In this document: positions 1 through 64,000 of the stretch, piece after piece
Numbering within the stretch: position 1 is the first letter of the stretch
Layout: every line of letters begins with the position of its first letter
IMG/VR virus record: IMGVR_UViG_3300021387_000688
Direction: 5' to 3' (one strand)
Length of the DNA: 64,000 nt
DNA from: a virus
Taxonomy: Duplodnaviria; Caudoviricetes
Notes under the pieces: model-generated
Told to the model about the DNA's origin: nothing
Seen by the model: the letters and a program-made list of their open reading frames with translations, nothing else
The model's database searches: none
Position numbers and translations under genes: made by a program

Positions 1-1729
1 TTAAGTTACTACACCATTCGAATGCATTGTATTCGAATACTGCCCCTTGAGGTAAAATTACTTTTGTTATGTTTGTACTAGAGAAGGCATCGGCCCCTAT
101 GAAAATAGGGTTTTTTACTCTAGAGAAATCTACCTCTTCTAAGGAGCTATCTCGGAAAGCATTTTCACCTATAACTTTAAGATTTTCTCCGAATATTACT
201 TTTTTTAATTTTTTATTACCATTGAAGCAACTTGCACTAAATTTTTCTGCAGAAGGTTCATCAAACACTTCAATGTCTGCATTTTTCATATCTTTTATGA
301 GTCTACTAACACTCTTAACTTTTACCTGAGTGTTTCTAAAAGCGGCAGATCTTTGACTTAATAAAGTTTCATAATGTTCTGCAGTTTTTAGATTAGGACA
401 TTCTTGTACTATAGCTTTTCCATATTTGGTTTCAGGGTTGTTAGGTAATGTAATACTTTCAAGTTTTGAAGACTCAGAGAATGCTTCATTCCCAATAAAG
501 GTTACGTTATCTTTTATTGTAAGATGCCCTACCTCTGCATATTTAAATGCTTCGTTTCCAATGTATTCCAAGTCTTCCGGAAGTTCAAACACTGGACCCA
601 ATTCTGCAAATTCAAATGCTCTATCTTCTATACGTTTTACACTATCTGGTAATTCTGAGAAGTTTTCGAATTGGGCAGCTGTAAATGCTTGCTGAGATAT
701 TGTATTGCATTGTCTAGGCCAATGTATTTTATGTAACTCGCAAGATTCAAAACACCCTGAAGGTATAGTTTCTAAAACTTTTGGAAATCTTAAAATATCA
801 ATCTTTGTCTGATAAAAAGAAGCATCTTTCAAAGTAGAAGGTATTATTAATTTCTTAATATTGTCCCCTTCAAAAGCTGCTTTTGAAACTTTTTCTAATC
901 CTTCGTTAAGTACAATTTCATTGAAATCTATTTCTTTAAAAGAATTGCCCAATATTCTTTTTAAAGTGCTTGGACAAATCAAGTCCACTGGTGCTTTACG
1001 ATTGATATAATATTTCCACCAGTATTCGCTACTTGAAAAAGTAACTATATCTGTAATACCTTCCGGTATTTCCAATACATATTTGTCCTCAGTAAAACAT
1101 TCTTCTGGAGATGTCGCAGTGCCAATTACTTTAGTACCTCTACATAAGAATATTCCTTTCTTCTCGCAATAATTCCTTTTAATGAAGTTTTCAGGTAAAG
1201 CTAATACTTGTCGAATGTAAACGTCTATATCCGAAGGATATGAAGATGCAATGTTTCTTACAATATTGACTATGTTAGTTTTCTTAGGGGTAGCTTCAAG
1301 TAAACTATTTGCAACCTCCATTACGTCGCATATAGATTCCCCTAAGAATAATGATTTTCCATTATTTACTTTAATCAACTCCAATAATTCTTTTGGAGCT
1401 TTCAAAAGTTTTCCCAAGGATTTTGCATTATATTTATCCTCGCAAACAAATTCACCTAAATCAAATTTTACAAGGTAGCCGTCCGTACATTCTGAACCTT
1501 TAAAAATTTCTACTACGTAATACTTAGCGTCTACGGTATGTCTTAATGAAGTCTTAAAATCTTTTTCCCTGGAATGATAAGATATCTCATACCATTTGCA
1601 GTCTGGGATATCTTGGCCTACAGATTGTATATCCTGCCAGCTTTTTATTTCAAATAATTTATACTTTCCGTTATCATATATTGGTTTTGGATGCGCAAAT
1701 TGTTTTTCAGATTCTCTAAACTTTTTCAT
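1..1729 (-). CDS. BspA-type leucine-rich-repeat protein, paralog of the adjacent gene (runs off the window start)
   Basis: Not in the ORF track because there is no stop inside the window. ATG at 1729 overlaps the TAA of the upstream gene: MKKFRESEKQFAHPKPIYDNGKYKLFEIK..., then LRR_5-type repeats (LPDSVKRIEDRAF, LPEDLEYIGNEAF, IKDNVTFIGNEAF). Confidence 0.8.
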   Translation of the reverse strand, partial: MKKFRESEKQFAHPKPIYDNGKYKLFEIKSWQDIQSVGQDIPDCKWYEISYHSREKDFKTSLRHTVDAKYYVVEIFKGSECTDGYLVKFDLGEFVCEDKYNAKSLGKLLKAPKELLELIKVNNGKSLFLGESICDVMEVANSLLEATPKKTNIVNIVRNIASSYPSDIDVYIRQVLALPENFIKRNYCEKKGIFLCRGTKVIGTATSPEECFTEDKYVLEIPEGITDIVTFSSSEYWWKYYINRKAPVDLICPSTLKRILGNSFKEIDFNEIVLNEGLEKVSKAAFEGDNIKKLIIPSTLKDASFYQTKIDILRFPKVLETIPSGCFESCELHKIHWPRQCNTISQQAFTAAQFENFSELPDSVKRIEDRAFEFAELGPVFELPEDLEYIGNEAFKYAEVGHLTIKDNVTFIGNEAFSESSKLESITLPNNPETKYGKAIVQECPNLKTAEHYETLLSQRSAAFRNTQVKVKSVSRLIKDMKNADIEVFDEPSAEKFSASCFNGNKKLKKVIFGENLKVIGENAFRDSSLEEVDFSRVKNPIFIGADAFSSTNITKVILPQGAVFEYNAFEWCSNL

Positions 1730-3576
1730 TAAAAACTCCTATAAGCTTCTGGGAATACTTTACTCCAAGCCGTCTTTGGTAATATTTCAATATTATCTAT
1801 TTTAGTTAAATTATTATCAAATCTAAAAGCATCCCCTTTAAACTTTTTAATACCATGAGATAAGGTTATGTGATGTAAATATCTACATTCCCTAAAAGCC
1901 ATGGAACCTAATTCTAATAAAGATTCTGGGAACTTGATTTCTACTAATCCGCTTCTTGCGAATGCATTAAATCCTATAGCTAATAAACCCTCTGGCAATT
2001 CTATTTGTTTTAAAGCTGTGCATCCATCAAATGCACTTTCTTCTATAGTTTTTACACTTTCAGGTAATTTAACCCATTCCAGTCTTTCACATCTATAGAA
2101 AGCAGATTTAGGAATAGATTCTAATCCTTTACCTATTGCAATATGTGTTATAGATTTAGAACCTTCAAAAGTAAAATCCGTACAAGTACCTGGAATATAT
2201 ATTTGAGTTACTTTAGAATTGCTAAAAGCATTCCTTCCTATTTTCTTTAATCCCAAAGGTAATTTAATATCTTCCAAAGAATTGCAATAATAGAAACAGT
2301 TTGACCCTAATGTCAATTCTTCTACTTCTTTAGGGAAGATTACTTTGTTTAAGTTTTTACAATAAGAGAATGCCCCTTTTCCAATACGTGCAATGTTACC
2401 AAATACCACTTCTTCAAGATTAGTGAATTCCCTAAAGGTATTTGCATAAATGTATTTGAAGGTAGAAGGGAATGTAATTTTTCTTACATTTGCAAACATA
2501 GAAGGATCGTGTTTAGCAATGTTTAAGTTCAATGCTGTTGCACCTTCAGGTATTACCAATTCTTCATCTGCAGGTATCTTTATTACAATTCCACCGGAGG
2601 TCATTATATAATCATCAATATGGTGCAATTGTTTTTTAAAGAATGCGTTTCTGTGAGGTTCTCTATAAATTGCATCAATACCAGTATCTACTGGACCCAA
2701 TTCATCTATTATGTCTTGTAAAGATACTCCTAAGTAAATATGGTTAGGGTTGTCATCTACTATCTTTTCAAGTAATTCTCTAGGAGCCCCCGTTAACATA
2801 AAACCGTAATGAGCTTTATCGAACTTATCCATAAAGTCTATATGATCAGGGCTATAAACTAATTGCCAAGCTTCAACATATTTTCCATCTACCCAGTATT
2901 GAATTACATACATTCTAGAATGGTGAGAGGTAGTATATGAATCCCAATAACCCTTACCAGCGGCTGTACACCATTTTGTCTTGTAATGGGATGTTCCTTC
3001 ATATATAAAAGGCTCTATTCCTGAAGCTAATACAGAATCACCTTCTTGTGTTTTAGGAGAAAAGAGTTTCCAAGTTCCATCATCGTAAAGAGTATCATAT
3101 AAAAAGTTTTCTGAAATTCCCGATACTTTTCTACCTTTCTTTGCTCTACGGGCTGATAAATATTCTATTATATCGTGTTCAAGCTTGTGCCAATCATCAT
3201 AATTAAAACTATTATCTTCTATAATGTTTTCTAGGATTTCGGTCCACGAATCATCTTTAAACCATTGAGTTCCGAAAGCCTGGGATAAAGCTATTAAAGT
3301 ATCTGGAGATTTATTAATTGCTTCTTCCCATTTTTCAGGACCATTAAAGGTACATTTAACTAAAAAGATGATAGTTTCGTCACCTGCAATATTAGGATCG
3401 TCTCCTAATAGAGTTAAAGTGGCGTCTACTAAGTTTGCAAAATGATCTGGATCTTCTAACATCCAAGCAGGAATATATTTTTTACCACCGATTCTTCCTG
3501 CCAATTTTCCATTACTTAATATCTCTAAAGCGTCTTGGGAACTACGAATAGACCTTTTTTCCAATAAATGTTTCAT
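1729..3576 (-). CDS. Phage protein with an N-terminal TKWCTA-motif domain and C-terminal BspA-type LRRs
   Basis: Repeats such as LPESVKTIEESAFDGCTALKQIELPEGLLAIGFNAF; upstream ACTAAATA late-type motif. Confidence 0.85.
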   Translation of the reverse strand: MKHLLEKRSIRSSQDALEILSNGKLAGRIGGKKYIPAWMLEDPDHFANLVDATLTLLGDDPNIAGDETIIFLVKCTFNGPEKWEEAINKSPDTLIALSQAFGTQWFKDDSWTEILENIIEDNSFNYDDWHKLEHDIIEYLSARRAKKGRKVSGISENFLYDTLYDDGTWKLFSPKTQEGDSVLASGIEPFIYEGTSHYKTKWCTAAGKGYWDSYTTSHHSRMYVIQYWVDGKYVEAWQLVYSPDHIDFMDKFDKAHYGFMLTGAPRELLEKIVDDNPNHIYLGVSLQDIIDELGPVDTGIDAIYREPHRNAFFKKQLHHIDDYIMTSGGIVIKIPADEELVIPEGATALNLNIAKHDPSMFANVRKITFPSTFKYIYANTFREFTNLEEVVFGNIARIGKGAFSYCKNLNKVIFPKEVEELTLGSNCFYYCNSLEDIKLPLGLKKIGRNAFSNSKVTQIYIPGTCTDFTFEGSKSITHIAIGKGLESIPKSAFYRCERLEWVKLPESVKTIEESAFDGCTALKQIELPEGLLAIGFNAFARSGLVEIKFPESLLELGSMAFRECRYLHHITLSHGIKKFKGDAFRFDNNLTKIDNIEILPKTAWSKVFPEAYRSF

Positions 3577-3593
3577 AATAATTATTTAGTATA

Positions 3594-3623
3594 GAAAACT
3601 TCATCTTCGAAAAAAGCTATATT
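3594..3623 (+). promoter_or_regulatory. Class I phage promoter GAAA-N19-CTATATT
   Basis: The same bipartite motif with 19-nt spacing recurs at about ten intergenic sites. Confidence 0.7.
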
Positions 3624-3654
3624 ATAATTGTAATTAATTATTAGTTGTTTATTT

Positions 3655-4038
3655 ATGGAAGGGTGTCTAGATGAGAACCATCGAACGATATCCATAAAGA
3701 AGGTTGATAATCCGCAAGGGCACTAATGGACAATCATTGATTGTACTGCGCGGCGGCCTAACAACTTAACTCATTAAGTTGAAAACGGCGTACAAGGCTG
3801 ATAGATGTCGTGGCCAGGTAACAACACTGATGAGATGCAAAAATTGCCATACTAGGTTTTTTCAGAAACTGAAAGAAAGATTTAATCTTTTGTATGCACA
3901 TTGAAATGTTGCTGAAACAACATGATTTGCGAGTGGACGTTCGCGAGGCGCACCTAACCACAATAAAAAGAAGCCCTATGGTAGCTTAGCGCGAGGTTAA
4001 GTGAGAGTAAGGAAACTTTAATAGGACGAGCCTGCTTT
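3655..4038 (+). ncRNA. Unassigned large structured RNA candidate
   Basis: GC-richer non-coding stretch behind a class I promoter, with hairpins CAATC/GATTG, CAACTTAA/TTAAGTTG, TTTCAG/CTGAAA, ATGTTG/CAACAT, TTGCGAG/TTCGCGA. Confidence 0.55.
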
Positions 4039-4041
4039 GTA

Positions 4042-4071
4042 GAAAACTATAGCTTTGAAAAAAGCTATATT
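4042..4071 (+). promoter_or_regulatory. Class I phage promoter driving the tRNA-like RNA
   Basis: GAAA-actatagctttgaaaaaag-CTATATT. Confidence 0.7.
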
Positions 4072-4101
4072 AAATATACAGTAATTAATAATTACTTAAA
4101 T

Positions 4102-4185
4102 GGGCTAGTCAGTTAACGGCTAGGCTCTACGTTAAAGCCGATAGTGGAAAGCGTAGGAATGTGGGTTCGAATCCCATCTAGTCCA
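4102..4185 (+). tRNA. tRNA-like element with no canonical anticodon loop; G3-U70 and A73
   Basis: Acceptor GGGCTAG/CTAGTCC+A; T arm GTGGG-TTCGAAT-CCCAT; weak D stem AGTT/GGCT; CTACG/CGTAG stem closing an 18-20-nt loop; no encoded CCA. Confidence 0.65.
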
Positions 4186-4455
4186 TCCTCAAAACCGTCG
4201 TCCTAAGTTCGTACTAGGACATTTGAGAAGAGTGAGAAGCTGTTTGACGGTTAACTGAAGGCTTCCGCCAATTCGGTTCAGATGTTTTATGTGGGTTTCC
4301 GCAAGGCATTTGTTAAGAGAGTAAAGGAGTTTAAGCTTTGCGATGTTAGTATTGTAAGGTTTCCTGAACTTTAAGAATTGGTCGCTCCTGGGTTTTTATT
4401 ACCTCTTATTATAGTCATCCAGGAGTGGTTCTCAAAATCATTTTGAGATTTTTTT
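4186..4455 (+). ncRNA. Structured RNA (pseudoknot plus hairpins) ending in a terminator
   Basis: Crossing helices CTCAAA/TTTGAG and ACCGTC/GACGGT; GCTCCTGG/CCAGGAGT hairpin with TTACCTCTT in its loop; TCTCAAAA/TTTTGAGA followed by a T-run. Confidence 0.5.
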
Positions 4456-4671
4456 ATCCGGTCCCGGTATTGGGATGCGAGTCCGGTTTATCCGGTATTT
4501 ATGCGGTCGGCTCACGGAGTGAAAAACTTAAGATTCGTCTTCGGAAACGGATTCGGAATCTGAGGCCCTAATAGTTAAACGTCTTTTCACCGCGAAGATT
4601 GATACTATGGGAGTCTCCGTATTTGTACCTCCTGAAGGGTCCTCTTACGTCGTAAGGGGGCCTTTCTTTTT
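4456..4671 (+). ncRNA. Structured sRNA with a 3' anti-SD module and terminator
   Basis: Multi-stem region closed by ACGGAG/CTCCGT, then ATTTGTACCTCC and a 14-bp terminator stem (three G-U pairs fix the + strand) followed by a T-rich tract. Confidence 0.6.
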
Positions 4672-4693
4672 GGTAAAATTTTTTAACATTTTT

Positions 4694-4723
4694 GAAACTT
4701 TAGAATCCAAAGAAAGCTATATT
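4694..4723 (+). promoter_or_regulatory. Class I phage promoter
   Basis: GAAA-N19-CTATATT upstream of RBS AGGAGGTACGAA-ATG. Confidence 0.7.
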
Positions 4724-4747
4724 ATAAGTGTACGTAGGAGGTACGAA

Positions 4748-4990
4748 ATGGCAAAAGCAAAGGAATATACAATCATTAAATATCACCGTGGCCGCGAATC
4801 TGAAGTAACTGGTACTCTTGAATATCTTAAGAAATATTTCGGCTATACGCTTGAATGTGGTCATAGCTGGAATCGTAGAATCAATCCAGATCCAAAAACA
4901 TTTAAGTCGCTTGTAAATGCATTGAATGCAAGTGTAAGAGAAACACAGGGCTCTTGTTGGGATCCTGATCACTACAGTATTCCAGAGTAA
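4748..4990 (+). CDS. Hypothetical protein (80 aa)
   Basis: Start moved to ATG 4748 (strong SD). The longer ORF in the track runs through the terminator. Confidence 0.75.
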   Translation: MAKAKEYTIIKYHRGRESEVTGTLEYLKKYFGYTLECGHSWNRRINPDPKTFKSLVNALNASVRETQGSCWDPDHYSIPE

Positions 4991-5042
4991 GCGATTTTTC
5001 AAATCACTAATTTTTTAATATAATAGAATAAGAGGAATATAG

Positions 5043-6041
5043 ATGAACACTACAGGTTATTCAAATCAAGAAATCAGCGGAATGGTTCCAATTGAGAAAA
5101 TCATTGAACCTCAGTATAAAGCACAGGCTAAGCAGTATGCAGAATATCTCAACTCAATTACATTGACAGGTAATAAGAGCCGTACAAATCGTACACCAGA
5201 AGATATGCAGAAGGATGCAGAAGCAATTGATATCCTTCATCAGTTGCAGGAATGTAACGATCCAGCTTTGGCATATGGATTTATGCTTTACGATGAAGCC
5301 CATATCGTTAAAATCTATTGGGCAAAACGTTGTGGTAAGTTGCGCCAGAACAAAGCTGAGTTCTTCAATCAGGATGTTTACTTGCAGTGGTTAACTCAGA
5401 TCTTTGCAACTTTGAACGGGGATCATGAAAAGTTCCATGATCCACTTTACTTCTATAAATTGAATTCAACTGCTACAAGATCAGGAAAGAAAGTAGGTGA
5501 CTACGATGTTATGAACAGTTTCCGTACTCACTGGAATATGTACTTCCTTCCAATCTTGGCTCAGTATCTTTTCAAACTTGATCAGTTGGAATTTGAAGGA
5601 GGAGCAGTTTCAATTGAAGCTTCTCTTGAAAACGAAGATGGTGGACATCACTTGGATGCTGAACTTGCTAAGAATGCAAAAACAGTTTGGAGCGTTGAAC
5701 AGCAGGATACTTTTGATGAAGTAGAAGCTTTCCTCAAAACATTCCTTAAAGCTCCTTTGAATCAGCCAATTCCTGTAAAAGCAGGTTCACGTAGCGCCGG
5801 TGTAACATATACAGATGTAATGAAAGCTATCGTACATGCTTCAGTTTCATCTGCAGCAGGTTTGCGTTCTGAATTAGGATTGTCAATGTCTATCCTTAAC
5901 AGAACAACTGAATATATTTACCGTTTGATTGAAAAACGCGGATTGACAATTCAAGATTTTGCTGATTATCTTTCAAGTTACTCAACAGTAGCTATTGATA
6001 TCTTGGATGGTAAACCAAACTCATTCCGCATGGTAGAATAG
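5043..6041 (+). CDS. Possible divergent sigma-factor-like / HTH protein
   Basis: VSIEASLENEDG resembles sigma region 3.2; AGLRSELGLSMSILNR resembles a C-terminal HTH; biased codon usage suggests high expression. Confidence 0.35.
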   Translation: MNTTGYSNQEISGMVPIEKIIEPQYKAQAKQYAEYLNSITLTGNKSRTNRTPEDMQKDAEAIDILHQLQECNDPALAYGFMLYDEAHIVKIYWAKRCGKLRQNKAEFFNQDVYLQWLTQIFATLNGDHEKFHDPLYFYKLNSTATRSGKKVGDYDVMNSFRTHWNMYFLPILAQYLFKLDQLEFEGGAVSIEASLENEDGGHHLDAELAKNAKTVWSVEQQDTFDEVEAFLKTFLKAPLNQPIPVKAGSRSAGVTYTDVMKAIVHASVSSAAGLRSELGLSMSILNRTTEYIYRLIEKRGLTIQDFADYLSSYSTVAIDILDGKPNSFRMVE

Positions 6042-6061
6042 TTAAAACAAAGTTTCATAAT

Positions 6062-6091
6062 AAGGTAGATACAAAAGTATCTACCTTTTTT
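6062..6091 (+). terminator. Rho-independent terminator
   Basis: AAGGTAGATAC-AAAA-GTATCTACCTT followed by a T-run. Confidence 0.8.
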
Positions 6092-6139
6092 ATTGCCCTT
6101 TTCTATATTATAAATAAAATATTGAAGAGGTATAATGCC

Positions 6140-6721
6140 ATGTATAGTACAATACGTTTACAACCTTTCGATGAAAAACATATTACGGAAGAAATAGAAT
6201 TCTTATTAAGGGTTGCAGCAAATAACAAAAAAGTAAAAGATTGTTATGATAAGTTGGGTGGATTAGATAGGTGCCTAAACTTCTGTAAAAAGAATTACTT
6301 TGCAATTATTCCTATAAATTATGATTTGTGGGATTCTATGAATTTCATTGAGAAGAGGCAAGTTAGACAACTTAAAAACTTATATAAATACCCACAGTTG
6401 TTTGACAAATTGTTTATAATCATTTTTGTTAATGAAGCAACTTTATCTACTTTGGATAAAAACATTTCCAAGTATTTCGAAAAAGGGTATAGAGAAAATC
6501 ATTTACAGATAGTTTGTACAGAATCTGAAAGATACGGATCTTATGAATACGTAATCCAGGGTATTAGCTCTAAACAAATCGTTTGGAAAAAATATGAAGG
6601 CCCTGAAACTTTAAGTAAAGTAATTACAAACATTTTGAAAACAATCTCTAAAAAAGATAATAGTAAAGATTTGCAATCAATAATTGTGCAGTACAGTGCT
6701 GGCACATCTGCGGTATCCTAA
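6140..6721 (+). CDS. Hypothetical protein
   Basis: CTATATT promoter and GAGG SD; in-frame ATG at 6140. Confidence 0.65.
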   Translation: MYSTIRLQPFDEKHITEEIEFLLRVAANNKKVKDCYDKLGGLDRCLNFCKKNYFAIIPINYDLWDSMNFIEKRQVRQLKNLYKYPQLFDKLFIIIFVNEATLSTLDKNISKYFEKGYRENHLQIVCTESERYGSYEYVIQGISSKQIVWKKYEGPETLSKVITNILKTISKKDNSKDLQSIIVQYSAGTSAVS

Positions 6722-6748
6722 CTATAATAATTTAAAGGAAAAAATTAA

Positions 6749-7675
6749 ATGCCAACAAATATTTCAGTATCAAAAAAGAAATGTTTCGAGGGATGTAAAC
6801 TTCAGTTTAAGTATCAATATATTGATCATATTAAACCAGTAGAAGATGTTACACCTGACGTTACACAGAAAGGTCTGGTAATGCACCAGACATTCGAACA
6901 TCTGCTTCAGTTTGAAAATTATGAAGGGGATGTAGCAAAATTACCTTATCGCCAGGCGTCTACGGAAGACATTATGAAGATCTTCCAGAAAGCAGTAGAA
7001 GAAAATCACCTAACTGCAGAAGCCGCTAAGAAGTATAAACTTAAGAAAGGTATTAAAAGATGGTTATCGTTTAAGCACGATTATATGGATAAGAGAGGAC
7101 ATATCTTTTATGCAGAAAAGAAGTATGAAGAGTACTTGTTTGGAGAAACAAAAACAACAGCTATTCTCGACTTGGTAGAAGATAACGGGGACGGAACTTA
7201 CAACATCTATGACTATAAGACCCCTCAGAAAGTTAACTTGAAGTTGTACGAAGAGCAGTTGATGACTTATGCATATATGATGGCCGTAGTTAAAGGAATT
7301 ATTCCTCTCAACTCAGAAGATTATGATAAGGTTGCAGAACATTTTAAGCTTTATGTATTCTTCCCATTGTTAGATGCAGACCATGAAGATTATGGTCCAA
7401 GTCTTAAGCAAGTAAAGTTTACAGGTGCAAAAGTTAAAAACACAATTGAGCATTTGAAAGAAGTTTGTTCACAGATTGATGCATTTGACTTTACAAAACC
7501 TGCAGAAGCTTTGATGCCTCCAAAGGTTGAGTTTACTTGTAACTGGTGTAGCTTCTGCGGGGCGAAACCAAATCCTGAAATTGGATTTGAAGGTTGCCCA
7601 ATAACTTCTTTTGCAGGATTCTTACAAAAAACGGAATTCAAAAAGGAAGAGTATAAAAAAGAAGAAAAGAAATAA
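6749..7675 (+). CDS. PD-(D/E)XK Cas4/RecB-like exonuclease
   Basis: ILDLV...IYDYKT...QLMTYA motifs; N-terminal Cys plus C-terminal CNWCSFC...C cluster. Confidence 0.85.
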   Translation: MPTNISVSKKKCFEGCKLQFKYQYIDHIKPVEDVTPDVTQKGLVMHQTFEHLLQFENYEGDVAKLPYRQASTEDIMKIFQKAVEENHLTAEAAKKYKLKKGIKRWLSFKHDYMDKRGHIFYAEKKYEEYLFGETKTTAILDLVEDNGDGTYNIYDYKTPQKVNLKLYEEQLMTYAYMMAVVKGIIPLNSEDYDKVAEHFKLYVFFPLLDADHEDYGPSLKQVKFTGAKVKNTIEHLKEVCSQIDAFDFTKPAEALMPPKVEFTCNWCSFCGAKPNPEIGFEGCPITSFAGFLQKTEFKKEEYKKEEKK

Positions 7676-7677
7676 TT

Positions 7678-7703
7678 AAAAGGCTCCTTACGGAGCCTTT
7701 TTT
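7678..7703. terminator. Bidirectional terminator
   Basis: AAAAGGCTCC-TTAC-GGAGCCTTTT between convergent genes. Confidence 0.8.
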
Positions 7704-7706
7704 ACT

Positions 7707-10058
7707 TTATTGTAAAATTGTTGCAGTTATATTGTTGTAATACATTACTGTATCCCAATCAGAAGTTACTGTAAAGTCTGCAGGTTCAATTGAGAAAGAA
7801 GCGTTACAGGTTCTATAATCAATTGCAGATTGCAAACTTGCATAAGCTTTAGACCTTATGGTTTCCCAACCCGTGGATTTCATATTTCCTTTATAACCTA
7901 ACAATGCAACTACTTCTTCTGCAGGAATGAATAAGTAAGCTTCACAACCCTGAGATGTAGGATTGAAGTAGTAGTAAGGGGTTGTAAATAATCCAAATGA
8001 ACCTTTCAAGTTAGAAGAGAAGTCTTGCAAATCAGCTCTGGTGAAAGTGTGCTTTTCTTTTAAAGTTTCTGCCAATGTATACCTGTTACTAGAAGATGTT
8101 GCTCCCCATACCTTATACATCTGCGTACTACCCATATTGGATTTTACAGAGTCTCCTGGCAATGCAGTCTTATCATTACTAACATCGTCTGTAATTACAT
8201 AAGTAACTTTATTACCTGCAATTGACAAATTGTATACACCTACTACTTGGTTACCATCTTTGCTGTTTTTACAGCATAAACCATCTTTACCAGTTACATC
8301 CAATTTCAATTTAGGGAATTCGAATTTGAATCCGAAATAATCTTTATCCCCGATTTCTATAGATAACAACTCTGTAGAGTTTACTGTTAATAAACTTGTA
8401 TTCCAAATAGATGCAATATTGTCACTAAACTGTAAACTGCGTTTAATCAATTCAGATTGATTATAAGCATCAATTGTATTAGTATTTGGTTTACCTACTT
8501 CTGAATAAAGATGTGCGGCCAAATCAGATTCAAACCTTTCTGGAGAAATAATAGAGTTGTGCAACTCTACTTCTATTGCAGAATCGATTTCTACAATGTT
8601 TGGACTTACATATTTAATAATTTTGTTAGACAATACCTTATCGTTAATTACCAAATTAGAAATCTTATTGAAAAGAGAAATCTCAGTAGGTGTCAAAGGA
8701 TTCAAAGCTGTTGATAATCCTGTTACTCCGATTACGTTTCTATACATTGCTACATCATTTAACATTGTCTTTTCATAGAATGTTTTAATAATAGTTTTGA
8801 TAAGAGGAATAGGAGAAACCAAATTCAAGTTATCATTAAGCTCTGAAATTGTGTGCAGGATTTTATAGTTTTTAGAATAAGCAGTTTCTGCATTGGCTTT
8901 AAATTCTGCCAACGTTTCCAAATCTTTACCACCTATAATAGGCCATACATTTTGACAACCTATAGCGAATGGAATGTTATTTGAACTGAATTCTGGAATT
9001 GTAGGATTTTCAAAATCTACTGTTTTTGGAATAGTAATAGAATATTTGAAAGAATACAAATCATTGATGTTACCTGCTTCACCCCTTGTCTCCAAATAAT
9101 GTAAAGTAATCTTTGCACCATCAGGAGGAATAGCACCGTTTACGCCATCTCCGAATTTGATTTCGGTTCCAGATAAGTCATCTGTAATGTTTATTTCAAA
9201 TACTTTATCTGTTGCAGTAGCTACACCTAAGTGTTGAATTTCTTCCCAATGTTCGTTATCCCCTTCTACTTCAACCCAGCAGAATTGAGAAGTATAATAA
9301 CTGTCTGCTGCTTCAATATCTACAGTACCTAACATAAAAGATTGGGCTGCAGTATTATCAGAATTTCCTAAGTAAGTAGTTTTTTGAACACCTTGTACAA
9401 TTGGTACTACAAGATATTTATATCCTTCCCAACCACCGGAAGCTCTAAAGGAATTATATAAAGAAGCTTTGTTGTAAATACGAGACCATTTTTGTTCCCA
9501 AGTTTTAATAGTACAGTGTTTAGCACAAACAAATTCTGTACCATTATTTGCAGTAAAGATAGCTCCTACAGGAACCGAATATTTGGTAGTAGGAATCCAA
9601 GGTACTAAAGCAGACTTAAATGTATTTGCATCGTCTACTAAAGAATCATCAAGGTTTATAAGTTCTCCATCATCATAGTTACTTTCTGTATCAATGTTTA
9701 CAATTGATTTACCGATATTAGAGAATCTTGTATTACCTTCCAAGTCAGAATGGCTTACAATAATAGTTCCTACAGCGCTGTGTTTTCTGTTTAGTTTTTT
9801 AGAAACCAACTTAGCCATATGCTTAGTTGATGGGAAGTTTCTACTAGTATCCCATTTTAATTCCTGAAGTAAATATTCTCCGTACCTGGCAATCTCAGCA
9901 TTAGATTCTGCATGAGTTTCAATAAGTTGGTGAACGGCACCACCTACTTGTACGTTCTTCCATTTTGATTTCTTTTGTAAAACGGCTAATTCCCTTTCTG
10001 TAATTGCCTCTGGATCAAATCGTTTAATTTTGGGGCCTCCAAATATCTTATTTTTCAA
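7707..10058 (-). CDS. Baseplate wedge subunit (T4 gp6-like); probable true start ATT at 10028
   Basis: IKFGDGVNGAIPPDGAKITLHYLETRGEAGN and GGKDLETLAEFK motifs typical of gp6/baseplate J-like proteins. Confidence 0.8.
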   Translation of the reverse strand: MKNKIFGGPKIKRFDPEAITERELAVLQKKSKWKNVQVGGAVHQLIETHAESNAEIARYGEYLLQELKWDTSRNFPSTKHMAKLVSKKLNRKHSAVGTIIVSHSDLEGNTRFSNIGKSIVNIDTESNYDDGELINLDDSLVDDANTFKSALVPWIPTTKYSVPVGAIFTANNGTEFVCAKHCTIKTWEQKWSRIYNKASLYNSFRASGGWEGYKYLVVPIVQGVQKTTYLGNSDNTAAQSFMLGTVDIEAADSYYTSQFCWVEVEGDNEHWEEIQHLGVATATDKVFEINITDDLSGTEIKFGDGVNGAIPPDGAKITLHYLETRGEAGNINDLYSFKYSITIPKTVDFENPTIPEFSSNNIPFAIGCQNVWPIIGGKDLETLAEFKANAETAYSKNYKILHTISELNDNLNLVSPIPLIKTIIKTFYEKTMLNDVAMYRNVIGVTGLSTALNPLTPTEISLFNKISNLVINDKVLSNKIIKYVSPNIVEIDSAIEVELHNSIISPERFESDLAAHLYSEVGKPNTNTIDAYNQSELIKRSLQFSDNIASIWNTSLLTVNSTELLSIEIGDKDYFGFKFEFPKLKLDVTGKDGLCCKNSKDGNQVVGVYNLSIAGNKVTYVITDDVSNDKTALPGDSVKSNMGSTQMYKVWGATSSSNRYTLAETLKEKHTFTRADLQDFSSNLKGSFGLFTTPYYYFNPTSQGCEAYLFIPAEEVVALLGYKGNMKSTGWETIRSKAYASLQSAIDYRTCNASFSIEPADFTVTSDWDTVMYYNNITATILQ

Positions 10059-10095
10059 TTAGTGAATACTTCTATAATTAAGAACTAAATATCTT

Positions 10096-12102
10096 ATGAG
10101 TGACTTTATAAATCCAGGTTTTTACGAGAAAGTAAGATTAGATCAGCATGGTAATGTTATAGATGCAGGGCATTTGGAAGCAAAAGATATTCCTGAGCAT
10201 AAACACACCTTAGCGGATTTAGATGCAGATGAAATCCAAAGAAAGGTAATAGAAACTTTATCTACTATATTTGCAAACTCTGAAAGTTCTGCAGTTATAT
10301 TTGATTGGGACCCTTACACTAACACTGTTTCTGCAGATGTTAACATTGATGATGAAACTATTACTAAAAACGAATATGGCCAATTAATTGGTTGCTCTAG
10401 TTCCATAAGTGAAGGAACTGACTTAAACTTGGATGACGTATTAGAGGCTATAAATCCTAAACTAGAAAAACTTAAGAAAGAAATGAATGAAGATATCTCC
10501 AAAATGTTTGTAGATGATATGAACGATGGAGTTAAATTCGATTTCGATAAAACAACTAATACCTTCTCCGCAGATGTTAAAATAGATGGTGTTACTATTA
10601 TTAAAAATGAATTCGGGGAATTATGCGTAGCGTTAGGAGAAGGAGGAGAAGTAAGTCCTGTTAATACTAGTTGTGCTACTCATACTCATACTCATAATGA
10701 CATTGAAGATTTTGCAGACGCCGTTAAGAATTTATTTGAACAGTGGGCTCAAGCTATTAATATTGACATTTCTAACTACATTGATAATGAAACAATTATA
10801 TTAAATGAGTATGGCCAGATTAGTTCCGTATCCAACATTGTAAAGAAACATACTCATAAGATGGAAGATATTACAGATTACGTTCCTCCAGATCCTGCTG
10901 CCCGTCAAGCTATGAAAGATTTAGGAGAAGATGTAGTTTACGATTTAGGTGTAATTGATTTTGAAGAATTAAACATCGGATATTCTATCTTAGCTTTAAG
11001 TCAATATATTAAAGATGTTGTACTTAAAAAAATTGATAGAGTTACTAATCTTCTTGCAGAGTTTGAATTAAACAACGGGGGCAACGGAATTGGATCTGTA
11101 TTGAAAATAGATCCAAATAGCCTTTCAAATGATTTATATGATAAGATAAGTAAAGTATACCGCAGGGTTTACTATACAAACGCTTTATGGTTGATATTGG
11201 ATTATTTGCCAAAAGCAACTGGTATCATGAAACTTATCATCAATGATAATGAAGTTGATAGATGTAGTTTAGATTCTTTACAATATATTGGTTCTGGAGC
11301 AGGTGGATTTGTAGTGCAAAGAACCTACGTTAAAGGTATCGGCATAGCTAAGGTTATAAGAATTAACATGGCCAACTACATTCAAAGTGAAGGTATCTTT
11401 AATATAAGAATAGAATTCGAATCCGATGGAGGGGTTAAAGATTCATTGCCTTCTTTAACTATTGCAACTTCTCCTTATAAATCCTTACCATATGAAATTG
11501 AAGACGTTACTCAAACTCATAAAATAGGTAAGAATAATTATTACGATGTACCTACAGTTTACCGTTATAGAGTTTCTATTAAAGATTATGCAAACTATAG
11601 ATTTATAAACGATGTTGCAGGCTTTAAGAATGGTTATTTTGAGCACGATTACTTTGGCGACGTTGATATTTCTGTACCAAACTTATTTGAGCCTACTCAA
11701 CTTTCTTTACAGTTTAAGTTAAATCCAGAAGTAAGTAAATCTGAATTGTACCAGCTTGTTAAAGATGTAAGAAATTCTGTTATTGTAAATGATGTCTGGG
11801 TTCCAAACAATTCAATTGCAGAAGCAATCTTTGAAATCCCTAGAAGTGAAAAATATAACTCTATTAGAATTTGGGGAATCGATAATGATTCGTTTAGTAT
11901 TACAAAAGGTGAGTTAGTAGCAGATGCTCGTGTAGAAGCAGAATATCCTAACCACGCCGGAAGAATCTTTAACGAAGCAGATTACAAGTTGTTATCTTTC
12001 TTAGATTGTTACGACAACGGTAGGACAAAAATGCAACTACACTTAAAAGGCGGCAATCAAGTAAACCTTGCAAATGTTTACTTTGAATTGGAAAATATTT
12101 AA
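10096..12102 (+). CDS. Tail-fibre-like structural protein with HxH repeats
   Basis: HKHTLADL, HTHTHNDI and KHTHKMEDI motifs; repeated SADV.ID..TI.KNE.G.L modules; ACTAAATA 4 nt before ATG. Confidence 0.6.
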   Translation: MSDFINPGFYEKVRLDQHGNVIDAGHLEAKDIPEHKHTLADLDADEIQRKVIETLSTIFANSESSAVIFDWDPYTNTVSADVNIDDETITKNEYGQLIGCSSSISEGTDLNLDDVLEAINPKLEKLKKEMNEDISKMFVDDMNDGVKFDFDKTTNTFSADVKIDGVTIIKNEFGELCVALGEGGEVSPVNTSCATHTHTHNDIEDFADAVKNLFEQWAQAINIDISNYIDNETIILNEYGQISSVSNIVKKHTHKMEDITDYVPPDPAARQAMKDLGEDVVYDLGVIDFEELNIGYSILALSQYIKDVVLKKIDRVTNLLAEFELNNGGNGIGSVLKIDPNSLSNDLYDKISKVYRRVYYTNALWLILDYLPKATGIMKLIINDNEVDRCSLDSLQYIGSGAGGFVVQRTYVKGIGIAKVIRINMANYIQSEGIFNIRIEFESDGGVKDSLPSLTIATSPYKSLPYEIEDVTQTHKIGKNNYYDVPTVYRYRVSIKDYANYRFINDVAGFKNGYFEHDYFGDVDISVPNLFEPTQLSLQFKLNPEVSKSELYQLVKDVRNSVIVNDVWVPNNSIAEAIFEIPRSEKYNSIRIWGIDNDSFSITKGELVADARVEAEYPNHAGRIFNEADYKLLSFLDCYDNGRTKMQLHLKGGNQVNLANVYFELENI

Positions 12103-12395
12103 CCTTTAGGTAATGTCTTTCCTTTTTCATCCATAGTTGGCCAAAGGTTTACAACATTAATGGTATCGTTATCAGCTACAAGATCGAATCCTTCTTCATC
12201 AAACTCTACCTGCCCCTCTTCATTGCGTTTAGCAAGTTCGATAGCCTCTTCTTCGGTTTTAGCCATTACAGTTACCCTATCAGAAACAGAAGCAGTATAA
12301 CTACGTTCTACTACCCACTTAACCGGCTTATCCAGGGCTTTAACGGGCTGATTTTCCAAGAATGCGTCAATATCCTTACCAGATACTTTTTCCAT
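12099..12395 (-). CDS. Hypothetical protein
   Basis: AAGGAG SD before ATG 12395; contains the VMAKTEEEAIELAK phage motif. Confidence 0.7.
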   Translation of the reverse strand: MEKVSGKDIDAFLENQPVKALDKPVKWVVERSYTASVSDRVTVMAKTEEEAIELAKRNEEGQVEFDEEGFDLVADNDTINVVNLWPTMDEKGKTLPKG

Positions 12396-12476
12396 GGTTT
12401 TTCTCCTTAATAAACAATATAGTAGGGGTTTCGGATTTTGGCAAAATAAAAGCCCCTTATTCAAAGGGGCTTGTAA

Positions 12477-13016
12477 TTACTTCTTAGAGAAAACTTCTCC
12501 AGTTAGGCTAGAAGTAAAATTGTGTTTTGTCCACTTGTAAACAACTGAACCATCTGCCAAGTAGGTATAATGGATTGGCAAACCTTTCTGCTTACGAATC
12601 TTTGTTACGTCGGATCCGTTCGGCAAATCGTTACCTTTAATGCTGTTACAAATAGTACACAAACACTGTGCATTTGTAAGACTGTTAGAACCTCCAAGAG
12701 ATTTTGGCTCTACATGGTCCCAAGTTAGTAATACTTCCTGTCCACCTGCATCAATTCCGTAAAAGTTTAAGTGTGTTTGTTCTGGAGTAGCAATATGTGC
12801 TTCTACGCAAGCATACTTTGCTGCAATACCACAGAACTCGCATACCAAGTTCTTATGTACCCAAAGAAGTTTCATTCGTGTACTTTTACAGTTTACACTC
12901 ATTCCGTTTGGGAACAAAATCTTACTTTCAAGAACTGGTGGAATCTCAGGAAGGGATACTTTGATATACCGGATGTACTTGTCTTTAGTAATCAACGGCG
13001 TTTCAAAAATCTCCAT
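12477..13016 (-). CDS. HNH endonuclease
   Basis: CEFC...TWDHVEPKSLGGSNSLTNAQCLCTICNSIKGN. Confidence 0.85.
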   Translation of the reverse strand: MEIFETPLITKDKYIRYIKVSLPEIPPVLESKILFPNGMSVNCKSTRMKLLWVHKNLVCEFCGIAAKYACVEAHIATPEQTHLNFYGIDAGGQEVLLTWDHVEPKSLGGSNSLTNAQCLCTICNSIKGNDLPNGSDVTKIRKQKGLPIHYTYLADGSVVYKWTKHNFTSSLTGEVFSKK

Positions 13017-13029
13017 ACCTAAAACCTCC

Positions 13030-13602
13030 TTACTGTTTTAGTCCTTTCTTTGCTTTCTCGTAGCATTTTTCTATAGCTAAGAAAACATCTGCCAATTTTG
13101 CAAAATAAACAGCTGCCTGCCTAGCTCTATAAGCTAATGGATATTTCATAATACCGTCGTCTTCGTAGCAACGTTTTACTGCGGCATCGGAATAATTCAG
13201 ATTGAAAATTTCTTTAAAATTTTCATCATCTTTCTTTTCCTTTCTGCGCCAGTTACCAATCTTAGCATTCATGTCATGGCATAACCATTCATCCTGTAAC
13301 AAAGAGCGAACGGAATCTTTGTGACCATTGAAATCTAAGAATGTTTCAACATCCTTGTCTTTAGCATTTATGATTTCGGCTTCCGCATCGCTAGGAATTT
13401 CTCTGAAAGGATCTTGCAACTTTACTTCTACTGCACGAAGTATCATTTCAGGGTGTTTAGATGTAACAGTTGCAATCCAATCCTCTCTACCTGCGTCGTC
13501 CAAGTTGTCATTGAAAATAGAAGCATCGCTCATGCAATAAAAGAAAGCGTCTTCGGTTTCGCTATAATATTGACCGCCTTGGTTTTTGATTACATATTCC
13601 AT
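13030..13602 (-). CDS. Hypothetical early protein
   Basis: Class I promoter and AAGGAGATACAA-ATG. Confidence 0.7.
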   Translation of the reverse strand: MEYVIKNQGGQYYSETEDAFFYCMSDASIFNDNLDDAGREDWIATVTSKHPEMILRAVEVKLQDPFREIPSDAEAEIINAKDKDVETFLDFNGHKDSVRSLLQDEWLCHDMNAKIGNWRRKEKKDDENFKEIFNLNYSDAAVKRCYEDDGIMKYPLAYRARQAAVYFAKLADVFLAIEKCYEKAKKGLKQ

Positions 13603-13632
13603 TTGTATCTCCTTGATTATAATATAGAGAAA

Positions 13633-13923
13633 TCAAGATTCCTGGTTTTCCAATTCCAAGTATTCTTTTATTGATTCTATATCAATATGATCGTAGAAGC
13701 GGTTACCATCTTCATCTTCAAAAACCATTGGGAAGAAACCTCTATAATTTGGATGTTCATCTTCATAACAGATTCCAATAGGGGTACAACCCGGATGGGT
13801 TTCATAAAAAACATTCATCATGTTTTCAATACCTTCACAAAGGAATCTGTTGTCCCCGTCATGCTCACCTTCGTTCTCAATTGAAATCCTATTATCGATA
13901 AAATAAAAATCGTCTTTTAACAT
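13633..13923 (-). CDS. Hypothetical acidic protein
   Basis: ORF within an operon with overlapping neighbours. Confidence 0.65.
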   Translation of the reverse strand: MLKDDFYFIDNRISIENEGEHDGDNRFLCEGIENMMNVFYETHPGCTPIGICYEDEHPNYRGFFPMVFEDEDGNRFYDHIDIESIKEYLELENQES

Positions 13924-14087
13924 TCTCTACTCCAATTAATCAAAGCTTTGATTCTTTGTTTTTCTGAAAGGGTTGCATCGTAAACCTGCAACTTATAATC
14001 ATGGATGTGGATGTCTCCTAAAAGCATTCTCATTCTTTGAATAACTTGGCTGGGGGACATTTCCAAATAAATAGGTGGTTGATTCAT
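13917..14087 (-). CDS. Small hypothetical protein (56 aa)
   Basis: GAGG SD; MNQPPIYLEMSPSQ...; fills an operon gap; below the track cutoff. Confidence 0.55.
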   Translation of the reverse strand: MNQPPIYLEMSPSQVIQRMRMLLGDIHIHDYKLQVYDATLSEKQRIKALINWSREC

Positions 14088-14089
14088 AT

Positions 14090-14380
14090 TTATCCTCTCA
14101 ATTCTTTAATCCAATCAATGATTACATTGGTATCTGGGCTCAATTGATTTACGTGTTTAACAGCAGTCATAATGTCTACTAAATCCCCTTCGGTGTCCAT
14201 TGTACCTTCAGGTTTTCTTAATACAGTACACCCTACTACATTACCTCCTGTACGTTTCAATTCAGGGGTTTGATAAGTATAGCGGATATAAAGTTTTTCT
14301 CCTTCATATCCTGTTACAGATTCTAACATTACTTTATTAGCTTCATAAACCATTACAATGCTCCTTTGCGTAAGTTTCAA
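14090..14380 (-). CDS. Hypothetical protein
   Basis: Operon context. Confidence 0.6.
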   Translation of the reverse strand: MKLTQRSIVMVYEANKVMLESVTGYEGEKLYIRYTYQTPELKRTGGNVVGCTVLRKPEGTMDTEGDLVDIMTAVKHVNQLSPDTNVIIDWIKELRG

Positions 14381-15284
14381 CTTCTTCTTTGTTGAGAATT
14401 TTTTCTTTTAATTTCCTATCTCTATCAAAGAACCAAACTTTAACATCTTCTTTCTCTACAACATATGTGATGCGGTCATTAAGTTGACGGCTCTGCATAA
14501 TATCTTCAACTTTTCGAATAATAGGAGTAATAGGTCGGTCTCCTAGTGGCCTTCTTGTATCGTAATAACAATTTGACATGAATCCGCCAATGAGATGGAA
14601 AATAGCTCTTTCAAATGGAGTGATTTCTTCCCAACTTCTATAAATAGGATCATCGTATTTTACATTGTCGGCTACCCCTTCAGGAATCTCTTGCATGATT
14701 GGCTCCTCGTGTGCAACTCTAAAAGATTCCGATCCCATAACTTTCATATTACGGCAAGCAATGAAATCTTCATTCGTCAATTCTTTATTAATATTCCTTT
14801 CATGAGATTTTGCCCACTGAGCTTCTTTTCCAAAAACATCCATAAACAAACCTGGGCGGCTACGGTCACAGAAGTTTTCGGCTTTATCCAAAGTAGTGTT
14901 GAGCAGTTTCAAAGCTTTAACATAATGCTTCTTATAGTAATCTCTTTCCTCGATATCCTTCTGCCACTCCTCGTCATTTTTATAAGCCCGGCAAGTATGA
15001 AAATCGTCATCCCAATCCCCGCAAGGACAGATTGTTTTTGTATTTTTCAAATCAGCAATCAACTTGTTGGCTTCCATTAAATCTTGTTTTGTCTTTGTAT
15101 TGAAATTGGTTAATTGCTGATGATAAAGACTCAAATAAATAGTAACATACATTTTTTTAAAAAGATCTGCCACGCTACTATCATATTGTTCATCTATTTT
15201 ATTTCGAGAAATAAAACGCTTAGCATTTTGCTTTGCTTTATTTCTCAACATTTCTTTAGTTTCATCTCTTCTCTTTTTTGCCAT
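14343..15284 (-). CDS. Hypothetical protein
   Basis: 313-aa ORF in operon context. Confidence 0.7.
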   Translation of the reverse strand: MAKKRRDETKEMLRNKAKQNAKRFISRNKIDEQYDSSVADLFKKMYVTIYLSLYHQQLTNFNTKTKQDLMEANKLIADLKNTKTICPCGDWDDDFHTCRAYKNDEEWQKDIEERDYYKKHYVKALKLLNTTLDKAENFCDRSRPGLFMDVFGKEAQWAKSHERNINKELTNEDFIACRNMKVMGSESFRVAHEEPIMQEIPEGVADNVKYDDPIYRSWEEITPFERAIFHLIGGFMSNCYYDTRRPLGDRPITPIIRKVEDIMQSRQLNDRITYVVEKEDVKVWFFDRDRKLKEKILNKEEVETYAKEHCNGL

Positions 15285-15750
15285 ATTCTACTTCCTTTGT
15301 AAACACCCATTCGTTTCCGTCTATTTCAAAAACCTTTTTAGAGAGCCTCCAATAATGACTGGCAGCTTCCCCTACTTCTTTTTTGAAGAAATTGTAACAT
15401 TCCCTTTTTGTACCTTCGAAAACCTGCACTTTGTTTTTATAAACTTTTGTAGGCAGATTTGCTCTCTGCGCTTGTACAATTTTAGCTTTTTCTTTTCGGA
15501 TTTCTGTTTCTGTAATCTGTAACAGTTTACGGAAATACAAAAGATAAGCATAATATTTCTGATATGAGTATAAGTCGCATTCTTGTTCTTCTTCGTGGAA
15601 TCCTGTACACGGAGAATAGGATTGCCAATCATTGATGTCTAAAGGGTCTTTACCCTTTTCCCAACATGTTTTAAGCATTCCTTTCATGCTGCGAATTTCG
15701 CCATTATAGTAATAGGCTTTACGTTGAAGTTGTTTTAATCTCTCGTACAT
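15262..15750 (-). CDS. Hypothetical protein
   Basis: Operon context. Confidence 0.65.
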   Translation of the reverse strand: MYERLKQLQRKAYYYNGEIRSMKGMLKTCWEKGKDPLDINDWQSYSPCTGFHEEEQECDLYSYQKYYAYLLYFRKLLQITETEIRKEKAKIVQAQRANLPTKVYKNKVQVFEGTKRECYNFFKKEVGEAASHYWRLSKKVFEIDGNEWVFTKEVEYGKKEKR

Positions 15751-15751
15751 A

Positions 15752-15913
15752 TTATTTTTCCGTTTCTTTAAATTCGTTGATTGTTTTAGCCATGATAGTG
15801 CAAAGGTCTTCGTATTTGAGACCGGCTTTCAAAGCTTCCTGAATTGCAGTTTTAAGGTTTGTCTTTGCGACATCCTTTTTACCTTGTTCAATTTTCTTTC
15901 CATCCCATTTCAT
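15752..15913 (-). CDS. Small hypothetical protein (53 aa)
   Basis: MKWDGKKIEQGKK...; fills an operon gap. Confidence 0.55.
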   Translation of the reverse strand: MKWDGKKIEQGKKDVAKTNLKTAIQEALKAGLKYEDLCTIMAKTINEFKETEK

Positions 15914-15923
15914 GGCTTACCCC

Positions 15924-16199
15924 TTATTTCTTAAAAGCATCCTTAAAAGGATTATATTTATAATCATCTTCTTCTACCTGATTTGGTAATTTCTGAAACT
16001 TTGCATTTGGAGAATCTTTTCCATCTGGCATCCAACCATCGTGATCCCCATCCACATATCCTCTCCAACAAGTCATATCAATACAACTGTTTCCTGAAAA
16101 ACGAATACAACCACAGTTTTTGCAAGACTTTCCATCTTTTTTACACTGTTCTTCAATTTGTTTAAGTTCGTTCATCATTGAATCATCAAGCCAATCCAT
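15924..16199 (-). CDS. Cys-rich hypothetical protein
   Basis: CKNCGC...C...C motif. Confidence 0.6.
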   Translation of the reverse strand: MDWLDDSMMNELKQIEEQCKKDGKSCKNCGCIRFSGNSCIDMTCWRGYVDGDHDGWMPDGKDSPNAKFQKLPNQVEEDDYKYNPFKDAFKK

Positions 16200-16206
16200 A
16201 AACTAC

Positions 16207-16293
16207 CTACTTCAATGTTCTTCTACAAAACGGACATTTATCCCCGATTTTACCAAAACCCCTATAGCAATATTTACAATGAACATATTTCAT
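16207..16293 (-). CDS. 28-aa zinc-ribbon micropeptide
   Basis: MKYVHCKYCYRGFGKIGDKCPFCRRTLK; ATG overlaps the upstream stop. Confidence 0.55.
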   Translation of the reverse strand: MKYVHCKYCYRGFGKIGDKCPFCRRTLK

Positions 16294-16493
16294 TATTTTA
16301 CTTCTCCCTGCAACATCAAGTTTATTGTAAGTGTTGCAACCTGTTCTTTGATTTTTGATTTCTGCATAATAGTATATGCATTTTCAAGCCAAACTTTAGG
16401 AGTTTTAGCTACCTGCTTATAAAAAAGTCTTTCGCTAACGCCATGGAGCGAACTGTTCTGTAAAATTTCTTCTGCGATTGCTTTCTTGGTCAT
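16293..16493 (-). CDS. Hypothetical early protein
   Basis: Class I promoter and AAGAGGTACAAT-ATG. Confidence 0.7.
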   Translation of the reverse strand: MTKKAIAEEILQNSSLHGVSERLFYKQVAKTPKVWLENAYTIMQKSKIKEQVATLTINLMLQGEVK

Positions 16494-16584
16494 ATTGTAC
16501 CTCTTGATTATAATATAGGTTTTTCGGGTTTAAGTTTTTTCCAAAAAGAAACCCGATTCCTAAGAATCGGGTGCCATTTATTTT

Positions 16585-16962
16585 TTAGCGTTCCTGCTTT
16601 TCGATCTTTTCGATATGGTCTGCAACTTCTGGATGAAGCCGTTTCCATTCTTCAATTGTTTCTGGCTTTGCAATACCAAGAATTTCTTCACGGCAAGTAA
16701 TATAGCCATTGTCAAAATCAGATGCAAACACGCCGAAAATCTTTCTTCCCATTTTGTTTGGATCACAACCAAAACCACTTGATGCAAAATAAAGCTGATT
16801 CAATTTGTTAGCGTATTCAGCTTTCATCCAATGGTTTTCAACGGAAGTCTTCATATCCAAAACAACCCACTTACCTGTAAAGTTGTCATAATGAGATCCT
16901 GGAAGGATGTCATCTTCTGTAAAAAGATCAAACTCTTTTTCTATTGTAATCATTGTTCCCAT
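16585..16962 (-). CDS. Hypothetical protein
   Basis: AGGAGGTACAAAT-ATG; contains an ASSGFGCDP motif. Confidence 0.7.
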   Translation of the reverse strand: MGTMITIEKEFDLFTEDDILPGSHYDNFTGKWVVLDMKTSVENHWMKAEYANKLNQLYFASSGFGCDPNKMGRKIFGVFASDFDNGYITCREEILGIAKPETIEEWKRLHPEVADHIEKIEKQER

Positions 16963-16980
16963 ATTTGTACCTCCTATGGA

Positions 16981-17406
16981 TTAGTCCCAATACATATGCA
17001 TATAATCTGAAGTGCAAACACTTACACTTGCAGAGCCATCATAATTTGGAGATTTGAACCAGATGTGACCATCTTTTTCACTTACCTTAATTCGAACTGT
17101 TTTGATGATTTCTTCTTTTGTAAACTGATTTCTTTCTGGAACTGGATTGCCATCTTTATCTCTTACAATTCTTGTCCATCGATATGTTGGATCACCATCT
17201 GGTTCTTGTCCTGCATCTTCTGCTGAACATGTTTCCCATTTGATTTCGCGGAGCTTCAAAGACTTGGCTGTTTTACCTACTACTTCGTAATAGTCAGCCA
17301 TTCCCCACCAAGAACAGCGGAATATCAATCCAATGAAAACATTGTCCATGGTTACTGGTTTGCCAGCCAATTCAGATATTTTTGAGTCGTATTCTACCTT
17401 GTTCAT
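16981..17406 (-). CDS. Hypothetical early protein
   Basis: Class I promoter and SD; SWWGMADYYEVVGKT motif. Confidence 0.7.
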   Translation of the reverse strand: MNKVEYDSKISELAGKPVTMDNVFIGLIFRCSWWGMADYYEVVGKTAKSLKLREIKWETCSAEDAGQEPDGDPTYRWTRIVRDKDGNPVPERNQFTKEEIIKTVRIKVSEKDGHIWFKSPNYDGSASVSVCTSDYMHMYWD

Positions 17407-17519
17407 AATTTATACCTCTTGTTAATAATATCGCAATTTTTGGAAACTGGTTTATCGAAAAAGGCAAAAAATAACTCCGAAATTTTTTCATTCGGAGTTT
17501 TTTATAAAAGAAATTAAAA

Positions 17520-18374
17520 TTATTCTTCAGTTAAAGCTTTTACTATCTTAGATGTTTCTGCTTTCTTATATACATCTTTTACAAAGTCTTTAACATCCTT
17601 CTTAAGATCAGCTTTGTTTCCGCGGAACATATCTAAAGTTTCATCTTCTGGTACAATTTCATATTCTCTATCAGAATTGATTAGGCCGCATTTTGCTTTG
17701 AAAGAAACTTTTTTATTTCCTACATCTCTACCATCTACTACGATTTCGATTACTGTTGATTTCTTATCTACTCCTGTAGAAGTATTCAACTTAGAAACCT
17801 TTTCTGCTATGGCATCTTTGAATACTTGTTCATAGGCAGTTTTAACAGCGTCTACAATTTCATCTTTACCGATAGTGTTTGTAATAGTTTGTTTAATTCT
17901 TTGTTCTTTTAATACTTTCTTAGCTTCCTGACGGAATCCTTCTCTAGCTTCTTCTAATGCTTTAGAAGCGGCTTCATATCTTCTTTTGGCTCTAATCAAT
18001 TGCCATTCTGCTAATGAACCCTTCATTTTATTCTCCTTTAATTCTTTCTTTACTAATGATTTCAATTCTTTGTAAATATTCTTTCCACTAAAACAACTTG
18101 GGTCATCAAATAATTTACAATAAGGTTTTCCGGATGCAGGAATCAAAATAGTAAAGCGAGTTTCGTCTTGCCAGTCTCCTCCCGCATAACCTGAAACATA
18201 TCCCTCTCCTTTTTCATCATCTTCATCGCCAGGAGAAACAGAATCAATTTCCCAATTCTCGATATCCAATTCTTGTGGCCAATCTTTTACATCTTTAGTA
18301 CGAAGAGAAATGTGTCCATTCTCATCCATAAGTTCCAAATCGATTAATCTCTTAAAAAATGCTGATTTCTTCAT
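17520..18374 (-). CDS. Hypothetical protein, possibly head-internal
   Basis: Leaderless-type upstream motif; several L-x-E motifs. Confidence 0.6.
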   Translation of the reverse strand: MKKSAFFKRLIDLELMDENGHISLRTKDVKDWPQELDIENWEIDSVSPGDEDDEKGEGYVSGYAGGDWQDETRFTILIPASGKPYCKLFDDPSCFSGKNIYKELKSLVKKELKENKMKGSLAEWQLIRAKRRYEAASKALEEAREGFRQEAKKVLKEQRIKQTITNTIGKDEIVDAVKTAYEQVFKDAIAEKVSKLNTSTGVDKKSTVIEIVVDGRDVGNKKVSFKAKCGLINSDREYEIVPEDETLDMFRGNKADLKKDVKDFVKDVYKKAETSKIVKALTEE

Positions 18375-18472
18375 ATTTATATATAGTCGCGACTAAATTA
18401 AATAACATTCATATAAAACCCGTCAATCCGATATTGCTGTGATTGATTTGTTTTCTTGAATAAGGAGAAAAT

Positions 18473-19651
18473 ATGCAAAACGAAATTGAAGTTTTGTGGG
18501 AGAATTATTACATCAAAAAACCTCTCACACTCTGGGAGTTTGTTCAAAAACAAACTAATCTTATCAAACTTTTTCCTAGCGTAGAAAGAGCTTTAAAAAG
18601 GTATGATGAAACATTTTTAAAAAATCCTTTAAGAGTAGGTGAAGTATACCTTACAGGACCCGTTGGAACTGGAAAAGGAGTTTATTCTTACATTGTAATG
18701 GCTTATAGATTGTATCTTGCAATGTTGTTAAAAAATCCTAAAACAGAAATATTTAAGTTCAGCCCTGATTCTGAGTTGAGTCTTTTATATTGCGGTGAAC
18801 GTTCTGATGAAATGTTAAAAGGTTTTATACATTTCTTAAAGAATATTCAAAACCCTGTCGCTCCAATGTTTGTAATAAACGAAAGTAAAAAAACCGAAAC
18901 AAGAAGGGATGTCATTGTAATCAATATACATGAAGATAAATTATGGCCTACTGCAAACTATGGGGATAATGAAATCGTATTTAAGTATGCAAAAAATTCT
19001 GCGGGTTTTATAGGCACTAATCCTATTATAATAGAATTTGATTGTGAGCAATCAAACCGAACTGAAAGTATGTGGGATATGTTTAATAAACTAGAAGATA
19101 GATTAAATTCTAGATTCCTTAATAAAGATTTATTCACTTCTTTAATAGTTGAAAAATATCCTAACAATCTTTACTCCGATTTAATGGACCAACATATTCA
19201 AGAGCTACAAGCCTATCCTGGAGGTTCAAAATATTTAATAGAAGGGTTTGTTCCTCCGTATTTAAGAGACGTAACTAGAAAAGAAGATGAACCTAAAGAT
19301 AGTTGTTTTATAGATTTGTATACAGGTTACGCAGGGGACTTATCAGAATTGAAAGAGTATAGGACAAAACATCCAAAAAACCCTACTATGAATTTCCCTT
19401 CTGTTTATTCTACGGTGAACGGGGATATGGAACTTTTACCATTTGCAAAAGAACATCCTAAACAATTCATTAATGATATTTTAGGTATTCCGATTCCTAG
19501 ACCTTTTACTACAGATGTTAAAGTAACTGATACTTTAAGTGCTTTACAAACTGTACGTAAATTAATAAGAGATTATCATATTCAATTTACTTTTGGATCG
19601 GATGGGGGTTATTTATCTATACCGGAAGTAAATACAAAGATTAAACTTTAA
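18473..19651 (+). CDS. Terminase-large-subunit-like P-loop protein lacking an evident nuclease domain
   Basis: EVYLTGPVGTGKG Walker A followed by AYRLYLAMLLKNPK; only 392 aa. Confidence 0.5.
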   Translation: MQNEIEVLWENYYIKKPLTLWEFVQKQTNLIKLFPSVERALKRYDETFLKNPLRVGEVYLTGPVGTGKGVYSYIVMAYRLYLAMLLKNPKTEIFKFSPDSELSLLYCGERSDEMLKGFIHFLKNIQNPVAPMFVINESKKTETRRDVIVINIHEDKLWPTANYGDNEIVFKYAKNSAGFIGTNPIIIEFDCEQSNRTESMWDMFNKLEDRLNSRFLNKDLFTSLIVEKYPNNLYSDLMDQHIQELQAYPGGSKYLIEGFVPPYLRDVTRKEDEPKDSCFIDLYTGYAGDLSELKEYRTKHPKNPTMNFPSVYSTVNGDMELLPFAKEHPKQFINDILGIPIPRPFTTDVKVTDTLSALQTVRKLIRDYHIQFTFGSDGGYLSIPEVNTKIKL

Positions 19652-19706
19652 CCAAAAGAAAAGGCTCTTCTTTCGAAGAGCCTTAACTTTTTTAATTAAT
19701 TATTTT

Positions 19707-20624
19707 TTACTTACCAGATTTCAAATCATATGTATTTGGTACATAGATACTCTGTGAAGAAACCTGTACACCATCCCATTTTTCAAGACGTGCCATTTCC
19801 TCTTCATGTTTCCACTGAGCTTTCTGAATTTCAAGATTCTGTGCAACTTTTGCGTTATAATATGCAATAGCATCAGCCTCTGCTTTCTTAGCCTCAGCTG
19901 CCTTCTGAGCCTTAATCAATTCTCCTTCTGCCTGCTGTACTGCTGCATTCTTTTCAGCTTCAGCCGTTGCAACTTTCTTTTGTGCATTAGCTGCTTCTTT
20001 CAATGCATCTTGATTAGCCTGTTCTACCTGAGCTCTCATTTCCGCAGTTTTCTTAATCTGGGTTTCAAATCCTGCATCCCAATTAATATTGTCTACTACA
20101 ATATTCAATACTTCAATAGGTAAATCCAAACGAGCGGCTTCTGCAGTAACACGTGCGATTACTTTGCTAATTACATCATCCTGTTTACCCACAAATTCCA
20201 AGGCTTCGAGTTTACCAATTTCAGACTTAAAGGCCTGTTTACAAGGATTAGAAATCAAATTATAAAGTGCATCTTGCGTAGAATATTTATTCGCAACTGT
20301 AACTACAGATCCGTCTTTATACTTCCAAGTCAATGTAAATTCGATACCAAGAGACTGACCGTCTTTTGTAATAAGAGCCTTTTCTCCAAGTGGTATTGAC
20401 TTTGAATATTCGATAGGTGTCTTATTAATTTTTCTGAACCTCTGTACAAAAGGTGCTTTGAAATGAAGTCCCGGTCCAATCTGAGTGTCACTTACTGTTC
20501 CTAAAGTAACAGTAGCAGCTTCCTCTGTAGGTCCAATAACTGAACAAGAGTTAATTCCTACAACTACCAACAACCCTACAATGATTGCGGCTACGATCAA
20601 TTTTGTGAATGATTTGTCTGACAT
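19707..20624 (-). CDS. SPFH/band-7/prohibitin family membrane protein
   Basis: N-terminal TM segment; GPGLHFKAPFVQ, ITKDGQ, coiled coil, EKWDG. Confidence 0.9.
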   Translation of the reverse strand: MSDKSFTKLIVAAIIVGLLVVVGINSCSVIGPTEEAATVTLGTVSDTQIGPGLHFKAPFVQRFRKINKTPIEYSKSIPLGEKALITKDGQSLGIEFTLTWKYKDGSVVTVANKYSTQDALYNLISNPCKQAFKSEIGKLEALEFVGKQDDVISKVIARVTAEAARLDLPIEVLNIVVDNINWDAGFETQIKKTAEMRAQVEQANQDALKEAANAQKKVATAEAEKNAAVQQAEGELIKAQKAAEAKKAEADAIAYYNAKVAQNLEIQKAQWKHEEEMARLEKWDGVQVSSQSIYVPNTYDLKSGK

Positions 20625-21001
20625 TATTTATGTCCTCCTCTAACATATTTATAAACGAAGCCGGTATTGAAATTACAAACCGGTCTTCCTTTTAGTTTAC
20701 CTTTCCAAGTGCGATAAGCTTCGCCTTTTGCATTTACATATAATTTGATATCAGTTTCTCTCTTCCACCAAATATCAAAGCCATTGTCTCCATGTAATTC
20801 TTCTGTTTTTCTTACAAAACACTTTGTAAGGTTTTCTCCAGATTCATCAGATTGTCCTGTATCAGATCCTGTTATAGTATATTCTATATAATGTTTAGAA
20901 TCCATATAACCAAAGGCCTGGATACCTGCCATAGAAGGGGCGCAATGATTGTTGTTTGTTCCATCTGCATCTAAAGGCAGTTTTACTTGTTCGTATTGCA
21001 T
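20624..21001 (-). CDS. Hypothetical protein
   Basis: Operon context. Confidence 0.6.
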   Translation of the reverse strand: MQYEQVKLPLDADGTNNNHCAPSMAGIQAFGYMDSKHYIEYTITGSDTGQSDESGENLTKCFVRKTEELHGDNGFDIWWKRETDIKLYVNAKGEAYRTWKGKLKGRPVCNFNTGFVYKYVRGGHK

Positions 21002-21282
21002 CTTGTGTCCTTAATCTTTGCTACATCCATTCCGGCTTTCATAAAACCAATAGTGGATGCATTCTTTTTGACATGTACGAAAACAATGTCATCTGGTCCG
21101 ACTACCCTTCCATCTGCATAAGTAGAATATTTGATTCCCCTTCCTTTTAAGTATTCCAGAATCTTTTCGTCAGTAGTGTTACTCAACATTACCAACCATT
21201 CTTCGTTTTCACTTAGGGGATTTTCCTTTTGGACTTTTTCAAAAGCCTTTTCAAAAGGTCTTACAAATTTTCTTAACCTCAT
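20983..21282 (-). CDS. Hypothetical protein
   Basis: Operon context. Confidence 0.6.
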   Translation of the reverse strand: MRLRKFVRPFEKAFEKVQKENPLSENEEWLVMLSNTTDEKILEYLKGRGIKYSTYADGRVVGPDDIVFVHVKKNASTIGFMKAGMDVAKIKDTRCNTNK

Positions 21283-21497
21283 CCTTTAATCTCCCGGAAT
21301 CCAAGAAGAGTTATATTTTCCAATTCAGGATTTAAAGACTCAACTTCATGCTTCAACTGCAAGATTCCTTCTTTAGTATCAATATCAATATCGACAGAAG
21401 TATCCATAAAGAAAGAACCCATTTCAGTGTTTTTATATTGAGGAGCTTCTTCAACTTTTTTCTGAGCGGCATATGAAATATAGAATCTTTTAACCAT
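21279..21497 (-). CDS. Hypothetical protein
   Basis: GGAGG SD; ATG overlapping the nadD stop (TAATG). Confidence 0.6.
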   Translation of the reverse strand: MVKRFYISYAAQKKVEEAPQYKNTEMGSFFMDTSVDIDIDTKEGILQLKHEVESLNPELENITLLGFREIKG

Positions 21498-22199
21498 TAA
21501 GTCCTCCCGTAATATTCTTTGTCTGAAAGATACATATCCATCAATTCTGCAATCAAAGTATTGCGCACATTGGTTGCAGAACATTCTTCAAATTCTGTAC
21601 CCATGTCGAGAGGGACAGCTTCAATAATAGGAATTGGGGCATCGATTGTATCTGGTCCAGAATCCTTGCAATAAAAATCAAAGCCTCGTTTAAGATTGTC
21701 ATTCATCTTCAAAGTTTTACTTACATGATCTGAACGATTGGCCACAATCAATTTTGCAAGCTTAAGGATATCTTTATATCGTGTCCAAGTAGTAAACTCC
21801 TTAAAAGAATCTTCTCCAATCATTAAAAAGAGTTCGTCATTTGGATACTTGTCATGGAAATACTGTACCAAATTGATAGATCTCCAAGTACCGTCTTTAT
21901 CTTTTTCAATTGTATCGATTTCTACATCATAAGGGCATTTCACCAAAAAGTCTTTAATGATAGTAACCTTTTCATCATAAGAAAAAAGATAACGCTTGTC
22001 AGGTCTGTAATAATTTACAGTTGTAGGAACAATAACTACCTTATCTACAAGATTCTGTTCAAAGGCTTTTACAATTAAAGCCATATGCCCCATGTGAAAA
22101 GGATCAAACGTTTCAAGTGCCGCCGTAAATACCAATTCTTCTACGATTGGTATTTACGGCGGCATTCTCCTTAGTATTTGAATTTTCAATATCTTTCAT
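21497..22199 (-). CDS. nadD: Nicotinate-nucleotide adenylyltransferase, coding sequence interrupted by a 7-nt gap (22115-22109)
   Basis: 5' ORF 22199-22113 MKDIENSNTKENAAVNTNRRRIGIYGGT*; 3' frame FDPFHMGH...MIGEDSF..W...SATNVR. Joined, they give the canonical IGIYGGTFDPFHMGH. Confidence 0.85.
22118..22164. repeat. Perfect 19-bp inverted repeat with a 9-nt loop inside the nadD 5' region
   Basis: TGCCGCCGTAAATACCAAT (22118-22136) / ATTGGTATTTACGGCGGCA (22146-22164). Confidence 0.95.
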
Positions 22200-22214
22200 A
22201 TTAAGAATATAGGT

Positions 22215-23228
22215 TTATTTGTGCCTATATTTTCTTAAAAAATCTTTTCCATATTGAGTATTTATATAATTTAAAATTTCTTTCATTTCCTTGTTGCTAA
22301 AAATTTTTACATTATTTTGTTTCATACATTTCTCTTTAGCTAATAGTTGCTCATTACTAATCCCTTTAAAAGGATCTATTAGGTGACCCTCAGGATTTAT
22401 TAAATGACTTCCTTTGAGTTCTATCAATTTATCCCCTACTTTAAAATCCACTTCGTATTTATGTTTTTTACCTTCTATCTCGTATTCTAAATATTCTGTA
22501 TGGTAGGAAAAATCGATATTATGATCCTTAAGATAAATGTAGTAAGCTAACTCCCAACTTGAATCAAAATAAATGTTTTCGTAAAAATAATAATGCGTTT
22601 GATGCCCAGATCCCCCGTACATTCTTCCCCATCTTTCTAAACAGGTTTTAGCAGCTTTTTGTTTAACTTTATCTGATTGGGAAGATGCTTCATAACCATA
22701 TTTTTGAATACATGTTTGTTTTCTTTTTTGTACAGCTTCTTTTGTACTACATTTTATTTTAGATTTTTCCCTAGCTTCCTTTGTTTGCATTGGACCTGTA
22801 GAGTGTCCAAACTTCTCTATCATTGTTTGTTGTTGCTTTACGTGGGCTTCTTTTATAAGACCACCGCACGTAATTCCTTTGCCATACTTTTTCTCAACTG
22901 CAGCTGAAATGATGTCAGTCCTTTTAAAAATATTATCTACCCCATATTTCTTTATAGAAGTTTCTTTAGCTTTTTCTAACCTATGCTTTTCATAATTTTC
23001 CCAAGAACCGTATTTTTGGATTTTGGTGTCCTTGCTCTTGCAAATAGGGCATAGAAGTTTTGTAAGTCTATTATAAGGATTGTTTTTTAAGAAATGAATT
23101 TCTTTTCCACAGGATTCGCATTTTGAAATAAAAGATTGTTTACTTTGATAGATTTCACATGCTTCTTGAAAGTCTTCTATAGAAGACACATAGATAGGTG
23201 TTTCTGAAAATTTTAATTTGTTACTCAT
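22215..23228 (-). CDS. Free-standing putative homing endonuclease (Zn finger, KxTCxxKYG repeats, C-terminal PD-(D/E)XK-like domain)
   Basis: CESC..CPIC; repeats KETSIKKYG, KQTCIQKYG, KTCLERWG; FDSSWELAYY...YEVDF...IELKG. Confidence 0.75.
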   Translation of the reverse strand: MSNKLKFSETPIYVSSIEDFQEACEIYQSKQSFISKCESCGKEIHFLKNNPYNRLTKLLCPICKSKDTKIQKYGSWENYEKHRLEKAKETSIKKYGVDNIFKRTDIISAAVEKKYGKGITCGGLIKEAHVKQQQTMIEKFGHSTGPMQTKEAREKSKIKCSTKEAVQKRKQTCIQKYGYEASSQSDKVKQKAAKTCLERWGRMYGGSGHQTHYYFYENIYFDSSWELAYYIYLKDHNIDFSYHTEYLEYEIEGKKHKYEVDFKVGDKLIELKGSHLINPEGHLIDPFKGISNEQLLAKEKCMKQNNVKIFSNKEMKEILNYINTQYGKDFLRKYRHK

Positions 23229-23244
23229 AGTGTTTTTCCCTTTT

Positions 23245-23338
23245 AAGACGCGCCAACGTCTTTTATATTTTTAATTAGTAGAAAGGGTTAGAAAGAAATG
23301 AGTAAATCCTTTCAAGAGGTTGGCGCCTCCTGTCCCCT
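23245..23338 (-). promoter_or_regulatory. Two hairpins with complementary loops (kissing pair) upstream of the endonuclease
   Basis: Minus strand: CAGGAGG-CGCCAA-CCTCTTG and AAGACG-TTGGCG-CGTCTT. Confidence 0.55.
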
Positions 23339-23356
23339 ATGATTTTAGTTAGCCCC

Positions 23357-23983
23357 TTATAATGTTTTTAAGATGTCTGCTACATCTTCTTTTGTAAAAT
23401 TACTTCTATACATAATGTTCTGAAGGTCCTTTTTAATACGAGTGATTTTATCCTCGTGAAGTTCCTGCTTAGCATTATCGAAAAGTTCTTTCAAATCATA
23501 TCTTAAATATTCACGAATTTGGTCTTCCCAATTTTCAGGCATTACTTCAGCTTCTGCGGCTTTATAATCTTCATCCTTGAAAAGTACACCCATGCCATAG
23601 CCACTTGGACCGTATAAAGTTGTTTTCTGTTTAGGGGAACAATAAGGCTCATACAATGAAGGGTTAGCAGTATCAATGTAAAGCTTGTCGCAACCATTTT
23701 TTGGTTCCGGGAGGGGAACGTAATAGTAGTAATAGTTGTTGGCATAAATACGAATTGGATTGATATAGGATTCGTTATTAGATTCTGCCCACTGCACTAC
23801 AGCATAGATGTGATCTTTTATATGCCATGCTAATGCATTCAAGGCTTCTTCGAAATTAAAGCCTTCTCCAATAATAGTAGAGTTCTGAACTCCTGCTTCC
23901 GGATGAGAATTGAATTCTGCGCAAAGTCGAAATTTTACTCCAATCTTAATTTGTGCAAGTGTTGAACCTTTCATTTCAGTCAT
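23357..23983 (-). CDS. Hypothetical protein
   Basis: ORF in track; start likely ATG 23983, coupled to the upstream small ORF. Confidence 0.6.
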   Translation of the reverse strand: MTEMKGSTLAQIKIGVKFRLCAEFNSHPEAGVQNSTIIGEGFNFEEALNALAWHIKDHIYAVVQWAESNNESYINPIRIYANNYYYYYVPLPEPKNGCDKLYIDTANPSLYEPYCSPKQKTTLYGPSGYGMGVLFKDEDYKAAEAEVMPENWEDQIREYLRYDLKELFDNAKQELHEDKITRIKKDLQNIMYRSNFTKEDVADILKTL

Positions 23984-24095
23984 CCCAAACATCCTCTTCT
24001 TCGCCTTTATAAGAACCTTCTTCATAGTCAGGAAGTTCTATAACAATATCTTCAATAATATCTTTTTTAACTTCTGGTTTCTGATTTTCATCCAT
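23976..24095 (-). CDS. Small acidic protein (39 aa)
   Basis: MDENQKPEVKKDIIEDIVIELPDYEEGSYKGEEEDVWDD; operon context. Confidence 0.45.
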   Translation of the reverse strand: MDENQKPEVKKDIIEDIVIELPDYEEGSYKGEEEDVWDD

Positions 24096-24097
24096 AA

Positions 24098-24271
24098 TTA
24101 AATTCCTGTACAACTTGGTACATATTCTGTAATACGAACAGTATATCCATTTGCACGAAGTTCTTTTGCAAGGGCTTCTATTTTGGCTTCATAACGCTCT
24201 TTGCCAGTAGAACAAACAAGATTGCCTTCTTTGTCGTATGCACGGAGTTTATATTCAGTGTATGCTATCAT
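24098..24271 (-). CDS. Small early protein (57 aa)
   Basis: Class I promoter and AAGAGGTAACAG-ATG; MIAYTEYKLRAYDKEG... Confidence 0.7.
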   Translation of the reverse strand: MIAYTEYKLRAYDKEGNLVCSTGKERYEAKIEALAKELRANGYTVRITEYVPSCTGI

Positions 24272-24370
24272 CTGTTACCTCTTGAATATAATATAGAAAA
24301 ATTCAGTTCCGAGTTTATCTATATTTTCATTATATTTGAACTAAATATTCTATTAAAGGAGAATATAATT

Positions 24371-26206
24371 ATGGGAAATCCTATTACTAATGAATTACCA
24401 CCTAGCCTTGATAATTTCATGCAGGATATGTGCCAGATGTATACAAAGAAGATGAATTATTCACATGTGGCTAAATTCGCTGAAAAGGCTACCGCTGAAG
24501 ATATTAAAGCTTTGAGAAAACTCTATAGGAAAGCAAAAGAAGCCGCAGAGGTAGATGACGAAGAAGAAATGCAAGACATTGCAGACGAAGTTGAGAAACT
24601 CGTATTTGAGAAAATTGCATTGAAAGATTCTATCAAGGAATCTTTTGAAGATGAGGAAGATGATCCTTTTGCAGCTGAAAAAGAAGGTAATCCTTATATC
24701 TTAGGAAACTGTTCTATATGCGGAGCTAAGGGAACTGATACAGTAGAAAACTTCTTGAAGAAATATGGTTTTGAGGATATAGATTATTCTTGTGATATAC
24801 TCGATATTGATCCTCTTGAAGAAGTTTGTGAAGAATGTTTCAAGTCATGGCTTCCTGAATTGAATGATAAAACATATTCCGAATATGATGACTTAGGTAC
24901 AGATACAAGAACAGGTTTGCCTTTTGGAGAACCATTCGATGAAAGTGTTAAAAACAAATCCAGTTTGAAAGAATCTTGCGCTTACAATATTGTTCAAAAG
25001 GTTATAAAAGACAATATACTTCCTAGTACAGGGTATACAGAAACAAATGAAGGTATTGAAGCTACATTCAATATCAAAGAAGTAACAGATTATACAGGAT
25101 TGGATGATCCTTTAGAAGCTGTTGAAGCTCTTTTCAAGGGACTTGGTTATGATGGTGCAATTGAACAGATTGCAAATGAAGAAGAATTTATTACAGTAGA
25201 GTTCCCTTATACATCTGAAAACTTGACTGAATCAGAATCTACAGCTTATAATGCAGGAAAGAAAGCGGGTAGAGAAGGTAGAAAGTTTAATCCATATGGA
25301 TTAAGTGATCAGGATGCAGATGATTATGCAGACTTTGAAGCAGGTCGACAAGCAGGGGAAGCTGAATGTTCAGAAGATTGTTTGAGTGATTACCAAAAAG
25401 ATGTAATTAAAGATATGGTACAAGCCGACTTTGAGTGCGGACATACAATGGATTATGAAGAAGCACTTGCAGGTATGGAAGAAGATGAGGATTTAGGACC
25501 TGTAGCAGAAGAGGCAGCCAACTATTATGTAGAACTTGTTCAGATGGGTCCAGCAGGAATCATGGATGAAATTGAGGATGGTTGGAGTGATGATTATAAA
25601 GCTGAATACGGAATCCGCGAATCAAAAAAGAATACTAAGAAAGGATTGAAAGAAAGTATCAGTCCCGACGAATGGAATGATATTTACGATGGGTTTGTAG
25701 AATCTGCAATAGATAGTTATCCTGGAGATCCTGCCGATATAGATTCTCAAGCTATATACGATGATATGGCATTGACAGTAGAACATTTCGAACCTGATCC
25801 TAACGATGAAAATCCTGAAGAATCTTTAAGAGATTGGATTTACGATCATATGCAACCTAGCGATTATGTACCAGAATACGATGACGATGAAGAGTTGGAT
25901 GAATCAAAAAAGAATACTAAAAAAGCTTTAACAGAATCTGAAGAAGACGAAATGTGGCAAGCTTATAATACTTGGTTCGATGATTGTGATGCCGCTTATA
26001 ACAGGCATGAAATAAACGATGAATTCATGGCTGATTATAATGCATTCGAACAAGCTTACAAAACTGCTTCAGGCAAGGATGACGTTGAATATGGAAGTTT
26101 GAAGGATATTTACGATCCTTGGTATGAATCCCATGCGCCGCACTACGACTTAAGTCATGCAGATCATTGGGAAGCAGGTTGGAAGTTTGGTAAAGGACTT
26201 ATGTAA
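24371..26206 (+). CDS. Very acidic protein with repeated L/I-x-ES motifs (prohead core/internal protein-like)
   Basis: IKES, LKES, LTES, IRES, LDES; duplicated ESKKNTKKxLxES (20-bp DNA repeat at 25619 and 25901); ACTAAATA upstream. Confidence 0.55.
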   Translation: MGNPITNELPPSLDNFMQDMCQMYTKKMNYSHVAKFAEKATAEDIKALRKLYRKAKEAAEVDDEEEMQDIADEVEKLVFEKIALKDSIKESFEDEEDDPFAAEKEGNPYILGNCSICGAKGTDTVENFLKKYGFEDIDYSCDILDIDPLEEVCEECFKSWLPELNDKTYSEYDDLGTDTRTGLPFGEPFDESVKNKSSLKESCAYNIVQKVIKDNILPSTGYTETNEGIEATFNIKEVTDYTGLDDPLEAVEALFKGLGYDGAIEQIANEEEFITVEFPYTSENLTESESTAYNAGKKAGREGRKFNPYGLSDQDADDYADFEAGRQAGEAECSEDCLSDYQKDVIKDMVQADFECGHTMDYEEALAGMEEDEDLGPVAEEAANYYVELVQMGPAGIMDEIEDGWSDDYKAEYGIRESKKNTKKGLKESISPDEWNDIYDGFVESAIDSYPGDPADIDSQAIYDDMALTVEHFEPDPNDENPEESLRDWIYDHMQPSDYVPEYDDDEELDESKKNTKKALTESEEDEMWQAYNTWFDDCDAAYNRHEINDEFMADYNAFEQAYKTASGKDDVEYGSLKDIYDPWYESHAPHYDLSHADHWEAGWKFGKGLM

Positions 26207-26226
26207 TTAAAAAATTGCAAAATAAA

Positions 26227-26253
26227 AGCCCCTTCTAAGAAGGGGCTATTTTT
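26227..26253. terminator. Bidirectional terminator
   Basis: AGCCCCTTC-TAA-GAAGGGGCT flanked by A and T runs. Confidence 0.75.
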
Positions 26254-26260
26254 ATGCCTT

Positions 26261-27070
26261 TTAAGCTAACACTTCTCCAATTGGATCATCGAATTTCCAA
26301 TTCTCTTTTAATCCCAATTCAGGATGAGCCATTGGTAACAACTTTAGTTTTGTATTTGGATTCAAGTGCATCTTTTTGATTTTGTTATAAACTTCAAATG
26401 ACTTTGGAGCTAAACCTTCTCGGATGAAAACATCTAAAGCATCATATGTAAAGCCCATATTATCTTCATCACTCTTTCCACACATTCCATCTGAAGGGGT
26501 TTTGTGAACAAGCTCTTTTGGAAGTTTCATATAGTCACCTAAAGCAACAACTTCTGTTTTTGTAAGCTGGTTCAGCAAAGAGAAGTCCCCGCAGCAATCT
26601 CCATACTTTGTAGAGTAACCAACAAAGTCTTCTGAATAGTTACAAGTGTTGCAAACAAAACCGCCAAGCTGAGCAGCAATACCATAAAGTGTTACCATTC
26701 GTAAACGGGCTGGGGTATTTGTTGTAAATAGAGGGGTCCACTGATCAGGAGACTCTTTAATATCGGATGTATCAATCTGATCTTTCAAAGCATCGTAAAC
26801 CGGCCCAATGTTTACTTTCATTGACTGAATTCCCAAAAGTTTGCAAACTTTAATAGAGTCGTCAAGGTCCATCTGGACACCGTTTGGCATCATTACGCCA
26901 ATTACCTTTTTTGGACCTAAAGCTTCAGTCAAAAGAGCAGCACAAATGGTACTGTCTTTTCCACCTGAAATCCCTAAAACTGCAGGACCTTTCTTATCCT
27001 TAAAGAAGTCTTTGATAAAATCAAGGAGCTCATAATAGACTTCCTTTACATCAAATTCGTTTGGACCCAT
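26261..27070 (-). CDS. nadE: NH3-dependent NAD+ synthetase
   Basis: LGISGGKDS, NTPARLRM, GYSTKYGD, LTKTEV, KTPSDG, DEDNMGFTY. Confidence 0.95.
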   Translation of the reverse strand: MGPNEFDVKEVYYELLDFIKDFFKDKKGPAVLGISGGKDSTICAALLTEALGPKKVIGVMMPNGVQMDLDDSIKVCKLLGIQSMKVNIGPVYDALKDQIDTSDIKESPDQWTPLFTTNTPARLRMVTLYGIAAQLGGFVCNTCNYSEDFVGYSTKYGDCCGDFSLLNQLTKTEVVALGDYMKLPKELVHKTPSDGMCGKSDEDNMGFTYDALDVFIREGLAPKSFEVYNKIKKMHLNPNTKLKLLPMAHPELGLKENWKFDDPIGEVLA

Positions 27071-27073
27071 AGG

Positions 27074-27589
27074 TTACTCCTCTATGATGTTGCACTGACA
27101 TGCTTTCATAACAGCTAAAGCAGCCTTATGATTTTCCGGATTCAAATCTGCACAACAATTTGCCAAAACATTTACTTCAACATTGTCAATCATTTTGATT
27201 GCAAGTGCATTGCTTACGACACAAATAGATGTTACTGTTCCACAGATTGTAACTTCGTCTCCTGGACGAATAAATTCTTTCCAACCTTCGAATCCGAAAT
27301 GTTTTTTATCTACATAGAGTGTTTCATCTGTAGCTTCTTCTGCAAGTTCAGGGACGATTTCCCAACCTTCTGTACCTTCAATACAATGCTTAAATGGAAG
27401 TTTAATTCCTTCCATTGTTTCAAGATAATCTTCCCCATGGCTATCATGAGTAAAAATCAAATTCATTCCTTCTGCTTTTGCCTTCTGCAAAGCTTTCTTA
27501 ATGTTTGGAATAATTGCCACTGCATCCTTATTTGCCAATGTGCCTGTACAGAAATCGTTCTGCATATCTATTACAATAAAATGTTTCAT
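27074..27589 (-). CDS. pncA: Nicotinamidase (isochorismatase family)
   Basis: VIDMQNDF, THDSH, HCIEGTEGW, DKKHF, GTVTSICV; AAGGAG SD before ATG 27589. Confidence 0.9.
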   Translation of the reverse strand: MKHFIVIDMQNDFCTGTLANKDAVAIIPNIKKALQKAKAEGMNLIFTHDSHGEDYLETMEGIKLPFKHCIEGTEGWEIVPELAEEATDETLYVDKKHFGFEGWKEFIRPGDEVTICGTVTSICVVSNALAIKMIDNVEVNVLANCCADLNPENHKAALAVMKACQCNIIEE

Positions 27590-27590
27590 A

Positions 27591-28172
27591 TTACTTAATC
27601 TCCTTAATTTCAAACTTTGATGATGTATTTACTCTTGAAGCATACATATACCCGATTAAACCCATTCCACCTTTCTTTAACAAAGTGGCCTGGTTTTCCA
27701 ACCTATCTACAAAGACTTCACAATCTTCTGTTTTGTCCAACTTCTGCTTTTTCTTGTTTAAGAATTTGTTTAATAAACCTTTATCAACAAATTCAAAAAC
27801 ATGCATCAAGTTGTTAAAGTAGGCTGGGTTTCCATTGAAGGTTGCAATCTCTTTTAAGGAGGATTGTGCAACTTCAATTCCTGTTTCCTCTCGGAATTCT
27901 CTTACTGCGGCTTCTACTGGACTTTCATTTAAGTCAACTGTACCGCAAGGGAATTCAATTGTAGAATGTTCGCAGCCCCATCTGGTCTGTTTAACAAAAA
28001 CACAAACTGGATCTACGGTTGCGTCCTTTGCGATAATCATTACCCAATCATTGCAGTTGAGTCCTACTGGCTTGAATTCCAAGTTTTCGTATTCTTTTTC
28101 AACTACAATAAAGACTGGGGTTTTAAGAAGCTCGGTCTCTTTTACTTTATTTAAAAGTTTTGGTGTAACCAT
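27591..28172 (-). CDS. Nudix hydrolase, ADP-ribose pyrophosphatase-like
   Basis: VKQTR...IEFPCGTVDLNESPVEAAVREFREETG Nudix box. Confidence 0.85.
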   Translation of the reverse strand: MVTPKLLNKVKETELLKTPVFIVVEKEYENLEFKPVGLNCNDWVMIIAKDATVDPVCVFVKQTRWGCEHSTIEFPCGTVDLNESPVEAAVREFREETGIEVAQSSLKEIATFNGNPAYFNNLMHVFEFVDKGLLNKFLNKKKQKLDKTEDCEVFVDRLENQATLLKKGGMGLIGYMYASRVNTSSKFEIKEIK

Positions 28173-28175
28173 TTT

Positions 28176-29462
28176 TTACTCCTTTGACTTCAAACGCCAA
28201 TCAAGAGTTCTACGAAGGTAGTCAACATATTCCTGGCTGCGGCTCATTGTCTTTCCACTGTCATCAGAAAGTTTTGCAACATCCTTTCCGTTTACAAGCA
28301 CGACTTTTGCAACAATGTTAAGAGGATCAATTGACTGAGGGCCACTCCAATATGTTCCAATTCCGAAAGCTGGCTTTGCTCTACCTTCAATGTATCTGCA
28401 AAGCTTGTCCCAAAGTTCAAGGCTACTAATAGAGTTACTGAAAAGAAGTGTTTTTGTTTTTGGATCAATTCCAAGAGACTTGTAGTGCTCAATCCAATCA
28501 TCAGCCCATTTGAAAGGATCACCTGAATCGTTACGAACTCCACTGAAAAGTGTTGCATAAGTTTTCTGCATATCTCTGCGGCAAAGTTCATCTCCGATCG
28601 TATCTGTAAGCCAAATACCGTTCCAAACTCCGTACTCTTTTACCCAAGCTTCCATTGCAAACTTGTTACTATAAGCAGGATTCAAAGTTGGATTTCCCTG
28701 ACCAACGCATTCAATGAATTCATGAGCGCAAGTTCCAACAGGGGTGACATTGTATTTTTTTGCCAAAAGAACGTTTGAAGTTCCAATAAAGCCAGGAAGT
28801 TTTTCTTCTGCAAGACGGCCAATCAACCAATCCTGAGCTTCGTAAGAAAGGCGGCGACGTGCGCCAAATTCAGACCAAGCTCCAAAATGGAAGTCTCCTT
28901 CCTTCATCTGCTTGATTTTTTCTTCTGTCTTTTCTTTGAATTCTTTTAAGAGCTTGTCATAGTCGTAGTGATTGTGATAATAAACTTCTGCAAAAATCTC
29001 AAGTACTGGAATTTCGTAGTATTCAATATATTCCTGAACACCATGGAAGTTTAATCCAATACCGAACTTTTCATCTTCAGTGAAAGTAAAGTCTTCAAGA
29101 CATGGGTGCCAGAATTTCAAGAAGTTGAGATAATCCCTTTTAATCCAAGGACATTTCTTTCCAAGGTATTCAAGTTCATCTACTTCAAAACGAAGGGCAC
29201 AATAAGCTTTGATTTGATTTTCGATTTCGGTACGATCTTTGGCATCGTATTTTTCTGGATGTTTGGAATCTTTTCCAACGTTACGGGCTTTGAAGTCCCA
29301 AGTTGTTTTAAGATTTCCGAATTGATGATGATAAGTCTGGCCCATACTGAATTTGTACAAGTCAGTATCAAGTAATGATTTTACCATTGGAGGATACTTC
29401 AATCCGAAGAACTCCATTACTTCTGCTTCGTCAGCAGTTCTTTTGCCGTGAATTTCCCACAT
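28176..29462 (-). CDS. pncB: Nicotinate phosphoribosyltransferase
   Basis: SLLDTDLYKFSM, SEFGARRR, GTSNV, GTCAHE, LTDT, VRNDSGDP, FGIGT, KLSDDSGK. Confidence 0.95.
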   Translation of the reverse strand: MWEIHGKRTADEAEVMEFFGLKYPPMVKSLLDTDLYKFSMGQTYHHQFGNLKTTWDFKARNVGKDSKHPEKYDAKDRTEIENQIKAYCALRFEVDELEYLGKKCPWIKRDYLNFLKFWHPCLEDFTFTEDEKFGIGLNFHGVQEYIEYYEIPVLEIFAEVYYHNHYDYDKLLKEFKEKTEEKIKQMKEGDFHFGAWSEFGARRRLSYEAQDWLIGRLAEEKLPGFIGTSNVLLAKKYNVTPVGTCAHEFIECVGQGNPTLNPAYSNKFAMEAWVKEYGVWNGIWLTDTIGDELCRRDMQKTYATLFSGVRNDSGDPFKWADDWIEHYKSLGIDPKTKTLLFSNSISSLELWDKLCRYIEGRAKPAFGIGTYWSGPQSIDPLNIVAKVVLVNGKDVAKLSDDSGKTMSRSQEYVDYLRRTLDWRLKSKE

Positions 29463-29562
29463 AGCATTTCTCCTTATAATTTATAAGATTAAATAATTGG
29501 TACTGAATGTACCTTTTATTTAATTTTATTATAGTTAGCGGTAATTGAGGATTTTCGAAAGA

Positions 29563-29814
29563 TTAATCTTCTGGGGCATCTTCCCAACCTGTATAGCAAA
29601 GTTGTCTTTTAAAAACGTTTTTCAAAACCTGAAATTCGTCTGCAGGGAGGCCATGTCCCATTTGAAGTGCTTTGTTTGTAGCCCATTTTTCGGCAAAGGC
29701 TCTTGCAGCATTTCTACTGTATACGATTTCCAAAAGGTCGTCGCGATCTGAATTTGCATATTCTGCATCCAGCCAGATTTTAATTGTTCCTTTTTCAGTT
29801 TCTCGGTAACCCAT
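29563..29814 (-). CDS. Hypothetical protein
   Basis: AAGAGGTATAATT-ATG at 29814. Confidence 0.65.
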   Translation of the reverse strand: MGYRETEKGTIKIWLDAEYANSDRDDLLEIVYSRNAARAFAEKWATNKALQMGHGLPADEFQVLKNVFKRQLCYTGWEDAPED

Positions 29815-29816
29815 AA

Positions 29817-30119
29817 TTATACCTCTTTTCTTGGGAAAGTATCTACCCAACGAATTTCGTTTACAAAAAATTTTATATAGTTTTTGAAATCATCTATGGT
29901 ATTGATAGTTTTAACTTCTTCGGCTACATTATCTCTATAACCTGTGACGAAATCAAAATCTACATCGTCGAACATTTTATCGGGAGTTAACCAAGTGAAA
30001 TGAATATCTTTATGAGGACGGCACCAATCTACTTTCAATAAGATGATGTAATCTTTATGTTCAACTGGATTTGGATTGTTAGCGGCTTTTATATTTTTGT
30101 AAAGTCTGAGTTCGTACAT
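29817..30119 (-). CDS. Hypothetical early protein
   Basis: Class I promoter and SD before ATG 30119. Confidence 0.65.
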   Translation of the reverse strand: MYELRLYKNIKAANNPNPVEHKDYIILLKVDWCRPHKDIHFTWLTPDKMFDDVDFDFVTGYRDNVAEEVKTINTIDDFKNYIKFFVNEIRWVDTFPRKEV

Positions 30120-30201
30120 AATGTCACCTTCCTTACTAATAATATCGCTTAAAAAGAATACCCTTGTTTCTAAAAATATTAAAAGGTTGACTAAATAATG
30201 T

Positions 30202-33200
30202 ATGAACACTTTATCATCTACAGTTTTTAATGCGTCAATTCCAACACAATTGACTAACGAAATCCCACATTTGAACATGTGGAATATTTTGAATAAACAA
30301 ATTAGAATGAATTGGACTAGGGATTTGGTAGGTAAATCCAAAACCTATTTTGAGGATTATAATTCTATAAAAACAGTGTTGGGAGAAAAATCTCCCAATT
30401 ACAATTCAAGAATTGTAAAGTTTACAGATCCTGATACAAATCAAAAAGTTACAGCAAAAATCAATAAAGTTAATTTCGATATAAATGGTGCTTGGGAAGT
30501 AGAAGCTGATTATCTTATGCACGAGATGACCAGATACTTATCTAAGCTCTATCCAGATGATTTAGGTTCTTTAGTTACTCTTACTGAAAAAGAAAGGCAG
30601 TCATATTTCAATGAAGCTGCCCATATGATTCATTCTTATTTTGATACAGAGCAAATTACTGTAAATGATGATACTGTAGATTTGTATTTAAGAAACAGAT
30701 TCTTAATGAATATTACAGCTGTCCGCTCAGAGACCGGTATTGCAAAACAGGAAAGTGATTTAATCAGTTTGTTAAATGACGGTACTTTGTATGCATTCTC
30801 TGGTTATACTACATTCATGGATGATGAAGGTAATGGTGTTGTTACTGTACAATCCCAAGAATGGGAAACTGTAAACAACATTCGCTTGTTCAAATACTTG
30901 TTCAGTACAGATAGGTCTTCTTGGAAAACAGCTATTGAAGCCGTTAATGGTAAAATCAACAATGATGGTTTAGCTTCTATGTTGGAAGAGTACGTAGAAG
31001 ATGTAGATGATGTAAAGTTGTTGGATAGTGGGGTACTTGAAAACTTCAAAATATTTGACACTACAGGCTTGGCAAATGAAAAAGAAGTTGCAGAAATTTA
31101 TGTAAAGCAATTAAACGATTTATTAGGTAATGGTGTTTTGTTAAACAACTTAGGAGAAAACGCCGCCATTGAATCTGTAATAAAAACTTACGGAGATACA
31201 AGAGTAGACGTACCTTTAACAAGAGATCATGCAATGGTATTCTCTAATGACATTACAGGATCTGGAGAAGTAAGTGTATTGTTTATTAACAATGAAGAAG
31301 ACTCAGATCAGTTTGGTACTGCAGATACAAAAACTCAATTACTTTGTGCAGAAAAGATAATCACTCAAGATGGTCAATGGAAAAGCTTAGATAAATTACC
31401 TTTATTTAGAACTGGTAAAGTAAGGTTCTCAGATTCTTATAAATTGGTAGTCGGAAACTACTTGATGAATCATATGGTTCGTTTGTATGAATCTTCTGAA
31501 GAGTTCCAGGACTTTGTACGTACAGCTTCAAAGAACCCTAACGTAAGATTGGAATGTGATTTCTATGCAGGAGATACATTATATTTCAAGGGTATTATTT
31601 CAGATGATTTCTTAAGAGATGATTTCTTAGAGCATGCGCAGGAATATACTAGAAGTAATTACTTTGTAAAAAACAATTGGCTCAATAACTTCTCTTTGGA
31701 AAACGTATTAATGTGCATCAACAAGATCGACGAGAATACTCCTATTGCATTAGATGCTACAGACGATACTCGTGTAGAGTGGAAACAGGTAAACCCTCAA
31801 GTAAGGCATTTAGGTCAAGTAATGTATCTTAAGAATGCATTAACTTACATGAAGGGTACTGAAGAGGAATCTCTTTATGGAGAACTTTTTGCAGAGAATG
31901 AAGCTTGGAGATCAATTGATTGGAATGAATTAGAATATGGACCTTTGTTAAGAGATGCAGAAATAGTAGAAGAAATCATCCATTCACTTTCCCAGAAGTA
32001 TGAAATCCCGGAAGATGAGCTTTGGGATAATGAAAATAAGAAAGTAGATCCTTCTAAATATACAAACGCTCAATTGATAGATATGTACAATGACATGAGT
32101 CGTCAAGGTATGTATGAAAAATCTCAAACTATTGGGCACAGTAATGTATCTATTACAGATACAATGTATAGTATCAACACTATTGAATTGCCAATAGAAA
32201 GTTTAGTATTTGTAAAAGATTTCATTAAAAACAATACACGTACTGAAAGGGTAAAGAAGTATAGTCCTACATTAAACGTAGATTACTTCTATAAAGAATA
32301 TATTGTTAACGATCAAATTGAATGGGAAGGGGAATTAGTAGAAGCTCATGCCCTTGTAGATATTTCTACTTCTGGGTCTGATGTAAAAATGTATTCTTTG
32401 AAAACTTATAAAGGTTCTATTTTCGGAGACGATGTAGTAACAGTAGAAGAAGATATTTCTAGGTTGGTAGAAGAAAGGGGTGAAATCTTAGCTTGTATTA
32501 TTGATAACTACGAAGGAAAACATTTCGTAAAAGTTTATGAAACCTTTACAAGAAATGGAGATTGCTATGTTAAGTTCTACAAGATGGGTGAACCTGATTT
32601 GAAAATGTCTACTTTTGAAAACAAAGATATTTATTTAATCTTGGACCTCGATGAAGAGTTGAGTGACGCAAAGGTAGAAGAATTTTCAAAAGAAAGAAGA
32701 AAAACCAAGAAAGTAAATATTTATAGAAACGACCAGTTCTTCTTAATTTCTAGAAGTTGGGAGCCTATAACTCAAGAATCCCTAAACTATATGTTGGATA
32801 ATACAGAATTGGATGCACCTGAAAATTATGCACGTACTTCAATTCTTTCTACAAAGACTACTGTTCCTAGAGTATTAACAGAATTGGAAGACACTGTAGT
32901 ATTCGATGGTAGTGCAGATGATGCAAAAATTGGATTGGTAAAAGATTTAATAGCAGAAAACAAATCTTTGTATTTGGATTCTTCTATTCGTATATTGCAA
33001 CATGTTCCACTTAGTGTTAGTACAACTCAGTGGAGTGAGGATTATGGAGTACTTTCATTCTTATATGAAAGTGGAGACTTGCCTGCACAGATTTCTTTCT
33101 ATGATGTAGATATTTCTTTGTACGATCCTCTTCAAGAAAATGTAAACTTCTTAAAGAGGGATGACTTGCAAGACTTAGGAATGGATGAAGCTCAAAAGGT

Positions 33201-36200
33201 TTATAACAGAAGATATGTTGTTTGGGGTAGCGTTGTATGGGATGCAAATACAGATCGATCTGTTGAAGTTTTGAGAACTATTTGGGCATCTTATTTCAGT
33301 AACTTCGAAATATACTCTACTGAAGATATTATTCCTTCAGAGTTGGTTGCACAATCTTTAGGTGTAAAGAATACTTATTCTCAAAATATTTTGAATTATG
33401 ATTACGCAGAGAATGAAGCTAATCCTACAGAACACTGGAATGTTAGTGTCGTATCTAACTTGAGAAGTAATTCTGTTACAAGTGGTGTAATTGCAAACTG
33501 TGCAGCTATTAGATTCCAGGAAGAAAACTTAACTGGAGTAAATAAGGATGCAAATGGTAACATCCTTTTTGAAAACGTATTTGGTAGAACAAAAGCCCTT
33601 GATGTAGGAAACATGTTCTATAGAACAGGTGTTGACGATCCAAGTGCAGGTTTATCATTTGGTGAAGAGCCTATTACTTTTCATAACTTAATAACAGAAG
33701 ACTGTGACTTAACAATTTCTTACGATAACGATTTTAAAGATATCGTCTTTATGAAATATAACCCAGAAAATGCTACTGTTACATTGCATGTAAAGAAAGG
33801 TATCGAAGAAAAGAATAGTAAGTTTACAGAAGGTAGTTGTAGTTATAATAACTTGGATAAACTTATTTGGACAGATGTTACTTCTACAGGATTATTCTCT
33901 GGAGTGTTAGCTAAAGTAGATGTTTTACATGCTAAGATAGATATTGTAAAATATTTGGAATGTATACTTAAAAACTATTCTGTTTTGCACCAGCAAGAAT
34001 TAAAAGGTGAAGTAGGCACTTCTTATACAAATGTAGATGAAAACAATAATGTAAAGATGACCGACATCTTAAATTATACTTATACTTATGCAACTATTGG
34101 TTCTGTAATTCCAGTATTTGCAAGAATGGTAGGTAGTGAATTAGTTATTACAGGATTCTTGTTAGATAAGAAAGGTGAGAATAAATACCACTTACATGTT
34201 TTCCAATTCGGTGCTCCATTTATTGCTCCGGTTGCAAAGACTGTAATTAATACTGACAAATATAATAGATTCCCTGTATTGGAAAAAGACTTTGAAAAAG
34301 TTGTTAAAGAGATTTCTGTATATCCTATTTATATTCCTACTTCAACTTATGATTGTAACTTGAATTTTAAGACAACGGGTGGAGATATTATTCCTAATGC
34401 TATCACAAAAGATAGTCAAGTAGAAGTTTTGGATGAAACTTTAGACACTGAAGATGGGGACGAAGGTAAAATAGATAGAAGCCGTTTGCAGATATCTTAC
34501 TTAGATACAGATGGTAAAAAGAAAAATATCTTCTTGAATAATAACCTTAAGAGATTTAAGGAGTATAAGAATTGCACTGTTTCTTTAAGTACAAGGGCTG
34601 ATGAGGATAACGAAAATTACTTGGATTGTATAATGACTTTTGATGGAGAAGATTTAGATCTTTCTGCTGAAGGCCTTATATCTTTGTACGATATGAAAGT
34701 TCCTGATTTCCGTACAAGATATGATCGTGCATTAGACAATGAAATTAAAGTTGTAGAAAGAAATACAATCTTGGATGATTTACACATTACTGCTTTCAAG
34801 CCTAATGATTTAGATCCTTCTAAAACAGATTTGATTTTGATGAATCCTTTAGATGCAAGTAACTTTAATGTAACTAATGCAATTGAACAACTTACCCCTA
34901 TTGACGAGAATGTACACACTCAGAAGGTTGTAGGAGGAAAAGGTTATATTGCAGATTTGTGGGAAGATGCAGGTTATCCAAAGATTGGATATTCTTACTA
35001 TAAGAGAGCTTTCATTGCAAATGGCGTAATTTCTCCAAACGACATTACAAGGGTTACTTTAAGTGATGAATCTTTAATAGAAGATGGTATAGATTTGACT
35101 AAGCACATAACTGCAGATGACCCAGTTACTTTGATTTTACACAATCCTCCTTCTTACTATATTGGAGCAGGTGTTAATCTGGAATTGGATACAGGTACAT
35201 ATAGTACTGCAGATGGTCCTTATAAAATCTTGCATGAAGAAACAAAATATGAAGGAGAAGATAAGGGTTCTTCTATCAATTACATCTTGGCCGGTAAACA
35301 TTCTATTGTAGTTGTAAAGGTTAATTTTGAAAACACAAAAGTTCAAGTTACAAGCGTATTTGAACTTCCAGAAGATGTTTCAAACATTAATTACGTTAAT
35401 GGAATATTCACTTTAGAAAAGAATGGTGAAACATATGAATTAAGGTCTACTGGAAATGGTAATTTACCTATTACCACAGATATGTTCTATGCAGGTCAAG
35501 TAAATAATGATACTGCAACTTTCGATGGTTACGTAGCTGTAAAGACTGTATATGATGGAGAAAATACTCAAGATGTAAGAATTAATAAAGTTTCTCAATT
35601 GGTAAATGCGCATGCAGGGTATGAAGATTTAGGACCCGTTAGTATCAAAGCTATTACAACTGTAGGTAGATATACAATCAAGTTTGATGATAAAGATCGA
35701 GTTTACGGAGAAGCTAGATACGGTGGAGAACCTTTAAGATATGTTACAGATCCTGCAGCATTAGAGATATTTGATGCTAGTGGATTTAAAGGTCAAATAT
35801 TAACTGAAGGTTCTGAAGACGATCCAGGATCATTCTCTGTAGAAAGCATTGAAGGTCTTACAGATTTGGATAAATTGAAAGACTGGATTGTTAAAACATT
35901 GAGGAATCAATTCGGTGGAGACCCAACTTTAAGCGACCCTCAATTTGAAGGCTCTATGGAAAAGAGTCAGGATTACTATTACACTACTGCTCAAGGTTCT
36001 GGATTTGCAGCATCAAAGAGTGAATGGGTAAAAGATGAGTTGATGAGAACTCTTCTAAACATCACTGCAAATGATGTATACAATAAACCAGAAGGTACTA
36101 AGCGCTGGAGAAAGGTAATTTCTAAAGATACAATTTATGTACCTACTCTTGAAGAAAGAGACGTAGAAGTAGTTTACGATGATAACTTAACTAAATGGCA

Positions 36201-39200
36201 GAAAGTGTATGTAATAAATTCAATAGGTAATACTCTTCTTAAAGATTGTACAGACCCTGAAACATTACAGGCTTTCGTAAAGGCTATCTTGCCAACCAAC
36301 TTTATTACAAGAAAAAGACCTATCATAAGTACTGAAGCTTCTTTGGACGGTACAAAAGTATTATGGGATCAAGACGCTTGTGCACTTACAGTATTTGATA
36401 AAGATGGTAACATTTCTAACAGAATTGCATATCAATACTTAGGATTAAATTACCCTGTAGATCCTGATAAGAGTGGAAAGAATGCTACAGAAGATTGGCT
36501 CATACCTAATAGAATTTATTTGAAAGCAGATGGTACTACTTTCAACAAAGCATTTAATATGGAAACTAGTGATGGAGAAGGTACATCCGAATATGACCAA
36601 ATGTATAAAGAATTTGGAAAGTATGAAGTAAAGGATAAAGTAAATGGTACAATCACAATAGTGGATGGTGCTTTATATATGCCAACTCTGTTAGCTAATG
36701 TTAATGAGGATGACATAGAAATTGTTACTCCAGATGATATGAAGTTCCAGCAGTTAGTTGCAATTTCGAAGGACGTTGAAAAGTGGAACGCCTATGTAGA
36801 TTATATGAAGAAGTTGTCTTGGTTGGCACCTGATTATAGTAATTATATGGTTTTCAATTCTCCTAACGCTATAATCAACTTCCAGAAATTAGATAATAGA
36901 TTGGAAGGATTAAAGAACGCTGGCAAGATTACTGAAGCGCAATATAACAATGCTTCTAATGTGATTAAAAATATTAACACTACTGCAAAAGATGATGATT
37001 GTGCAACAGGTATTATTAAAGGTTCTCCTTATTTGTCTTTCGATAATTATAAGAGTAATCTCTACTTAACTTCTATAGGAGTAGGAGTAGATAGTGGAAC
37101 TAACAAACCTTTGTATTTCAAATCTTTAATTACCAACTCTGGTATATTAATGAGTAGTGGTAAAGAAGCTTACATTTACGGTACAATGAAGTGGCCTACA
37201 TTTACAGAGATTAGAAATCTTTGTGAAGATTCTATCAAGGCAAAATATTCAAAGATGGAAGGTACAGAAAAGGATAATGCTGTAAATGAAGATTTGAATA
37301 AGTTGGCAGATTCATTAAATGCTAGATATGCTAAGTTTGAAACTACTAGTGAAGATGGTATGGACCAATATAAAGTAGGAGAGAATGAAGATGTAGCTCC
37401 TGCAGATACTAAGTTCATGATAAGGGTTAATTTAGATACCGGAGCTATTACACCTATGGGAGGAATGGATGCAGGTAAGACTGCTTCATTCAACAACTTA
37501 TATGCTACTACAATTGTTAATAATAAGATTATGGCAATTACAGATGTAGGTATAGGAGAATTAGGATCTGTAGGTGGTAGTGAATTTAATCCTAGTGTAG
37601 CAGGCGGAGAACAGATTAATGCATTTACGGGAGAGTTGATAAGTGCATTAAAAGATGCTAAAGCCTTTAATGGAAAAATTTCAAGTGAAGGTTCTAAGTT
37701 AACTTTAGGATCAAGTGGAACAACTGTTCATAATCAGCCAGCCGTATTTACGAAGGTAGGTGTAGTAGGAGCTACTAGTTTCACTTTGGAAGACGATGTC
37801 ATTATGGCAGATGAGGGAGACAATACTCCTATCAATGTAACAATGGTTGTAATGGATACAACTAAAGATAACTTCCAATACGGTTATGGGGATGTAGAAG
37901 GTTTGGATCAATTAAATGCCGCAGGTTCTATCTTCCAAGTAAACAGTTCTGAATATGCAGACTTTGCAACTTATGAAATTGCAAACGGCGATCTTATAAG
38001 TTACTATGCACAGAAGACTGAAGGTGAAGAAAAAACTTGGATATCTGTAGGAAGTAAAATACAAGGATTGTTCGAACCTAGACAAATCGTCAATAGAGAA
38101 AGAGATGAAAATGATACCATCCAGATAGAAAATGTAAGCGTTGCCAAGAGTGTTTATCCTAAACCTTCAGATATTGATGATGAATTGTTAGGTAACTTCT
38201 ATGACTTAGATGCAGAAGGAAATATTAAAACTGTAAAGAATACTTATGGTAGAGAAATCTTAAGGCTTGCTGATTCTACAGAACAGTGGGGTAACTTAAT
38301 TAAGAAAGTTCCTGGACTTGAAGGAAAAGATAAAATATTAGGTGACTTAACAAGTATGGTAACTTACGAAACATTGGAAGGTGGTTCTATAAGTATAACC
38401 CCTACTGTATATCCTGAAGAAATAGATCCTTCGAAGGGAGTTGCTTGGCCAGGAGAGTTAATTGGAAAGGGCTATGATTATGTAAGTAAAATAGGTCAAC
38501 CTATTCCAAAGCTGGTAAAGGTACCTAAAAACAGTGTACAGAACCTTCCTTATACTCAAGCAGAATTTATGATAAATGGAGATTCTGACATTTATGTAGG
38601 AGAAGATTATTTGAAATTGACCGCCACATTCAATAAGCCAAATGCATTATCATCTGAAAAATTCGATGATAATAAAATGAATAATACCCAAGTAACTTCT
38701 ACAGAATTCTATAAAGATTTTACAGAGAATCATCCTTACACTGCTGCTAGGGATGGTTTAGTTACTAGACAGTTGAAAATTAAAGTAGTTAATCCTACTA
38801 CTCAATTGCCTAAATTGGTAGATATTTCAAATTATAGAGTTACAAATAGCAATATATCTAAAGTCTTTAGTATACTTGGTACAGAATCTACAGAAATTGT
38901 AATACCTGCAAACGGTTACGGACAATCTGTAAGAGGTGTTTATACAAAACCTTCTGAATGCAAGTTTGAAGATGATTTATTCTATATGAAAGGAGAAGTA
39001 CAAAACGAGTACGGCGAAACTATTTACTGGGTAGACGGTAGTGATTTGACAGTGAAAGAAAATGGATTACCTGCAAACTATGAACCTATGAGAAGAATGG
39101 TTTACAGATCTTTCAAACAGGCCGATGCACATTTACTTCCAAAGTTGGCTACTAAAGAAAAGACTTCTTATGAAAACCCAGCTGTTGTAATTGACTTGAC

Positions 39201-40071
39201 CCAAGAAAAACTTAGAGTAGATAATGCAAATACAATTGTATTTAAGTCTGAAGATGTTTATCCAGATTTCTTTATTAGTAAAGAACGTTCGGCTTCTGCC
39301 AATAAACAAGCTGCTTACAACCAATTCTATTCTAACGTAGAGTTCTCTTGTAGGGTTATGTACACCAAGTTAGGATTTGATGAATCTTCAAGACAAGTTG
39401 ATTTAATTGCAACAGCGGGATTAGATCGTCAGTATGCTACAAGATTGTATACAGATAAAAAGCATATTCCTACATTTACAAAGTATTCTATAGGTGGAGG
39501 AAAGTTTGCAAGAACTGGCGGTTCTTTCGTAGCAGATAATAAATTGTATAGAGTTAGCGAAGATGGTAGAAACCCAATGTACTTAAATGAAGAAGGTGAG
39601 TTAACTCAAACTCCTAATAGTTTAGGACCTGTACATGCAATTGACTATGAATACTTATTACAATTGTATAAGGGATTGGGAAACATCTTTACTTCTATTA
39701 AAGTAACAAACGATGTAGGTTCAAGTGCTTATGACTTGAGTGGTTTGAATATTTCTAACAACTGTTTGTTACCAGATTGGAAAACAAAGACTGTAGGATT
39801 TACTAACAACTCTAACTACAAGATCTTCGTAATGATGAAAGATTTGAATGAAGAAGATTTCGCTTACCAGACTGTAGAAAATGAGGCCGGAAGTAAATCT
39901 TTGTTGAAGATTACTACTCCAACTACAATCTCTGTAGAATATCCTAACACCTTTAAGGAATACAACTTAGCTTACATTAAAGATAAACAAGGAAATATTG
40001 TAGCTAAAGCTTACTTTGATAAGCATAAGGTTAAGGAAGATAGTTTGTTAGTATTCTCTAAATTAAGTTAA
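30202..40071 (+). CDS. Giant (3289 aa) putative virion structural protein
   Basis: Uninterrupted ORF, acidic and beta-rich; ACTAAATA 4 nt before ATG, like the other structural genes. Confidence 0.6.
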   Translation: MNTLSSTVFNASIPTQLTNEIPHLNMWNILNKQIRMNWTRDLVGKSKTYFEDYNSIKTVLGEKSPNYNSRIVKFTDPDTNQKVTAKINKVNFDINGAWEVEADYLMHEMTRYLSKLYPDDLGSLVTLTEKERQSYFNEAAHMIHSYFDTEQITVNDDTVDLYLRNRFLMNITAVRSETGIAKQESDLISLLNDGTLYAFSGYTTFMDDEGNGVVTVQSQEWETVNNIRLFKYLFSTDRSSWKTAIEAVNGKINNDGLASMLEEYVEDVDDVKLLDSGVLENFKIFDTTGLANEKEVAEIYVKQLNDLLGNGVLLNNLGENAAIESVIKTYGDTRVDVPLTRDHAMVFSNDITGSGEVSVLFINNEEDSDQFGTADTKTQLLCAEKIITQDGQWKSLDKLPLFRTGKVRFSDSYKLVVGNYLMNHMVRLYESSEEFQDFVRTASKNPNVRLECDFYAGDTLYFKGIISDDFLRDDFLEHAQEYTRSNYFVKNNWLNNFSLENVLMCINKIDENTPIALDATDDTRVEWKQVNPQVRHLGQVMYLKNALTYMKGTEEESLYGELFAENEAWRSIDWNELEYGPLLRDAEIVEEIIHSLSQKYEIPEDELWDNENKKVDPSKYTNAQLIDMYNDMSRQGMYEKSQTIGHSNVSITDTMYSINTIELPIESLVFVKDFIKNNTRTERVKKYSPTLNVDYFYKEYIVNDQIEWEGELVEAHALVDISTSGSDVKMYSLKTYKGSIFGDDVVTVEEDISRLVEERGEILACIIDNYEGKHFVKVYETFTRNGDCYVKFYKMGEPDLKMSTFENKDIYLILDLDEELSDAKVEEFSKERRKTKKVNIYRNDQFFLISRSWEPITQESLNYMLDNTELDAPENYARTSILSTKTTVPRVLTELEDTVVFDGSADDAKIGLVKDLIAENKSLYLDSSIRILQHVPLSVSTTQWSEDYGVLSFLYESGDLPAQISFYDVDISLYDPLQENVNFLKRDDLQDLGMDEAQKVYNRRYVVWGSVVWDANTDRSVEVLRTIWASYFSNFEIYSTEDIIPSELVAQSLGVKNTYSQNILNYDYAENEANPTEHWNVSVVSNLRSNSVTSGVIANCAAIRFQEENLTGVNKDANGNILFENVFGRTKALDVGNMFYRTGVDDPSAGLSFGEEPITFHNLITEDCDLTISYDNDFKDIVFMKYNPENATVTLHVKKGIEEKNSKFTEGSCSYNNLDKLIWTDVTSTGLFSGVLAKVDVLHAKIDIVKYLECILKNYSVLHQQELKGEVGTSYTNVDENNNVKMTDILNYTYTYATIGSVIPVFARMVGSELVITGFLLDKKGENKYHLHVFQFGAPFIAPVAKTVINTDKYNRFPVLEKDFEKVVKEISVYPIYIPTSTYDCNLNFKTTGGDIIPNAITKDSQVEVLDETLDTEDGDEGKIDRSRLQISYLDTDGKKKNIFLNNNLKRFKEYKNCTVSLSTRADEDNENYLDCIMTFDGEDLDLSAEGLISLYDMKVPDFRTRYDRALDNEIKVVERNTILDDLHITAFKPNDLDPSKTDLILMNPLDASNFNVTNAIEQLTPIDENVHTQKVVGGKGYIADLWEDAGYPKIGYSYYKRAFIANGVISPNDITRVTLSDESLIEDGIDLTKHITADDPVTLILHNPPSYYIGAGVNLELDTGTYSTADGPYKILHEETKYEGEDKGSSINYILAGKHSIVVVKVNFENTKVQVTSVFELPEDVSNINYVNGIFTLEKNGETYELRSTGNGNLPITTDMFYAGQVNNDTATFDGYVAVKTVYDGENTQDVRINKVSQLVNAHAGYEDLGPVSIKAITTVGRYTIKFDDKDRVYGEARYGGEPLRYVTDPAALEIFDASGFKGQILTEGSEDDPGSFSVESIEGLTDLDKLKDWIVKTLRNQFGGDPTLSDPQFEGSMEKSQDYYYTTAQGSGFAASKSEWVKDELMRTLLNITANDVYNKPEGTKRWRKVISKDTIYVPTLEERDVEVVYDDNLTKWQKVYVINSIGNTLLKDCTDPETLQAFVKAILPTNFITRKRPIISTEASLDGTKVLWDQDACALTVFDKDGNISNRIAYQYLGLNYPVDPDKSGKNATEDWLIPNRIYLKADGTTFNKAFNMETSDGEGTSEYDQMYKEFGKYEVKDKVNGTITIVDGALYMPTLLANVNEDDIEIVTPDDMKFQQLVAISKDVEKWNAYVDYMKKLSWLAPDYSNYMVFNSPNAIINFQKLDNRLEGLKNAGKITEAQYNNASNVIKNINTTAKDDDCATGIIKGSPYLSFDNYKSNLYLTSIGVGVDSGTNKPLYFKSLITNSGILMSSGKEAYIYGTMKWPTFTEIRNLCEDSIKAKYSKMEGTEKDNAVNEDLNKLADSLNARYAKFETTSEDGMDQYKVGENEDVAPADTKFMIRVNLDTGAITPMGGMDAGKTASFNNLYATTIVNNKIMAITDVGIGELGSVGGSEFNPSVAGGEQINAFTGELISALKDAKAFNGKISSEGSKLTLGSSGTTVHNQPAVFTKVGVVGATSFTLEDDVIMADEGDNTPINVTMVVMDTTKDNFQYGYGDVEGLDQLNAAGSIFQVNSSEYADFATYEIANGDLISYYAQKTEGEEKTWISVGSKIQGLFEPRQIVNRERDENDTIQIENVSVAKSVYPKPSDIDDELLGNFYDLDAEGNIKTVKNTYGREILRLADSTEQWGNLIKKVPGLEGKDKILGDLTSMVTYETLEGGSISITPTVYPEEIDPSKGVAWPGELIGKGYDYVSKIGQPIPKLVKVPKNSVQNLPYTQAEFMINGDSDIYVGEDYLKLTATFNKPNALSSEKFDDNKMNNTQVTSTEFYKDFTENHPYTAARDGLVTRQLKIKVVNPTTQLPKLVDISNYRVTNSNISKVFSILGTESTEIVIPANGYGQSVRGVYTKPSECKFEDDLFYMKGEVQNEYGETIYWVDGSDLTVKENGLPANYEPMRRMVYRSFKQADAHLLPKLATKEKTSYENPAVVIDLTQEKLRVDNANTIVFKSEDVYPDFFISKERSASANKQAAYNQFYSNVEFSCRVMYTKLGFDESSRQVDLIATAGLDRQYATRLYTDKKHIPTFTKYSIGGGKFARTGGSFVADNKLYRVSEDGRNPMYLNEEGELTQTPNSLGPVHAIDYEYLLQLYKGLGNIFTSIKVTNDVGSSAYDLSGLNISNNCLLPDWKTKTVGFTNNSNYKIFVMMKDLNEEDFAYQTVENEAGSKSLLKITTPTTISVEYPNTFKEYNLAYIKDKQGNIVAKAYFDKHKVKEDSLLVFSKLS

Positions 40072-40078
40072 TAAAAAG

Positions 40079-40103
40079 AAAAGGCTCCGTGAGGAGCCTT
40101 TTT
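40079..40103. terminator. Bidirectional terminator
   Basis: AAAAGGCTCC-GTGA-GGAGCCTTTT. Confidence 0.8.
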
Positions 40104-40121
40104 GTTTATTTTTTTAATCTT

Positions 40122-40835
40122 TTAGATTGAATTGATCAAACTGAACAATTCTGCTCTAGCTTCTGGCTGAGTTTCAAATACCCCGCGAAGTACTGAAGTT
40201 GTAGTTGTAGCATCTTCAGATTTAACACCACGAACTGCTACGCAGCTATGAGTAATATCTTTCATTACTACTGCACATCCTACTGGGTCCAATACATCTA
40301 CCATTGCATCTGCAATCTGTTCACTCAATTGTTCCTGAATCTGGAAACGATGTGCATAATCTCTTGCCATGCGAGGAATCTTTGACAATCCACATACTTT
40401 GTCTTTTGGAATATAAGCTACATAAACAAATGAATCATCTTTATATGTTCCAAACGGTGCAATATGATGTTCACATTGTGAGAATAACTTAAACTTGCAA
40501 ATAACAATACCATTCTGGAAGTAAGATGTTTTCTGTACTCCAGTCTTTTCTCCATTAATGGCATTACCGCGTTCAACGTCAAATACTTTTTTGATATGAC
40601 GTTTTGGATCTACCATGTATCCTGATGCAAATGCTTCAGTCCAATACTTTGCAAGACGATGAGGAGTTTCTTTCATTCCATCTGGAAGCTCTTCTTCATC
40701 TGTAAGTCCCATTGTTTTTTTAAGAAGATGTGCAAACATTGCTTCATCTTCTTTGTTAAAAATGTTTTTGATTTCTACCTCAGATTCGGTAGTTTCATAG
40801 ACAGGCTGTCCGCCTTTGTAATTAATGTGTTTCAT
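40122..40835 (-). CDS. folE: GTP cyclohydrolase I
   Basis: ETPHRLAK, SQCEHHIAPF, GLSKIPR, QIQEQL, HSCVAVRGV. Confidence 0.95.
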   Translation of the reverse strand: MKHINYKGGQPVYETTESEVEIKNIFNKEDEAMFAHLLKKTMGLTDEEELPDGMKETPHRLAKYWTEAFASGYMVDPKRHIKKVFDVERGNAINGEKTGVQKTSYFQNGIVICKFKLFSQCEHHIAPFGTYKDDSFVYVAYIPKDKVCGLSKIPRMARDYAHRFQIQEQLSEQIADAMVDVLDPVGCAVVMKDITHSCVAVRGVKSEDATTTTSVLRGVFETQPEARAELFSLINSI

Positions 40836-40951
40836 TCGGTTTTACTCCTTTGAGAGAAAATGAACAAGCTCTCATTTAATTAATAATTCTTTAGAAAAAA
40901 TATAGTAGAAGTTTCTGTAAAATATCAAAAATGACAATCTATATTTAGAAT

Positions 40952-41500
40952 ATGAAAGAAACAAAAACAGAAGCACAGAAAAGAATTTTTGAACATTACG
41001 TAAACTCATGTTGGCCGGTTTTGGATTTTGATAGTTTTACAAACTCTATTACTGATTCAAAAGATAAGAAAGTTTTTACTGCAAATACTTTTAAGACTTA
41101 CTTCTTGAAGAATTATAAACCTTCTGAAGATGCTAAACAGAATGCTTTGATTCTTAAAGATATAAAAGCTGACAAGTATAAGGTTGGAACCAATTGCGTG
41201 CAATCTGCTAAAACATTGTCAGGAGAAATTAGGATTGGGCAATATGGTAGCCCCAAGTCTTCTGAAAAAGTAATTACCAGTATCAATGGTAGCTTTACAT
41301 TAGATAAAACCTTATCTGATAAAAAGACTGGAGAAGTTTTAATGAAGGTTTATAAAATAAATTGGAATAGTAAATTCCCGGGTCAACCTTCTTGCTTCTT
41401 TGTATCTAATGAATGGGGTAACCATTTTAGAACAAGCCCTAACTTTGTCAAACAGTTTGTAGAATCTGCCGCTTTAAGGAAGAAATATAAGCTTGACTGA
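40952..41500 (+). CDS. Hypothetical protein
   Basis: ORF with CTATATT 6 nt before ATG. Confidence 0.6.
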   Translation: MKETKTEAQKRIFEHYVNSCWPVLDFDSFTNSITDSKDKKVFTANTFKTYFLKNYKPSEDAKQNALILKDIKADKYKVGTNCVQSAKTLSGEIRIGQYGSPKSSEKVITSINGSFTLDKTLSDKKTGEVLMKVYKINWNSKFPGQPSCFFVSNEWGNHFRTSPNFVKQFVESAALRKKYKLD

Positions 41501-41516
41501 TCTGTCTAATTAAGAC

Positions 41517-41765
41517 ATGACAGAAAGTGAATTTAAGGATAAGATTTTAAGCAGCAAAGAGTTGGACGATCAAACTAAAAAAGATATCCTACTCTTTCTG
41601 TATAATTATGTAAACGAAAAAATTGTTAAAGCTGTTCAAAATATTTGCGACATTGTTATCAATAAATACGATAGACAATTCGAAAATGATTCTATAGCCC
41701 TCTCTCAATTAAAATCAGATTTAGAAAACCTCAAAAAAGATGTTTGGGTGGAAAACTTAGATTAA
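41517..41765 (+). CDS. Hypothetical protein
   Basis: CTAATTAA 3 nt before ATG. Confidence 0.6.
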   Translation: MTESEFKDKILSSKELDDQTKKDILLFLYNYVNEKIVKAVQNICDIVINKYDRQFENDSIALSQLKSDLENLKKDVWVENLD

Positions 41766-41781
41766 GTCCTCTAATTAAGTT

Positions 41782-43569
41782 ATGAGAATTGTAACTTTAA
41801 AAGATGAGGATTTCAATCAAGAATTTGTTCCTTCAACAGATATCAAAGATATAAACGCAATAAATGCTAAATGGGATTTCTTGTTTAGAGATCCCTTCCA
41901 TTCAAATACAGACTATAACAATTGGCGTTTAGCGCATTACATTTTTAAACCTACTAGTAATAATTATACATGGGAAAATTATAACAATTCTTATTGTTCT
42001 ACTTATATTTTAAATGAAGATAATATATCCGGGTATGCTGAACCTTTTGACCCTGAATGTATATTTGCAAATTACAACGGGTCTTACGGTGCAAACATTG
42101 ATACTTTTGGAAAAGCTTATAATCCTTATTATATAAAAGATTTAGATGAGAAATTATCTAATTCTAGAATAAATATACCTAACTATACAAAGAAAATTTA
42201 TGTAAAAGGTTTTGACGAATTTGAGGTTATATCAACCAGTTACCGCCGAAATTACAATGATGATACGTACTCCGTAGTAGAATCTAAAGATTATTACAGG
42301 AACAATGGAAATAATTATAATTCAAATTTAGGGGCTTCTTTTAAGGACATAGATAAAACTCAAATAAGAGATTCTGTAGTCGAAGGGGGGTATACTATAA
42401 AATTGCCTTACTTAAAAGATTCTCAAATAAACGCAATGTTTACCGAAATCAAAAAGAAACCTTGGGAACCAGTTGTATTTAAACTAAATGCAGGTACTAT
42501 TACTATTAAAATAAAACCATTTGCACAAGAGATTACTTATGTATGGAAGCCTACTAAAAATATTGCAGTAAAAATTCCTAGGTATCATAACGACAACCCT
42601 GCTAATGGAGTATATGATTACCAATATATGTGTTACGATAAAGATGTAGAATATATTGTTACACCTAAGGTAACTTCAGATTTATTATCTAATAAAAACG
42701 TTTTTAAGTTTGAAAGTATTTCTTTCGGGAATACTTTGAAGGACCCTTGCGCCAATGTAAATATGAGTAATTATGAGTATGGTTTTATGTACATACCTAA
42801 TACTGAAAAATTACTTCATTTACCTGCATTAGATGTTGCTGTAGATATTAGAGATCAAATTACAGAAGAAACAAGGTTGAGGCAAGAGGGTGATACAGCT
42901 TTACTTCAAAAGATTAATAAAGAAGCTCAGGATAGAGCTACAGCTGTTAGTAATGAAGCTACTGCTAGGACTAATGCAGATAATTCTTTGGACCAGAAAA
43001 TTACTACAGAAAAGAATGATCGTATCAAAGATGTAGAGGATGAAGAAAACGCTCGTAAAAAAGCTATTGAAGAAGAAGCTAAAATTAGAAAAGAAGAAGA
43101 CGATAAACTTGAAGATAAAAAATTAAATCGTTATGATAAAGATGAAAAGGTTGATGGAGTTAAACCTGATTGGGATGAAGAACCTACTCGTAATTCTCAT
43201 AAGGCCGTAAATTCTGATGCCGTTTATAAGATGTGCAAAAACTTAAGATTGTATCAAGCCAATATTGGAAAAGATAAGATTGCAGTAGCTAAACTTAAGC
43301 CAGTAGATTATCCTTTCCAAGTAACAATCTTTAGTAAAGGAGAGATGGCTACCTTTGATATTCACTCTACTGTAATGGGAAGGGCTTTAACTCCTGGATG
43401 TAACTTAAGTGCAAAATACTATATGACTAGTGATTGGATTTATCTTTATTTCAAGCCTGCACAAGGTCCAGTTTCTTTAACTATAAGTGCAAACGACTCT
43501 GAAGGCATGGTGTTAACTGAAACTGATAAGTTCCCTGAATTAGCAACTACAGTTCCGTTGGCAAAATAA
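41782..43569 (+). CDS. Structural/fibre-like protein with a coiled segment
   Basis: EAQDRATAVSNEATARTNADNSLDQKITTEKNDR repeats typical of phage fibres; late-type motif upstream. Confidence 0.55.
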   Translation: MRIVTLKDEDFNQEFVPSTDIKDINAINAKWDFLFRDPFHSNTDYNNWRLAHYIFKPTSNNYTWENYNNSYCSTYILNEDNISGYAEPFDPECIFANYNGSYGANIDTFGKAYNPYYIKDLDEKLSNSRINIPNYTKKIYVKGFDEFEVISTSYRRNYNDDTYSVVESKDYYRNNGNNYNSNLGASFKDIDKTQIRDSVVEGGYTIKLPYLKDSQINAMFTEIKKKPWEPVVFKLNAGTITIKIKPFAQEITYVWKPTKNIAVKIPRYHNDNPANGVYDYQYMCYDKDVEYIVTPKVTSDLLSNKNVFKFESISFGNTLKDPCANVNMSNYEYGFMYIPNTEKLLHLPALDVAVDIRDQITEETRLRQEGDTALLQKINKEAQDRATAVSNEATARTNADNSLDQKITTEKNDRIKDVEDEENARKKAIEEEAKIRKEEDDKLEDKKLNRYDKDEKVDGVKPDWDEEPTRNSHKAVNSDAVYKMCKNLRLYQANIGKDKIAVAKLKPVDYPFQVTIFSKGEMATFDIHSTVMGRALTPGCNLSAKYYMTSDWIYLYFKPAQGPVSLTISANDSEGMVLTETDKFPELATTVPLAK

Positions 43570-43598
43570 AACCTCCTATTTTCTAGGAGGCTTGTAAA

Positions 43599-43814
43599 TT
43601 ACTCTTCTTCTGTCTCGTCAGGTTCGTCTTCTACCATATCGGCAGCTGACTTTAATTCCTCTGCGAGCCCTCTAATATATTCGGCCAACTCTGCATTTGT
43701 TTCAGAATTTGTATAACAACCTCTTACACAGTTTCTAACTTCATACATTAGAGATTCAAGATTAGAGAATGATTCTTCCAAATCATCCCTTACATTTTCG
43801 CTCCAACCGTCCAT
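43599..43814 (-). CDS. Hypothetical protein
   Basis: AAGGAG SD; operon context. Confidence 0.6.
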   Translation of the reverse strand: MDGWSENVRDDLEESFSNLESLMYEVRNCVRGCYTNSETNAELAEYIRGLAEELKSAADMVEDEPDETEEE

Positions 43815-44964
43815 AAACTTTACGCTCCTTTGGTTTAATATCTTTATTTAGTTGATCCTTCAAATCATCTTTTGTGAGAATACCTTCTTCCATCAATTCG
43901 TTTAAAGCTTCCAAAGCTTTTACTTTATTATCTTTCTTTGTTTCTTCTTCTGATTTAATAGATTCGTAACCCCTTATCAAAGAGAGTTTGCTATAAATAT
44001 CCTTTTTAGAAACATGGCAGAAATAATCTTTTACGCGAACAATGTATCCGAAATAATCTCCGGCTTCTTTATTTTCTTTATAAGATTCCCCATCCCTGTA
44101 ACAATGCCAAGTAATCCAAAGATTGTTCTTTTCTTTTAAGAGGTCACAAGAAGGATGATCCATCCCGTGTACAGGAATGACTACATCATATTTCTTTTCA
44201 AAATCTCTTACAACTTCTACATTCTCCCAATGCTTATATTTTCTCAAAGGGAATTCTAATTTAGGAGATTGTTCCCTTCGGTACAAAGCCATTCTTGCAT
44301 TATAAAGGTCTTTAAGATCTTCTTCATAAGAAAGTGCATCGTCATTCATAATAAAAGCACATTCAACGGCCTGTACATTATTCTTTACGGTTTCTGGAAT
44401 CATGGCTGCAAAGAAAGCGCTGAAAGGTTGCTGTTGCATTCCATTTGGATCGAAATTACGATTGTATAAGTCCGGTCCAATCATTGTTAGTCCTTTTACT
44501 CTTTGCTTACCATATACTTTTTGCAAAACCTTTGCAGCGAGACATGCGGCTAATACACTTTCTCCTCCAAAGTTTAATCCGTATAGAACTACATTTTCGC
44601 CTTTTTCTAGATGACGTATTGCAAGGGAAGTGGAATCGTATCCCCCAGAATACATGATTGCATAAGTAGGAACTTCATAAGAATAAGGTTCTCTGTCGCA
44701 AGAGAATATATTTAACAAACGGGTACCTTCAGTTTTAGAAGGATCTTCTTGTAGATACTCCATATTTAATTTCTTAAACATGTTGCCAATAAGTTTGTTA
44801 AAAACGCTTTCTTCGTTTGTAACCCTCCAGATGTCTATCCTTCCATAAGACCAAGATTCTGAAGGTAAAACACATTTTTGGTAACTTAAGTGTTTTGCAT
44901 AATAATCTTTATAAGGGGTTTCGGCCTCCATTACTTCAATTTTTTCTGATGGATTAGAACTCAT
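43783..44964 (-). CDS. QueC-like PP-loop ATPase (divergent)
   Basis: IMYSGGYDSTS PP-loop, EFPL, TWHCY; lacks the C-terminal CxxCxxC. Confidence 0.55.
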   Translation of the reverse strand: MSSNPSEKIEVMEAETPYKDYYAKHLSYQKCVLPSESWSYGRIDIWRVTNEESVFNKLIGNMFKKLNMEYLQEDPSKTEGTRLLNIFSCDREPYSYEVPTYAIMYSGGYDSTSLAIRHLEKGENVVLYGLNFGGESVLAACLAAKVLQKVYGKQRVKGLTMIGPDLYNRNFDPNGMQQQPFSAFFAAMIPETVKNNVQAVECAFIMNDDALSYEEDLKDLYNARMALYRREQSPKLEFPLRKYKHWENVEVVRDFEKKYDVVIPVHGMDHPSCDLLKEKNNLWITWHCYRDGESYKENKEAGDYFGYIVRVKDYFCHVSKKDIYSKLSLIRGYESIKSEEETKKDNKVKALEALNELMEEGILTKDDLKDQLNKDIKPKERKVYGRLERKCKG

Positions 44965-45370
44965 CTTTTACTCCTAACTTCCTTCTTACTTTTAATATTT
45001 TGGGAAACATTTTGGCATTCCAATCAATCATGGTTTCATTTCTTGCCCAGCCGTTTTCACAGCCATCTGTTCCTGTACAAATGTCTAAACCAGCCTCCAT
45101 ATAAAAAGCATGGTATAGTTCGTGAGTGATGTCTTGATCTATGGCAGGGTTGTCGTCTGGCATTTGCTGAGAATCTTCTGTAGAAATGTAAGCGTCTGCA
45201 TCAACCCAAATCTCCCTTAAGTAAGCTTGAGTTAATGCATTAGCTTCCTGTTCTTCAAGAATCCTCTTTTCGTAACATTCCTTGTCAGAATCTACTACTT
45301 TGATGGTCCAAGATTCTCCTAAAATGGAAACTTTTTTGTTGTGCAGTTTTTTGAGTGCATCTATTGTCAT
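44954..45370 (-). CDS. HExxH metallopeptidase-like phage protein
   Basis: ITHELYHAF...NETMIDW. Confidence 0.6.
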   Translation of the reverse strand: MTIDALKKLHNKKVSILGESWTIKVVDSDKECYEKRILEEQEANALTQAYLREIWVDADAYISTEDSQQMPDDNPAIDQDITHELYHAFYMEAGLDICTGTDGCENGWARNETMIDWNAKMFPKILKVRRKLGVKDEF

Positions 45371-45382
45371 GCCGCATCCCCT

Positions 45383-45646
45383 TTAGTATAGAAAATCATC
45401 ACGCTCTTCTTCAAGGCGCTCCCACATCTCACTAACCCTGTCCTGATAAAGTTTTCTCATTTCAGGGTTATCTACCTTCCCTTTAATTTCTTTACGTTTT
45501 TCTTGAACGTGTTCGGCCGTTTCAAGATTCCTTTTATGCTCCAGCATCCTTCTTTGATTATCCATTTGCATTTGATGCATTCTTTGTTGCTGTTGCATAT
45601 TGGCGGCTATGATAATTGGCATAGCCATTATTGCAGGGTTGAGCAT
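45383..45646 (-). CDS. Hypothetical protein
   Basis: GGAGG SD. Confidence 0.6.
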   Translation of the reverse strand: MLNPAIMAMPIIIAANMQQQQRMHQMQMDNQRRMLEHKRNLETAEHVQEKRKEIKGKVDNPEMRKLYQDRVSEMWERLEEERDDFLY

Positions 45647-45654
45647 TTATCCTC

Positions 45655-46320
45655 CTAACAACGATTTGCAACTACTTCACTATCTTCAGCGATAGCTGTC
45701 TGTCCACTATAATTAACATCAATAAAACTTGTACTGCGTCTCAGGTCTTCTGAAAAGATGTTAATTTCTGCCATTGCGGCTTCGTAATCTGCATAAGCGT
45801 CTCCGGTAACTCCGAAGTTGTATTCCTTCAGCAGATTTCTAAAATCATTTAAGAAATTCTTAGCCTTTTCCTTAAACATTTCGTCGTAACGGATCTGCTG
45901 GAAGTGCTCCTTAACAGGTTCTGTACTGAAATCCTTTGCAGTGTACTTACGAGCTGATTCCTTAGTGATACCTAACTTGCGGTTAACCCAAGCGGCCATC
46001 TTTCCAGCTTCGTGAGTAAAGAATTCTCCAAACTCTGCTCTTGATTCATCGTTTACAGAATAGCTCTTGTAAATCTCTACAAATTCGTTTTCAATGAAAA
46101 TGAACTTTACGTAAGCATCGATCTTAATACGCTTACCGTTTGTAGCACTGCAGTTAAAATTCAAATACCAACTTGTATCGTAATTTGTCATACAATACTC
46201 GTTCAGTTCATTCTTATATTTTTCAATGATTTCCTTCTTAGAGCAAGAAAAGATACGAGTAGTTCCTGGCTTAGAAATATCCACGCGATTGTCGATTACT
46301 AAAAATTCCTGATTTTCCAT
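45655..46320 (-). CDS. Hypothetical early protein
   Basis: Class I promoter and AAGAGGTACAAATT-ATG at 46320. Confidence 0.7.
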   Translation of the reverse strand: MENQEFLVIDNRVDISKPGTTRIFSCSKKEIIEKYKNELNEYCMTNYDTSWYLNFNCSATNGKRIKIDAYVKFIFIENEFVEIYKSYSVNDESRAEFGEFFTHEAGKMAAWVNRKLGITKESARKYTAKDFSTEPVKEHFQQIRYDEMFKEKAKNFLNDFRNLLKEYNFGVTGDAYADYEAAMAEINIFSEDLRRSTSFIDVNYSGQTAIAEDSEVVANRC

Positions 46321-46447
46321 AATTTGTACCTCTTGATAATAATATAGCTTAAACCCGGAAATTAGATTTCTAAAATGTGAAAATATTTTTAGCAAAATAA
46401 AACCCCCTATTTTTAGGGGGTTTGTTTAGATTCGGAATCGGATTCCG

Positions 46448-46891
46448 TTAGTCATCGGTTACTTTTGTAATCTGAAGTTTTTCATGTTTAGGTTCAGCTT
46501 CCGGAGATTCTACTACAATTTCTACATCTTCCATAAACTTTTCAAGCTTCTTATTCTTGCGGCGAAGCTTCTTATTCTTCTGCTTAAGTTTACGATTCTT
46601 GCGGCGAAGCTTTTCATTACGTTCATTGTAAGCTGAAGTATTTCCATCAAAATAACCTGCATTGTAAGAAGCTTCACGTTCTCGTTTTGAACGATCCTTC
46701 ATTGCAATGTAAACAGGAATATCCATTGCATCGATGATTGATGCTCCAATCAAAACCCATCCTGCAATTTCAAAACCGAATGGAAGAATGTGATAACCGC
46801 GAGACAGTACAACTGCTGCGATTCCAGCTGCTACGAACAAAATCCAAATTGAGAAATACTTAAGTACTCTCTTCATAAAGTAACGATCCAT
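46448..46891 (-). CDS. Two-TM membrane protein with basic heptad repeats
   Basis: KLRRKNR/KLKQKNK/KLRRKNK; 18-bp direct repeat at 46553 and 46595. Confidence 0.7.
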   Translation of the reverse strand: MDRYFMKRVLKYFSIWILFVAAGIAAVVLSRGYHILPFGFEIAGWVLIGASIIDAMDIPVYIAMKDRSKREREASYNAGYFDGNTSAYNERNEKLRRKNRKLKQKNKKLRRKNKKLEKFMEDVEIVVESPEAEPKHEKLQITKVTDD

Positions 46892-46906
46892 AATAGTCTC
46901 CTTTAA

Positions 46907-47197
46907 TTAAAGTGTATTTAAAAACTTTTCAAGTTTTTTGTTGCCTTTACGATTTGCTTCTTCTACTGAAGAGCATCTATATGTGTTAAGTGATTTGCTC
47001 CAAATTCCGCCGAACTGTCCATGTCGTCCAGATCCGTGAATTGTTATATGTGAAAAGTATGTATCATCCCAAGCTTTTCCTTCGTAGCGTTCAATCTGAA
47101 CAACGTCTCCATTACGCATAGTTTTGTAGCAGATATAGTTCGAGTTGTTAGGGTTCTTTCCTTCATTTGAGATGATTTCGATTTCGCCTTCTTTCAT
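46907..47197 (-). CDS. Hypothetical early protein
   Basis: Class I promoter and AAGAGGTACAAAGA-ATG. Confidence 0.7.
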   Translation of the reverse strand: MKEGEIEIISNEGKNPNNSNYICYKTMRNGDVVQIERYEGKAWDDTYFSHITIHGSGRHGQFGGIWSKSLNTYRCSSVEEANRKGNKKLEKFLNTL

Positions 47198-47277
47198 TCT
47201 TTGTACCTCTTGATAATATTATAGCTTTTTCTGGATTCCAAGATAACTAAAATGTTTACTTTTTCTATACTTTTTTT

Positions 47278-47436
47278 ATGAGCCAATTTAAGACAGAAGA
47301 AGAAAGAAAAGAATTTATAAAGAAAGATTATGAAAGGCGAGCTAAAGAACTTTGCGAAGGTAAAACTTTAGAAGAAGTAGTTATAGGATTATTGAAAATA
47401 ATAGATAACAACGATCGTCATTTTTACCCCCTCTAA
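47278..47436 (+). CDS. Small hypothetical protein (52 aa)
   Basis: MSQFKTEEERKEFIKKD...; below the track cutoff. Confidence 0.45.
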   Translation: MSQFKTEEERKEFIKKDYERRAKELCEGKTLEEVVIGLLKIIDNNDRHFYPL

Positions 47437-47454
47437 TATCCTCTAATTAATTCT

Positions 47455-48249
47455 ATGAGTGATTTCGTAGAATTATATAGGATTAGTCCTAAAGCATTTG
47501 TAGTTACAATTTCTATCGTTTCTTTGATAGTTGTATGTGCTGCTGTTGCTATTTTTTATTTCATTGCAAAGAATAAGATGTCTGTAAGGATCGGTTCCTT
47601 TAAAATCGATATGCATGAAAAGGAATCTGTAAAAGAACCTGAAGACAAATTAAACAAAGAAATCTACCAAGCTAAAAAGAATGTAGAAGATTATGTAAGA
47701 TCTGTTTTAGCTAAACAATACGATCAGGTAGTTCCTTTTTTACAGTCCCTCCGACCTATTTTTAATCGATTAGTTTTTAGTATTTTGAATGAAGCTGTAG
47801 CTGAAAGTTTAGGAGTTGAAAGAGAAATCCGGATTCCGAAGCCAGATGAAAAATGTAAAGTTCCAGGTAGTCATTATAAAGTAGAACTTGTAAAAACATA
47901 TATTACAGAACCTCAAACCAGATTGTTCACTAACCTTGTTGAAAGTACAGTAGATTCTTTAATTGGTAAACTTGAAAGAGAAATCTACAATATGTTAGTT
48001 AATAACAATATTGGAAAGAATAGAGATGAAGTTAGATCTTATATACATATGAAGAGTGAAAACATTGTCGGGGTTATAAGAAATGTTTTGTGCGATGCTT
48101 ATAATAATCTAAGTAATAAGAATTTATTTGATACTAAGAAGTGGTGGTTAGAAGTAGGTATTAACTATCCTGAAGATTGGATTGAAGATAAATTATATAA
48201 ACTATTCGCGCTTTGTATGCAATGCAGATATAGTGATTTTGATGAGTAG
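47455..48249 (+). CDS. N-terminally anchored membrane protein (late)
   Basis: One TM helix; CTAATTAA 4 nt before ATG. Confidence 0.6.
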   Translation: MSDFVELYRISPKAFVVTISIVSLIVVCAAVAIFYFIAKNKMSVRIGSFKIDMHEKESVKEPEDKLNKEIYQAKKNVEDYVRSVLAKQYDQVVPFLQSLRPIFNRLVFSILNEAVAESLGVEREIRIPKPDEKCKVPGSHYKVELVKTYITEPQTRLFTNLVESTVDSLIGKLEREIYNMLVNNNIGKNRDEVRSYIHMKSENIVGVIRNVLCDAYNNLSNKNLFDTKKWWLEVGINYPEDWIEDKLYKLFALCMQCRYSDFDE

Positions 48250-48293
48250 AAAAATAGCCTCCTTTTCAGGAGGCTTTTATTTTGGTTTTTTAA

Positions 48294-49136
48294 TTATTTT
48301 GCTTCTTCTTGAGTACCTTCAGTAGCCATCAAAGACTTGTTGTAAGCATCCTGGCGAAGATAGATTTCAATATTTCTACGAGTCCTGTCTTCAAGATCCT
48401 TACTTGCATTTACACCAAAGAGTTCATCCGCTTCTGCTCCACGTTCGTAAGCTTCAGGAGTAACTGCCTTATCATAAACCATTGTAATCTTTTTAATACC
48501 TACAATAGAGGTTGGGCTATACAACCAATCTCCTGGAGCCTGGTGAGTTACAACTTCAATTCTTGTTAGGCGGATATCTGTCATTTTCAAACCAGCTACT
48601 GGAATCTGCGCGGTAGATCTATTTTTAGGGTCTTTAACATATTCAGTAAAATCAATATGGGCTGTAAATTCTACCATTGATTCGATTGTAGATGTAGCAT
48701 CTGCGGCTTTGAATTTTCTTTTATTCTCTTTACCATTCTGTAACCAAAAGATTTCAACTTCATCATATCCACGATTAAGAGTCATTGTAATATCCATACT
48801 CTTAATGGCAGCTGCATTTGTGATATAACCTGCACCGTTATTAGCTTCATTGAAAGAAGGCTCTACGAATGCGATTGCATAACGGCTGTCTGAATATCTT
48901 GGAGCTGAATCAGTTCTAATACAAAGTCCATACTTTTCAGAAAGTACTGGATTAAAAAGATTTCTACCTGGCTCGTAAACACCTGAAATACCTACGGCTC
49001 TAGAATTTTCGATCCAATCATAACCTGTGTCAAGAACATCAGCTTTTGTATTACAATCAAATAAAGTTGCTTCATCTGCAAATACAATACCTGTAAACAT
49101 TACAAGCGCTACCAAAATTGAAATAAACTTCTTCAT
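48294..49136 (-). CDS. flaA: Spirochaete flagellar filament sheath protein FlaA-like
   Basis: Signal peptide ending VFA-DEATLFD; GYITNAAAIKSM and KITMVYDKAV...MATE resemble Treponema FlaA motifs; adjacent to flaB. Confidence 0.7.
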   Translation of the reverse strand: MKKFISILVALVMFTGIVFADEATLFDCNTKADVLDTGYDWIENSRAVGISGVYEPGRNLFNPVLSEKYGLCIRTDSAPRYSDSRYAIAFVEPSFNEANNGAGYITNAAAIKSMDITMTLNRGYDEVEIFWLQNGKENKRKFKAADATSTIESMVEFTAHIDFTEYVKDPKNRSTAQIPVAGLKMTDIRLTRIEVVTHQAPGDWLYSPTSIVGIKKITMVYDKAVTPEAYERGAEADELFGVNASKDLEDRTRRNIEIYLRQDAYNKSLMATEGTQEEAK

Positions 49137-49241
49137 TTTGTTTTATTTTCTCCTTTAATTTAATGCAATATAGGGGAGGTAAAATCCTCCCCTTCAACTT
49201 TTTATTTTACTCTGGCACGAACCCACCTGTAGTTGGCGATT

Positions 49242-50093
49242 CTATTTTAACAAGGCAAGTACGTTCTGAGAAGAATTGTTTGCCTGAGCCAACATAGCTA
49301 CAGATGCCTGTTGCAATACTTGGTTCTTAGTATATTCTGTAATAGACTGAGCCATATCAGTATCGCGAATACGAGATTCTGCAGATTGTGTATTTTCGGC
49401 CGCAATGTTGATACCCTTCTGGGCCATCTCCATACGGTTCTGGTAAGCACCAAGATCTGCTCTTTGCTTTGTTACATTTTTCAAAGCTTCATCTACCGTT
49501 GCAAGGGTTGTACTTGCTTCATCTGGACTTGCGATAGAAATTACATTAGATTCCTCTCCCTGCTGCCCCTTCAATCCAAGCGCAGTAGCTGTCATTGTTC
49601 CAATGTAAGCTCTAATATTCTGATCCATATTAGCTCCAATCTGGAACTGCATAACCTGATCTGACTCCCTAGAGAATCTACCTGTCAAAAGGTTCATTCC
49701 ATTAAATTGTGCAGAAGATGCAATTCTATCTACTTCAGATACTAACTGGCTTACTTCAACTGCAATCTGCATGCGGTCTTCATCTGAATAAACTCCATTT
49801 GAAGCCTGTACTGCCAATTCTCTAATGCGCTGAAGTACATCTGTAGTTTCTGCAAGATAACCTTCTGCTACCTGAACAAATGAAACTGCATCACCGATGT
49901 TTCTTGAAGCCTGATTAAGACCCCTAATCTGAGATCTCATTTTCTCACTTACTGCCAAGCCTGAAGCATCGTTACCTGCTTTGTTAATTCTTTCTCCTGA
50001 AGAAAGAGCTTCTACTGATTTCTGAAGGTTCTGTGTGTTAAGACCTTCCATTCTGCTTGCGAACAAGCTACTCATGTTGTGATTAATGATCAT
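49242..50093 (-). CDS. flaB: Flagellin (Treponema-type FlaB core protein)
   Basis: MIINHNMS...[30 protein letters not shown]...[12 protein letters not shown]...[11 protein letters not shown]...MLAQAN. Confidence 0.97.
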
Positions 50094-50102
50094 AAAATAA
50101 CC

Positions 50103-50180
50103 AACTCCTTTTGTATTTTATTTAAGTAACATCCCTGCTACTTATATTTATATTATCGGGACATTTCTTAAAAAACTTTA
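50103..50180 (-). promoter_or_regulatory. Sigma28 (FliA) promoter and CsrA-type GGA hairpin in the flaB leader
   Basis: TAAAGTTT-N12-CCCGATAA (50180-50153); GTAGCA-GGGA-TGTTAC hairpin (50141-50126); SD AAAGGAG. Confidence 0.8.
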
Positions 50181-50181
50181 A

Positions 50182-50346
50182 TTATACTAATAAGTCTATC
50201 AACTTTTCGGCCTTCTCTTCTTCTGTTAAAGGCTTTTCTTCTTTAGACTTCTCAACGTTAATCTTAATACTTTCTTTATTTGCATTAAGATTTTTTCCTT
50301 GCATTATGGAGGAGACCGGCTCCTTTATTATTGGATTTATTTTCAT
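50182..50346 (-). CDS. Small protein (54 aa) with two GGA hairpins in its leader
   Basis: MKINPIIKEP...EKLIDLLV; leader CAAAA-GGA-TTTTG and GTCAA-AAGGAG-TTGAC. Confidence 0.6.
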   Translation of the reverse strand: MKINPIIKEPVSSIMQGKNLNANKESIKINVEKSKEEKPLTEEEKAEKLIDLLV

Positions 50347-50430
50347 ATGTCAACTCCTTTTGACTGCTACAAAATCCTTTTGGATACCAATTACTTAATT
50401 TAGTAATCCCCTCCATAACAATATAGAATG

Positions 50431-51894
50431 TTATACCTCAATGTTTGAATAATATTCGTTTAATTTATTTTTTCTCCAAACTCCTCTTATACAACCTGTT
50501 TCAAAGTCTAACGGGATTCCAATAATGAGTTCATCACTAAAATGTTCTTGTTCAGTCATTTTATGTAAAAGAGTTTCCAAATCGCAATAAAGTTTGTCGA
50601 TTACCTCCACTTGGGACTCTATTACTTGGTCCCCGTCATATCCTATAAACACGGAGCCCCACCTATTTAAAACTCTCCAATTACTACACATACCTATACG
50701 AGGTTCAATACTAGATTCAAAATCATCTCTAGAGAATATTTTTACAATATATTCAAGTACATCTGCTTCACTTTCAAGCTTAACATTTAAGATTTTTGAC
50801 AATTTTTCAAAGGTATCTCTTTTCTCTAAAGCAGTTTTATTAGTAAAATAATGAATCATGTATTTAGATTGGTTGGCAATCAATTGCGCGTATTTTTTAC
50901 CTTTCTTAATGAACTGTGTAATTTCAGATTCTTTTTCCTCTTTCTTTGGTTTTTCTACTTTCAAGTTAGGACCGTAATCCCAGCCTTTGTAAAGACCTAA
51001 GACCTCTCTTAGTATATCTTCTACATCATCTCCTTTTAATGGGCCAAACTCAGGAGGTAATAAAATAGAATCACTTAAAGAATTGTACATTTCTTGTTTA
51101 GTTTTCTTTAAATAATCGCATAAGACTGAAGAGGCTGCCAATCCATTACATTGCTTTTCGAGCATGGAGTTGAAAGGAGCTGCAGTAAATTCAATAGTAT
51201 CAATGTTATTAAATTCTACAGGTTCACATTTGAATACTTTTGAAGAATTTATAATACAGAAAGGAGTATAAGCATTACTCCATTTGTCTAATCTATAATC
51301 TGGGTGTTTATAAGCACCTTCTTTTACCAATTTATCAAAATCTTCATAGAATGGGTCTTCTTTTTCTGCCATAGGAGCGGCACCGTCATAGAGTTCATAT
51401 ACAATACCCATAACTTTATAAAGAGGGGTAGAGACCCCATTTTCCTCTTTACCTAAACGATCCATTTGCATTCGAGATGAGATGGTTAATTCTACCCCAT
51501 CGAATCTAAATCCATTTCCGCAAGGGTAATAATAAATATGCAATTTATCCAAATCTGAATTAGATTTTAATTCTTCGATTGTTTTTGTTTCAATGAATAA
51601 ACTACTGTTTTCCATTAATTCTTTTAGAGCTTTAAACACTAAATTTGGTTGCCAACTGTGCCAAATAATAGCATGATTTGTTATGCCACTTCTGTAAGGA
51701 CAAATTGTTAAGTTAGCTATTCTGTAAAGGGTTAAAAGATAAATAAAAGTGTTTGTACCTGAATTGTCTGGGGCTTTGCAAATATAAAGGCCATTTTGAC
51801 TATCTGCATTGTACAGATATTTGAGTGTGTTAGAATAAAAATTCTTTTGAGTAAAGGAATCGATAAATTCCTTTGGGGATAAGTTTCTTACCAT
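50431..51894 (-). CDS. Hypothetical protein, possibly a degenerate terminase-ATPase-like paralog
   Basis: LSPKEFID start and APDNSGTN..LLTLYRI loosely parallel 18473..19651. Confidence 0.35.
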   Translation of the reverse strand: MVRNLSPKEFIDSFTQKNFYSNTLKYLYNADSQNGLYICKAPDNSGTNTFIYLLTLYRIANLTICPYRSGITNHAIIWHSWQPNLVFKALKELMENSSLFIETKTIEELKSNSDLDKLHIYYYPCGNGFRFDGVELTISSRMQMDRLGKEENGVSTPLYKVMGIVYELYDGAAPMAEKEDPFYEDFDKLVKEGAYKHPDYRLDKWSNAYTPFCIINSSKVFKCEPVEFNNIDTIEFTAAPFNSMLEKQCNGLAASSVLCDYLKKTKQEMYNSLSDSILLPPEFGPLKGDDVEDILREVLGLYKGWDYGPNLKVEKPKKEEKESEITQFIKKGKKYAQLIANQSKYMIHYFTNKTALEKRDTFEKLSKILNVKLESEADVLEYIVKIFSRDDFESSIEPRIGMCSNWRVLNRWGSVFIGYDGDQVIESQVEVIDKLYCDLETLLHKMTEQEHFSDELIIGIPLDFETGCIRGVWRKNKLNEYYSNIEV

Positions 51895-51971
51895 ATAAAT
51901 TCTCCTTATATATGTTCTTGTATACGAAAGTCTCGTTATCGTATACCTTTTTAATATAGTAAGGAGTTTAA

Positions 51972-52616
51972 TTAACGGCGTTCTTTAGCTATTTCTTTCC
52001 AACTTCTAGAATCTATTTCTTCTTCTGATATTTTATACTTTTTAAAAAGTTCCATGATAGATTTCTTTATATCATTTGTGCCTTTATTTGCCGACCATCT
52101 TTTACTTACAGAGAAATAAATATCTGAATTATTCATATTGGTAAATTCAAATTTGAAACCGGAATTTGTATAAAGGGTTGCGCTTCTTTTAACTGCAGTT
52201 AAGTAAGGCTGATATTGAGTCAAGTTTGCTAATAACTGAAAAGCTTCAAAAGCATGTTTATCCAAATTGGCTTCTTTAGATTCAGAACTAGATATTATCT
52301 GTATTTTGATTTCTTGGGCTGCAATAAGAGAATTGTCTAACTTTTCTTTTGTTAAGAAATCTACTATTTGTTGCATTCTATTGTATGCCGCGAAATTCTT
52401 ATCTTTGTTTTCGATCAAACTTGTAGAAGGTGGAGGTAATTGATAATCAGTTACATCTTTAATACGTACATCGTTTTTAGGATTAACTAATTCTTCTCCA
52501 TTATGGGAGTAATAAGATATACTAGTTACTGAATATTCCAATTGGTCCACATCAACATCTTTTAGGATAGCTTGTATTTGTTCTTTAGATGTTTTTACTT
52601 TTAATTCTACTTCCAT
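51972..52616 (-). CDS. CYTH-like protein (degenerate)
   Basis: N-terminal EVELKVK; VRIK; KR..LY; C-terminal SRSW. Confidence 0.5.
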   Translation of the reverse strand: MEVELKVKTSKEQIQAILKDVDVDQLEYSVTSISYYSHNGEELVNPKNDVRIKDVTDYQLPPPSTSLIENKDKNFAAYNRMQQIVDFLTKEKLDNSLIAAQEIKIQIISSSESKEANLDKHAFEAFQLLANLTQYQPYLTAVKRSATLYTNSGFKFEFTNMNNSDIYFSVSKRWSANKGTNDIKKSIMELFKKYKISEEEIDSRSWKEIAKERR

Positions 52617-52624
52617 TTTTTATA

Positions 52625-53611
52625 TCAACCCCCTACGGGCCAAATTACTTTACCTTCATTAACGTGAAGAGTTTTCTTTTGCCTTTCCAAACATTTAGCA
52701 TATTCTTCTTTATCTTCTTCGTAAACCCAATCAGGTACAGTTGCATCCTTTTCAGCGAAATACTTATAAGATTGATTAAATGCATTTTCTATACATCTTC
52801 TGGCTTCAGTTTCCTGTTCCATTTTCTCATCATCGTCTTCTTCATCACTACCTGCAAGTACACAAGAATATGGGTTGCAAAGCCATTCACCTGCTTTAGG
52901 CCTACCATCTTTTGGTTTACGACATACGGCTGCATAAAACTCTTCATGGTCATAACAACCTAAACTAAACCAATCGTTTTCATCTGAAGTTTCACTAAGG
53001 TAATGGTCTTTTATATAATACTTAAATTCAATTTCGACTTTTGGTCCTTCTTCAATTTCTTCGTTTTCTTTTAAGAAATATGAAATAACCCATTCCACGC
53101 TACCCTTAAGTATTGTTAAGTACTCCTGAAATTCTTCAATTAATTTATCATTTTCAGGCGCCAATTCTTTTTCATATTTTTTAAGGTCTTCTACATATTC
53201 ATTATAACGTTTTGCTTTTTCTTCAGTTAGTTCGAGTTTCTTCTTTTCATCTTTTGCATTTTCAGGATGTACCCATTGGGATTTGTCATAAGGAATTGTA
53301 TGCATCCTATCTGTAAAGAAGTGTTCTAATACAGTGCCGTAAAGATAAATGAATTTATCATTTAAAGTTTTATGGGGTACATAGCGTCTAACGGAAAAAG
53401 GAGCGTCGTCCAAATAGATATCATTACATTCCACTTTTATGTAGTAAGAACCATCTTCCTTCTTCCATCGTTCGCATTCCTTAAGAACATATTTATGATA
53501 TTCTTTCCAATCTTTCAAAGGGGATGCAACTACTAGTGCATGCGTACTGGAAGAATTTGTTTCAAAAACCCCTTCACGTATAGAAATAAACTTTTTCAAA
53601 AAATCAAACAT
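52625..53611 (-). CDS. Conserved phage hypothetical protein (IRxGVFETNSSSTH motif)
   Basis: N-terminal motif recurrent in phage proteins. Confidence 0.65.
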   Translation of the reverse strand: MFDFLKKFISIREGVFETNSSSTHALVVASPLKDWKEYHKYVLKECERWKKEDGSYYIKVECNDIYLDDAPFSVRRYVPHKTLNDKFIYLYGTVLEHFFTDRMHTIPYDKSQWVHPENAKDEKKKLELTEEKAKRYNEYVEDLKKYEKELAPENDKLIEEFQEYLTILKGSVEWVISYFLKENEEIEEGPKVEIEFKYYIKDHYLSETSDENDWFSLGCYDHEEFYAAVCRKPKDGRPKAGEWLCNPYSCVLAGSDEEDDDEKMEQETEARRCIENAFNQSYKYFAEKDATVPDWVYEEDKEEYAKCLERQKKTLHVNEGKVIWPVGG

Positions 53612-53621
53612 TTGAACTCCA

Positions 53622-53948
53622 TTAGAAATAAGGATCGTAATCGTCTACGGTGTTTCTTAAGCTGTTATAAAAATCACATCCAGAAAGTCCTTCTTCATAT
53701 TTGTCTAAGATATCAGAGATGTCGTTTTTGAATTCAATTGCACTATCTCTTGCACTTTCAACCTCATCTTCGAGATCTTCTATTCGGCCTGAATAGTCTT
53801 CAATTTCGACTTGATTTACTTTATCATAAATCTTTTGGGCCATATCTTCAATATCTGAATAATTATAAGGATACTCTTTATCTTTCTGTTCTTTAAGAAA
53901 ATCAATCAAAAGGTTTTCAACCTGCTTTAATACTACACCTTCTTCCAT
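53622..53948 (-). CDS. Hypothetical protein
   Basis: Operon context. Confidence 0.6.
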   Translation of the reverse strand: MEEGVVLKQVENLLIDFLKEQKDKEYPYNYSDIEDMAQKIYDKVNQVEIEDYSGRIEDLEDEVESARDSAIEFKNDISDILDKYEEGLSGCDFYNSLRNTVDDYDPYF

Positions 53949-54205
53949 TATTTCTTACTCCTTTTTTCTTTGATTGTTCCGTATTTATGTTTACCATTGT
54001 TCCAGTCATCATACAACTCTTTTGGAGTAGCATCTACGTCTATTTTGAAAACTTCTGGAGCTGGACCTTCTTTGAAAGAAAGTTTAACATAATCACTGCC
54101 GCCGTCAATTGCTACGTTTTGACAACTACACCAATGCATATCATGACGAGATCTTGAATAAATTGTGTCTCCGCACTTTGGGCATTTAATTGCATTTACT
54201 TTCAT
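53948..54205 (-). CDS. Zinc-binding phage protein
   Basis: CPKCGDTIYS..RHD...CSC..VAIDGG. Confidence 0.7.
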   Translation of the reverse strand: MKVNAIKCPKCGDTIYSRSRHDMHWCSCQNVAIDGGSDYVKLSFKEGPAPEVFKIDVDATPKELYDDWNNGKHKYGTIKEKRSKK

Positions 54206-54241
54206 TTTCGCTACCTTCCTTCATATTAATATAGAAGTTAA

Positions 54242-54508
54242 TTATTTGAATATTTCTTCTAAAGCTTCTTTATGTTCTTTCCAAAATTTATCTTCTTGTT
54301 CATTATACTTTTCTAAGGCTTGACGGTCAATTTCTTCAAGTTCTTTTAATCTTCTTTTGATATAAGCTTTAGTTCTTTTACAACCGTAAGTTCCATCTGC
54401 ATATTCAGTTCCAGGGTCTCTTTCTCCTGTAATGTTGCAAAAGATATCATCTGAATAACCATCCGGATCATAACAAACATGTAAGGCCGGGCATACTTCA
54501 CATCTCAT
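54242..54508 (-). CDS. Cys-rich hypothetical protein
   Basis: CEVCP..C..C..C. Confidence 0.6.
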   Translation of the reverse strand: MRCEVCPALHVCYDPDGYSDDIFCNITGERDPGTEYADGTYGCKRTKAYIKRRLKELEEIDRQALEKYNEQEDKFWKEHKEALEEIFK

Positions 54509-54520
54509 AATTTCTCCAAT

Positions 54521-54618
54521 AAAAAAGGTCCTAGAATTTCTCCTAGGACCCTAAGGGAGGTACAAAACCTACATCTCCGAAGGAGTTCGTTGTAGATAAG
54601 ATCTACCGTTTTAGAATA
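54521..54618 (-). ncRNA. sRNA candidate with the anti-SD module and terminator
   Basis: CTATAAT upstream; hairpins; TTTGTACCTCC-ctt-AGGGTCCT, same module as at 4622-4643; terminator GGTCCTAG/CTAGGACC followed by a T-run. Confidence 0.6.
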
Positions 54619-54651
54619 TTCTTATTATAGAATATGCTCCCTTGTCCTTTT

Positions 54652-54930
54652 CTAAAGATCGAGTAATTCTTTAACTCTCTCTGTTACATAAAATCTTTTC
54701 TTTGAGTTTGGACCAGGCTGAGTGATGATGTATAGTTCACCATCTTTCTCTTTAATCAAACCTGTAGTAGTTGGAATACACTGACAGGTTGGTACCCATT
54801 TATTGTCCCCACTCAAATCTTTAGAATCCATGTCCATTACATAATCTACGTAGTGTGGCGTGTTCTGGACGGCAATGTGTGCTTCAGTAAGTTTGGTAAG
54901 CATCGCATCTGTAAATTCTCTAACTTCCAT
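54652..54930 (-). CDS. Hypothetical early protein
   Basis: Class I promoter and GGAGG SD. Confidence 0.7.
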   Translation of the reverse strand: MEVREFTDAMLTKLTEAHIAVQNTPHYVDYVMDMDSKDLSGDNKWVPTCQCIPTTTGLIKEKDGELYIITQPGPNSKKRFYVTERVKELLDL

Positions 54931-55212
54931 ATGCAGACCTCCTCTACGTTATCAATATAGCTATTCTCGGAGCGGTAAATTTCAAAAATGTGAATAAATG
55001 TTTAGGTAAAAAAGTAACAAACAATATTTATATAAATTTAAAATTTTAAAATAAATATTTAGGGAATATTTTTACACATACATTTCAATAGTAATTCTAT
55101 ATAATATAAGGAATTAAGCCCGATTCCAGGAAATACCACCCTCATACATTTCAATTGAAAATAATTGAATAAAGTTAGAAACCCATCTATATAATTTAAT
55201 GAAAGGAATATT

Positions 55213-55815
55213 ATGAGCGAATTACTAAATGTGAAAGTAGATAGTTTGGAAAAAATCAATGAATATTTTTCTAATGAAGTTAAAAAACTAACTGGCGAAA
55301 ATTATAATTTATTTGATGATACTCTTGAAGGATTAGAAAAAGAAATTACTTTCGTAGAGGCCGAAGATTGCACCTACAATGTACCTGGCAATAATTCTAC
55401 TTATAAAAATGTAGTAAGAATGTCAGGGCTATGGTTACCAGATGATAGGTTTAATAAAATAAAAGAAGCTATAGATTATTTCTTTGATGATTATAAAGCT
55501 AAAACTATTTCTCAATTACAATTTAACCTTTTAGTTAAAGATTTAGAAAGCGGAAAAGAGTCTGCTACAATGTTAGAGAACAGGGATACTATCCATATAG
55601 CTTTTGTATCTTTAGGTGGTAGAATAACTAAAAGTTTTAGAAGGTCAATTATTTCTATTATATTTCAAGATGTAGAATATTATATTGTCAAAGTAGATAA
55701 AAGTATTTATTTTATGGTAAATGATGATACCGCAGATCTTTCTATAAAGAAGTCATTTGAAGAATTTGGTTTTAAAGATTTTATTGATAAGGACTTTGAC
55801 GAATTGGTAAATTAA
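55213..55815 (+). CDS. Hypothetical protein
   Basis: AAGGA SD. Confidence 0.65.
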   Translation: MSELLNVKVDSLEKINEYFSNEVKKLTGENYNLFDDTLEGLEKEITFVEAEDCTYNVPGNNSTYKNVVRMSGLWLPDDRFNKIKEAIDYFFDDYKAKTISQLQFNLLVKDLESGKESATMLENRDTIHIAFVSLGGRITKSFRRSIISIIFQDVEYYIVKVDKSIYFMVNDDTADLSIKKSFEEFGFKDFIDKDFDELVN

Positions 55816-55839
55816 AGGACCCCTCCACTATATATAAAA

Positions 55840-56100
55840 AAGAAAGCGGTACGACAGGTAGTTGCAATACCTGTACAGTCTATAGAATTTGCAACATTCG
55901 TGATAGACAAGAGCCCTATGAACTTAGTAACGGTTAGTAGTAAAACGAAGCTTTATGACTTCTAGGATGTATATGCCTAGGGGCCAGACGGGACGCGAAG
56001 AGTTGACAATGGTTCCGATGATGCAATAGGCCGATTGGCGCGGAGGAATTAGAGGCTACAGAGAGTTGACGTTCGCAATGGATGAAGGCTCTCATTTTTC
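55840..56100 (+). ncRNA. Unassigned structured RNA candidate
   Basis: GC-richer intergenic island: ACAGGTA/TACCTGT, GTCTAT/ATAGAC, CTAGG/CCTAG, long-range AGAGCC/GGCTCT; T-rich end. Confidence 0.55.
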
Positions 56101-56135
56101 TTTTCTATTATTTATCCTTCCTAACTAAATAATTC

Positions 56136-57587
56136 ATGAGCGAAGAAATAACTAAACAGGAAACTCCCCCTGAAGAACAAGTAGAAAAAACAGAAGTTAA
56201 AAAAATAAAAATAAAGAAATATAAGGATCAATCTGGTCAACTTGTTAAACCTGAAGCTCTCACAATCAAAAAAGTAACTACAAAAAAGGATGATGAAGGA
56301 AAGGAAACTTCAAAGACTGAGATTTTACCTTATGAAAACCCTACATTAAGTTTAGATACTACTTCACTCACTATAACTTCTGAGATACCTACATTATATA
56401 CTTCTCCTGAGCTTTCACTCGTTTCTAATGAACTAAACTCCTTTCAATCTCTTTTACCTGCAAATTCTATAAAGACTGAATCTTGGGATTGGGTAAAAAG
56501 TATGAGGGGTACAGACAATAATTGGTTAACAAATTTTGAAAAAGGGTGGAAAACATATTCTTTTGGTATACTAGATAATGCCGTGGAGGAATTTTCAAAA
56601 GGTACTCGATTATTAGCAGATGGCTTCGATGTTTCTAAATACCTTTGGGAAGATCTTTCTAAAGAACTTTCCAGGGAATTTGAAAGTTGGAAAAATCTTT
56701 TTACCGATTGGGATAATAATTATTGGAATGCTAACAATTGGTTAGGTGTAGTCGGAATCAATAAAGGTAAAAGTGATATAATGAAAGAAGCGCAGTACGA
56801 ATATTATATGACTGCGCAAAGAGATTTTGATTCCCCTGAATTAAAAGAAGAACTTGATAAAAAATTAGCTAAAAAATATACTACTGAAAAATTAGAAGAT
56901 TTAATTCCTAACAGCATGTATAATATCTTCTCTGATATTATGATGGATCCTGATGCAGAATTACAATATTTTATTGCATGGATATCTAGATCTAGAGAAG
57001 AGACTCCTATTAAAATATCAAAAGGAGGGCAAGAAGCAAAAGATGGAAAAAATGCAAATTATTTCTTTTATTTAAATGATATTGATTTTGCACCAGCCAC
57101 GAAATCTACTTCTACATTAAATTATGGGGGTATGGAAATTCAAGTATTCACAAACCACGTAGAAGGAAAGAATATAGGTAAGTTCAGTATGTTAGGGGAC
57201 TTAGGATTAAGTTTTTACAACTATGTGTTGAAAAACGGGTTAGGATATAATACAGAAAAAGGAACTTATTCTGATGTCATTGATACTAGAAAGTTTAGTA
57301 ATAGTAGTGAAGAATCTTCTTATGCAGTTAGAACAAAAGTAAAAGCGGAAGAAGAAACAAGTGCGCCTAAAGATTCTGGATTAGATTTGCACGTTATGAT
57401 TCCTGGTTGGTACCGTGACTCTACTAAAACATTTTACGTAAACCATTTTATTTTAAGGTCTATTAAGTTTACTAATATCAGTAATTTAGGATTTAGCCAG
57501 GAAGCTAAACAAATGGTACATTCTGTAGAATTTGATTATCTTAAAGCTTTATGGATTCATAACAGGCCTTTGACTTTTAAAGGCTAG
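56136..57587 (+). CDS. Structural protein with a tail-tube-like (gp19/gp54-like) C-terminal region
   Basis: LNYGG...FSMLGD...FILRSIKFTNISNLGFSQE...SVEFDY pattern; ACTAAATA 4 nt before ATG. Confidence 0.4.
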   Translation: MSEEITKQETPPEEQVEKTEVKKIKIKKYKDQSGQLVKPEALTIKKVTTKKDDEGKETSKTEILPYENPTLSLDTTSLTITSEIPTLYTSPELSLVSNELNSFQSLLPANSIKTESWDWVKSMRGTDNNWLTNFEKGWKTYSFGILDNAVEEFSKGTRLLADGFDVSKYLWEDLSKELSREFESWKNLFTDWDNNYWNANNWLGVVGINKGKSDIMKEAQYEYYMTAQRDFDSPELKEELDKKLAKKYTTEKLEDLIPNSMYNIFSDIMMDPDAELQYFIAWISRSREETPIKISKGGQEAKDGKNANYFFYLNDIDFAPATKSTSTLNYGGMEIQVFTNHVEGKNIGKFSMLGDLGLSFYNYVLKNGLGYNTEKGTYSDVIDTRKFSNSSEESSYAVRTKVKAEEETSAPKDSGLDLHVMIPGWYRDSTKTFYVNHFILRSIKFTNISNLGFSQEAKQMVHSVEFDYLKALWIHNRPLTFKG

Positions 57588-59142
57588 TATAAGTAGCTGA
57601 TTTATTATCCTGTTGAGGTTTTTCTCCCTTAAATGCATTAACCATACTATTGTAAGATTTAGATACTTGTGTGGCATTAGATTTAATATTCTTAACAGAA
57701 GTAATTACATCATTTACTTTACCCCTAATTTCTGCAGGAACAGCATTGGAATATAATTTATGAGGATCAGTAAACATATCTGTAAAGTCTGACCAGGCCC
57801 CTCCAATATCTCCAAGATAACTGTTTGGATCAGACCACTTATTCTTTAAGTCTTCTACTTGTTCTGTCAAATCATTTTTCAAGTGATCAATAGCTTCTTT
57901 CCATGCATTTCCAGTTTCCCCAAATTCAATAGCAGTAGCTTCTACTGCACCGAATGTACTGGACAAACCTGCAAGGGTTGCATTAATTTGGTTTACAAGA
58001 TCAACAGAGGTTGCAGAAATACAATCGAAGTTTAATAAAGACCATAAGTATAATAATAACATTGCTACAATTTGGAATATAATAGCAGATACCCTTTGCA
58101 AACAATAAGAAATCAAAGAAGCTAGACATGGAGGGTTAATCCAACACAATTGAGCATCCTTTGCAATTGCAGCAGCTGCTTTTGCAATATTCAACATAGT
58201 AACAAATACTTGTATTAATATTTTTATAATCTTCAAAACGATTAAGATAATTCTCAACCAACTTAATTCAAGTTCTGGACAATCTGGGTTTGCATTAGCT
58301 CCAGGAGGTAAAGAATTGTCAAAATCCTCTTCTCCCTCTTCTGTACTATCTCCTAGATCTAGATCTACTTTTGCATATAAAGTAATATCCTTTCCTTTGA
58401 AGTGAAGTTTATTGTTAGTTAATTTTGTGTTGTAAGCTTCATCAAAATACCATCCTTTAAACTTGTAATTATTATTAGTAATTTGGAGAATGGCAATATT
58501 TTTAGGGCATTCATCTTTTGTATAAGTAGTAGGGTTACTAGAAGGGTTAGTACCTATTGCATTATCAAACACATAGGTAATGTTATAAGTTTTCTTAGAA
58601 GGGTCTTCTGGAGTAGTAGTGTTTGCACCTGAATCATCTTTTTCAACTTCATCCGGATTGTACTCAACTTCTACTTCTTCCATAAGAGGATCTTCTTCAT
58701 CTTCCTCTTCGATATCGAATTCATCTTTTTTACCAAGAGGAGACACTCCCTCGCAATTTAATTTAAAAGGTTTATTAAAAACATCGTCTCCATCGTCTGG
58801 ATCTTCAATGAAAGGTGTTAATTGACCGGCTTCAATAGAAAGGCCTTGATTTTCAACCAAACCAATTAAAGGGTTTTTATTGTAGAGTCTTTCAAGATTA
58901 TCTAAAGCAGATTGTAAACCTTCTACTGTAGGAATATCAATACTTGTAAGATTATCATCAGGTTCAATACCTAAAGACTCATAAGCATTTAATATCCTAT
59001 TTTTAACTCCACCTAATATTTCATTGAATTGGGATTCCAATTGAGTGTTTGAAGTAGGGTTTAAGTTATCAGTTGCTATTAAATTATAATCTGTAGCTGT
59101 ATATTTGTCATATACCCTTTTGGTTACCTTTCTAACGATCAT
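57577..59142 (-). CDS. Protein with an InlB-B/Listeria-Bacteroides-type repeat and hydrophobic helices
   Basis: YNITY...NPTTYT...YKFKGWYFD...DITLYAK; two long hydrophobic segments. Confidence 0.6.
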   Translation of the reverse strand: MIVRKVTKRVYDKYTATDYNLIATDNLNPTSNTQLESQFNEILGGVKNRILNAYESLGIEPDDNLTSIDIPTVEGLQSALDNLERLYNKNPLIGLVENQGLSIEAGQLTPFIEDPDDGDDVFNKPFKLNCEGVSPLGKKDEFDIEEEDEEDPLMEEVEVEYNPDEVEKDDSGANTTTPEDPSKKTYNITYVFDNAIGTNPSSNPTTYTKDECPKNIAILQITNNNYKFKGWYFDEAYNTKLTNNKLHFKGKDITLYAKVDLDLGDSTEEGEEDFDNSLPPGANANPDCPELELSWLRIILIVLKIIKILIQVFVTMLNIAKAAAAIAKDAQLCWINPPCLASLISYCLQRVSAIIFQIVAMLLLYLWSLLNFDCISATSVDLVNQINATLAGLSSTFGAVEATAIEFGETGNAWKEAIDHLKNDLTEQVEDLKNKWSDPNSYLGDIGGAWSDFTDMFTDPHKLYSNAVPAEIRGKVNDVITSVKNIKSNATQVSKSYNSMVNAFKGEKPQQDNKSATYTSL

Positions 59143-59202
59143 TGTATTTTCAATTAGTCGATATCCTAGTTTTAAAATACGGGTTAAGCACTAATATAAG
59201 AT

Positions 59203-59643
59203 ATGAGCGAGCAAAATAAAATATTTGAAAAAGAAACGAGGATATATAAACATTACATAAATTCAGTGGAGAGGGACGCGGCATCTATTGATTTTATCAA
59301 AACCTTGTTCAAACTAGAACTTATCAATATGGACAAAACAGAAGAACAAGATTTAGTCCAATTGTATAACATTGTTGGTTTCGATGCATTCTTTGAAATG
59401 ATTGCATTGTTTAATTCTAAACCTATCAAGCTTCCAAGAGCAGATAAAATTAAAAAACTTTTAATAGTTGCGATTGCATATTACCATGTAGTTATGTTAG
59501 GCATTCCTCCAAAAGAAGTTGGAAAGATTTTAACAGACAAGCTTGGGGCATGCAATCTTAAACAAAAGAGTGTTAAAGCAATTGTTAATAAGTTACAGAA
59601 AGAATTGGAAGAGTTAGGATCTAAATACCGTAGAGAGGCATAA
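59203..59643 (+). CDS. Hypothetical protein
   Basis: ORF with a leaderless-type upstream motif. Confidence 0.6.
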   Translation: MSEQNKIFEKETRIYKHYINSVERDAASIDFIKTLFKLELINMDKTEEQDLVQLYNIVGFDAFFEMIALFNSKPIKLPRADKIKKLLIVAIAYYHVVMLGIPPKEVGKILTDKLGACNLKQKSVKAIVNKLQKELEELGSKYRREA

Positions 59644-59644
59644 G

Positions 59645-60217
59645 ATGAGTGAGAATTTGATAAACGATGAAAATCAATTGGACTTAGCAACTCGTGCTCT
59701 TGCCACTATGGAAAAACAAGAACAAAAATCTGAAACATCAATGGAGCGCCTAGAAAACACTTTGATAGATTTTACCAAAGAATCTATGGCCCTTACTATA
59801 AAAAGTAACCATCTAACGGATGTATTGGAAAACGATTTTGCTAAAGGCGTGGAAGATGGTTCTTTATCTAATACAGAAAAGATAACAATTTACAATATTA
59901 AGAAATCAGCAGACAATGATAGGTTGTTTAAGATTATGTCAACTTCATTTGGAGTTATTAGTAATAAACAACAAGCTGAAATTCAAGCCGCTGCAAGAAG
60001 AGATGAGCAAGTTGCAAATCAAACACAAATCAACATTCATACAGGTAATACTAAAGATGCTGAAATAGCTTCTTCTGTGTCCGCCGCTGTAGTAAACGGT
60101 TCTAATGCTTTTAGTGGATTGTTAGCCGCTTTAGAGGATAGAGCTAAAAGAAGAGAAGCAGAAAAACAAAATGCCACTACAGTAGAAGTTGAAGTAAAAG
60201 ATGAAGAAAATGAATAA
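59645..60217 (+). CDS. Hypothetical helical protein
   Basis: GAGG SD; operon context. Confidence 0.6.
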   Translation: MSENLINDENQLDLATRALATMEKQEQKSETSMERLENTLIDFTKESMALTIKSNHLTDVLENDFAKGVEDGSLSNTEKITIYNIKKSADNDRLFKIMSTSFGVISNKQQAEIQAAARRDEQVANQTQINIHTGNTKDAEIASSVSAAVVNGSNAFSGLLAALEDRAKRREAEKQNATTVEVEVKDEENE

Positions 60218-60295
60218 AAATTAAAAGCCATTTAGGATACTCCTTCTATATTGTTCAACAAGATGCAGCACAAGCTGCGAAAAGGAGAAAAATAA

Positions 60296-62422
60296 ATGGC
60301 TTTTAGTTTGAACAAAAAAGCGAACCAAGCCGTTTCATCAGAATCAGTATGGAGAGTAGACCATATTGTTGGAAACGAGTTTGTAACCGTCGTTCTCGAT
60401 TTACCTATTCGAGAAATGTCTAGTCTTGATAAAGAAATCCTAAAATATCTAGAAAGTATTTTATCTAAAGCAGGAATTGCTTCTTATGTAATTACTTCTG
60501 CGCTTTCTAAATATCCTAACGAAAAAGAGCTTAAAAAAGGTCTTACAGATTATTACATCAATCACAATTCGGGTTGGTTTGAACAGATTGTTAAACCTGC
60601 AAGAGAAAAAGGAATGACGGCAGATGTTATTGTAGCATTCGGTCCAGCCTTATATCAAATTACAAAAACAGCAACAGACTTCACAGTAGATGATTTAATC
60701 TATCCTGCATTTGAAAATTATGTTTATGTAGGACACGGATATGTAGGAGATTATGATGCATTTATATTCCCGCAGTATCCAATTCAGGAAGTTTTCGTTC
60801 CAGGACTTCAAGATGGAGTTGAACAAGTAGAACTTGGTTGTTGGAAAATGAATTTCATGGTTTCTGTATTTAAGAAAATTGCAGCTCGTAAATATCAGTT
60901 ACCGGACGACATGGGTCCAGTTGAATTAAGAGAGATTGGGGAGAATTACGATACAGATAAAGAAGGTGCAGTAAAAGAAACTGAAGAGTTTTTGAAAACA
61001 CATTTCAATGAAGATGTATGCGCATTCGACTTGGAAACATCTGGTTTCAATGCATGGAAATGTAAGATTAGATGTATTACACTTTCATTTGATGGTAACG
61101 TAGGTTATTATTTGGAATGGAAGATTTTCAAAGAAAATCCTTATTTAATTGATTTACTTTCTGAAATGATGTTAACTGCTAAGCATCGTGTAACAGTTAA
61201 TGGAAAGTTCGATATTAAGTTCCTTTGGGTTAATGGCTTAAGTTTGGATGTAAATGTAAACGAAGATGCAATGACATTGAGCCATGTATTATGTTCTGGA
61301 AGACATAAAGGTTTGAAAACGAATGCATTCTTCTGGACCCCATATGGTGGTTACGATCACAAACTTGATGAGTATCGTGATAACTTGAAAAAGAAAGGAA
61401 TTAAGGACCCATCATTCTATGATATTCCAAAAATAATTCTTAGACCATATGCGACTATGGATGCTATCATAACAGTTCGTATTTGGAGAGCAGGTCTTAA
61501 ACGTATTCAGAAATTCGATTTTGAATATCCTACAGAATATCCAATCGAGTATACAGGCGGACATGCATATGGTGCTTATGAATGGTACCAGAACGTTATG
61601 CAGATTTATCCAATCATTTGTAGAATGGAATATGATGGCATGTATGTAGATGAAGAAATCATCGAAATGCATAGAAACATTTTCAGAAGAAAGATTGATG
61701 AAGCTCGTAAAGAGTTGAGTAAGATTTTTGGAACACCTTATGATTTCAAATATGGTTCAGCTGCAGCTTTAGGAAGACTTTTGGAAGAAAAAGGTTGGCC
61801 ATGTCATGGTAGAGCCAAAGATGGTTCATATGAAACATCGGATGATTGTTTCGTAGAATGGACAAGAGATGGTATGCCAGGAGTTAAATGGCTTAAGAAG
61901 TTCCGTGTAGCAAATACATGTTTGAGATCTTATCTTGGAGTAACTGAAAAGACAGTAGATCAGAAAAGAGGAACAATTAAAGTTGAACAAACTGGTTGGC
62001 CTCAGTATTGGGTAAAACATCCAGATGGAAGTACTCGTATTCATTGTAACTTTACAGTATGTGGAACAGAAACTTTCCGTATGATTTCTCGTGAACCAAA
62101 CTTGCAGAATGTGCCAACTCATTCACAGGAAGGTTCTATTACAAAGATGTCATTTACAGTTCCTCCTGCAGCCGCTGCAACTATTACAGATGAAAATGGA
62201 AAGAAGTGGTGGATTACAGAGTTAGGAATTATTAATACAGAACGTGGTTATGTAGCAATGAAGGCTTTGACAGAAGACGATACTATTGTAGATATCGGAG
62301 AAGAAACTACTTTGGAATTTGATGAATGGATGGCTAAAGGAATTAAGCCAATTGGAATGGAAACAATGTTAGGTAAACACAATCAAATTCTTGAAGGAAA
62401 GTTTGTATTACAGGAGGAATAA
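60296..62422 (+). CDS. polA: Family A DNA polymerase piece 1: UDG-like domain, 3'-5' exonuclease, thumb, then a half-Hint-like tail
   Basis: DVIVAFG; FDLETSG, NGKFD, YATMDA; RIHCNF..CGTETFRMISREPNLQNVP; ends before motif A. Confidence 0.9.
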   Translation: MAFSLNKKANQAVSSESVWRVDHIVGNEFVTVVLDLPIREMSSLDKEILKYLESILSKAGIASYVITSALSKYPNEKELKKGLTDYYINHNSGWFEQIVKPAREKGMTADVIVAFGPALYQITKTATDFTVDDLIYPAFENYVYVGHGYVGDYDAFIFPQYPIQEVFVPGLQDGVEQVELGCWKMNFMVSVFKKIAARKYQLPDDMGPVELREIGENYDTDKEGAVKETEEFLKTHFNEDVCAFDLETSGFNAWKCKIRCITLSFDGNVGYYLEWKIFKENPYLIDLLSEMMLTAKHRVTVNGKFDIKFLWVNGLSLDVNVNEDAMTLSHVLCSGRHKGLKTNAFFWTPYGGYDHKLDEYRDNLKKKGIKDPSFYDIPKIILRPYATMDAIITVRIWRAGLKRIQKFDFEYPTEYPIEYTGGHAYGAYEWYQNVMQIYPIICRMEYDGMYVDEEIIEMHRNIFRRKIDEARKELSKIFGTPYDFKYGSAAALGRLLEEKGWPCHGRAKDGSYETSDDCFVEWTRDGMPGVKWLKKFRVANTCLRSYLGVTEKTVDQKRGTIKVEQTGWPQYWVKHPDGSTRIHCNFTVCGTETFRMISREPNLQNVPTHSQEGSITKMSFTVPPAAAATITDENGKKWWITELGIINTERGYVAMKALTEDDTIVDIGEETTLEFDEWMAKGIKPIGMETMLGKHNQILEGKFVLQEE

Positions 62423-62425
62423 AAG

Positions 62426-63388
62426 ATGTTAAAGATTACTAAAAGATCTGCTACAATAGATGATTTTTTGAAAATGAAAAAGAAAGAGCCATTTGCAACA
62501 TGGCGACAGACATCTAAGCTTGAAAACTTCGGTTTGATGTTCGGTGCACAGTATTCAACATTCGCCCACATTCTTCAGACAGCAGAACCACCTTTTACAA
62601 TTGAAGATTGTAAAAACTATATCAAACTTGCACATGCAGAAGATGTTTATAATGAAATGTTGATGAAGGCTCAGAAAGGAAGACACCGTCTTTATGAAAT
62701 GAGACCTAATGTAGAATGTTGGTATTATGCAACAGCAAAAGTAATGCGTGAAGCATTCTTGAATGGATATAGTGGATTGAAAGAACGTATTGAACGTGAA
62801 CATAAGTTTGCTATTAAACATTACTATACAAGAAACTGGTATGGTTCTGTAAGATGGTACCCTGAGTTAGCTTATATGAATATTGATCCAATTGAGAAAA
62901 CATTGAAGGGTGCAGATAAAAAGTATTTTGCATATATCTTCTCTCATTTAATGAACAACGCCGCAAACGGTCCTGTACAGAGTGGAGAGACGGTATTTAT
63001 TTACAATGGTTGGATTCATGCAAATAAAAAGATGAAGGAATGGGATTTAAGATCTCAGATTTGTAATACAATTCATGACTCTTTGGATGCATATTTGTGG
63101 AAGCCAGAAAAAGAATTAATGAAGGCTTTGATTAATGCAAGTGTACATGATAAGATTCGTTATCCTCATGAAAATGTATTCCACTTCATGGAACCTGAAA
63201 TCTCTGACATTAGAGATTATGAACATATTACAGGTTATAAAGAAGGGGAGTTTACAGGAGATGAAAAGATCTTAGGACACTTCTATAAACATGGTGAAGA
63301 AGAGAAAGCAGCCCCAATTGCAGATGCTCTTAAAGCTTATAATGAAACTTGGGGAACCAATTGGGAATGGACATTGCCATTAATTTAA
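62426..63388 (+). CDS. polA: Family A DNA polymerase piece 3: motifs B and C
   Basis: RQTSKLENFGLMFG (B), AANGPVQS, TIHDSL (C); own SD GGAGG. Confidence 0.9.
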   Translation: MLKITKRSATIDDFLKMKKKEPFATWRQTSKLENFGLMFGAQYSTFAHILQTAEPPFTIEDCKNYIKLAHAEDVYNEMLMKAQKGRHRLYEMRPNVECWYYATAKVMREAFLNGYSGLKERIEREHKFAIKHYYTRNWYGSVRWYPELAYMNIDPIEKTLKGADKKYFAYIFSHLMNNAANGPVQSGETVFIYNGWIHANKKMKEWDLRSQICNTIHDSLDAYLWKPEKELMKALINASVHDKIRYPHENVFHFMEPEISDIRDYEHITGYKEGEFTGDEKILGHFYKHGEEEKAAPIADALKAYNETWGTNWEWTLPLI

Positions 63389-63398
63389 GGAGAATAAT

Positions 63399-63785
63399 AT
63401 GAGTTGTAAAATTGAAATAGATCCATTTAATAAAAAAGCAGGTAAGTTATGTTATTTGTTAATGACTCAGGATGCTGCGTCATTGGAGGCTCGTGTATGC
63501 ACAAGTGATACTGTTCTTAATAAGAATGGTATTGATAAAGTTTTGTTCTCGGTATATGATCCAGTACATGGAAATAACGACTTACATAGTACTACAAGTT
63601 TCGCTACATTCGGTTCATCTGTAAACTTACAGATTAATGAAATAGTAGACGATAACGGAAAAACATGGTTGTGTTTGGATGACCAGTCTATTGTAATTAA
63701 AAGAGATGGCCAGCAGATCACGGTTTTAGGAAAAGAATTAAAAGAAACAGATGAAATTGTTGGTTATGTAGAGGATGTAGCTTAA
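63399..63785 (+). CDS. polA: Family A DNA polymerase piece 2: motif A, then a half-Hint-like tail
   Basis: LMTQDAASLEARV (A) and DLHSTTS; own SD AAGGAG. Confidence 0.85.
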   Translation: MSCKIEIDPFNKKAGKLCYLLMTQDAASLEARVCTSDTVLNKNGIDKVLFSVYDPVHGNNDLHSTTSFATFGSSVNLQINEIVDDNGKTWLCLDDQSIVIKRDGQQITVLGKELKETDEIVGYVEDVA

Positions 63786-64000
63786 AAATTAAATCCGTAA
63801 GGAGTCATTCTTTTAGCTTGTTGCTTTTTCACTTGGTTGAACGCTTTTAAAGTTTGACTAAGTGTAGGCACAACATTATATTCTATCTCATTTGTAAATT
63901 CAATTGGTTTACATTTTGTAGGACTAACATAAGTTATGTGACCATCTTTAAGGTAAGCCAACAACATGGAACAATTTATGTTAGGACAAATTGAAGGCAA
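63782..64000 (-). CDS. 3' end of a hypothetical protein entering from outside the window
   Basis: Open frame to the window edge; convergent with polymerase piece 2. Confidence 0.45.
   Translation of the reverse strand: MPSICPNINCSMLLAYLKDGHITYVSPTKCKPIEFTNEIEYNVVPTLSQTLKAFNQVKKQQAKRMTPYGFNF

Follow-up and report, generated by a model that had tools for sequence, protein, structure and literature searches.

A family A DNA polymerase encoded out of order by three genes of a giant rumen phage, probably assembled from separate chains

Can a DNA polymerase work when its catalytic motifs are spread over three genes that do not follow the order of the protein? The question is raised by a giant phage of the sheep rumen, with a genome of roughly 400 kb, and we addressed it computationally. 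The window that we analyzed was a stretch of 64,000 nucleotides from the IMG/VR record IMGVR_UViG_3300021387_000688. In this window, a first-pass annotation had recognized a family A polymerase (PolA) split into three genes in the order 1-3-2 and had proposed that the active site is assembled from three polypeptides.

The three genes and their order

The three open reading frames (ORFs) lie on the + strand at exactly the coordinates first reported, as the ORF list confirmed: ORF1 (piece 1, 708 aa) at 60296..62422, ORF2 (piece BC, 320 aa) at 62426..63388, and ORF3 (piece A, 128 aa) at 63399..63785. As had been claimed, every one of the three is preceded by a Shine-Dalgarno sequence of its own. 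Direct reading placed these on the + strand at 60282..60287 (AAGGAG), at 62412..62417 (AGGAGG, within the final codons of ORF1), and at 63387..63392 (AAGGAG, overlapping the stop codon of ORF2), with distances of 7–9 nt to the ATG. The spacers are 3 nt between ORF1 and ORF2 and 10 nt between ORF2 and ORF3, and no homing endonuclease gene (HEG) is present at either junction in the window itself.

ORF1 and ORF2 matched the Pfam family DNA_pol_A (PF00476; cut-off 34.3 bits) at profile positions 5–149 (44.8 bits) and 235–358 (34.4 bits), respectively, and ORF3 had no Pfam match. ORF1 opens with an N-terminal domain to which no family was assigned (aa 1 to ~225), followed by a 3'-5' exonuclease (aa ~228–398) and by the thumb and first palm strand, which run to aa 624 and end in NLQNVP...FTVPP. 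The exonuclease match (PF01612, E 9e-5) scored 22.8 bits, slightly below the cut-off of 23.6 bits, and the Exo I, II, and III motifs (FDLETSG, NGKFDIKF, and YATMDA) were invariant.

ORF2 begins with an 8-aa head, MLKITKRS, and its family profile could be aligned to motifs B and C of Bst Pol I. The O-helix with motif B (R-x3-K-x3-F-x3-Y-G), which reads RQTSKLENFGLMFG, is at aa 27–40 (nt 62504–62545, + strand), and motif C, IHDS, at aa 216–219 (nt 63071–63082, + strand). In motif B, R27, K31, F35, and G40 were invariant, and Phe is found where most PolA enzymes have Tyr. In motif C, the His and Asp were invariant and the second carboxylate is missing, the third residue being Ser in the split family and Ser or Ala in unsplit relatives (HDS or HDA, not HDE). 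With such a motif C and the Phe for Tyr in motif B, the activity of the enzyme could be unusual. ORF3 starts with the head MSCKIEID..., continues into the palm strand with motif A (D-x-S-x-x-E-x-R; LLMTQDAASLEAR, including QDAASLEAR) at D25–R32 (nt 63471–63494, + strand), and, after DLHSTT (nt 63579–63596, + strand), ends in a tail. The Asp of motif A was nearly invariant among 22 sequences. The motif placement of the first-pass annotation, with NLQNVP in ORF1, B and C in ORF2, and A and DLHSTT in ORF3, was correct. Instead of one polypeptide with motifs A, B, and C in order, the locus has three ORFs that carry the exonuclease to thumb, then B and C, and then A.

Two unsplit PolA proteins of distant relatives, L059 (853 aa) and L019 (865 aa), had 27–30% identity to the split family. 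They share with it the N-terminal domain, the exonuclease, NxQQxP, motifs A and B, and the HD(A/S) of motif C, but differ in being single chains in canonical order, with an insertion at neither junction. ORF1 covered residues 10–558 of L059, ORF3 residues 558–611, and ORF2 residues 611–806, and the three pieces tile this protein with neither gap nor overlap. Pairwise BLAST of ORF3 against the unsplit relatives was not significant, and a family profile was needed to match it to the motif A segment (hhalign E 3.4e-5). Because the ORF3 match exactly fills the gap between the ORF1 and ORF2 matches, the scrambled 1-3-2 order (1-BC-A in the genome) is real. This wrong order, together with the 3-nt and 10-nt spacers, rules out frameshifting and cis-splicing, as had been argued, and group I or II introns were rejected on the same grounds. 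Among the published phages of INPHARED, ORF1 matched only distant PolA proteins (≤28.5% identity) and ORF3 had zero matches. A close relative was not found in IMG/VR, either by single protein or by alignment.

Selection, predicted assembly, and function

Compared with near-identical variants at dS of 0.06–0.30, each ORF had a dN/dS of 0.00–0.03 (0.025–0.034 for ORF1, 0.00–0.008 for ORF2, and 0.00–0.027 for ORF3), which indicates strong purifying selection on all three genes. Values this low are not those of decay, the fate of the ORFs that the first-pass annotation had set against its own reading. The catalytic D of motif A, R, K, and F of motif B, and HD of motif C were invariant or nearly so across families down to 35–50% identity, and the pieces co-occur across many lineages. 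In most relatives, pieces 1 and A form an uninterrupted fusion (1+A), and B/C lies at a remote locus; in many of them the fusion is 830–856 aa long and the 320-aa B/C gene adjoins topoisomerase and helicase genes. Given this remote location, the B/C piece must already work in trans in those relatives.

A structure prediction of the three-chain complex, which had been suggested as a check, rebuilt the PolA palm sheet with an ipSAE of 0.89, compared with 0.47 for the best of three controls. Of 80 solved complexes, 58 reached this mark, as did 2 of 110 mismatched pairs, a yardstick that is rough in the present case because custom alignments and three chains were used. The model runs shared at least 98% of their contacts, with a partner pLDDT of at least 91. 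In the model, residues 18–22 of ORF3 pair with residues 221–226 of ORF2 and 620–625 of ORF1, the ORF1 tail contacts the ORF3 head, the ORF3 tail contacts the ORF2 head (aa 1–23), and the C-terminal extension of ORF2 touches ORF3. The model may pass because the combined pieces resemble solved single-chain PolA, and what it demonstrates is this likeness, not binding.

We consider it probable, at about 0.78, that a working polymerase is formed from the three chains with no covalent joining and that non-splicing intein leftovers probably hold the junctions. One family A DNA polymerase with a proofreading exonuclease would be translated as three chains from a tightly packed gene block, and the chains would associate non-covalently after translation. 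The motif A Asp strand of ORF3 would slot in with the motif C hairpin of ORF2 on one side and the last palm strand of ORF1 on the other, giving a normal active site. Such an active site from three polypeptides, as first proposed, is supported indirectly by the selection on the genes, the remote B/C gene, the age and recurrence of the B/C-then-A order described below, and the predicted complex.

The three chains could also form an active PolA that is an accessory enzyme of repair or lagging-strand synthesis and not the main replicase, as more than one polymerase is present in some jumbo phages (PMC7824862). We regard this as unlikely, since the B/C gene of relatives is located among core replication genes. 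A poorer prospect still, and one we give little credit, is that the pieces are relics or took separate roles while another polymerase replicates the genome. The HDS of motif C would fit such an account, but unsplit relatives too have HDS or HDA, and the account is opposed by the low dN/dS of all three genes, the conserved catalytic residues, the co-occurrence of the pieces, and the intact exonuclease motifs.

Tails and heads at the junctions

Both break points carry related tails of ~50–85 aa. The ORF1 tail (aa 625–708; 62168..62419, + strand) is a putative half-Hint-like insert that extends 85 aa past FTVPP, and the ORF3 tail (aa 75–128; 63621..63782, + strand) is a second putative half-Hint-like module. 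The two tails are homologous (hhalign probability 87.6%, E 3.5e-6), and both are missing from unsplit relatives. The ORF1 tail is also missing from more remote ones, being absent in L059, L019, P0219, and P0192. Two candidate 'repeat' matches of the ORF3 tail were discarded, P0183 as low-complexity junk and P0226 as a YadA-type adhesin.

The best PDB sequence matches of the tails were phage split inteins, at weak E values of 0.0058 and 0.12, the former between the ORF3 tail profile and the Aes123 PolB1 split intein (9hth). When the folds of 48,161 chains were searched exhaustively, inteins occupied all seven top rows ranked by Z, with Z at most 4.0, and the intein matches found by Foldseek were weak (E 0.13 or higher). 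The protein-language-model neighbours of the ORF1 tail were intein clusters, at scores of 0.76–0.82 that are below the reliable level. Even with E values as high as 1 admitted, Pfam showed neither a Hint nor an intein domain. Each measure, taken singly, gives a weak intein signal, and the tails could instead represent a small beta module unrelated to inteins.

If the tails were active split inteins, protein trans-splicing would ligate pieces 1, A, and BC into one canonical chain. This process would likewise be indifferent to gene order, the tails do resemble phage split inteins, and phage 'fractured genes' with HEGs are known (PMC2677866). We nevertheless judge ligation very improbable, more so than the relic reading above, because all readable splicing determinants are missing. 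The tails start with Ala or Val where Cys or Ser would be needed, their block B position (TELG or DDQS) lacks the His, and the downstream heads do not end in an HN with Cys, Ser, or Thr after it. A C-intein has a length of ~35 aa or more, for which these heads of ~8–15 aa are too short. Moreover, in 1+A, A+BC, and BC+A fusions the tail is retained as an ordinary part of the chain that has no splice motifs, and the Pfam result points the same way. With no splicing residues and little of a C-intein left, no ligation is expected.

For three chains joined non-covalently, the reading that we prefer, each junction would probably be held by a non-splicing split-intein leftover. The putative clasp would consist of a half-Hint tail upstream (the C-termini of ORF1 and ORF3) and a short MxKI... 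strand downstream (the N-termini of ORF3 and ORF2). Assembly at the protein level would make gene order irrelevant, so HEG traffic at the junctions could fracture, relocate, and re-fuse the pieces, with 1-BC-A as one outcome. The fuller proposal is that two paralogous 'dead' split-intein remnants serve as the non-covalent clasps that freed the order, and that HEGs scrambled, scattered, and re-fused the pieces, up to a permuted BC+A PolA. We offer this proposal tentatively, as falling slightly short of an even bet.

Arrangements in related genomes and known systems

The identical B/C protein is carried by 22 contigs, and in nine of the ten places listed for it the order was 1-BC-A, the tenth being the same but for an inserted HEG cassette. 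These places represent independent samples in JGI, Logan, and ENA assemblies, including one contig of 305 kb, and one contig of 25 kb, assembled from a different sample, was collinear with the window. In metatranscriptome libraries from two studies, the ORF2/ORF3 junction is spanned by contigs, one of which also spans the ORF1/ORF2 junction; these contigs could derive from carried-over DNA, and the RNA-library cover was patchy in X19 and X20, where gaps carry no meaning. Although the source is a metagenome, an assembly artefact, in which a chimeric contig or collapsed repeat made the 1-3-2 order, is effectively refuted by the listed places with their several assembly naming styles, by the collinear contig, by a relative at 75% identity (L072) that shares the 1-BC junction, and by fused BC+A ORFs in three clusters, and the misassembly that the first-pass annotation had allowed for was not borne out.

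Judged from their gene layouts, the relatives form a fluid 'gene in pieces' family. L002, L046, L047, and L068 have the layout 1-HEG-A, which according to the tree was derived from 1+A at least twice, and L073–75 have HEG-BC-HEG-A. In L086 (29% identity), piece 1 overlaps the beginning of a chain in which BC and A are fused. This fused form, a single circularly permuted chain, is one small family whose three clusters have 60–100% identity, and it was confirmed by P0227 and P0228. P0198, considered as a second BC+A fusion, was rejected as a truncated 1+A. The B/C-then-A order was kept or even fused in relatives at only 29–39% identity, and it is old and tolerated. The proposed search for the same split points in related phages gave a divided answer: the B/C-then-A order recurs, but most relatives have an uninterrupted 1+A at the same site.

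DUF7487 genes were located at junctions in L002, L046, L047, L068, L071, L073–75, and L081. Their proteins matched PHROG 'homing endonuclease' families with E values down to 1e-18, and one DUF7487 protein searched against PDB sequences had no match. In L081, the insertion point of the cassette lies within the first 12 codons of ORF2. A stub of 19 codons was left, and the cassette supplied a recoded start together with a new Shine-Dalgarno sequence. HEGs are thus found at the break points of related genomes, as in an HEG-driven gene in pieces, and the arrangement in the window is one state of this fluid family, which the first-pass annotation had not described.

Split polymerases and HEG-fractured genes are already known. 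Two examples are cited in PMC2677866, the nrdA gene of phage Aeh1, which is split by an HNH gene, and the PolB gene gp43, which is divided in T4-like phages. In these cases, an essential replication gene is invaded by a free-standing HEG and becomes two ORFs, whose products reassemble non-covalently. The relatives of our locus are similar in having DUF7487 HEGs exactly at the junctions, one cassette supplying a new downstream start; in contrast to the two pieces in original order of Aeh1 and gp43, there are three pieces here, scrambled, and some are relocated or re-fused in permuted form. Phage 'fractured genes' combine split inteins, such as gp41-1, NrdJ-1, and IMPDH-1, with a free-standing HEG (Dassa et al. 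2009, PMC2677866). They resemble the present case in being phage genes with HEGs between the parts (in the relatives) and Hint-like modules at the broken ends, and it is with fractured-gene inteins (NrdJ-1, gp41-1, and Aes123 PolB1) that the tails have their best PDB matches, whereas here the residues needed for splicing are missing, along with the greater part of the C-intein. The form that Dassa et al. defined, two parts at the original locus and in the original order with an HEG between, fits the four 1-HEG-A relatives and does not fit the window.

The B-family DNA polymerase of PhiKZ consists of two subunits in a stable 1:1 complex, according to the abstract of a study by biochemistry and cryo-EM (PMC13648687). 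It too is a jumbo-phage replicative polymerase made from separate genes, with a complex shown there and predicted here, and it differs in being of family B, in two pieces and in canonical order, with intein-like clasps or an HEG link not reported in that abstract. Cyanobacterial DnaE, as summarised in PMC2677866, is encoded at distant loci, and its halves are ligated by an active split intein. It is similar in having polymerase parts at separate loci and Hint-domain halves at the break, which in our case would be remnants without catalytic residues. In the literature that we searched, there was no three-chain, out-of-order family A palm, no natural single-chain permuted PolA, and no case of intein remnants retained as non-splicing docking modules.

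If confirmed, this system would show how an essential enzyme can be made into a set of interchangeable parts by selfish elements, and the tolerance of the PolA fold to altered chain topology could be gauged from a natural experiment. For polymerase engineering, the system would provide small, mutually specific, non-splicing clasps, as well as split points at motif A and the O-helix. The many natural variants, fused, split, relocated, and permuted, make the question directly testable. If true, the proposed history would represent a natural route by which the invasion of inteins led to a replicase that is modular and permutable.

Gene content and order of the split polymerase

The polymerase is encoded by three plus-strand ORFs, namely ORF1 (708 aa; 60296–62422), which carries the exonuclease/thumb part and is termed the front piece here, ORF2 (320 aa; 62426–63388), which carries motifs B and C (the B/C piece), and ORF3 (128 aa; 63399–63785), which carries motif A (the A piece). 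The spacers are 3 nt between ORF1 and ORF2 and 10 nt between ORF2 and ORF3, and a strong Shine-Dalgarno sequence was read for each gene, as the first-pass annotation had reported. In Pfam searches, ORF1 covered positions 5–149 of the DNA_pol_A profile and contained an exonuclease match (PF01612), ORF2 covered positions 235–358, and ORF3 had no match; PHROGs assignments were consistent with these. When aligned with Bst Pol I, the ORF2 family profile matched its motif B (RRQAKAVNFG) and its motif C (QVHDEL). Ordinary PolA proteins made as a single chain occur in two distant relatives, L059 (853 aa) and L019 (865 aa), and share their N-terminal domain with ORF1. ORF1, the ORF3 family profile, and ORF2 tiled L059 exactly, at residues 10–558, 558–611 (hhalign E 3.4e-5), and 611–806, respectively, which upholds the proposed front, back, middle (1-3-2) order. 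Motif C of ORF2 reads HDS, which is a lineage trait and not a sign of decay, because the unsplit relatives read HDA or HDS too.

The N-terminal ~225 aa of ORF1 (60296–60970) had no Pfam match, and this domain is kept across the family; even the unsplit proteins of 853 and 865 aa have it. Downstream, a convergent minus-strand gene (63782–64000; 123 aa in the related locus L003) ends 4 nt within the end of ORF3 and is present in all assemblies of the window type.

Misassembly, which could have produced the scrambled order, is contradicted by independent data. A protein identical to ORF2 was found on 22 contigs, and gene order was viewed at 10 of these places in JGI, Logan, and ENA assemblies, including one contig of 305 kb. 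The three-gene block was unchanged in nine; the tenth (L081) had the same block with an added homing-endonuclease gene (HEG) cassette. A single 25-kb contig from a second sample was collinear with the whole stretch. Compared with near-identical variants, dN/dS was 0.00–0.03 for each of the three ORFs (dS 0.06–0.30), and these sequence comparisons indicate that the ORFs are real and under selection. In metatranscriptome libraries of two studies, contigs bridged the ORF2/ORF3 junction, one of them also bridging ORF1/ORF2; this only hints at transcription of the block, because such contigs may also be DNA carry-over.

Arrangements in relatives and homing endonucleases at the junctions

Relatives were collected by searches with ORF1, ORF2, and ORF3, after which their loci were fetched. 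The split points, which the first-pass annotation had suggested looking for in related phages, were found there in several arrangements. Most frequently, the front and A pieces are fused in canonical order (L001, L042–45, L048–51, L055) as an 830–856-aa protein with the same C-terminus as ORF3, and the B/C piece (320 aa) is encoded far from it (L004–6), next to topoisomerase and helicase genes. An IS605 OrfB/Cas12f-like TnpB gene (L004:16912–16963) lies ~8 kb from one remote B/C gene, and further mobile elements are thus present in these phages. In L002, L046, L047, and L068, a gene with the HEG-like domain DUF7487 separates the front and A pieces. L068 (CAMPAL010000001.1) is a 66-kb contig of the phage lineage binned in a MAG labelled uncultured Treponema sp., which could be a host hint or a mere binning artefact. 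The window group has the B/C piece in between, and L072 (75% identity) has the front and B/C pieces, after which the contig ends. In L073–75, the B/C piece is flanked by two DUF7487 genes and followed by the A piece, with no front piece nearby; L071 has the front piece followed by a DUF7487 gene, with no A piece nearby.

The A and B/C pieces are fused in canonical order in P0169, and the B/C and A pieces are fused as one permuted chain in P0196, P0227 (76% identity), and P0228 (60% identity). The permuted gene adjoins a front piece 29% identical to ORF1 in L086 and stands on its own in L087. Beside the pair in L086 (3646–6925 and 7411–8490) are NrdD anaerobic ribonucleotide reductase with its activase and a GGDEF/Cas10-palm-like domain protein; a GGDEF gene is also near the fused gene of L087.

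The DUF7487 proteins matched PHROG homing-endonuclease families, and a search of one against PDB sequences gave no match. In the tree of the front piece, the window set clustered with L071 and L072 (support 96/100), L002 was sister to L001, and L046/47/68 were sister to L049/50, so that the HEG-interrupted form arose at least two times from fused ancestors. L002 and the window break at the identical point, directly after ...IETM(W/L), and the breaks of L046, L047, and L068 also fall in the interval that separates the front-piece match from the A-piece match. In L081, from a phage near-identical to the window, the cassette was inserted after about codon 12 of ORF2 and carries a 597-aa minus-strand gene (L081:1976–4000) with DUF7487 and N6/N4 DNA methylase domains. 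A 19-codon stub, MLKITKRSATIDAYSEDDN, remains fused to the old ORF2 start, and the cassette provided ORF2 with a Shine-Dalgarno sequence that is new and with a start recoded by synonymous changes, as described for invading HEG cassettes (PMC2677866).

Predicted assembly and intein-like tails

The three-chain structure prediction proposed in the first-pass annotation was run with ORF1 residues 400–708, ORF2, and ORF3, each with its own alignment. The model reached an ipSAE of 0.89, compared with 0.47 for the best of three controls; this mark was reached by 58/80 solved complexes and 2/110 mismatched pairs, counts that apply only roughly because own alignments and three chains were used. Contacts agreed at ≥98% between runs, and partner pLDDT was ≥91. 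ORF3 strand 18–22, leading to Asp25, paired with ORF2 221–226 (right after HDS) and ORF1 620–625 (FTVPP), which in the model is the canonical palm sheet. The prediction lends support to binding of the three chains, but the score may simply reflect likeness, because taken together the pieces look like PolA structures already solved as single chains. Further interfaces joined ORF3 residues 1–27 with the ORF1 tail (closest pairs, ORF3 11–15 to ORF1 622–625) and the ORF3 tail with ORF2 residues 1–23.

Two tails are lacking from the unsplit relatives, namely the 85 aa that follow FTVPP in ORF1 and the 54 aa that follow DLHSTTSFATFGSS in ORF3, and the downstream pieces have short extra heads (MSCKIEID... 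in ORF3, MLKITKRS in ORF2; family consensus MxKI). The two tails are mutually homologous (hhalign probability 87.6%, E 3.5e-6), and the best PDB sequence matches of both were phage split inteins. For ORF3, the tail profile aligned over block B to N4 with 9hth, the split intein of Aes123 PolB1 (E 0.0058); for ORF1, it aligned with the NrdJ-1 split intein (E 0.12), placing NRGYVRADELTDDDELV against ERGYVAMKALTEDDTIV. AlphaFold models were made for the ORF1 tail (pLDDT 68) and for the junction region as it stands uninterrupted in a front/A fusion (pLDDT 75); with two aligners, inteins were the top fold matches of both. These matches were weak (Z ≤4.0, Foldseek E ≥0.13), and when 48,161 chains were searched exhaustively, inteins filled all of the top seven rows ranked by Z. 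Each single measure is weak, and we consider it probable (about 0.7) that the tails are an intein-derived half-Hint module. Protein splicing at the junctions is not expected, because the splicing residues are missing, the heads fall well short of C-intein length, and the tails remain within fusions. A tail-like insert, …VRQNGKIVSIPAVLARATDGL…, lies between motif A and DMHS in P0188, a 198-aa stand-alone A piece of a distant relative, and would be a third insertion of this module type within one polymerase.

Comparison with known systems and a possible history

The closest known cases are Aeh1 nrdA and gp43 of T4-like phages, which are HEG-split without inteins, fractured genes with split inteins (PMC2677866), and the two-subunit PolB of PhiKZ, a stable complex by biochemistry (PMC13648687). 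Within the papers covered by the literature searches, no PolA in three pieces or out of order was described, nor a permuted PolA chain in nature, nor intein clasps that do not splice.

In the most likely history, intein-type elements would have inserted into an unsplit PolA at two conserved positions, ahead of motif A and ahead of the O-helix, and would then have lost splicing while keeping partner affinity. Repeated HEG cleavage at these positions may have fractured the gene. The B/C piece possibly came to lie between the front and A pieces via HEG-assisted transfer, or by duplication followed by loss. Relocation, scrambling, and re-fusion of the pieces would be tolerated, because the pieces would find one another as proteins.
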